A program made the translations under genes and the position numbers. The notes under the pieces are model-generated. The model worked only from the letters and a program-made list of their open reading frames with translations, ran no database searches and was not told where the DNA came from. Shown piece after piece: positions 1 to 32,000 of a stretch of 32,000 bases of DNA; the stretch's first letter is position 1, and every line of letters begins with the position of its first letter. Source of the stretch: Candidatus Saccharimonadota bacterium (GTDB taxonomy: Bacteria > Patescibacteriota > Gracilibacteria > UBA1369 > 2-02-FULL-48-14); contig JBAZVE010000001.1 in NCBI GenBank assembly GCA_041661045.1, forward strand, positions 150,001 to 182,000. Direction: 5' to 3'.

Positions 1-106
1 CCAAAAAAGGTTCTAATAGCGTCTATGGTGCAGCTCCAAGAGGTTTACAGGTCAAAAGAACGAGATCCCAATATCTCCAAAATCAGCTTTTTGACCGTAA
101 TCTGGG

Positions 107-1510
107 TCAGATGTCCCCCTTTATAGCTATACTCGGGAAAAGATCGCGAAGACTTGCGATGCGGGGATCTGGGTTAACTGTCGATCTGGCAGCATTACGG
201 AAGAGACCTTGTACAGCGCCTATAACCCGTGGATCGTCGGTTACGGCCTCAGTAAGATATACCAGCTCACGGTCACTCCAATCCCTACCCCCGTTCAGCC
301 AAGACAAAAAATTCTCAACACGATTAAAATTCAAAACAATGGGTGGCTTCAAATCTGGATCCCTATGAATAGCCACTTCCCTATCCAGCAAATAATCTCG
401 GACTATTGGATCAGCCAAGAACATATCTGCCCATTGCTTGAGTTTTTCTGAATGACCTACTCGACTTCTATCTTTATCTCTTTCCCGTCCACTCATCTTT
501 TGGAATTTGGCTCTCATCTCCGCTTCAATTCGGTCTATAATGGAAGCGATAGCGTCTTTTGTTTGTAAGGAGATTTCTCTTGATCCCTGTTCATCCACTA
601 ACTGTTTAAGAAGAAGGGTTATTCCAACGAAAAAGGAGATAGTTGGTGTCGAGTGCAGAGCTTTAATATCCTGGTCGCGAACTGATCTAGACACTCCCTC
701 AATTTCACCATTAAATCGCTTCATAAGTGCTTCTCGGGTCATAGCCCTAACAACTTCTTCCTTTTCATAGCGCTCAGCTAGAGTGAAAAAACTTTCCAAC
801 TCAGCCAGCATTTCTTGTTCAGTAGGTGTAATCCTATACGGCCTACCCTGAATAGCATGAGCTATCCGTTCAACAACTTCAGGATGACTTTCTATGTCCT
901 CCATGAGTCTGGGCTCCCAGGCTTGAAGGTCAAAATCTGGAAAATATTCTCGTATTTTACGCCGGTCAGTAAAGACCAGATCAGGCCTATCCCCCAAGAT
1001 TTCAGGTGTCTTTCCCTCTAATTTTTTCATGCATGCCTCTCCCACTTGTAGATTGCACCGGGACATAAGAATAGATCCGAGCAACTCATCATATGAAAGT
1101 GAGGGGTCACCTGTAGAAAGTCTTTCCAACTCACTGGTAAAGTAGCTTGGGAAGACAGCCTCCTCCTCCCCACTGATACTATTCAAGTTAGGGAAGTACT
1201 TGGCCAGTTCCCTTCTTATTGCATAAGAAGCCCTTTGAACAGACTCCACCAAAAGTTTACTGCGTTGACGATCACTTAGAAGTGCGTCCAAGGCATCAGC
1301 AATAATCTTTCTGTAATCCTCATCCTCTAAAAGGCGTGTATACTCCTGAGTGCGTGCAAAATAGGTAAGAAAGTTTCCGGGGTCTTTTTTAATCTCTTCG
1401 CAATGCCACAATGCTAATTCGCACTCGCCTTTTTTCCCTGTATCTGGTGCTTGATCTTTTAACATTTTTGGATTGGAGTAAATGGTCAATGCAGAGTCGG
1501 GACCTGCCAT
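107..1510 (-). CDS. hypothetical protein, 467 aa, no family recognised
   Basis: Longest ORF here, and the antisense ORFs are all under 90 aa. It has its own TTGACA-N16-TAGACT promoter just upstream. Codons are A/T-ending-rich, unlike the neighbouring housekeeping genes. The only motif seen is a weak R-x4-H (REVAIH) near the C-terminus. Confidence 0.6.
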   Translation of the reverse strand: MAGPDSALTIYSNPKMLKDQAPDTGKKGECELALWHCEEIKKDPGNFLTYFARTQEYTRLLEDEDYRKIIADALDALLSDRQRSKLLVESVQRASYAIRRELAKYFPNLNSISGEEEAVFPSYFTSELERLSTGDPSLSYDELLGSILMSRCNLQVGEACMKKLEGKTPEILGDRPDLVFTDRRKIREYFPDFDLQAWEPRLMEDIESHPEVVERIAHAIQGRPYRITPTEQEMLAELESFFTLAERYEKEEVVRAMTREALMKRFNGEIEGVSRSVRDQDIKALHSTPTISFFVGITLLLKQLVDEQGSREISLQTKDAIASIIDRIEAEMRAKFQKMSGRERDKDRSRVGHSEKLKQWADMFLADPIVRDYLLDREVAIHRDPDLKPPIVLNFNRVENFLSWLNGGRDWSDRELVYLTEAVTDDPRVIGAVQGLFRNAARSTVNPDPRIASLRDLFPSIAIKGDI

Positions 1511-1524
1511 CGTTACTAGAAACT

Positions 1525-1552
1525 AGTCTATACTAAAACTTGATTTTGTCAA
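1525..1552 (-). promoter_or_regulatory. sigma70-like promoter for CDS 107..1510
   Basis: On the minus strand: TTGACA (1552-1547), 16-nt spacer, TAGACT (1530-1525), then 14 nt to the ATG at 1510. Confidence 0.4.
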
Positions 1553-1606
1553 GCCCCCTATGGCTGGAAATGTTGAAACTCCACCCTCGTCCCAAACGAG
1601 TGTTTT

Positions 1607-2485
1607 CTAGCTCTTCTTGTAGCTCTGGATCAGGACCCCAAGCACAATAAGCACCAGCCCGATGATTGAAGAGATGAGGATCGGCTCTCCAACAAGGAAA
1701 TGGATGAAGATTAAGGAGGCAAAGGGCGTTAAAAAGACCAAATTCGAAACCTTGGCCGTTTCCCCAATCTCTAAGGCTTTGAACCAAAAAACAAAGGCCA
1801 GGCCGTTGGTGAAGAATCCAATCCACGCCAATCCTGCCACTTGCTTCATGTCCAGGCTGGGTATCTCTGAAAAGAACAAGACACTCAAAAGAACATAAAT
1901 AAAACCAAAAAGGTAATAGTAGAACATGGAGGAGAAAACTTCGTATTTTAGTTTTTTACCAAGCACCGAAAAAAGGCCGTAAACCATGGCTCCTGAAGCC
2001 GCCATAAGGATTGCCGTGAGGTTTAGGTTGTCCAAGGACATCCATTCTCCCTTGGAAACCACGATTGCAACTCCAATAAAAGAAAGCAGGATGGAAATGA
2101 CTGTACGCCCAGTGAACTTCTCTCTTAAAAGCAGTACTCCAAAAATAACCACCATTACGGGCCACAGATAGTTCACCACAAAGGCCTCTTGTGCCGAGGT
2201 TCTTTCAATGGCTCCAAATAAAAACACATAATACAAAAAGCACCCCAAAAAGCCCATTCCTGCAAGTTTCCATATGTCTTGTTTTTTGTAGGTGGTGAGA
2301 TCCTTTAATTTGCCCTGAAACAGCATGATTAAAAAAAGCCCCACAATAGTGAATGGGAAACTGTAAAAGATGAGCTGAATACTTGAAATGTCCTGAAGTA
2401 TGAGCTTGCTTACGGAAGCTGTGGAACCCCACAGCAAAATAGCGAGAACCGTGTAAATATAAGCGAGCTTGGATTTCTTGACCAT
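1607..2485 (-). CDS. EamA/DMT-superfamily transporter, 292 aa
   Basis: About 10 hydrophobic helices in two halves, with the typical EamA N-terminus (YIYTVLAILLWGSTASVSKL). ATG at 2485 lies 6 nt after a perfect TATAAT. Confidence 0.85.
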   Translation of the reverse strand: MVKKSKLAYIYTVLAILLWGSTASVSKLILQDISSIQLIFYSFPFTIVGLFLIMLFQGKLKDLTTYKKQDIWKLAGMGFLGCFLYYVFLFGAIERTSAQEAFVVNYLWPVMVVIFGVLLLREKFTGRTVISILLSFIGVAIVVSKGEWMSLDNLNLTAILMAASGAMVYGLFSVLGKKLKYEVFSSMFYYYLFGFIYVLLSVLFFSEIPSLDMKQVAGLAWIGFFTNGLAFVFWFKALEIGETAKVSNLVFLTPFASLIFIHFLVGEPILISSIIGLVLIVLGVLIQSYKKS

Positions 2486-2491
2486 GCACCG

Positions 2492-2519
2492 ATTATAGTA
2501 CTTTTACTGCCGTAGTGAA
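2492..2519 (-). promoter_or_regulatory. promoter for the EamA gene (leaderless geometry)
   Basis: On the minus strand: TTCACT, N16, TATAAT (2497-2492), N6 (cggtgc), ATG at 2485. Confidence 0.4.
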
Positions 2520-2523
2520 GCCC

Positions 2524-2552
2524 TTGAAAACTGGTGAGGTCTTCACTAAGAT
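2524..2552 (+). promoter_or_regulatory. promoter for the DUF475 gene (leaderless geometry)
   Basis: TTGAAA (2524-2529), N17, TAAGAT (2547-2552), N6 (gcctcc), ATG at 2559. Confidence 0.45.
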
Positions 2553-2558
2553 GCCTCC

Positions 2559-3476
2559 ATGGACTGGATTTCGATGCTCATGATTGTTGGGGGACTCTGT
2601 TTGTTTGAAACAGTGAGTTCCATCGACAATGCCATTATTAACGCGGAGGTGCTCAACACCATGAGTCCCAAGGCGCGCCGATGGTTTTTGCTCTGGGGGA
2701 TTTTGTTTGCGGTGTTCGTGGTTCGTGGGCTTTTGCCCTGGTTGATTGTGTTCTTTACGGCGCCGGAGCTTGGATTTATAGGCTCACTGACGGCCACTTT
2801 CAGCAGTGATCCTGCCGTGATCGAGGCCATTGAATCCAGCGCCCCTATTCTGCTCAACGGAGGAGGTGTGTTTTTGATCTTTTTGTTTTTCCATTGGCTG
2901 TTCTTGGAACCCAAAAACTATGGGCTTCGCGGGGAAAAGTTCTTCCACTCCCAAGGTGTTTGGTTTTACGCCGTGGTCTCTATTTTGCTGGCGGCTGTTG
3001 TTTGGTTCAGCATAAAAATCAATCCCACGATGGCATTTGGTGCTGTGGTGGGCTCAACCGCTTTCTTCATCACGCATGGGTTTAAAGAGAACGCCGAAAA
3101 AGCCGAGGCGGATATGCTCAAAAAAGGCGGCCTCTCGGACATCAGTAAGATTTTGTACCTGGAAGTGATCGATTCCACCTTCTCGATTGATGGAGTTTTG
3201 GGAGCCTTTGCCTTCACGCTTTCCGTGCCTTTGATTTTGCTTGGAAATGGACTTGGCGCCATTGTGGTGAGGCAGCTCACGGTTGGGAATATTGAGAACA
3301 TTAAAAAATACGCCTACCTCAAAAATGGCGCCATGTATTCCATTTTAATCTTGGGAACTGTGATGCTCGCGCACAGTTTTGGGGCTCACATTCCCGAATG
3401 GGTCTCCCCCGTGACGACCACTGTGGTGATTCTCTTTTTCTTCCTCAAATCCAAAAAAGCACTGGGCGTGCTTTAG
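2559..3476 (+). CDS. DUF475 / TerC-like integral membrane protein, 305 aa
   Basis: The N-terminal motif ETVSSIDNAIINAEVLNTMSPKARRWFLLWGILFAVFVVR resembles the DUF475 signature (E-x-S-L-S-F-D-N-A-V-V-N-A ... TMSPK). Multiple TM helices. Confidence 0.8.
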   Translation: MDWISMLMIVGGLCLFETVSSIDNAIINAEVLNTMSPKARRWFLLWGILFAVFVVRGLLPWLIVFFTAPELGFIGSLTATFSSDPAVIEAIESSAPILLNGGGVFLIFLFFHWLFLEPKNYGLRGEKFFHSQGVWFYAVVSILLAAVVWFSIKINPTMAFGAVVGSTAFFITHGFKENAEKAEADMLKKGGLSDISKILYLEVIDSTFSIDGVLGAFAFTLSVPLILLGNGLGAIVVRQLTVGNIENIKKYAYLKNGAMYSILILGTVMLAHSFGAHIPEWVSPVTTTVVILFFFLKSKKALGVL

Positions 3477-3883
3477 GTTGAAAAACAAAAGTCGCCCTAA
3501 ATGTTTCCAATCGTCGTTCAGCATCAGGTGAGAGCTTGGAGTAAAGGTGCAGAACATTGCTGTAACTGAGCTTTTACTTAATCTGTTGATCGTTTCCCGA
3601 GGGAAAGACCGGCCAGAAAAAGGTATCTGTCTATTCCTTCTTTCTGAGTACTAAACCCACTGCAGAACGAGGTGATAGTGGCCAACGGAACTTTGGGAAG
3701 TGTCCGTCCATCCAGGCTTACTTGGCGATTAGAAACTTAGGGCGCAGAAAGTCAGAAAATAGATTCTGTCATCCCGAGGAAGGAGTACCTTCTGTGCCAT
3801 AAGTTTCACGCGATTTTTCAAAGGACATCATGTTATTGTATCACGATTTGCAAGTTTTTGCAAGAGGCAATGATGATGAAGAT

Positions 3884-4090
3884 TTATTCTTGTGCGACCT
3901 TTAACTTTGCTGTGATGCCCGCTTGCACCTCTTCCGGGGTTTCGGTGGAGGCATCCAGCCCCATACCGGGATGATCCACCCAATCGGACCTTCTTGGCGC
4001 GGGCTTTTGAACTCCCAAGCCTCGAAGTGGGCGGGCGGGTTGAGCGATCTGACCTTCCCCTTCTTCCCATGCTTTCTGCGTATCTTTCAT
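3884..4090 (-). CDS. possible small hypothetical protein, 68 aa
   Basis: ORF MKDTQKAWEEGEGQ... lies in a locally GC-richer patch. An overlapping alternative-frame ORF (3828..4070) competes with it. No homology recognised and no clear promoter. Confidence 0.3.
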   Translation of the reverse strand: MKDTQKAWEEGEGQIAQPARPLRGLGVQKPAPRRSDWVDHPGMGLDASTETPEEVQAGITAKLKVAQE

Positions 4091-4130
4091 TGTTGATTTG
4101 TTAAAAGCACTTTCAGTTTAATATCTTTTT

Positions 4131-4159
4131 TTGCGGATGTGAACCCCCGGTGTTAAACT
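4131..4159 (+). promoter_or_regulatory. promoter for the Nudix gene (leaderless geometry)
   Basis: TTGCGG (4131-4136), N17, TGt-TAAACT (4154-4159), N6 (ctcccc), ATG at 4166. Confidence 0.4.
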
Positions 4160-4165
4160 CTCCCC

Positions 4166-4732
4166 ATGATACTTCCCAAAGGATCCAATCCCTACACGGT
4201 GCTTTCGCACGAGCTTTTGCATGAACGGCCGTTCGTTCGTTCCTACAAAGATGAGGTGCTTATGAAGGGCCTTAAAAAAGATTACAGCTATCTTGAAACA
4301 GATGGCAGCAGCGGCATTGTGGCCCTCAATGAAAAGGGTGAAGTTGCATTGGTCGGGCAGTGGCGTTACCCCGTTCAAGACTACCATTGGGAAGTTCCCG
4401 CGGGCATGGCGGAGCGGGGTGAAAGCCCTTTGGAGAATGCAAAACGCGAGCTTTTGGAAGAGGCTGGCGTGCAGGCTTTGGAGTGGACGGCGCTTGGAGC
4501 TCTCCACATGGATGGTTCCAAATTGGCCCACACCACGCATTTATTTTTAGCGCAAAATTTGACGGTTGGAGCAAATGCCCCCATGCCGGACGAAGAGCTT
4601 GCCGTGAAATGGCTTCCGCTTGAGACGGCTTTATTGGCTGTTGAGAAAGGCGAAATCCAAGATGGCCTGACCATCATCGGATTGCTTAAAGCTCAACGGA
4701 TTCTCCAAGGCTCGGGACCAAAACTTCCTTGA
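4166..4732 (+). CDS. Nudix hydrolase (ADP-ribose pyrophosphatase-like), 188 aa
   Basis: Complete Nudix box G-x5-E-x7-REUxEExGU: GMAERGESPLENAKRELLEEAGV. Confidence 0.9.
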   Translation: MILPKGSNPYTVLSHELLHERPFVRSYKDEVLMKGLKKDYSYLETDGSSGIVALNEKGEVALVGQWRYPVQDYHWEVPAGMAERGESPLENAKRELLEEAGVQALEWTALGALHMDGSKLAHTTHLFLAQNLTVGANAPMPDEELAVKWLPLETALLAVEKGEIQDGLTIIGLLKAQRILQGSGPKLP

Positions 4733-6089
4733 TGCCGTTTTGCAGCATGGCGGTTTTTAAGTCTTCGCAGGCTTGGTCTTCCCCGTGAACGAGGATGAGT
4801 TTTTGAAGCCCTCCCACTTTGGTGGCGTAATCGAGCAAGTCGCTGCGATCCGCGTGGGCGGAGTAGGCGTTCATGATTTTGATTTCCATTTTCACCGCGT
4901 AGGGCTTTCCAAAGATGTTTACGGGATTCATTTTTTCAATAAGTTTTCGCCCCAGGGTGTTTTGTGCTTGGAAACCCACAATAATGAGAGTGTTGCGGTG
5001 ATCTTCGATGGAGTTTTTGAGATGATGCAAAATGCGTCCGTGTTCACACATTCCTGAAGAGGAAATGATGATGCAGGGCCCATTGTGTTCGTTGAGTGCT
5101 TTGGATTCCTCCACGGATTGTATGTAATGGAGTTGAGCAAAATTGAATGGATCGTCTTTATCGTTGAGAAAAAGTTTCTGCGTCTCTTCGTCGAGCACGC
5201 CGAGGTTGTTTCGGAACACTTCCGTGAGATTCACGGAGAGCGGAGAATCCACATAAATCGGGAGTAGAGGGATTTTCCCTTCATCCACAAGCTTGTGCAG
5301 CTCGTAAACGATTTCTTGTGTACGACCGAGTGAAAAGGCCGGGATGAGGATTTTGCCTCCCCGCGCCGCGGTGTTTTTTACAATTTCCGCAAGTTTACCT
5401 TCCGCCTCCAAAATGGATTCGTGAAGACGGTTCCCATAAGTGGATTCCATGATCATGATTTCAGCCTCCTCTACCTGGTACGGATTGCGAATGAGTGGCA
5501 TGTTTCGGCGCCCCAAATCGCCCGTAAAGACCAAGCGCTTCACCTTGCCATCGTCGTGATCTTTGATGGTGAGGATAGTGATGGCGGAGCCTAAAATGTG
5601 TCCGGCTTCACGGAAACACAGCATAATGTCCGGATCGCCAAAAAGATTCATGCAGGTGTCGTAGTCCACTCCCTTGGCCATGGGCAGCGTTTTTTCCACA
5701 TCTTCACTGGTGTAGATCGGCTCGATGAGCGTTTCACCGGAAGCTTGTTTCTTTTCGTTGAGGTACTCCACTTCCCTTTCCTGAATAAAGGCGGAATCGC
5801 GAAGCATGTAAGCCATGAGATCCACGGTGGGTTTGGTGCAATAAATAGGCCCATTGAATCCTTGTTTCACCAGGTTGGGCAGATTCCCCGAATGGTCGAT
5901 GTGCGCATGAGAAAGAATCACGGCATCCACCTCTTCCGCCTTGAAACCAAAATTTTTGTTCTTTTCGCGTTCCTCATTTCGTCTTCCCTGAAACATTCCG
6001 CAATCGAGCAATATCTTTTTCCCGTTCACCTCCAAGAGGTGCCTTGAACCTGTAACCTCTCGATCTGCGCCGTGGAAGTGGAGCTTCAT
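4686..6089 (-). CDS. MBL-fold metallo-hydrolase of the beta-CASP (RNase J/CPSF-like) type, 467 aa
   Basis: HAHIDHSG metallo-beta-lactamase motif near the N-terminus and a length typical of beta-CASP RNA-metabolising enzymes. Its 3' end overlaps the Nudix 3' end by 47 nt (convergent). Confidence 0.9.
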   Translation of the reverse strand: MKLHFHGADREVTGSRHLLEVNGKKILLDCGMFQGRRNEEREKNKNFGFKAEEVDAVILSHAHIDHSGNLPNLVKQGFNGPIYCTKPTVDLMAYMLRDSAFIQEREVEYLNEKKQASGETLIEPIYTSEDVEKTLPMAKGVDYDTCMNLFGDPDIMLCFREAGHILGSAITILTIKDHDDGKVKRLVFTGDLGRRNMPLIRNPYQVEEAEIMIMESTYGNRLHESILEAEGKLAEIVKNTAARGGKILIPAFSLGRTQEIVYELHKLVDEGKIPLLPIYVDSPLSVNLTEVFRNNLGVLDEETQKLFLNDKDDPFNFAQLHYIQSVEESKALNEHNGPCIIISSSGMCEHGRILHHLKNSIEDHRNTLIIVGFQAQNTLGRKLIEKMNPVNIFGKPYAVKMEIKIMNAYSAHADRSDLLDYATKVGGLQKLILVHGEDQACEDLKTAMLQNGIKEVLVPSLGESVEL

Positions 6090-6090
6090 A

Positions 6091-6119
6091 TTGAAATTGT
6101 GTCAAATGTTCATTACAGT
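6091..6119 (+). promoter_or_regulatory. promoter for CDS 6166..6993
   Basis: TTGAAA (6091-6096), N17, TACAGT (6114-6119), then a 46-nt leader. A divergent TTGCTG-N17-TATACT for the beta-CASP gene overlaps it on the other strand. Confidence 0.4.
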
Positions 6120-6165
6120 ATAGCACTTGGTGAGCATTTCAGCAATTCCTTCTTCCTCATAAACC

Positions 6166-6993
6166 ATGGCGATAGAAAATACTTTAGACAAGGTGGTGCT
6201 CCCTCTTACGAGAAAGGTGCACGCCAAACCGGTCCTTGGCCCCGGAGATACGGCTCTCCATGTCCCTAGGCCTGAGCTTTTGGCCTTACCCGTGAGTCAA
6301 TTGACTGAAGCGATCTTACAAGATGGCGTGCGGCCTCTAAAAGTTGTAGAGGGAGTGCACGGTCCTGCTGTGGATTTGCCAGGTCCTCCCCCACGACGGG
6401 TAGCGCTTCCTGCGCCCAATGGAACGGATGGAATCTTTTTTCTGCATTTCCCTGATGAAGCAAGTGTGGCCGGATTTCCTGACTGGATTAGACAAGAGTG
6501 TTTCCCCATTTGGGGAGCACGACGGGAACGCCCAAAGGCTGAGCCTTATTCTGGTGCCTGGGCCGGGGCTCTATTTGGGGAGGATTTGTATAGACTGATT
6601 GAGCGTTCGGCCTCAGCAATCCCTCACGACTCTGCTCAAGCTCTTGTAGAACGGATGGTTTTGGCCGATGGGATTGAAAGAACCACTAATGGGATCAAGC
6701 TGCGTGTCTCCAGTTCAGAACACCAGAGTTTCTTTGTTGGTGGGATACGAGCTCAACTCAAAATCGCAGGATTTAGTGAGCAGGAGGTGATTCCCAATAG
6801 AGCTTATGCGTTTTCCGGTTCCCCGAATAAGAATCGGGCGCTTATTGATTTGCTTTCCTCTGCAATTGGTCAAATAAGAAGCATTGATTTCTATGAATAC
6901 AGCCTTGAGCGACTCTGGAGAGGGGCGGCACAGTTGCAATGCACGATGGAGGTGATGAACGGTCAAGTGGTGCTTTCCCTGAGAGGAAATTAA
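6166..6993 (+). CDS. hypothetical protein, 275 aa, Pro-rich N-terminal third
   Basis: Long ORF with its own promoter and orphan-style codon usage (CCT, AGA, TTA, CTA). No family recognised. Confidence 0.55.
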   Translation: MAIENTLDKVVLPLTRKVHAKPVLGPGDTALHVPRPELLALPVSQLTEAILQDGVRPLKVVEGVHGPAVDLPGPPPRRVALPAPNGTDGIFFLHFPDEASVAGFPDWIRQECFPIWGARRERPKAEPYSGAWAGALFGEDLYRLIERSASAIPHDSAQALVERMVLADGIERTTNGIKLRVSSSEHQSFFVGGIRAQLKIAGFSEQEVIPNRAYAFSGSPNKNRALIDLLSSAIGQIRSIDFYEYSLERLWRGAAQLQCTMEVMNGQVVLSLRGN

Positions 6994-6997
6994 AACT

Positions 6998-7999
6998 TCA
7001 CTCCTCCACTCTTAGTTTCGGTTCGCCTCCATCCACAAGGTCTACGGTGTGCTCCGTCACGGTGAGGATGCCTTCTTTGATTTTGACGCCGAGGACGAGG
7101 CCGATTTGAGTTTCGGGTGACCAGTATTGGTCGAAAACAAAATTGCCCAAAGAATAGTAAATGGGCACGCCGTTGTAGACCTCCGAATTTTGGACCACAT
7201 GAGGATGATGCCCCCAAATAAAATCGGCGCCGGCATCAACAAAAGCGTGGGCCTTGTTTACCACGGATTCGCGAGCGGTGGGTTCGTATTCAAAGCCCCA
7301 GTGGACCCCAATGATCAAGTGATCCACGAGCGGGTCGACTTCTTTTATTTTTGCAACGGCGGCATCGGTGTCGAGGCGAATCACGGCATCGTTGAGCCCC
7401 AGGAATCCAACGGTGGTGCCTGCAAAATCATAGGTGATGAAACTGTAGTCGCCGTTGGGAGTGTCGGGATGACCAAAACCTTGCATTCCGGCTGCAGCCA
7501 AATAATCGTGGGTTTGCCGAATGCCGTCTTTGCCCATATCCAAGGTGTGGTTGTTGGCCATGCTGAAGGTGGTGAAGCCCGCGTTTTTGAGTAGAGTGGT
7601 GACGCCGGGCTCAAAATTGAAAACCATGGCGGTTCCGTTGTTCACATAGGCGGAGTCGGTGATTGGGCCTTCGAGATTCCCAATGATGAGATCCAGCTCA
7701 GAGGCCTCCAATGCGCTTTGCACGGCGGTGATGAGCTCCGGCATGTGCGAAAATGGAAACGGTTCCTCTCGCTGTTGTCGTAAAGTTTTGATGTAACGGT
7801 CGAGCATGATGTCCCCCGTAAAAAGCATGGTGATTTCTTCGGAGCCCTCTTTTTTTGTCCACAATTCTTCAAGAAAACGCGCCTGTGCCGTGAGCATTTT
7901 TGAAGAGGAAGACGCGAGCAGACTGACCGCCGTGAGGAGCAAGGCCAAGCCGATGTGGACGGCGTTTTTTTGGAGGGGAGTGAGAGTGGGCATTTTCAT
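6998..7999 (-). CDS. CapA-family (PGA_cap metallophosphatase-like) protein with N-terminal membrane anchor, 333 aa
   Basis: Motifs FTGDIMLDR, NLEGPIT, MANNHTLDMG and VHWGFEYE are typical of CapA/YwtB proteins. The start overlaps the rlmH stop (ATGA). Confidence 0.85.
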   Translation of the reverse strand: MKMPTLTPLQKNAVHIGLALLLTAVSLLASSSSKMLTAQARFLEELWTKKEGSEEITMLFTGDIMLDRYIKTLRQQREEPFPFSHMPELITAVQSALEASELDLIIGNLEGPITDSAYVNNGTAMVFNFEPGVTTLLKNAGFTTFSMANNHTLDMGKDGIRQTHDYLAAAGMQGFGHPDTPNGDYSFITYDFAGTTVGFLGLNDAVIRLDTDAAVAKIKEVDPLVDHLIIGVHWGFEYEPTARESVVNKAHAFVDAGADFIWGHHPHVVQNSEVYNGVPIYYSLGNFVFDQYWSPETQIGLVLGVKIKEGILTVTEHTVDLVDGGEPKLRVEE

Positions 8000-8457
8000 T
8001 TGTGATATTTTTTACCGGCGAGAATGGTGAAGGCGCGGTAGAGTTGCTCTTTTAAAAATACTCTTACCATTTCGTGCGTGAAGGTCATTTTTGAAAGCGC
8101 GAGCTGTTCTTGTGCTGCGGCGAGCACGGCCGGGTGGAGGCCGTGCGAGCCTCCGATGAGAAATTGAATGTGGCCTGCTCCAAAATCCCGTTCTTTCCGT
8201 AAGAGTTCGGCAAACTCCTCGGTGCTCATTTCTTTTCCTCGTTCGTCCAGCGCAATGATGCGTGCATCTTTGTTGAGCTTTTGTAGGAAAAGGTCGCTCT
8301 CTTCCTTTTGCACTCGGGAGCGGTCATCATGCTTGCTGGCCTGCAGCACCGTGTTTTCCAGCTTTGCAAAGGCTTGCAAGCGTTTTTCATACTCTGCTTC
8401 CAAAGCAGACAAATGCATGTCCCGCGTTTTGGCCACTTGAAGAATTTGAATTTTCAC
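7996..8457 (-). CDS. rlmH: 23S rRNA (pseudouridine1915-N3)-methyltransferase RlmH, 153 aa
   Basis: SPOUT family, with the characteristic length and C-terminus (IGGSHGL ... LSKMTFTHEMVRVFLKEQLYRAF). GTG start at 8457. Confidence 0.9.
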   Translation of the reverse strand: MKIQILQVAKTRDMHLSALEAEYEKRLQAFAKLENTVLQASKHDDRSRVQKEESDLFLQKLNKDARIIALDERGKEMSTEEFAELLRKERDFGAGHIQFLIGGSHGLHPAVLAAAQEQLALSKMTFTHEMVRVFLKEQLYRAFTILAGKKYHK

Positions 8458-8466
8458 TTCCCCAGT

Positions 8467-9360
8467 TTAGCGCAGGCTTCCTTCTTGGGAAAGCTGAGCA
8501 ATGGCCTCCGCGCTCAAATGCATGGCCGCCGCATTCGCCTCAATACGGTCTGCAGCGTCTGAACCAAAATTTTCATCCACCAAGTTTACCATTTGCCCGA
8601 TGTTTTGGGCTTTTTGCACTTCGGGGTGATTGAGAATTTCTTGGAAGAAATTGGACGGAGGCAGATGAGACACAAAGGATTGGTAAGCCTCGGCACTGTA
8701 TAAATATTCCGCATTGGATCCTCCGGCCGCCTGCATGATTTCCGCATGCTTATCTGTGAGAAGATCCTTCACACTTTTTGCGTCCGACTGCGTTTCCCAC
8801 AATGTTTTTGCAGGTTCGTTTGCAGGTGCAGTGGAAGAAAGCACGGGTGTTTTGAAAAGTTCTGGAGCAGCAACTGAGGGTGTTTCCACACTGGTGGAAG
8901 CCACTGCACTAGAGCTTGATTCTGTATTGAAATCTTGAATTCCTGTTCCCAAAACTGCAATCGTCGCGAGTCCGGCGGCCCCAAGTACGGGAGTTGTGCT
9001 TTTATCCAGCACTTCTCCCACAACACTCATCACTCTTTTCACCGCATTTTGCACTTTGCTTGTGATTTTGCTGAGCCAAGAGGTCTTTGGTGCCGAGGTT
9101 TCCATCTTTTCCCCTTCGGCAAACCAAGCGGCTTCCGTTATTTCCTCTTCTTCCTTAAACCAGGTGCTCTCTGCATTAGTTTCTTCCGCAGATTTTACAT
9201 ATTTAGGTATAGGTGCGTCTGAGGCAGAGGCAATCCCCATCACATCCGTGGGTGTGAGTGTGCTGAGCCCATCCTCGGCTTCCTCTTCTAGGTCGAAGTC
9301 TGGCATGTCCGATTCTGATTCTGGAAGATCAATGTCATCTTCCCATAGTTCCCATGTCAT
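8467..9360 (-). CDS. hypothetical single-pass membrane protein with a highly acidic N-terminus, 297 aa
   Basis: Acidic N-terminal ~110 aa and one hydrophobic segment (TTPVLGAAGLATIAVLGTGI). It is the first gene of an apparent operon with rlmH and capA, separated by a 9-nt gap and then a 4-nt overlap. Confidence 0.6.
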   Translation of the reverse strand: MTWELWEDDIDLPESESDMPDFDLEEEAEDGLSTLTPTDVMGIASASDAPIPKYVKSAEETNAESTWFKEEEEITEAAWFAEGEKMETSAPKTSWLSKITSKVQNAVKRVMSVVGEVLDKSTTPVLGAAGLATIAVLGTGIQDFNTESSSSAVASTSVETPSVAAPELFKTPVLSSTAPANEPAKTLWETQSDAKSVKDLLTDKHAEIMQAAGGSNAEYLYSAEAYQSFVSHLPPSNFFQEILNHPEVQKAQNIGQMVNLVDENFGSDAADRIEANAAAMHLSAEAIAQLSQEGSLR

Positions 9361-9441
9361 GTTGTAGATAAGTTAAGTGTCTTGCGAGGGATATGACGAC
9401 TGGGCTAGGATTTTCTTACACAAATTGCTAAAATTTGGCTT

Positions 9442-10821
9442 GTGAAACCTAAAAAGAACCAAGAGCTGGAACTCAAAATTGATGCGCTTGTTTATGGTGG
9501 AAATGGCATTGGACAGGTGGAGGGATACAAGGTTTTTGTGGACAGCGTGGCGCCCGGGGATTCCGTTTTGGCGCGAATGACCAAGGCAAAAAGCAGTTAT
9601 GGGGAGGCCAAACTTTTGAAGGTTTTACAGCCTTCTGCGCTGCGCATTGAACCTCGCTGCAAACATTTTTCCGTGTGTGGCGGCTGCAAATGGCAGTTTT
9701 TGGATTATGCCAAGCAATGCGATGAAAAAGAGCAACAAGTGAAGGATGCCGTTTCACGCATTGGCGGGCTTCCGGTTTCCTTGGTGAAGCCGCTGATTCC
9801 GTGTGTGGAGCCGTGGTTTTATCGCAATAAAATGGAGCTTTCATTTGGACTTTCGGCGAGCGGAGAGGCGATGCTTGGTTTTTATCCCCCCGGCTATCAT
9901 TATGAAGTTTTTGATTTAGAAGAATGCTTTTTGCAGTCGGAACTTTTGGCGGAGATTGCGAAAAAAGTGCGAGACTTTGCCAACGAGCACAAGATCCCCG
10001 TTTACAATTCCAAAACACACGAAGGCTTGCTGCGAACGCTCACGGTGCGCGAGGGGAAAAATACAGGCGAAGTGATGGTGATTTTGACGACTTCCACCGG
10101 TGTGTTCGATCATAAAGATGGCTTTGTCGCTTTGTTTGAGAACGACCCTCGCATCAGCTCCGTGTACTGGAATAGTGTGTACCAAGTGCCGGGGCAACCC
10201 ACCTGGATTGAGGAAAATTTGCTGGCGGGGAAAGCGAGCTTAACGGAAACACTGATGCTGGAAACCGGTGTGCAATTGGAATTTGATATCCTCCCCCAAG
10301 CCTTCTTCCAAACCAACACCAAACAAGCGGAAGTGCTGTACTCTCAAGTGCTTTTGGCGGCGGGCCTCACGGGTGAAGAAGTGGTCTTTGATTTGTACTG
10401 CGGCACCGGAACCATTGGACTTTTTTGCGCGCACAAGGCCAAGCAGGTGGTGGGCATCGAAATCAATGAATCCGCCGTGGAAAGCGCGCGGGGCAACGCG
10501 CAACGGAACAAGATCAGCAATGTAAGTTTTTACCTCGGCGGCGTGGAACAACGATTGGAAGAACTCGGCAAAAGTAGTGTGGCAAAGCCCGACATCGTGA
10601 TTGTGGATCCGCCCCGCGCCGGCCTCGAAGGCGATACCGTAGAAAAAGTGGCGGCCTTCCGCGCAAACAAAATCGTCTATGTTTCTTGCAACCCCAGCAC
10701 GCTCGCACGAGACCTCAAACTCTTTGCCGAAAAAGGCTACACGGTGGCGAGCATCCAGCCCGTGGACATGTTCCCCCAGACGCATCATATTGAGTGCATC
10801 GCTGTATTAGACAGTCAGTAG
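9442..10821 (+). CDS. rlmD: 23S rRNA (uracil-5-)-methyltransferase, RlmD/RumA family, 459 aa
   Basis: N-terminal TRAM-like domain, Fe-S cysteine cluster (CKHFSVCGGCKWQ), SAM-binding DLYCGTGT, and C-terminal DMFPQTHHIECIAVL. GTG start lies 7 nt after TGc-TAAAAT (9426-9434). Confidence 0.9.
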   Translation: MKPKKNQELELKIDALVYGGNGIGQVEGYKVFVDSVAPGDSVLARMTKAKSSYGEAKLLKVLQPSALRIEPRCKHFSVCGGCKWQFLDYAKQCDEKEQQVKDAVSRIGGLPVSLVKPLIPCVEPWFYRNKMELSFGLSASGEAMLGFYPPGYHYEVFDLEECFLQSELLAEIAKKVRDFANEHKIPVYNSKTHEGLLRTLTVREGKNTGEVMVILTTSTGVFDHKDGFVALFENDPRISSVYWNSVYQVPGQPTWIEENLLAGKASLTETLMLETGVQLEFDILPQAFFQTNTKQAEVLYSQVLLAAGLTGEEVVFDLYCGTGTIGLFCAHKAKQVVGIEINESAVESARGNAQRNKISNVSFYLGGVEQRLEELGKSSVAKPDIVIVDPPRAGLEGDTVEKVAAFRANKIVYVSCNPSTLARDLKLFAEKGYTVASIQPVDMFPQTHHIECIAVLDSQ

Positions 10822-11571
10822 CTCTTTCACTCCAGTTAAAGCTTTTACATTACTAACGAGGGTTTGGAAACCAGCTTCAAGGTTCGCACACGCTTTTCCT
10901 ACTGGTCTGTCACCAGAAAAGATGTGTACCCACCCATCAGCTACCATAACCTGATCTCCTTTAACTATGAGCCTTCTACGCGCATGACCAAATCTTCCTG
11001 TCCCTTGTCCCCAACCAGTACTTACTGTTAGCTCAGGGTAGTTAAAGCATACTAATGAAACAAAGCTATAAGTTGAACCTGGCAACCCAAACTCACTCAC
11101 AGAATGAGGAGGGCAGGTTGTGAGGATTAACATATAGTTATCCCCATCAAGGGCACCAAAGGCCTGATACAAAGGAGCACCCTCAGTATTAGATACTTCA
11201 GCAAACTTGGTTGGGCGCACAGGTGCCTCAAAAGAGCTGTCGGGGTCCACATACATCCTAGTTGCAACTGAATGATGATGTAGGGTTTGAAGTACTTGCT
11301 GTAGACTCCCTCGCTGTGGATCAGTTAAGCCAACGGGACCAGTCTCTGGTGAAATTGTCTGATGACCTTTGGCTCGCCCCCTACCATCACTCAATGCAGC
11401 TTCAACGGAACTATGGAAGCGCTCCTCTTTAGCAAATGCTTTCAGTTGTGCTGTATGACCGTAGCCTACCGAAGTCCCTAGGTCAGCACGAGTTAATAAG
11501 CTTTGTCCTTCCCGAAGCAGTTCCACAGCAGCATCCCGTGCTTTCCTCTCAAGAATGTCGGGGTTACTCAT
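10807..11571 (-). CDS. hypothetical protein, 254 aa
   Basis: Long ORF with a near-consensus promoter upstream and orphan-style codon usage. Its 3' end overlaps the rlmD 3' end by 15 nt. No family recognised. Confidence 0.6.
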   Translation of the reverse strand: MSNPDILERKARDAAVELLREGQSLLTRADLGTSVGYGHTAQLKAFAKEERFHSSVEAALSDGRGRAKGHQTISPETGPVGLTDPQRGSLQQVLQTLHHHSVATRMYVDPDSSFEAPVRPTKFAEVSNTEGAPLYQAFGALDGDNYMLILTTCPPHSVSEFGLPGSTYSFVSLVCFNYPELTVSTGWGQGTGRFGHARRRLIVKGDQVMVADGWVHIFSGDRPVGKACANLEAGFQTLVSNVKALTGVKELLTV

Positions 11572-11601
11572 AAGGAAATGGATTTACGAGTTAAGTGTCA
11601 T

Positions 11602-11630
11602 ACTTTAATCAAGGGGCTTTATGTTGTCAA
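11602..11630 (-). promoter_or_regulatory. promoter for CDS 10807..11571
   Basis: On the minus strand: TTGACA (11630-11625, overlapping the cca stop codon), N17, TAAAGT (11607-11602), then 30 nt to the ATG at 11571. Confidence 0.5.
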
Positions 11631-12946
11631 GATTCCCCTTTCTTAAGCCATTCCAGTGCTTCTATCTTGCTGGAAATTTCATGCTCCAGTTGTTTTTCCA
11701 TGAGTTCGCTCAGGATTTCGCCGACACGGGGGCCGGCTTTGAGGCCGAGGGTGGCCATGATTTCTTCTCCTGTTAAAAATGGTTTGGGTTTTTCTTTGAA
11801 GTGGGAAAGGCATTCCGCATACGCTGCTTTGACTTTGTGGTAGAGGCTGAGGTCGCCGGGCGTGGTGCCCGCTGCATCGGCGTAAAATAAAAGAAGCAAG
11901 TCCGGGAAACGGGGGTCGAGGAACCAGTGGCGCTGACGGCCGATGGGCATGTCCAGCAATTGTTGCATCATGAAATGGTGTTTCACCACCCATGAAACAT
12001 GCTCAATGTCGTGGCGCGAAAAGCGCAGGCGGCGCATGATGCGTTCGGCGATTTCGGCGGAGACTTCGGCGTGGCCATCGGTGCGGATGCGCTCGGCAAT
12101 TTTAAAAGTTTCGGGCTTGCCGATGTCGTGAAAAATCACGGCCCAGTGGGCCAGAAGTCCGGCGTCTTCGGGCAGCGAATCGAGGGCATGCATCAGATGC
12201 GTCCACACATCGCCTTCTTGGTGGAATTGCATGGGTTGAGCCAAGCCTTTGCACGCTTCCAGTTCAGGCAAAATGTACGGCAGCACTTCGGTGTCCTGCA
12301 TGTCTTCAAAGGCCACCGGAGCACTCTTCGCCAGAATGATTTTATTCAGCTCGTCGCGCACCCGTTCCCAGCTCACTTTGTCGGCGAGTTGCGCGTGTTT
12401 GCGCAGGGCGGCGTAGGTGTCCGGATGGTAGCCAAAATTGAGTGTGTTCTTAAAACGAATGGCGCGAATGATGCGCAAATGATCTTCCAAAATGCGTTGA
12501 TGCGGGTCTCCAATGAATCGAATGAGGCGATTGCTGAGGTCGTCTTGGCCACCGACAAAATCGTGAACTTCTTTGGTGACAGGATCATAAAAAAGTCCAT
12601 TGATGGTGAAGTCGCGGCGCTTGGCATCCTCCTCCGCATGGGTGAAAAGCACGGCATCCGGGCGGCGGCCATCGGAATACCCGGAGTCGCTGCGAAAGGT
12701 GGCGATTTCAAAAGTATGACCGTTTTCCACCACATGAATCACGCCAAAACTCTTCCCCACCGCGTAGGTCTCTTTGAATGATTTTTCAATTTCGTCGGGC
12801 AGCGCGCTGGTGGCGATGTCATAATCCTTGGGCTCTTTTTTGAGCAGCATATCCCGCACGCAACCTCCCGCAAAATACGCCTTATATCCGGCGTCTTGCA
12901 GAGTCTTTACGATTTGTGTGGCGGTTTGGTGCATGGCAGCATCCAT
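11627..12946 (-). CDS. cca: CCA-adding tRNA nucleotidyltransferase with HD domain, 439 aa
   Basis: GGCVRDMLL and DYDIAT polymerase-beta motifs, and a C-terminal HD domain (FHDIGK). TAGGGT (12958-12953) lies 6 nt before the ATG. Confidence 0.9.
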   Translation of the reverse strand: MDAAMHQTATQIVKTLQDAGYKAYFAGGCVRDMLLKKEPKDYDIATSALPDEIEKSFKETYAVGKSFGVIHVVENGHTFEIATFRSDSGYSDGRRPDAVLFTHAEEDAKRRDFTINGLFYDPVTKEVHDFVGGQDDLSNRLIRFIGDPHQRILEDHLRIIRAIRFKNTLNFGYHPDTYAALRKHAQLADKVSWERVRDELNKIILAKSAPVAFEDMQDTEVLPYILPELEACKGLAQPMQFHQEGDVWTHLMHALDSLPEDAGLLAHWAVIFHDIGKPETFKIAERIRTDGHAEVSAEIAERIMRRLRFSRHDIEHVSWVVKHHFMMQQLLDMPIGRQRHWFLDPRFPDLLLLFYADAAGTTPGDLSLYHKVKAAYAECLSHFKEKPKPFLTGEEIMATLGLKAGPRVGEILSELMEKQLEHEISSKIEALEWLKKGES

Positions 12947-13006
12947 GATAACACCCTATCCAAAAAATGTCGCCAGTTGAGCCCAAATAAGAGGAGGAAT
13001 TCTTTC

Positions 13007-13207
13007 TTATGGATTTATCCTGTGAGTCGGGTCTGCCCAGTCTGGATCCTCCAGCACTGAGACGATTTGGTCGATTGCACCCCTTGCACAAGTTATTAAT
13101 CCTACTACTCTATTGGGTACGGGATGGTGGGCACTCCCTCTTCCCAGTTGTTTAAGTACCTGTTTGACCATGTCTCTTGCGGTAGAACCTCCTTCGGGAA
13201 TTCTCAT
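13007..13207 (-). CDS. possible small hypothetical protein, 66 aa
   Basis: It fills most of an otherwise unusually long (320 nt) spacer between cca and tsaD. Codon usage is orphan-style (AGA/AGG Arg). No homology or convincing promoter seen. Confidence 0.25.
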   Translation of the reverse strand: MRIPEGGSTARDMVKQVLKQLGRGSAHHPVPNRVVGLITCARGAIDQIVSVLEDPDWADPTHRINP

Positions 13208-13267
13208 AAAGTAATGTTTTTAAAAATTAATGAATCACTTTACCATGACTATGATAAAATACAAATT

Positions 13268-14239
13268 ATGTTGATTCTTTCACTAGAAACTTCGTGTGAT
13301 GAAACCTCTGTGGCCGTGGTGCGTGGTGGTCGGGAGGTGCTTTCCAATGTGATTGCTTCCCAGATTGCCAAGCACACCGAAACCGGGGGTGTGGTGCCGG
13401 AGGTGGCGGCGCGCGAGCACATTACAGCGATGATTCCGGTTTTGCGGCAAGCGCTTGCGGAGGCGGGTGTGGATTGGAGCGCAGTCGACGCGATTGCGGT
13501 GACCAAAGAACCGGGGCTGATCGGCTCGCTGGTGGTGGGGCGCGTAACGGCGGCAGCGCTGGCTTTTGCCTTGGATAAGCCCCTGATTGAGGTGAATCAT
13601 ATTCATGGCCATATGTATTCCACTTGGCTGCTGGGCGAGGACCTTACGGAACCCCTCCCCGAGTATCCTATTTTGGTGCTCACGGTTTCTGGCGGGCATA
13701 ATGAACTGGTTTTACTGAGCGGTCCGGGGCAGTTTACGCTGTTGGCGGAGACCGTGGATGATGCCGCGGGTGAGGCTTTCGACAAAGTGGCGCGGCTGCT
13801 GGGGCTCGGCTATCCGGGCGGGCCCATCATCGAAAAACGGGCAAAACTCGGCAACGCGAAGGCCGTCCCCTTTCCCATCGGTCTACCACGAGAAAACAAT
13901 TTCAGTTTTTCCGGGCTCAAAACGGCGGTGCTTTATTATTTGCAGGAAAATGAGGACAAGATGGCTGATGAAGCCTTTATCAATGACACGGCGGCGAGTT
14001 TCCAGAGTGCCGCGACAGAGGCCCTGGTCCTCAAGCTGATGCGCGCGTTGGAAACGCATAAAGTGAAAGAAGTGCACCTGACGGGTGGGGTTTCGGCCAA
14101 TTCGTTTTTGCGCCAGCGCATTGAGATGGAATTGGCTAAACTTGACGAAGCGCCGCTTTTTCGCCACCCCAAGCGCATGAGCTATTGCACCGACAACGCC
14201 GCCATGATCGCAGCGGCCGCCACTTTCATGCGAGGCTGA
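13268..14239 (+). CDS. tsaD: tRNA N6-adenosine threonylcarbamoyltransferase TsaD, 323 aa
   Basis: LSLETSCDETSVAVV N-terminus, HIHGH metal site, CTDNAAMIA near the C-terminus. Start set at ATG 13268, 7 nt after TGa-TAAAAT (13252-13260). The track's upstream start at 13124 adds 48 non-homologous residues. Confidence 0.9.
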   Translation: MLILSLETSCDETSVAVVRGGREVLSNVIASQIAKHTETGGVVPEVAAREHITAMIPVLRQALAEAGVDWSAVDAIAVTKEPGLIGSLVVGRVTAAALAFALDKPLIEVNHIHGHMYSTWLLGEDLTEPLPEYPILVLTVSGGHNELVLLSGPGQFTLLAETVDDAAGEAFDKVARLLGLGYPGGPIIEKRAKLGNAKAVPFPIGLPRENNFSFSGLKTAVLYYLQENEDKMADEAFINDTAASFQSAATEALVLKLMRALETHKVKEVHLTGGVSANSFLRQRIEMELAKLDEAPLFRHPKRMSYCTDNAAMIAAAATFMRG

Positions 14240-14245
14240 TTGATG

Positions 14246-14335
14246 CGAGGCGCAGGAATAGGAAGCTCTCTCAGAGCGCTCCGGGCCGCTAGGCCAAGTC
14301 TTACTTCCTCGTGATCTTCCTATTCCTGCGCCTCG
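14246..14335. repeat. perfect 20-bp inverted repeat with a 50-nt spacer
   Basis: cgaggcgcaggaataggaag (14246-14265) is the exact reverse complement of cttcctattcctgcgcctcg (14316-14335). The spacer contains a GGCC-GCTA-GGCC mini-hairpin. No U-run follows. Confidence 0.8.
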
Positions 14336-14337
14336 AC

Positions 14338-14366
14338 TTTACAAAGCGTGGTCTTTGTTTTATAGT
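14338..14366 (+). promoter_or_regulatory. promoter for CDS 14390..14770
   Basis: TTTACA (14338-14343), N17, TATAGT (14361-14366), then 23 nt to the ATG. Confidence 0.45.
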
Positions 14367-14389
14367 GGAGGCGACTTTAACTTTTAGAC

Positions 14390-14770
14390 ATGCCTAGAGA
14401 ATTTCCGCTTGGAGATCCTGGAGAGATTATCAAGAGACTTCCCGATCCGAGCAAAATACCTTTGCTTCCCGGTGTGGAAGATGAATTAGATATAGGCCCC
14501 TTGGGGAATCCCCTTAAAAAGAAGAGGCCTAAGCCTGACTATAGGTTTCCAACTAGAGATGAATGGGATGATTTTGATGCCTCTCAAGCGATGCCTGCTA
14601 CGGGAGTTTGGGACCTTCCTCTTGTGGATGAGAATGGTGGCCCCGAAGAAATCCCTGGTGATGATAAACCGGATATAGATGACGAAGAGCCAGTGTGGAC
14701 CCCTTTGCCTCGAGCTCCAGAGAGGCAAGCTCCGGAGCCGGAGGTTTATGCCGGACCTTGGCATTTCTAA
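14390..14770 (+). CDS. hypothetical Pro/Asp/Glu-rich (probably disordered) protein, 126 aa
   Basis: ORF with its own promoter. Low-complexity acidic, proline-rich sequence. No family recognised. Confidence 0.5.
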   Translation: MPREFPLGDPGEIIKRLPDPSKIPLLPGVEDELDIGPLGNPLKKKRPKPDYRFPTRDEWDDFDASQAMPATGVWDLPLVDENGGPEEIPGDDKPDIDDEEPVWTPLPRAPERQAPEPEVYAGPWHF

Positions 14771-14837
14771 AATTAAACTTGCTCTAATCTGAAATTCTGG
14801 TAGAATTTTAGGTAATCTTTTGACTCCTTAAATTTTT

Positions 14838-16184
14838 ATGACCGACGAAACCACCAATGAACAGGGGGGCAAGACGCAGAAGCTTCAAACTCCTCAAGGT
14901 ATTCATGATATTTTGCCAAAGGATCATGAATATTTTACCTTCATCAAAAAAGTGGTGAGGCATCGGTGTAGGCAAGCGGGTTTTAGACGCATCACGACTC
15001 CTATTTTGGAGTACACGGAGGTTTTTGATCGCTCCATTGGAGAAGACACGGACATTGTTTCCAAAGAAATGTACACCTTCACGGACCGAAGCGGGCGCAG
15101 TTTGACCTTGAAGCCGGAGGGGACCGCGGGTGCCGTGCGCTCTTATCTTCAACACGGGATGAAAGAATGGCCACAACCGGTTGAGCTCTATTACATTGAA
15201 CCTCACTTCCGCTACGATCGTCCTCAAAAGGGGCGCTACCGTATGTTCTGGCAAATTGGCGTGGAGATTATTGGAGAAAGCGACCCCGCACTGGATGTGC
15301 AGTGTATTTTCTTGGCGTGGAAGTTCTTTAAGGACCTTGGGGTGGCGGACCGATTTTCGTTGCAGCTCAACAATATCGGCTCACAAAAAAGTCGCGCCAA
15401 ATACAAAGAGGCCTTGGTGAATTACTACACCGGTAAGGAAAGAAATCTGTGTGAAGACTGCCAAAGAAGACTGAATACAAATCCTCTGCGCTTGCTGGAT
15501 TGTAAGGTGGAAGACTGCGTGATTTTGGCGCAGCTGGCCCCTAAATTTGACCAATACCGCAGCGATGAAGACACCGCTTTCCACAACAGTGTGAAGGAAT
15601 TTTTAACAGAAATTGGGATTGAATACACCGAAAACGACAAGTTGGTGCGCGGGCTCGATTATTACACCCAAACGGTGTTTGAATTCTGGGACAAGGAAAC
15701 GCACGGGCAAAATGCCGTGGGCGGTGGCGGCCGTTACGATGGTTTGGTGGAGCAGATGGGTGGAGAACCCACTCCGGCGGTTGGTTTTGCCATTGGAATC
15801 GATCGGCTCATCATGCACATGAAGGCAGCCAGTGTGAAAGTGCCTTCCAAAGATGAGGTTCATATTTTTGTGGCGCAACTTGGCGATGAAGCGAAGAAAA
15901 AATGTCTCCTTTTGATCGATGAACTGCGAGAACGAGGAGTGCGAACGGTGGGCGCGCTGGGGAAAGGCAGCATGAAGGCGCAAATGCGTTTGGCCGACAA
16001 ATTCAAGGTGCCTTACTGTTTGATTTTGGGTGCCACCGAGGTGCGCGAAAAAGTGATTATTGTGCGCGACATGTCCAAAGGCCAGCAACGCGCTGTGCCC
16101 ATGGATGAAGTTGTGGACGAAGTCGTGAAACTCATCGGAGAAAAGAACTTGGACACCTACAGCCCGGGAGAGATTTCGTTTTAA
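14838..16184 (+). CDS. hisS: histidine--tRNA ligase, 448 aa
   Basis: Class II aaRS motifs (GIHDILP, TPILEYTEVF, MYTFTDRSGRSLTLKPEGTAGAVR, GGGRYDGL) and a C-terminal anticodon-binding domain. The TGg-TAGAAT promoter at 14798-14806 gives a leader of about 25 nt. Confidence 0.95.
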   Translation: MTDETTNEQGGKTQKLQTPQGIHDILPKDHEYFTFIKKVVRHRCRQAGFRRITTPILEYTEVFDRSIGEDTDIVSKEMYTFTDRSGRSLTLKPEGTAGAVRSYLQHGMKEWPQPVELYYIEPHFRYDRPQKGRYRMFWQIGVEIIGESDPALDVQCIFLAWKFFKDLGVADRFSLQLNNIGSQKSRAKYKEALVNYYTGKERNLCEDCQRRLNTNPLRLLDCKVEDCVILAQLAPKFDQYRSDEDTAFHNSVKEFLTEIGIEYTENDKLVRGLDYYTQTVFEFWDKETHGQNAVGGGGRYDGLVEQMGGEPTPAVGFAIGIDRLIMHMKAASVKVPSKDEVHIFVAQLGDEAKKKCLLLIDELRERGVRTVGALGKGSMKAQMRLADKFKVPYCLILGATEVREKVIIVRDMSKGQQRAVPMDEVVDEVVKLIGEKNLDTYSPGEISF

Positions 16185-16191
16185 GTTGTTG

Positions 16192-16220
16192 TGGACGACG
16201 AGTGCCAAATCCGCTACAAT
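16192..16220 (+). promoter_or_regulatory. promoter for the SLH-domain gene (leaderless geometry)
   Basis: TGGACG (16192-16197), N17, TACAAT (16215-16220), N6 (caaacc), ATG at 16227. Confidence 0.45.
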
Positions 16221-16226
16221 CAAACC

Positions 16227-23868: not shown

Positions 23869-25506
23869 CTATTGAGAAAAATCAACGAGGCGGACTTGGA
23901 GGGTTTGGCGGTCCATCCATTCGTTTTTTTCCAGGTGGATGAGGAGTTTTGTGGCTTTCTCGAGAGAGGAAGCGTGGGGGCCGAACTGAAAGGCGATGCC
24001 CTCGAAGTGGGTTTTGCCCATTTTTCCCTCAAATTTGAGGTGTTTGGCATCGCGACCCACGGGGCGAGTACTCAGAATTTCTATGTTTTCCAAGAGAAAT
24101 AATGGGGCCTGATTGCCCACGCCAAAAGGTTCAAATTGCGTGATTCTTTCCCAGGTTTCCAGAGTGAGCTCTTCGGGGTTTAAGGCGAGGTCCACAGAGA
24201 GGGTTCTTTCCAACGGCGTGACTTTGAAAAGTTCGCGAGCGTGCTTGAGCAGGGCTTCTCGGAAGGGTTCGTAGTTTTCTTTTTTGAGGTGGAAGCCGGC
24301 CGCTTGTTCGTGACCACCGAAGGCTTCGAGGTGGGCATCGGCACTTTGAAGGGCCTCCACACAATGAAAACCGGGGAGGCTGCGGGCGCTGCCCACCAAA
24401 GAATCTTCGCGGTCTTCCAAAATAAAGGTGGGTTTGCCGTGTTTTTCCTGAAGGCGCCCGGCCACGAGGCCCACCACCCCGCTGGACCAGGGACCTTTGG
24501 CGATGAGGATGGGCTGGGTGAGATCCAGAGCCGCTTCCGCTTCCTGAATGATGGCGTCCATCATGTCTTGGCGCTGGCGGTTGAGCTGCTCGAGTTTTTG
24601 GCATTTTTCTTGGGCGGAAGCGGCGTCCGCGAGCAGGGCTTGCAAGCTCCAATAGGGACTTTCCAAACGGCCCGAGGCGTTGAGCCGAGGGCCGACTTGA
24701 AAACCAATGGTCTCTGCCGTGAAATTCTTTTCCCAAGCGCCAGCCATTTTTAGAATCGTTTCGAGTCCCGCCCATCGTGTGTTTTTCATTTGCTTGAGCC
24801 CGAGTTTCACCAAGGCTCGGTTTTCACCCGTGAGGGGCACACAATCCGCCACCGTGCCAAGGCTTGCGAGATCTGTGAGTGGAAGGATCCAATCTTCATT
24901 GTTTGTTCTTTTGAGCAAAGCACATGCCAACTTAAAGGCCACCCCACTCCCGGAAAGTTCATTGAAGGGATAGGTTTTGGAAAGTTTGGGATGCAAAATG
25001 GCGAAGGCTTCTGGAATTTGAGGGGGGATGGAATGATGATCGGTGATGATGACTTGCATCCCCCCTGCCTCCGCAAGAGCCACTTCATCTTTGCACGAAA
25101 TGCCCAAATCCACCGTGATGAGGACGGCAACTTTTTCGCGCAGCAGTTCTTCGATGTATTTTTTGTGGAGACCATAGCCATCATCACGACGGTGTGGGAT
25201 ACGGTAAGAAACTTCCGCTCCCAGCATGCGAAGTGTGTGAATGAGCAGGGCCGCGCCGCTGAGTCCGTCTACATCGTAATCCCCGTAAACCACAATGCGT
25301 TCTCGTGCATGGATGGCTTTTTGCAATCGTTCCACCGCCTTCTCCATATCCTCAAATAAAAAAGGATCGTGCAGATCCTCCACCGCGGCGCTTGAGAAAA
25401 AACTTCCGGGATCCTGGATCGTGCGGGAGGCCAAAAGACCGGTCCACAAGGATTCTTTGGGTTTGCGTTCGTAACGAAGTCGCCATTTTTTCCCGAGTAT
25501 ACTCAT
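23869..25506 (-). CDS. recJ: single-stranded-DNA-specific exonuclease RecJ, 545 aa
   Basis: DHH motifs (VVYGDYDVDGLSGAALL, ITVDLGI, ITDHH) and DHHA1 (GGHEQAAGF). Confidence 0.9.
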   Translation of the reverse strand: MSILGKKWRLRYERKPKESLWTGLLASRTIQDPGSFFSSAAVEDLHDPFLFEDMEKAVERLQKAIHARERIVVYGDYDVDGLSGAALLIHTLRMLGAEVSYRIPHRRDDGYGLHKKYIEELLREKVAVLITVDLGISCKDEVALAEAGGMQVIITDHHSIPPQIPEAFAILHPKLSKTYPFNELSGSGVAFKLACALLKRTNNEDWILPLTDLASLGTVADCVPLTGENRALVKLGLKQMKNTRWAGLETILKMAGAWEKNFTAETIGFQVGPRLNASGRLESPYWSLQALLADAASAQEKCQKLEQLNRQRQDMMDAIIQEAEAALDLTQPILIAKGPWSSGVVGLVAGRLQEKHGKPTFILEDREDSLVGSARSLPGFHCVEALQSADAHLEAFGGHEQAAGFHLKKENYEPFREALLKHARELFKVTPLERTLSVDLALNPEELTLETWERITQFEPFGVGNQAPLFLLENIEILSTRPVGRDAKHLKFEGKMGKTHFEGIAFQFGPHASSLEKATKLLIHLEKNEWMDRQTLQVRLVDFSQ

Positions 25507-25874
25507 TTTTCTTTTTTCTTATTTTTGTTCCAAAGGGCCACGGCCTCCTCCGGAGTGCTCGCCGTGTCCTCTCCAAAAACCCAGGTGTGACGAGAGATGA
25601 ATTTTTGAGCCACTTTTTCCATGGCTCCTTCCAAAGTGAATTTCCCTTCTTCCTTTGCAATTTGGCTCATCATGATGAGGGTGAAAAGCACATCCCCCAA
25701 TTCCTCTTCAATGTTTGTGATGTCTTTTTTTTCCACCCCTTCCAAAAGCTCCTGCGCCTCCTCGAGCACTTTTGGCGCCAGAGATTCCAAAGTCTGCTCT
25801 TTATCCCAAGGACATCCGTTTTCGGAGCGGAGTTTTGCAGCGATTTCGACTAAATTTTGAAACTTAAGATGCAT
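25503..25874 (-). CDS. mazG: MazG-type nucleoside triphosphate pyrophosphohydrolase, 123 aa
   Basis: CPWDKEQT ... EEAQELLE ... EELGDVLF EEXX(E/D) motifs. 4-nt overlap with recJ and 11-nt overlap with miaA. Confidence 0.85.
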   Translation of the reverse strand: MHLKFQNLVEIAAKLRSENGCPWDKEQTLESLAPKVLEEAQELLEGVEKKDITNIEEELGDVLFTLIMMSQIAKEEGKFTLEGAMEKVAQKFISRHTWVFGEDTASTPEEAVALWNKNKKKEK

Positions 25875-26811
25875 GGGTCACTTCGTAAAATTCTTCAGGG
25901 GAAATCCAGTATATATCTTCTTCTTTTCTAAACCAAGTGAGTTGTCTTTTTGCAAAATTTCGGGTGTTCATTTTCAGTTCTTCCTTGCAGTCTTCCAAAG
26001 ATTTTTCGCCCAGCAAATAGGGGAAATATTCCTTGTATCCCAGTGCCGCAAAGGCTCGAGATTTGGGATCGTAGCCTTCACTGAGCAAGGTCTTAAGTTC
26101 GTTCAAAAGTCCTTTTTCAATTTGTTCGTCCACGCGTTTATTGATGCGCTCGTACAAAACTTCCCGTGGCCAATCCACCGCCATTTTAAAAACATTGTAG
26201 AGCCGCGGGGCTTTTTCTTGGGCACGAGGTTTTTTTGTTTGCAGCACCACTTCCAAGGCCCGCGCAACAAAGCGCACATTGTTGGGGTGAATTTTACTGG
26301 CGCTCACGGGGTCCAAATCCAGCAGCATATTGTAGAGTCCATCGGCCCCCTTTTTTTGGTATTCCTTTTCGAGCTCCTCCCGAATTTTAAGATCCGGCGG
26401 AGCGATGGGAAGATCGTAATTGTCCACCACGCTGCTGATGTACAAACCGGTGCCCCCGCAAATAATAGGCAGTTTCCCTTTCAACAAAATCTCTCCGATG
26501 GCGTGTGTGGCCTCCCTCTTAAAATCCGCCATGGTGAAGGGTTGATTGATGTCCCGCACATCGATGAGGTGGTGTTTTATTTTTTGTCGTTCCACTGGCG
26601 TAACCTTGTCCGTGCCAATGTCCATTTTTTTATAAACCTGAGCCGAATCCGCGGAGATGATTTCTCCATTAAAATCCTCGGCTATCCTAAGACTGAGGGC
26701 TGTTTTTCCGCTGGCCGTTGGGCCACAAATCACCACCAAAGGTTTTTCTCCCGTTTTTTTAAGCTCGCGCAGAAAAAGTGTGAGATGGTGGTAAAGATCC
26801 GTCATGGCCAA
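25864..26811 (-). CDS. miaA: tRNA dimethylallyltransferase MiaA, 315 aa
   Basis: P-loop GPTASGKT, plus SADSAQVYKKMDIGTDKVT and LAKRQLTWFR-type motifs. Confidence 0.95.
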   Translation of the reverse strand: MAMTDLYHHLTLFLRELKKTGEKPLVVICGPTASGKTALSLRIAEDFNGEIISADSAQVYKKMDIGTDKVTPVERQKIKHHLIDVRDINQPFTMADFKREATHAIGEILLKGKLPIICGGTGLYISSVVDNYDLPIAPPDLKIREELEKEYQKKGADGLYNMLLDLDPVSASKIHPNNVRFVARALEVVLQTKKPRAQEKAPRLYNVFKMAVDWPREVLYERINKRVDEQIEKGLLNELKTLLSEGYDPKSRAFAALGYKEYFPYLLGEKSLEDCKEELKMNTRNFAKRQLTWFRKEEDIYWISPEEFYEVTHAS

Positions 26812-26845
26812 AGTGTAAGACCAAGCGCCCTAGAGGGCAACGGGA

Positions 26846-27064
26846 TTACTTTTGGTCTACCTGTACTGATTGCGCTGGCTCGACATTTTCTGAGGGTGGC
26901 GTTTCAATATTTTCCTGCATTGCTGCTCGAGTCTCAAAAGCTACACATGCCACTGTAGGGGCGCCAGTAAAAACGGTCACGGCGAGTGCCGCAGCAGCCA
27001 GGGGAGAAGTTTTCTTAGTGTTTCCTTCCCTTCCTCTTACTAAAGTTGTTGGAGCGCTGAGCAT
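26846..27064 (-). CDS. possible small secreted or membrane protein, 72 aa
   Basis: Basic N-terminus followed by a hydrophobic stretch (PLAAAALAVTVFTGAPTVACVAF), then an acidic tail. No homology recognised. Confidence 0.35.
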   Translation of the reverse strand: MLSAPTTLVRGREGNTKKTSPLAAAALAVTVFTGAPTVACVAFETRAAMQENIETPPSENVEPAQSVQVDQK

Positions 27065-27073
27065 AAGTATGGT

Positions 27074-27091
27074 GTTAAGTTGTAACTTAAC
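27074..27091. promoter_or_regulatory. 18-bp palindrome, candidate operator or weak hairpin
   Basis: GTTAAGTT-GT-AACTTAAC: two perfect 8-bp arms, 10 nt upstream of the ATG at 27064 and 14 nt downstream of the HNH gene stop. Confidence 0.3.
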
Positions 27092-27104
27092 TGAATCATA
27101 CTAC

Positions 27105-27980
27105 TTAAATTTTATTTGTCAAGCTTTTTAGCCCTACCGCCTCCGTCCTTTTCTGTTGCACTTTCACATTGATCGAATGCGCCAACACATGATGTTCTTT
27201 GCAAAGTGGTGCGAGATAGTGCGGATCGTGGCGGTGGCTCAGGGCAAAGGTTTGCGTGTGGTGGAGTTGTTCCGCTGGTTTTTGGCAGCTGGGGATGGCG
27301 CATTTACTACCGTGTTCTTTTTGTAAAACTTTCTTGGTGCGGGCGGGCACATGTCGGGACTGTTTTTCAGGTAAGTTTGCCACAATAGCCGCCTTTTCTT
27401 CTTCAATCTCTTGCTCCCTTTTGTCCAGTAGTTCCGTAAGGATTTCATTTAAGTTGAGACCTTTTTCTTGCAACTCCAAAAGGCGTGTGGTGACTTTTTC
27501 GTCCAAATTCAAGTGCGCGCGCACAGATTTTACTTCAATTTGTGGCTTAAGAAAGCCATTTAATTTTTGAAATTGCTCATCTCGCACCAAAGTCTCCACG
27601 GCTGCTTGGGGTAAAATCTTCACCGCCTCCGCCAGGTCTTCCTGGTTTTCCACAGTCGCAATGGAGGCCACCCGGGCCAGTTTATTCACGCTCACCTCGC
27701 CTGTTTCCAAAAGATTTTTCAGGGTGGGCACCCCTTCAAACTTTCTCTCTAACTGTAAAACTCTCCTCACTTGCTCTTCGCTGAGCCCTGCCAACTTAAA
27801 AGAAAATTCAAAAACGCTGGAGAAGCCCTTTTTCTCATACAACCGCCGTCTTTGCACTTCCGGCAGCAATCCCATAAATTTCCTTCGCCAAAGGAGGGCG
27901 TTTTTTCCGTAGAAGCGGGCCTTTTCATACAGTTCTTTGTCGGTCATAGTGAGAGGGTTATTGAATCTAAATCCTACCAC
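27105..27980 (-). CDS. HNH endonuclease-domain protein (DUF222-like N-terminal region), 291 aa
   Basis: C-terminal HNH/Cys motif: CAIPSCQKPAEQLHHTQTFALSHRHDPHYLAPLCKEHHVLAHS. The start is either GTG 27980 or ATG 27947. Confidence 0.8.
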   Translation of the reverse strand: MVGFRFNNPLTMTDKELYEKARFYGKNALLWRRKFMGLLPEVQRRRLYEKKGFSSVFEFSFKLAGLSEEQVRRVLQLERKFEGVPTLKNLLETGEVSVNKLARVASIATVENQEDLAEAVKILPQAAVETLVRDEQFQKLNGFLKPQIEVKSVRAHLNLDEKVTTRLLELQEKGLNLNEILTELLDKREQEIEEEKAAIVANLPEKQSRHVPARTKKVLQKEHGSKCAIPSCQKPAEQLHHTQTFALSHRHDPHYLAPLCKEHHVLAHSINVKVQQKRTEAVGLKSLTNKI

Positions 27981-28093
27981 AAAGCCACCCCATTAACAGG
28001 TTTAAACGCTCCTTTCCCCATGACAAAAGCCAGGGTGAGGGTGTAATCACCTTTTCTGCTTCCCAGACCATCCACCCCAATCGACTCGTGAGC

Positions 28094-28122
28094 TTTACAT
28101 AGCGGCGGAGCGGGGGGAAGAT
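28094..28122 (+). promoter_or_regulatory. promoter for the aminotransferase gene (leaderless geometry)
   Basis: TTTACA (28094-28099), N17, GAAGAT (28117-28122), N6 (ggtttt), ATG at 28129. Confidence 0.4.
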
Positions 28123-28128
28123 GGTTTT

Positions 28129-29286
28129 ATGTTGGCTTCTCGTACCCACATTGCCGCTTCTGCCACGGCCATGGTCCATGGCCTGGTTCAAGATCTCAAA
28201 AGACAAGGGCATACGGTTTATAACCTCAGCATTGGCGAACCGAATTTGCCCAATGCACCCGAGATCCAAAATGGGGCGCTGGAGGCGATTGAACGGAATC
28301 AAAATGCTTACCCTCCCAGTCCGGGTTTTGAGGAAGTGCGGGAAACGGCGGCGGCTTGGGTGAATCGGACTTGCGGGACTCGCTTTGCGGCTTCCAATAC
28401 TTTGGTGACTGCCGGAGGAAAATTTGGGATTTTTTTGAGTTTACAAGCACTGGTGGAGGCAGGCGATGAAGTGGTTCTTGTTGCGCCTCACTGGGTCTCC
28501 TACCCTTCCATGATTCAGCTCTTTGATGGAAAGGCTCGGGTGATTCAATCTCACATGGAAAAGGGCTGGAAAATTTCCCCGGAGGAACTAGCGGCGGCCT
28601 GTGGCCCCACGACCAAAGTGGTGATTCTGAACAATGCGTGCAATCCCACCGGTTCCCTCTACACTCGTGAAGAGTTGGCGGCCTTGCTCGCGGTCGTCCC
28701 ACCGCACTGTTGGATACTCGCGGATGAGGTCTACAGCGGACTCTGCTATGACGGCCGCCCTTATGCCTCTTGCGGCCAATTTGAAGAATATGCGGATCGG
28801 TCGATTGTGATTCAAAGTTGCTCCAAAAACTTTGGCATGACGGGTTGGCGACTCGGTTTTGTGTTTGCACCCGCCTCCTTTATAGAGGTGCTCATCAAGT
28901 TGCAGGGGCAAAGCATCACTTCCGCCTCCGGGCTCAGCCAATGGGCGGCCTTAGCGGCGTTGCAAAATGCGGAGCACATTCAACGGAGCGTGCGGGAAGC
29001 CTTGGAAGAACGGCGAAATATTTTTATTGAAGGCTTGAGTGCGCGGTTTTCGCCCTTTCCCAAGCCCGCGGCCACCTTGTATTGTTTCCTCCCCCTCTCC
29101 TACTTTGGCGTTTCACATCAGGATGATATTCGTTTTTGCAAGGAGCTGCTGGAACAAGCGCACATCGCCCTGGTTCCGGGAACGGCTTTTGGCAGTCCGG
29201 GTTTTGTGCGCTGTGCCTTTGGAGAAACGCCGGAACACCTGGTGGCGTGTTTAGACAAACTTCAGGAATATTTTAAAAAATCTTGA
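28129..29286 (+). CDS. class I/II PLP-dependent aminotransferase (aspartate/aromatic type), 385 aa
   Basis: SIGEPNLP N-terminal motif and the PLP-lysine motif SCSKNFGMTGWRLGF. Confidence 0.9.
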   Translation: MLASRTHIAASATAMVHGLVQDLKRQGHTVYNLSIGEPNLPNAPEIQNGALEAIERNQNAYPPSPGFEEVRETAAAWVNRTCGTRFAASNTLVTAGGKFGIFLSLQALVEAGDEVVLVAPHWVSYPSMIQLFDGKARVIQSHMEKGWKISPEELAAACGPTTKVVILNNACNPTGSLYTREELAALLAVVPPHCWILADEVYSGLCYDGRPYASCGQFEEYADRSIVIQSCSKNFGMTGWRLGFVFAPASFIEVLIKLQGQSITSASGLSQWAALAALQNAEHIQRSVREALEERRNIFIEGLSARFSPFPKPAATLYCFLPLSYFGVSHQDDIRFCKELLEQAHIALVPGTAFGSPGFVRCAFGETPEHLVACLDKLQEYFKKS

Positions 29287-29312
29287 CGAAGGCCCTGTCC
29301 AGCGGATACAAT
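29283..29312 (+). promoter_or_regulatory. promoter for the Phe-rich leader ORF
   Basis: TTGACG (29283-29288, overlapping the aminotransferase stop), N18, TACAAT (29307-29312), then 9 nt to the ATG at 29322. Confidence 0.45.
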
Positions 29313-29321
29313 CGGGGCACT

Positions 29322-29396
29322 ATGGTTCACAATTTCTTTTTTAGCAGCTTCTTTTATTTCTTCGCTCCCCAGCGAGGCTGCTACCGTGTGAACTAA
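29322..29396 (+). CDS. candidate leader peptide, 24 aa: MVHNFFFSSFFYFFAPQRGCYRVN
   Basis: Not in the ORF track because it is under 60 aa. It has 7 Phe and 2 Tyr within codons 5-14. It is embedded in mutually exclusive hairpins upstream of an intrinsic terminator. Confidence 0.4.
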   Translation: MVHNFFFSSFFYFFAPQRGCYRVN

Positions 29397-29419
29397 GACC
29401 CCTTTATTTCACCCCAAAG

Positions 29420-29452
29420 CCCTCGCTCCAAAAGCGGGGGATTTTTATTTTT
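29420..29452 (+). terminator. intrinsic terminator (attenuator 3:4 hairpin)
   Basis: CCCTCGCT (29420-29427) pairs with AGCGGGGG (29433-29440): 8 bp including one G:U, 5-nt loop, followed by ATTTTTATTTTT. Confidence 0.7.
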
Positions 29453-29465
29453 AACCTCATGATTT

Positions 29466-29651
29466 ATGTCAGATCACCCATCAGCAGTTCCAGAAGAGAC
29501 TCCTGAAATCCCCGTTGCACCCGGTGTCCCACGCCAACCTGATCCTGTTGAACAACGGGTCGATGAGATTACTCAGATTTGTGCGGCTGTCCGTGGCAGC
29601 ATGGCCCCCACTATTAACCCTGAAAATTGGACGCGAGCTTACCAGTTCTAA
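29466..29651 (+). CDS. possible small hypothetical protein, 61 aa
   Basis: ORF starts 14 nt after the terminator U-tract, and a second terminator follows. An alternative-frame ORF (29515..29772) competes, but it runs through that terminator. No homology recognised. Confidence 0.35.
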   Translation: MSDHPSAVPEETPEIPVAPGVPRQPDPVEQRVDEITQICAAVRGSMAPTINPENWTRAYQF

Positions 29652-29744
29652 CCCCCGTCTTTATGCACCTCAATCATTTTTATTATTTTTATTTCACCGG
29701 CTCTCGGGGCTGCTTTTGACTCGTGCTTTAAAACGACTCACTCA

Positions 29745-29768
29745 GCCTCGAGCAATCGGGGCTTTTTT
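29745..29768 (+). terminator. intrinsic terminator
   Basis: GCCTCGA-GCAA-TCGGGGC: 7 bp including one G:U, with a GNRA loop, followed by TTTTTT. Confidence 0.65.
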
Positions 29769-29788
29769 ATAACTTAAAACCATACCCT

Positions 29789-30067
29789 ATGAATAGGCCA
29801 ACACCCCTTACTACTGACGCAGAACTTATCAGCCAAATAAATGAAGCGAGAAACGCCGGCCACGGGATAAGCACCCTTGCGGATGAAGCGCGGCAAATGG
29901 AACTCCATCAAGTTTCCGATGATTTGGCTCTTTTGCGAGACACCGGGGAAGTATCCCCTCTCCTTACAAGGCTTTTGAAAGATGGAGTCGCCGTGGATTT
30001 GTACGGTCCTCCTCGACAACTGGTTGACATCATCACTGATCTTCGGCTCCAGTTGTCCCGGGCTTAA
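29789..30067 (+). CDS. possible small hypothetical protein, 92 aa
   Basis: ORF lying between the terminator at 29745-29768 and the rplJ promoter. Predicted helical. No homology recognised. Confidence 0.4.
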   Translation: MNRPTPLTTDAELISQINEARNAGHGISTLADEARQMELHQVSDDLALLRDTGEVSPLLTRLLKDGVAVDLYGPPRQLVDIITDLRLQLSRA

Positions 30068-30092
30068 GATTTTGAGTTAACCCAAAAACTGC

Positions 30093-30121
30093 TTTACAAA
30101 AAGGCTTTTACCTTATAGAAT
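30093..30121 (+). promoter_or_regulatory. promoter for rplJ-rplL
   Basis: TTTACA (30093-30098), N17, TAGAAT (30116-30121). Confidence 0.5.
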
Positions 30122-30348
30122 CCTGCTGCGTTCGAAGACCGTAGGCAATTGGAACAGGAGCAGATTGGGCTCCGCCCAATAGAAGTCCTGCGCAGATCAG
30201 CAGGTTTCTCCTTTGGGAGAGGCTCACTCTGAATCTTAAGGAGCCCACCGGGCTCGGCTCAACGCAAGTTGAGATATTTGGTTTAAAACCAAGTGGTCGA
30301 CCTCAACCGTCCAATCAGGCCTTCGGGCCCAACTAATTCTTTGTCACT
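30122..30348 (+). promoter_or_regulatory. long structured 5' leader of rplJ (probable L10-leader-type autoregulatory element)
   Basis: About 225 nt with many local hairpins: ATTGGGC-TCC-GCCCAAT (30164-30180), TCTCC-TTTG-GGAGA (30207-30220), GAGCCC-ACC-GGGCTC (30241-30255), CTCAAC-GCAA-GTTGAG (30258-30273), TTGGTT-TAA-AACCAA (30278-30292) and GGCC-TTCG-GGCC (30318-30329). There is also a long-range pairing, CCTGCTG (30122-30128) with CAGCAGG (30198-30204). Confidence 0.5.
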
Positions 30349-30873
30349 ATGCCAATCACCAGACCTCAAAAAGAAGCTTATCTAGAAGAGCTTCGAGACA
30401 AGTTCGGACGAGCAAAATCAGTGGCATTCGGCCAATACAGCGGAATGACCATGGCTCAACTCTCCAAAATGCGTACAGAAATGCGCGCTGCGGGTGTTGA
30501 ATTTAAGGTTGCAAAACGAACCTTATTCAAAATTGCTGCTAAAGAACAAGGTTTCGAACTCCCAGATGAGCTTATGATGGGAACTGTAGGTGCCGCTTTC
30601 TCTTATGAGGATGGCATCGCAGGTCCCCGCATCATCAAGAAAATGGGTAAAGAGGTGGAAGCCCTCAAACTCATGGGTGGAATTATGGAAGGACAAGTCC
30701 TTTCGGTTGCCCAAATGAAGGAAATCGCCGATCTTCCAAGCAAGCAAGAACTTCTTGCAAAAGTGGTGGGTCTCATGCGAGCTCCTTTGCAAAACTTCTA
30801 CGGAGCTATTCAGTCTCCACTTTCTTCTTTCGCACGAGCCCTTCAAGGCTACGCAGAGAAGAAGCCCGCTTAA
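30349..30873 (+). CDS. rplJ: 50S ribosomal protein L10, 174 aa
   Basis: Family-typical sequence (KEAYLEELRDKFGRAKSVAFGQYSGMTMAQLSKMRTEMRAAGVEFKVAKRTL), directly upstream of rplL. Confidence 0.95.
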   Translation: MPITRPQKEAYLEELRDKFGRAKSVAFGQYSGMTMAQLSKMRTEMRAAGVEFKVAKRTLFKIAAKEQGFELPDELMMGTVGAAFSYEDGIAGPRIIKKMGKEVEALKLMGGIMEGQVLSVAQMKEIADLPSKQELLAKVVGLMRAPLQNFYGAIQSPLSSFARALQGYAEKKPA

Positions 30874-30893
30874 CAATCTAACTTTTTTATATT

Positions 30894-31295
30894 ATGTCAG
30901 ACGAAACCAAAGTAGAGCTTTCCAAAGAGGGAAAGACCCTCATCGAGGCTCTCGAAAAACTCAATGTTGTTGAGCTCAACAATGTTGTTAAATTCATGGA
31001 ACAAGAGTACGGAATTTCCGCTGCTCCTGTTGCCGTAGCCGCTGCCGGAGGAGCAGCTGCAGCTGGCGCTCCTGCCGCTGAAGAAAAATCTTCCTTCAAT
31101 GTTAAACTTGTGGATTCCGGTGCTCAAAAGATCGGAGTGATCAAGGTTGTTCGTGAACTCACCGGACTTGGTCTCAAAGAGGCTAAGGATGTTGTGGACG
31201 CAAACGGAATGGTTATGGAAAATGCTCCTACCGATAAAGCCAACGAAGCTAAAAAGGCTTTGGAAGCTGCCGGAGCTAAGGTTGAATTGCAATAA
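30894..31295 (+). CDS. rplL: 50S ribosomal protein L7/L12, 133 aa
   Basis: N-terminal dimerisation helix, Ala-rich hinge, and C-terminal [24 protein letters not shown]. Confidence 0.95.
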
Positions 31296-31323
31296 TTTTG
31301 ATCTTTTAGGCGCTTAGCGCATC

Positions 31324-31399
31324 AAAAGGCCCTCCAAAGCAATGAGCACTTCGTGCGTCATGGCTAGCTCACCTTCGGTGAGTGGGGGGCTTTTTCTTT
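31324..31399. terminator. candidate branched bidirectional terminator between convergent genes
   Basis: AAAA, then GCCCTCC (31329-31335) pairing with GGGGGGC (31384-31390; 7 bp including one G:U). This outer stem encloses two small hairpins (about 31344-31361, and CTCAC-CTTCG-GTGAG at 31368-31382) and is followed by TTTTTCTTT. Confidence 0.4.
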
Positions 31400-31408
31400 A
31401 TTAAAACT

Positions 31409-31927
31409 CTATCTATATCCATACCTGCTAGTCCCAATATATGCTTGGGTGGCCTCAAGACATTTGAATTGGTCTAGTGGGATGGCGCTTAGATTTTGAC
31501 AGTCTTCTTCCCCCGCGTTTTTAGGTTCCATGCACAGGCTTTGGATCGCTAGTGGAAGTACACAGTTGCTATACACTGCTTGTGCGTCTTCATCTACAAC
31601 GGTGGCGGGATTAGCCTCCTGTAATGAGAACCGGTCTGCTGTTCCATCTATTGCTTGGTCTTTAAAAACCCATGTCATGGCATTGCATTCAAAAAAACTG
31701 ACCAGCGCACCATCTTCTAATTTTAGAGCGATACTTTGGGATAGTCCTGGGATCGCTTGACTAGGAGGGGAAAATCTTCCTTCTGACTCCGTTCTCAATA
31801 ATGACACCACACGGTCTGCAATCATTTGACTTGTTGCATCTGAAGCTTTCGGTTTACCTGCATGCGCGCTTGAAGTCATTGTTGCAAGTGCCAGGAGAGA
31901 CACTAAGTTGGGAATGGAGCTTTCCAT
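31409..31927 (-). CDS. hypothetical secreted protein with several cysteines, 172 aa
   Basis: N-terminal signal-like segment (NLVSLLALATMTSSAHA), several Cys residues in the mature part, its own promoter, and orphan-style codon usage. Confidence 0.55.
   Translation of the reverse strand: MESSIPNLVSLLALATMTSSAHAGKPKASDATSQMIADRVVSLLRTESEGRFSPPSQAIPGLSQSIALKLEDGALVSFFECNAMTWVFKDQAIDGTADRFSLQEANPATVVDEDAQAVYSNCVLPLAIQSLCMEPKNAGEEDCQNLSAIPLDQFKCLEATQAYIGTSRYGYR

Positions 31928-32000: not shown

Follow-up and report, generated by a model that had tools for sequence, protein, structure and literature searches.

In the window (the whole stretch of 32,000 nucleotides that was analysed), part of a Peribacteria/Peregrinibacteria (CPR) genome, a class I/II aminotransferase gene is followed, on the same strand, by a short Phe-rich leader ORF with its own promoter and intrinsic terminator, a small gene (ORF61), a second leader ORF with its terminator, a second small gene (ORF92), and rplJ and rplL (Table 1). 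The stop codon of the aminotransferase gene overlaps the -35 box of the leader, and there is no terminator between the gene and the leader. An earlier reading made from the sequence alone (the sequence-only reading) had described the promoter boxes, their 18-nt spacing and a 24-codon ORF beginning at ATG 29322, and all of these are present. The -10 box lies 9 nt 5' of the ATG, implying a 5' UTR of about 0-3 nt, and the ATG has no Shine-Dalgarno sequence. We infer that the transcript is essentially leaderless and that translation of leader ORF 1 would depend on leaderless initiation. Promoter matches alone are not significant, with six sites in 5 kb and 4.1 expected.

Table 1. Positions of the features at the locus, counted from the first nucleotide of the window.
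Feature	Position	Strand	Description
Class I/II aminotransferase gene	28129-29286	+	ORF; PF00155; context, outside the switch
Promoter of leader transcript	29283-29312	+	-35 TTGACG 29283-29288, 18-nt spacer, -10 TACAAT 29307-29312
Leader ORF 1 (pheL-like)	29322-29396	+	24 codons, MVHNFFFSSFFYFFAPQRGCYRVN; stop codon 29394-29396
Regulatory run of leader ORF 1	29334-29363	+	Codons 5-14; 7 Phe, 1 Tyr, 2 Ser
1:2 structure	29323-29395	+	Helices P1, P2, P3; predicted protector and likely pause hairpin
P1	29323-29331 with 29387-29395	+	Buries AUG and stop codon
P2	29342-29349 with 29376-29383	+	In minimum-energy fold
P3	29362-29366 with 29371-29375	+	Extendable to 29360-29366 with 29371-29377; CCCC loop
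Segment 2	29371-29382	+	AGCGAGGCUGCU; pairs backwards (P3/P2) or forwards with 29418-29427 (antiterminator)
Segment 3	29418-29427	+	AGCCCUCGCU; 5' arm side of terminator
Segment 4	29433-29440	+	AGCGGGGG; 3' arm of terminator
Terminator 1, hairpin proper	29420-29440	+	Stem 29420-29427 with 29433-29440; 8 bp, one G-U
U tract of terminator 1	29441-29452	+	AUUUUUAUUUUU
ORF61	29466-29651	+	First gene 3' of element 1; acidic, Pro-rich orphan protein
Leader ORF 2	29663-29719	+	MHLNHFYYFYFTGSRGCF, then stop; Tyr/Phe run at codons 6-11
Antiterminator 2	29702-29752	+	29702-29712 (UCUCGGGGCUG) with 29743-29752 (CAGCCUCGAG)
Terminator 2 and U tract	29744-29769	+	Stem 29744-29763
ORF92	29789-30067	+	Second small gene; predicted all-helical
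rplJ promoter and leader	30093-30348	+	TTTACA, 17 nt, TAGAAT; conserved structured leader
rplJ	30349-30873	+	3' of structured leader
rplL	30894-31295	+	3' of rplJ

The two small genes are orphans in the searches made. ORF61 found itself alone among 5.8 billion proteins. The ORFs occupying the same slot in relatives are real and fast-evolving, with 40% identity between lineages L002 and L052 (E = 7e-16). For ORF92, phmmer against 1.8 billion representatives returned only the protein itself and repeat-protein noise, and the AF2 model is of low confidence (pLDDT 55). Pfam gave nothing significant for nine small ORFs, these two included. The structured rplJ leader did not match the Rfam L10_leader. 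Genes for biosynthesis, transport or charging of Phe are not found next to the leader element, which is followed instead by ORF61 and ORF92; the odd context noted in the sequence-only reading, an orphan ORF in place of a Phe gene, is therefore real.

The leader element itself (element 1, 29283-29452) matches no Rfam family. At gathering score no Rfam family matched anywhere in the window, Phe_leader RF01859 included, and at E <= 10 the region 29200-30400 and the leader of lineage L051 gave chance-level matches only, RF01859 not among them. Nor was there a matching Rfam family that would make element 1 a T-box or a riboswitch. A scan of the window for tRNA and tmRNA found none, and by a self-similarity search within the window the element is neither a repeat nor a mobile element.

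For the region 29315-29455 the fold has z = -4.4; no equally good fold turned up among 200 shuffles. The minimum-energy fold of element 1 consists of three nested helices, P1-P3. Complementarities of 9 bp (29343-29351 with 29374-29382) and 7 bp (29371-29377 with 29421-29427) had been pointed out before, together with an 8-bp terminator stem followed by AUUUUUAUUUUU to position 29452, and each is found. The 2:3 pairing extends further, 29371-29382 with 29418-29427 forming 7 bp, a 2-nt bulge and 3 bp. An intrinsic terminator between leader ORF 1 and the next gene (stem 29420-29440 and U tract) is present in all lineages.

Homologues of the 75-nt ORF/hairpin and terminator were found in 11 lineages. 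All 11 have a promoter 6-11 nt 5' of the ATG, of the conserved form -35 TTGACN or TTTACN, a spacer of 17-18 nt and -10 TAnnnT, the spacer sequence being divergent. The homologous leader ORFs comprise 20-25 codons, with the frame open across the run (11/11) and with 5-7 Phe and 0-2 Tyr codons retained in every run. The three-helix fold is common to all lineages, as is the CCUCGC on the 5' side of the terminator, and the GCGAGGCUGCU of segment 2 is invariant (11/11). Two bases 5' of the terminator stem are, in most lineages, complementary to segment 2 and without a partner in segment 4. The identity of the core DNA is 83-99%, compared with 74-84% for the rplJ coding sequence.

Every indel before or inside the run has a length divisible by three (-TTC, +ACG). 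The sole 1-nt indel, a deletion in L054, lies after the run and changes ...FFAPQRGC to ...FAPSEAAQV with all helices retained. In L048 and L051 the leader ORF is cut to 20 codons, and the CGUGUGAAC strand is retained even 3' of the stop codon. The retention of this strand past the stop codon and of the helices in L054 indicates a constraint at the RNA level, and a frameshift with the RNA preserved speaks against a function of the peptide. Among close relatives most differences are synonymous substitutions (TTT/TTC, AGC/AGT, CAC/CAT, TAC/TAT). Over all lineages the variable columns at codon positions 1, 2 and 3 number 6, 8 and 8, with no enrichment of the third position and hence no coding signal that could be used. 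Changes of F to Y, N or S occur in the run and the aromatic codon run persists, which indicates that what is conserved is not the sequence of the U tract.

In the lineages analysed, 7-10 bp form between segment 2 and the 5' arm of the terminator. The 2:3 duplexes have energies of -12.8 to -18.4 kcal/mol compared with -8.5 to -12.6 for the terminator hairpins, in nine lineages with valid extraction and with the terminator and duplex values of L052 excluded. The terminator regions were compared by anchor-based extraction, in which P1 is shifted in register by one base. For L052, the fold of minimum energy is the antiterminated one even in the absence of a ribosome. Conservation in relatives had been proposed as a check on the element, and the ORF, the Phe run and the alternative pairings are indeed found in the 11 lineages; the compensatory changes that were also looked for hardly occur, as there is next to no variation in the helices. 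Only one pair changes on both sides, at the top of the terminator stem, where U-A is replaced by A-U in L047 and L054. The structure of element 1 is supported by conservation and energy rather than by compensatory changes.

Partition functions gave, without a ribosome, a terminator probability of 0.8-1.0 in eight lineages and 0.62 in L054. When a ribosome was masked in, the probability in most lineages was about 0 with the A site on codons 5/6-13 and 0.97-1.0 with the A site past codon 14. Folding with and without a masked Phe run, as had been advised in the sequence-only reading, thus shows that a footprint on the run removes the predicted terminator, which returns when there is no ribosome or when the ribosome has passed the run. 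This profile was reproduced by none of 200 shuffles of the upstream part of the window. The profile of the window itself is less clean, with terminator probabilities of 0.94 when the A site is at Phe11 and 0.5 when it is at Phe10 or Phe13. With the ribosome at the stop codon no terminator is predicted in L035, L040 and L042; this was attributed, by argument, to a modelled helix closing around the ribosome, which would be sterically implausible. In these models the antiterminator excludes both the terminator and the protector hairpin, and a ribosome on the regulatory codons frees the antiterminator.

The genomic context of one lineage shows what kind of element this is. In L051 the element ends 10 nt 5' of the aroA ATG and precedes a nine-gene shikimate/Phe/Tyr operon in the order aroA-aroK-aroQ-aroE-DAHPS-DHQS-PDT-PDH/CM-aminotransferase. 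The L051 leader has TTGACA, 18 nt, TATAGT and ATG, encodes MSHKFFFSSYFFFFATKRGC followed by a stop codon, and has the same helices as in the window. A homologue in front of an aro operon identifies the element as an aromatic amino-acid attenuator. The more distant lineage L050 has an independent Phe-rich leader (MLITSFFNGFFFFTLT, then stop) and a hairpin with a U tract, followed by an aro/pheA operon. The aro operon is missing from the site in the window, and in 10 of the 11 lineages.

The aminotransferase gene of the window is 64-68% identical to its orthologues in L002 and L035 and only 44% identical to the aminotransferase of the L051 aro operon. In L040, L042, L052, L053 and L054 no co-directional gene is found 5' of the element; the gene there is divergent in L040, L042 and L052 and a transposase in L054. 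In L048 a mere remnant of the aminotransferase remains. The possibility that the element is just the 3' UTR and terminator of the aminotransferase gene, which the sequence-only reading had left as an alternative, is refuted by the five lineages in which the element is independent of that gene (L040, L042, L052-L054).

A second putative leader-peptide attenuator (element 2, 29663-29769) lies 3' of ORF61 and 5' of ORF92. The second terminator that had been noticed behind ORF61 is present at 29744-29763; it is part of this attenuator, which had been overlooked. Antiterminator 2 encloses a conserved hairpin (29717-29740) and is the minimum-energy structure in five of five lineages tested. Homologues of leader ORF 2 were found in L002, L035, L040, L047, L053 and L054. 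The element 1 nhmmer profile matches element 2 weakly (E = 0.001-0.02), which suggests that the two elements are paralogues. In the predicted folds, without translation, element 1 is off and element 2 is on by default.

The comparisons and folding models together indicate that 29283-29452 is most probably a ribosome-mediated leader-peptide attenuator sensing charged tRNA-Phe and, less strongly, tRNA-Tyr. A Phe-codon attenuator with mutually exclusive 1:2, 2:3 and 3:4 pairings had been postulated before, and is now supported by the conservation in 11 lineages, the context in L051, the masking folds and the shuffles. Such an element would require that the leader is translated, that translation is coupled to transcription and that the outcome responds to Phe. 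Transcription would start at the AUG or within about 3 nt of it, and with a near-leaderless start the ribosome would have to load before P1 forms. When the ribosome is absent or has passed the Phe run, segment 2 would be held in P2/P3 or covered; with segment 2 unavailable, the CCCUCGCU/AGCGGGGG terminator would form and transcription would end at about 29452. A ribosome stalled at the Phe/Tyr codons 5-13 would strip away the 5' strands of P1-P3, and the freed segment 2 would pair with the 5' arm of the terminator, the RNA polymerase continuing into ORF61. The read-through RNA would then meet the paralogous three-segment attenuator with a Tyr/Phe leader at 29663-29769. Here the antiterminator would be the default and terminator 2 would form only after a ribosome has passed the Tyr/Phe run; read-through would lead into ORF92.

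As to its origin, the element probably descends from the attenuator of an aromatic amino-acid operon, an arrangement still present in one sister lineage. The operon would have gone from the site here, leaving a switch that now controls clade-specific small proteins. It is quite possible, and proposed tentatively, that in Peribacteria without the aro operon at this site the two tandem paralogous attenuators, preserved by very strong selection, make up a rewired charged-tRNA sensor of aromatic starvation. Its outputs would be small proteins that are clade-specific and evolve fast, to which an RNA of about 130 nt acting in trans might be added.

A dual-function or repurposed attenuator is another possibility, in which the terminated RNA (29322-29452, about 130 nt) is a base-pairing sRNA with targets in trans, or the peptide acts in trans, or both. 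A trans role, and not control of ORF61, would then explain why the element survived the loss of the aro operon, and it would be compatible with attenuation in cis. The core is better conserved than a ribosomal protein gene, beyond the usual need of an attenuator, and the element is kept in 10 lineages with no aro gene 3' of it and with downstream genes that are fast-evolving or swapped. A trans-acting attenuator RNA and leader peptide also have a precedent (PMC6614838, PMC7298713). However, the exposed regions are U-rich loops that carry little information, and the bases that never vary are the very ones used in the alternative pairings in cis. The C-terminus of the peptide is not conserved (L054, L048, L051), which speaks against a peptide acting in trans. 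This explanation is rather unlikely.

A structured non-coding sRNA equipped with a promoter and terminator of its own, in which the ORF is incidental and the U-rich strand reads as Phe codons by chance, is improbable. The transcript does open on the first base of the closing stem P1, as in many sRNAs, and the absence of a Shine-Dalgarno sequence and of an overall third-position bias, together with the very high nucleotide identity, would fit an sRNA. Against this, the AUG at the 5' end and the open frame are each found in 11 of 11 lineages, all indels up to the end of the run are in frame, and the aromatic codon run persists through changes of F to Y, N and S. A terminator 10 nt from aroA in L051 is predicted by an amino-acid attenuator and not by a free-standing sRNA, and no Rfam family matches. 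A pure non-coding RNA, SRP-like by eye, was the first hypothesis formed from the near-identity with L002; it was dropped on account of the lack of an Rfam match, the ORF and the aro context.

The element could also be a relic of the lost aro operon, now serving as an aminotransferase terminator or constitutive terminator with no regulatory role. The operon is missing at the site in 10 of the 11 lineages, no other terminator than the element follows the aminotransferase gene in the window or in L002 and L035, and the described Peribacter genomes have few amino-acid biosynthesis genes (PMC4736985). A relic would decay, yet the start codon, the Phe run, all helices and the 2:3 complementarity have been preserved, with an identity above that of rplJ, in lineages that show 64-88% identity in their flanking proteins. 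The element also persists where the aminotransferase gene is deleted (L040, L048, L052-L054) and a second, paralogous attenuator is maintained too, so that a relic is very improbable. The last alternative is scarcely credible, a small hydrophobic peptide with a function of its own, for instance as a type I toxin or in the membrane, encoded on a highly structured mRNA; a toxin-like or membrane peptide had also been considered in the sequence-only reading. The ORF is short and aromatic-rich, and a long-range 5'-3' helix hides its start codon, much as in type I toxin mRNAs, but the hydrophobic stretch is just about 10-11 residues, the C-terminus is variable through truncation to 20 codons (L048, L051) or frameshift (L054) with the RNA kept, a scan of the locus showed no antisense promoter or terminator, and the aro-operon context in L051 is left unexplained.

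If the reading as a rewired sensor is correct, the tandem elements would let an auxotrophic and probably host-dependent bacterium sense nutrients, and would not be a biosynthesis feedback. Such organisms are believed to rely on amino acids from external sources (PMC4736985). The family may show how a metabolic feedback device is kept and redirected once its pathway is lost, with a natural experiment in which one switch precedes a complete aro operon in a single lineage and orphan small genes in ten others. Candidate starvation-response proteins would then be ORF61, ORF92 and the proteins related to them, and annotators would gain a concrete RNA/uORF family. Leader-peptide attenuation requires tight coupling of transcription and translation and has been described mainly in Proteobacteria and Actinobacteria. 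A conserved family in Peribacteria would imply such coupling on leaderless RNA in reduced cells. In the literature searched, no paper was found that ties leader-peptide attenuation to Patescibacteria/CPR.

Among the closest known systems are pheL-pheA (RF01859) and pheM-pheST of E. coli, which also have a short leader ORF with a Phe run (here MVHNFFFSSFFYFF...) and likewise an exclusive set of protector/pause hairpin, antiterminator and intrinsic terminator. The likeness to pheL-pheA includes the Phe/Tyr biosynthesis genes that follow the homologue in L051. Phe leaders have been described for pheA; reports of pheL come almost exclusively from gamma-proteobacteria, apart from a few candidates in Bacteroides and Desulfobacterium (PMC3082878). 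The element of the window belongs to another phylum and has no sequence or covariance-model similarity to pheL-pheA (no Rfam match at E <= 10); it works like Phe_leader RF01859 and is not a member of it by sequence. It also differs from pheL and pheM in that the predicted transcript is leaderless and without a Shine-Dalgarno sequence, and in that the whole ORF, AUG and stop codon included, lies within one three-helix hairpin. In place of pheA or pheST, it precedes orphan small ORFs.

The ilvBNC operon of C. glutamicum has a leaderless leader-peptide attenuator with a three-hairpin model, in which the first hairpin blocks initiation (PMC11857589). The leaderless leader peptide, a first hairpin that is also an anti-antiterminator, and termination as the default are shared with the element as predicted here. 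The ilvBNC attenuator differs in having branched-chain codons, in occurring in Actinobacteria, in being non-homologous and in standing 5' of its cognate biosynthetic operon. With the trpL leader of Sinorhizobium meliloti (rnTrpL, peTrpL) the element would share a ribosome-dependent attenuator whose terminated RNA possibly has a role of its own (PMC6614838, PMC7298713). The trans function is demonstrated there and hypothetical here; moreover, the S. meliloti leader senses Trp, not Phe/Tyr, and still lies 5' of trpE(G).

Tandem devices are known from the B. subtilis pyr operon, which has three attenuators, and from tandem T-boxes. As in tandem attenuators and riboswitches, there would be two successive termination checkpoints in one transcription unit, here of Phe type and then of Tyr/Phe type. 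Unlike in those systems, both would be leader-peptide paralogues, each with a small ORF of its own 3' of it, and in the absence of translation the first is predicted to be off and the second on by default.

The promoter, Phe-rich leader ORF and terminator that a sequence-only reading had placed at 29283-29452 (element 1) are all present, and a consensus scan also lists the promoter and the terminator. Promoter-like matches alone are no rarer here than chance predicts: 6 were found in 5 kb, with 4.1 expected. The region 29315-29455 folds with RNAfold to -43.5 kcal/mol (z = -4.4; 0/200 shuffles as good), giving three nested helices, P1-P3, and the terminator as a separate hairpin. When 29315-63 was removed, the minimum-energy fold paired AGCGAGG with CCUCGCU, which is the proposed alternative pairing of segment 2 (the strand 29371-82) with a terminator arm. 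Rfam and ARAGORN gave no match in the window.

Coordinates and sequences of the features in the window and at related loci (L numbers)
Feature	Locus	Position	Sequence or description
291-aa ORF	window	27105-27980 (-)	C-terminal CxxC...HH...H
Aminotransferase gene	window	28129-29286	
Promoter, element 1	window	29283-88, 29307-12	TTGACG, 18-nt spacer, TACAAT
Leader ORF 1	window	ATG 29322, stop 29394-96	24 codons, MVHNFFFSSFFYFFAPQRGCYRVN
P1	window	29323-31 with 29387-95	start-codon region paired to stop-codon region
P2	window	29342-49 with 29376-83	RNAfold
P3	window		apical hairpin UCGCU-CCCC-AGCGA, RNAfold
Terminator 1	window	29420-40	8-bp G+C-rich hairpin, then AUUUUUAUUUUU
ORF61	window	29466-29651 (+)	
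Leader ORF 2	window	29663-29719	MHLNHFYYFYFTGSRGCF, stop; Tyr/Phe run
Antiterminator 2	window	29702-12 with 29743-52	UCUCGGGGCUG with CAGCCUCGAG
Terminator 2	window	29744-63	
ORF92	window	29789-30067 (+)	
rplJ-rplL promoter and leader	window	30093-30348	TTTACA, 17 nt, TAGAAT; structured leader of ~225 nt
Leader peptide 1	window, L002, L035, L048		MVHNFFFSSFFYFFAPQRGC...
Leader peptide 1	L040		MVHNFFFSSFYFF...
Leader peptide 1	L042		MVHKNFFSSFFYFF...
Leader peptide 1	L053		MVHNNFFSSSFYFF...
Leader peptide 1	L052		MVHSYFFSSFFFFF...
Leader peptide 1	L047		MTHTNFFYSSFYFF...
Leader peptide 1	L051		MSHKFFFSSYFFFF...
Leader peptide 1	L054		MNHTFFFSSFFSF...
Leader peptide 2	L002		MDQKFFYYCFYFTGSRGSF, stop
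Leader peptide 2	L035		MNPKFFNYFYFTSSRGCY, stop
Leader peptide 2	L040		MKKTFFYYYFYFTGSRGCF, stop
Leader peptide 2	L053		MPKIFLYYYFYFTGSRGCF, stop
Leader peptide 2	L047		MHIILSFFHFFHFTGSRGCF, stop
Leader peptide 2	L054		more diverged copy
Independent Phe-rich leader	L050	3260-3421	MLITSFFNGFFFFTLT, stop
rve-family transposase gene	L054	8471-8998	
Aminotransferase 3'-end remnant	L048; L040	4300-4365; 3890-3935	…gagttcactcccgggagtga
Motif beside TENA-like gene	L051; L040; L048	430-470; 3870-3905; 4255-4295	GTATCTTTACATAGAGC(N)TTTTTTTG(R)GCAAGAC
Same motif, shortened	window	28100-28115	CTTTACATAG
AAACC(C/A)-like motif	window; L035; L042; L053	29775-29788, 29452-29465; 5712-5727; 4570-4584; 655-670	ttaaaaccataccctATG, tttaaacccttaattATG
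Tyr/Phe/Trp-rich ORF	L021; L020; L026	5180-5310; 5179-5250; 5067-5135	MKLSVSHTYFYFWAHALHSPDV, MKPSISFFRTYWFWN...; strong terminator
Aromatic-rich small ORF	L016; L019; L032; L013	1073-1201; 879-1010; 3501-3620; 918-1049	ends ...FSYFYFYFGAKRQ, ...FFYSFYFGA or similar

Related loci were gathered with the aminotransferase, ribosomal protein L10 and a degenerate DNA pattern scanned over metagenomes, and element 1 was found in 11 lineages (window, L002, L035, L040, L042, L047, L048, L051, L052, L053 and L054). The promoter is found in all 11, with a -35 of TTGACN or TTTACN, a spacer of 17-18 nt and a -10 of TAnnnT ending only 6-11 nt before the ATG, which should place the transcript start on the AUG or only a few bases away. 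The leader ORF has 20-25 codons, and in every lineage its frame stays open across a run of 5-7 Phe and 0-2 Tyr codons. The P1/P2/P3 fold is common to all of them, with the terminator 23-30 nt 3' of the stop codon. Segment 2, GCGAGGCUGCU, is invariant and is complementary over 7-10 bp to the 5' arm of the terminator, (A/G)GCCUCGC(U/A). Identity to the window is 83-99% for the element 1 core, 74-84% for the rplJ coding sequence and about 50-64% for the rplJ leader of the same genomes.

The effect of a translating ribosome was modelled as a forced-unpaired stretch from -12 to +12 or +15 about the first P-site base, with the mean terminator-stem pair probability as readout, an equilibrium treatment of a kinetic process. 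In the absence of a ribosome, eight lineages gave 0.8-1.0 and L054 gave 0.62; the best fold of L052 is the antiterminated one even in this state. Placing the A site on codons 5/6-13 lowered the probability to ~0.00-0.2 in most lineages, and from codon 14 on it was back to 0.97-1.0. The window gave a patchier profile, with 0.02-0.03 at codons 6-8, 0.19 at Ser9, 0.01 at Tyr12, 0.5 at Phe10 and Phe13 and 0.94 at Phe11. When the sequence 5' of the window's terminator was shuffled 200 times, no shuffle reproduced the high-low-high profile. For the 24-codon variants L035, L040 and L042, a stop-codon ribosome led the model back to the antiterminator, a helix that would have to close around the ribosome and that we consider sterically implausible.

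The gene context of element 1 differs between lineages. At L051, where the L10 protein is 86% identical to that of the window, element 1 lies between a divergent TENA-like gene and aroA, with 10 nt separating the terminator end from the aroA start codon. The genes that follow in the operon are aroK, aroQ, aroE, DAHP synthase, DHQ synthase, prephenate dehydratase, prephenate dehydrogenase/chorismate mutase and an aminotransferase. The divergent TENA-like gene also adjoins element 1 in L040 and L052, and in L035 and L002 it adjoins the pair of aminotransferase and element 1; the L051 layout is thus syntenic and no assembly artefact. L050, from a more distant Peregrinibacterium, has a different, independent Phe-rich leader (promoter TTGACT...TATATT, weak U-tract hairpin) before aroA/K/E-DAHPS-DHQS-chorismate synthase-PheA-aminotransferase-MiaA-MazG-RecJ, and its MiaA-MazG-RecJ...CCA-enzyme block is collinear with the window. 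We infer, direction of change included, that the locus originally carried an aro operon controlled by a Phe leader and that the window's clade later lost this operon. Genes for amino-acid biosynthesis are very few in published Peribacter genomes (PMC4736985). An additional trans-acting role of the terminated RNA is an attractive possibility, as it would account for the extreme conservation after operon loss, and rnTrpL is a precedent for such a terminated attenuator RNA (PMC6614838).

Several other features were seen at these flanks. A TrpR-like gene and trpE/G/D-C-F are divergent and upstream of the L050 leader. The transposase gene of L054 (complete genome CP064962.1) is immediately 5' of the leader promoter, marking this flank of element 1 as a site of rearrangement. 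The 291-aa ORF of the window occupies the slot of the relatives' TENA/haem-oxygenase-like gene; its C-terminus is by eye reminiscent of HNH endonucleases, with sub-threshold Pfam matches only, and it may be an inserted selfish gene. A conserved motif, which adjoins the divergent TENA start and is 5' of the leader or aminotransferase, could act as a shared promoter or operator.

The residues after the Phe run vary among lineages (YRVN, SRVN, SSVN or SRVTA), and in L048 and L051 they are absent, the stop following directly after ...RGC. CGUGUGAAC is nevertheless kept 3' of this early stop, owing to its role in P1. L054 has lost 1 nt from the P3 loop, a frameshift that makes the peptide end ...FAPSEAAQV and leaves every helix in place. 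Up to the end of the Phe run, indels have lengths divisible by three (-TTC in L040 and L047, +ACG in L047). Close relatives differ mainly by synonymous changes; across the full set of lineages third positions are not enriched, the variable columns numbering 6, 8 and 8 for the three codon positions. The conserved set is thus the AUG, a frame kept open across the aromatic codons, a stop codon within suitable limits and the RNA itself, as a leader peptide predicts. A purely non-coding sRNA with an incidental ORF, hard to rule out from sequence alone, has a low probability, since it leaves the AUG, the frame, the indel pattern and the aro-operon context unexplained.

That the region is merely the 3' UTR of the aminotransferase gene, whose best relatives are in Candidatus Peribacteria/Peregrinibacteria MAGs, is excluded as the sole explanation, because element 1 stands alone in other lineages. 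Its upstream neighbour is a divergent gene or a transposase in L040, L042, L052 and L054 and a mere aminotransferase remnant in L048; in L053 it opens the contig segment analysed. By eye, 3'-end remnants lie just 5' of the leader promoter in L048 and L040; the gene was therefore deleted there and the attenuator kept. Element 1 probably also terminates the aminotransferase transcript in the window, as there is no other terminator there. A toxin or membrane peptide is contradicted by the variable or frameshifted C-terminus and by the nature of the conserved set, and a relic of the lost operon by conservation exceeding that of rplJ.

Other aminotransferase homologues also have aromatic-rich ORFs beside them. 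Those of L020, L021 and L026 (other MAGs) are directly 3' of the homologue and look like another family of aromatic leader-peptide attenuators; that of L021 precedes an ORF of no assigned function and tryptophanyl-tRNA synthetase. Those of L016, L019, L032 and L013, in Chlamydiae and Verrucomicrobia MAGs, are 5' of the homologue and may be a further conserved leader peptide.

The second terminator noted in the sequence-only reading is present, but the leader ORF preceding it had been missed, and together they form a second putative leader-peptide attenuator, element 2, conserved in six lineages besides the window. Its antiterminator, between the 3' part of the ORF and the terminator 5' arm, was the lowest-energy structure in each of the five lineages tested. 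The terminator had a probability of ~0 without a ribosome or with one in the Phe/Tyr run, and of 0.96-0.98 with the ribosome past about codon 12. The element 1 profile matches element 2 weakly (nhmmer E = 0.001-0.02) and both have the CGRGGCUG / CAGCCUCG pairing, which suggests that they are paralogues. Element 2 has no evident promoter of its own, and the polymerase probably arrives there only after reading through element 1.

The small genes after the two elements have no Pfam match. ORF61 has no relative among 5.8 billion proteins, and phmmer with ORF92 among 1.8 billion representatives returned only itself; AF2, run on the single ORF92 sequence, gave a helical model that is unreliable (pLDDT 55). 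At the equivalent positions, relatives have ORFs of differing length (15-120 aa) that can scarcely be aligned across the clade. Those of L002 and L052 are clearly homologous (40% identity, E = 7e-16) and those of L042, L048 and L053 are mutually similar by eye, which points to real, fast-evolving genes. Next after ORF92 is rplJ-rplL under its own conserved promoter and leader, with blocks 88-95% identical in relatives. No Rfam family, L10_leader included, matched this leader at E <= 10; a lineage-specific leader for L10 autoregulation is a possibility. Genes of the clade are mostly without a Shine-Dalgarno sequence; many starts are preceded at about -8 to -14 by the AAACC(C/A)-like motif, which may be an alternative initiation signal.

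Comparative sequence and folding together support the interpretation as a Phe-codon attenuator, and element 1 is predicted to be of the pheL type in function. It is no member of Rfam Phe_leader by sequence or covariance model, and pheL genes have been reported almost only from gamma-proteobacteria (PMC3082878). We found no paper joining 'leader peptide', 'attenuation' and 'Patescibacteria'. The system would be best described as a familiar mechanism, but in a CPR lineage, leaderless and tandemly duplicated into a Phe and a Tyr/Phe type; in this genome its connection to aromatic biosynthesis appears lost, and orphan small proteins are the apparent output. The ilvBNC attenuator of C. glutamicum likewise has a leaderless start, with a first hairpin that buries the AUG (PMC11857589).
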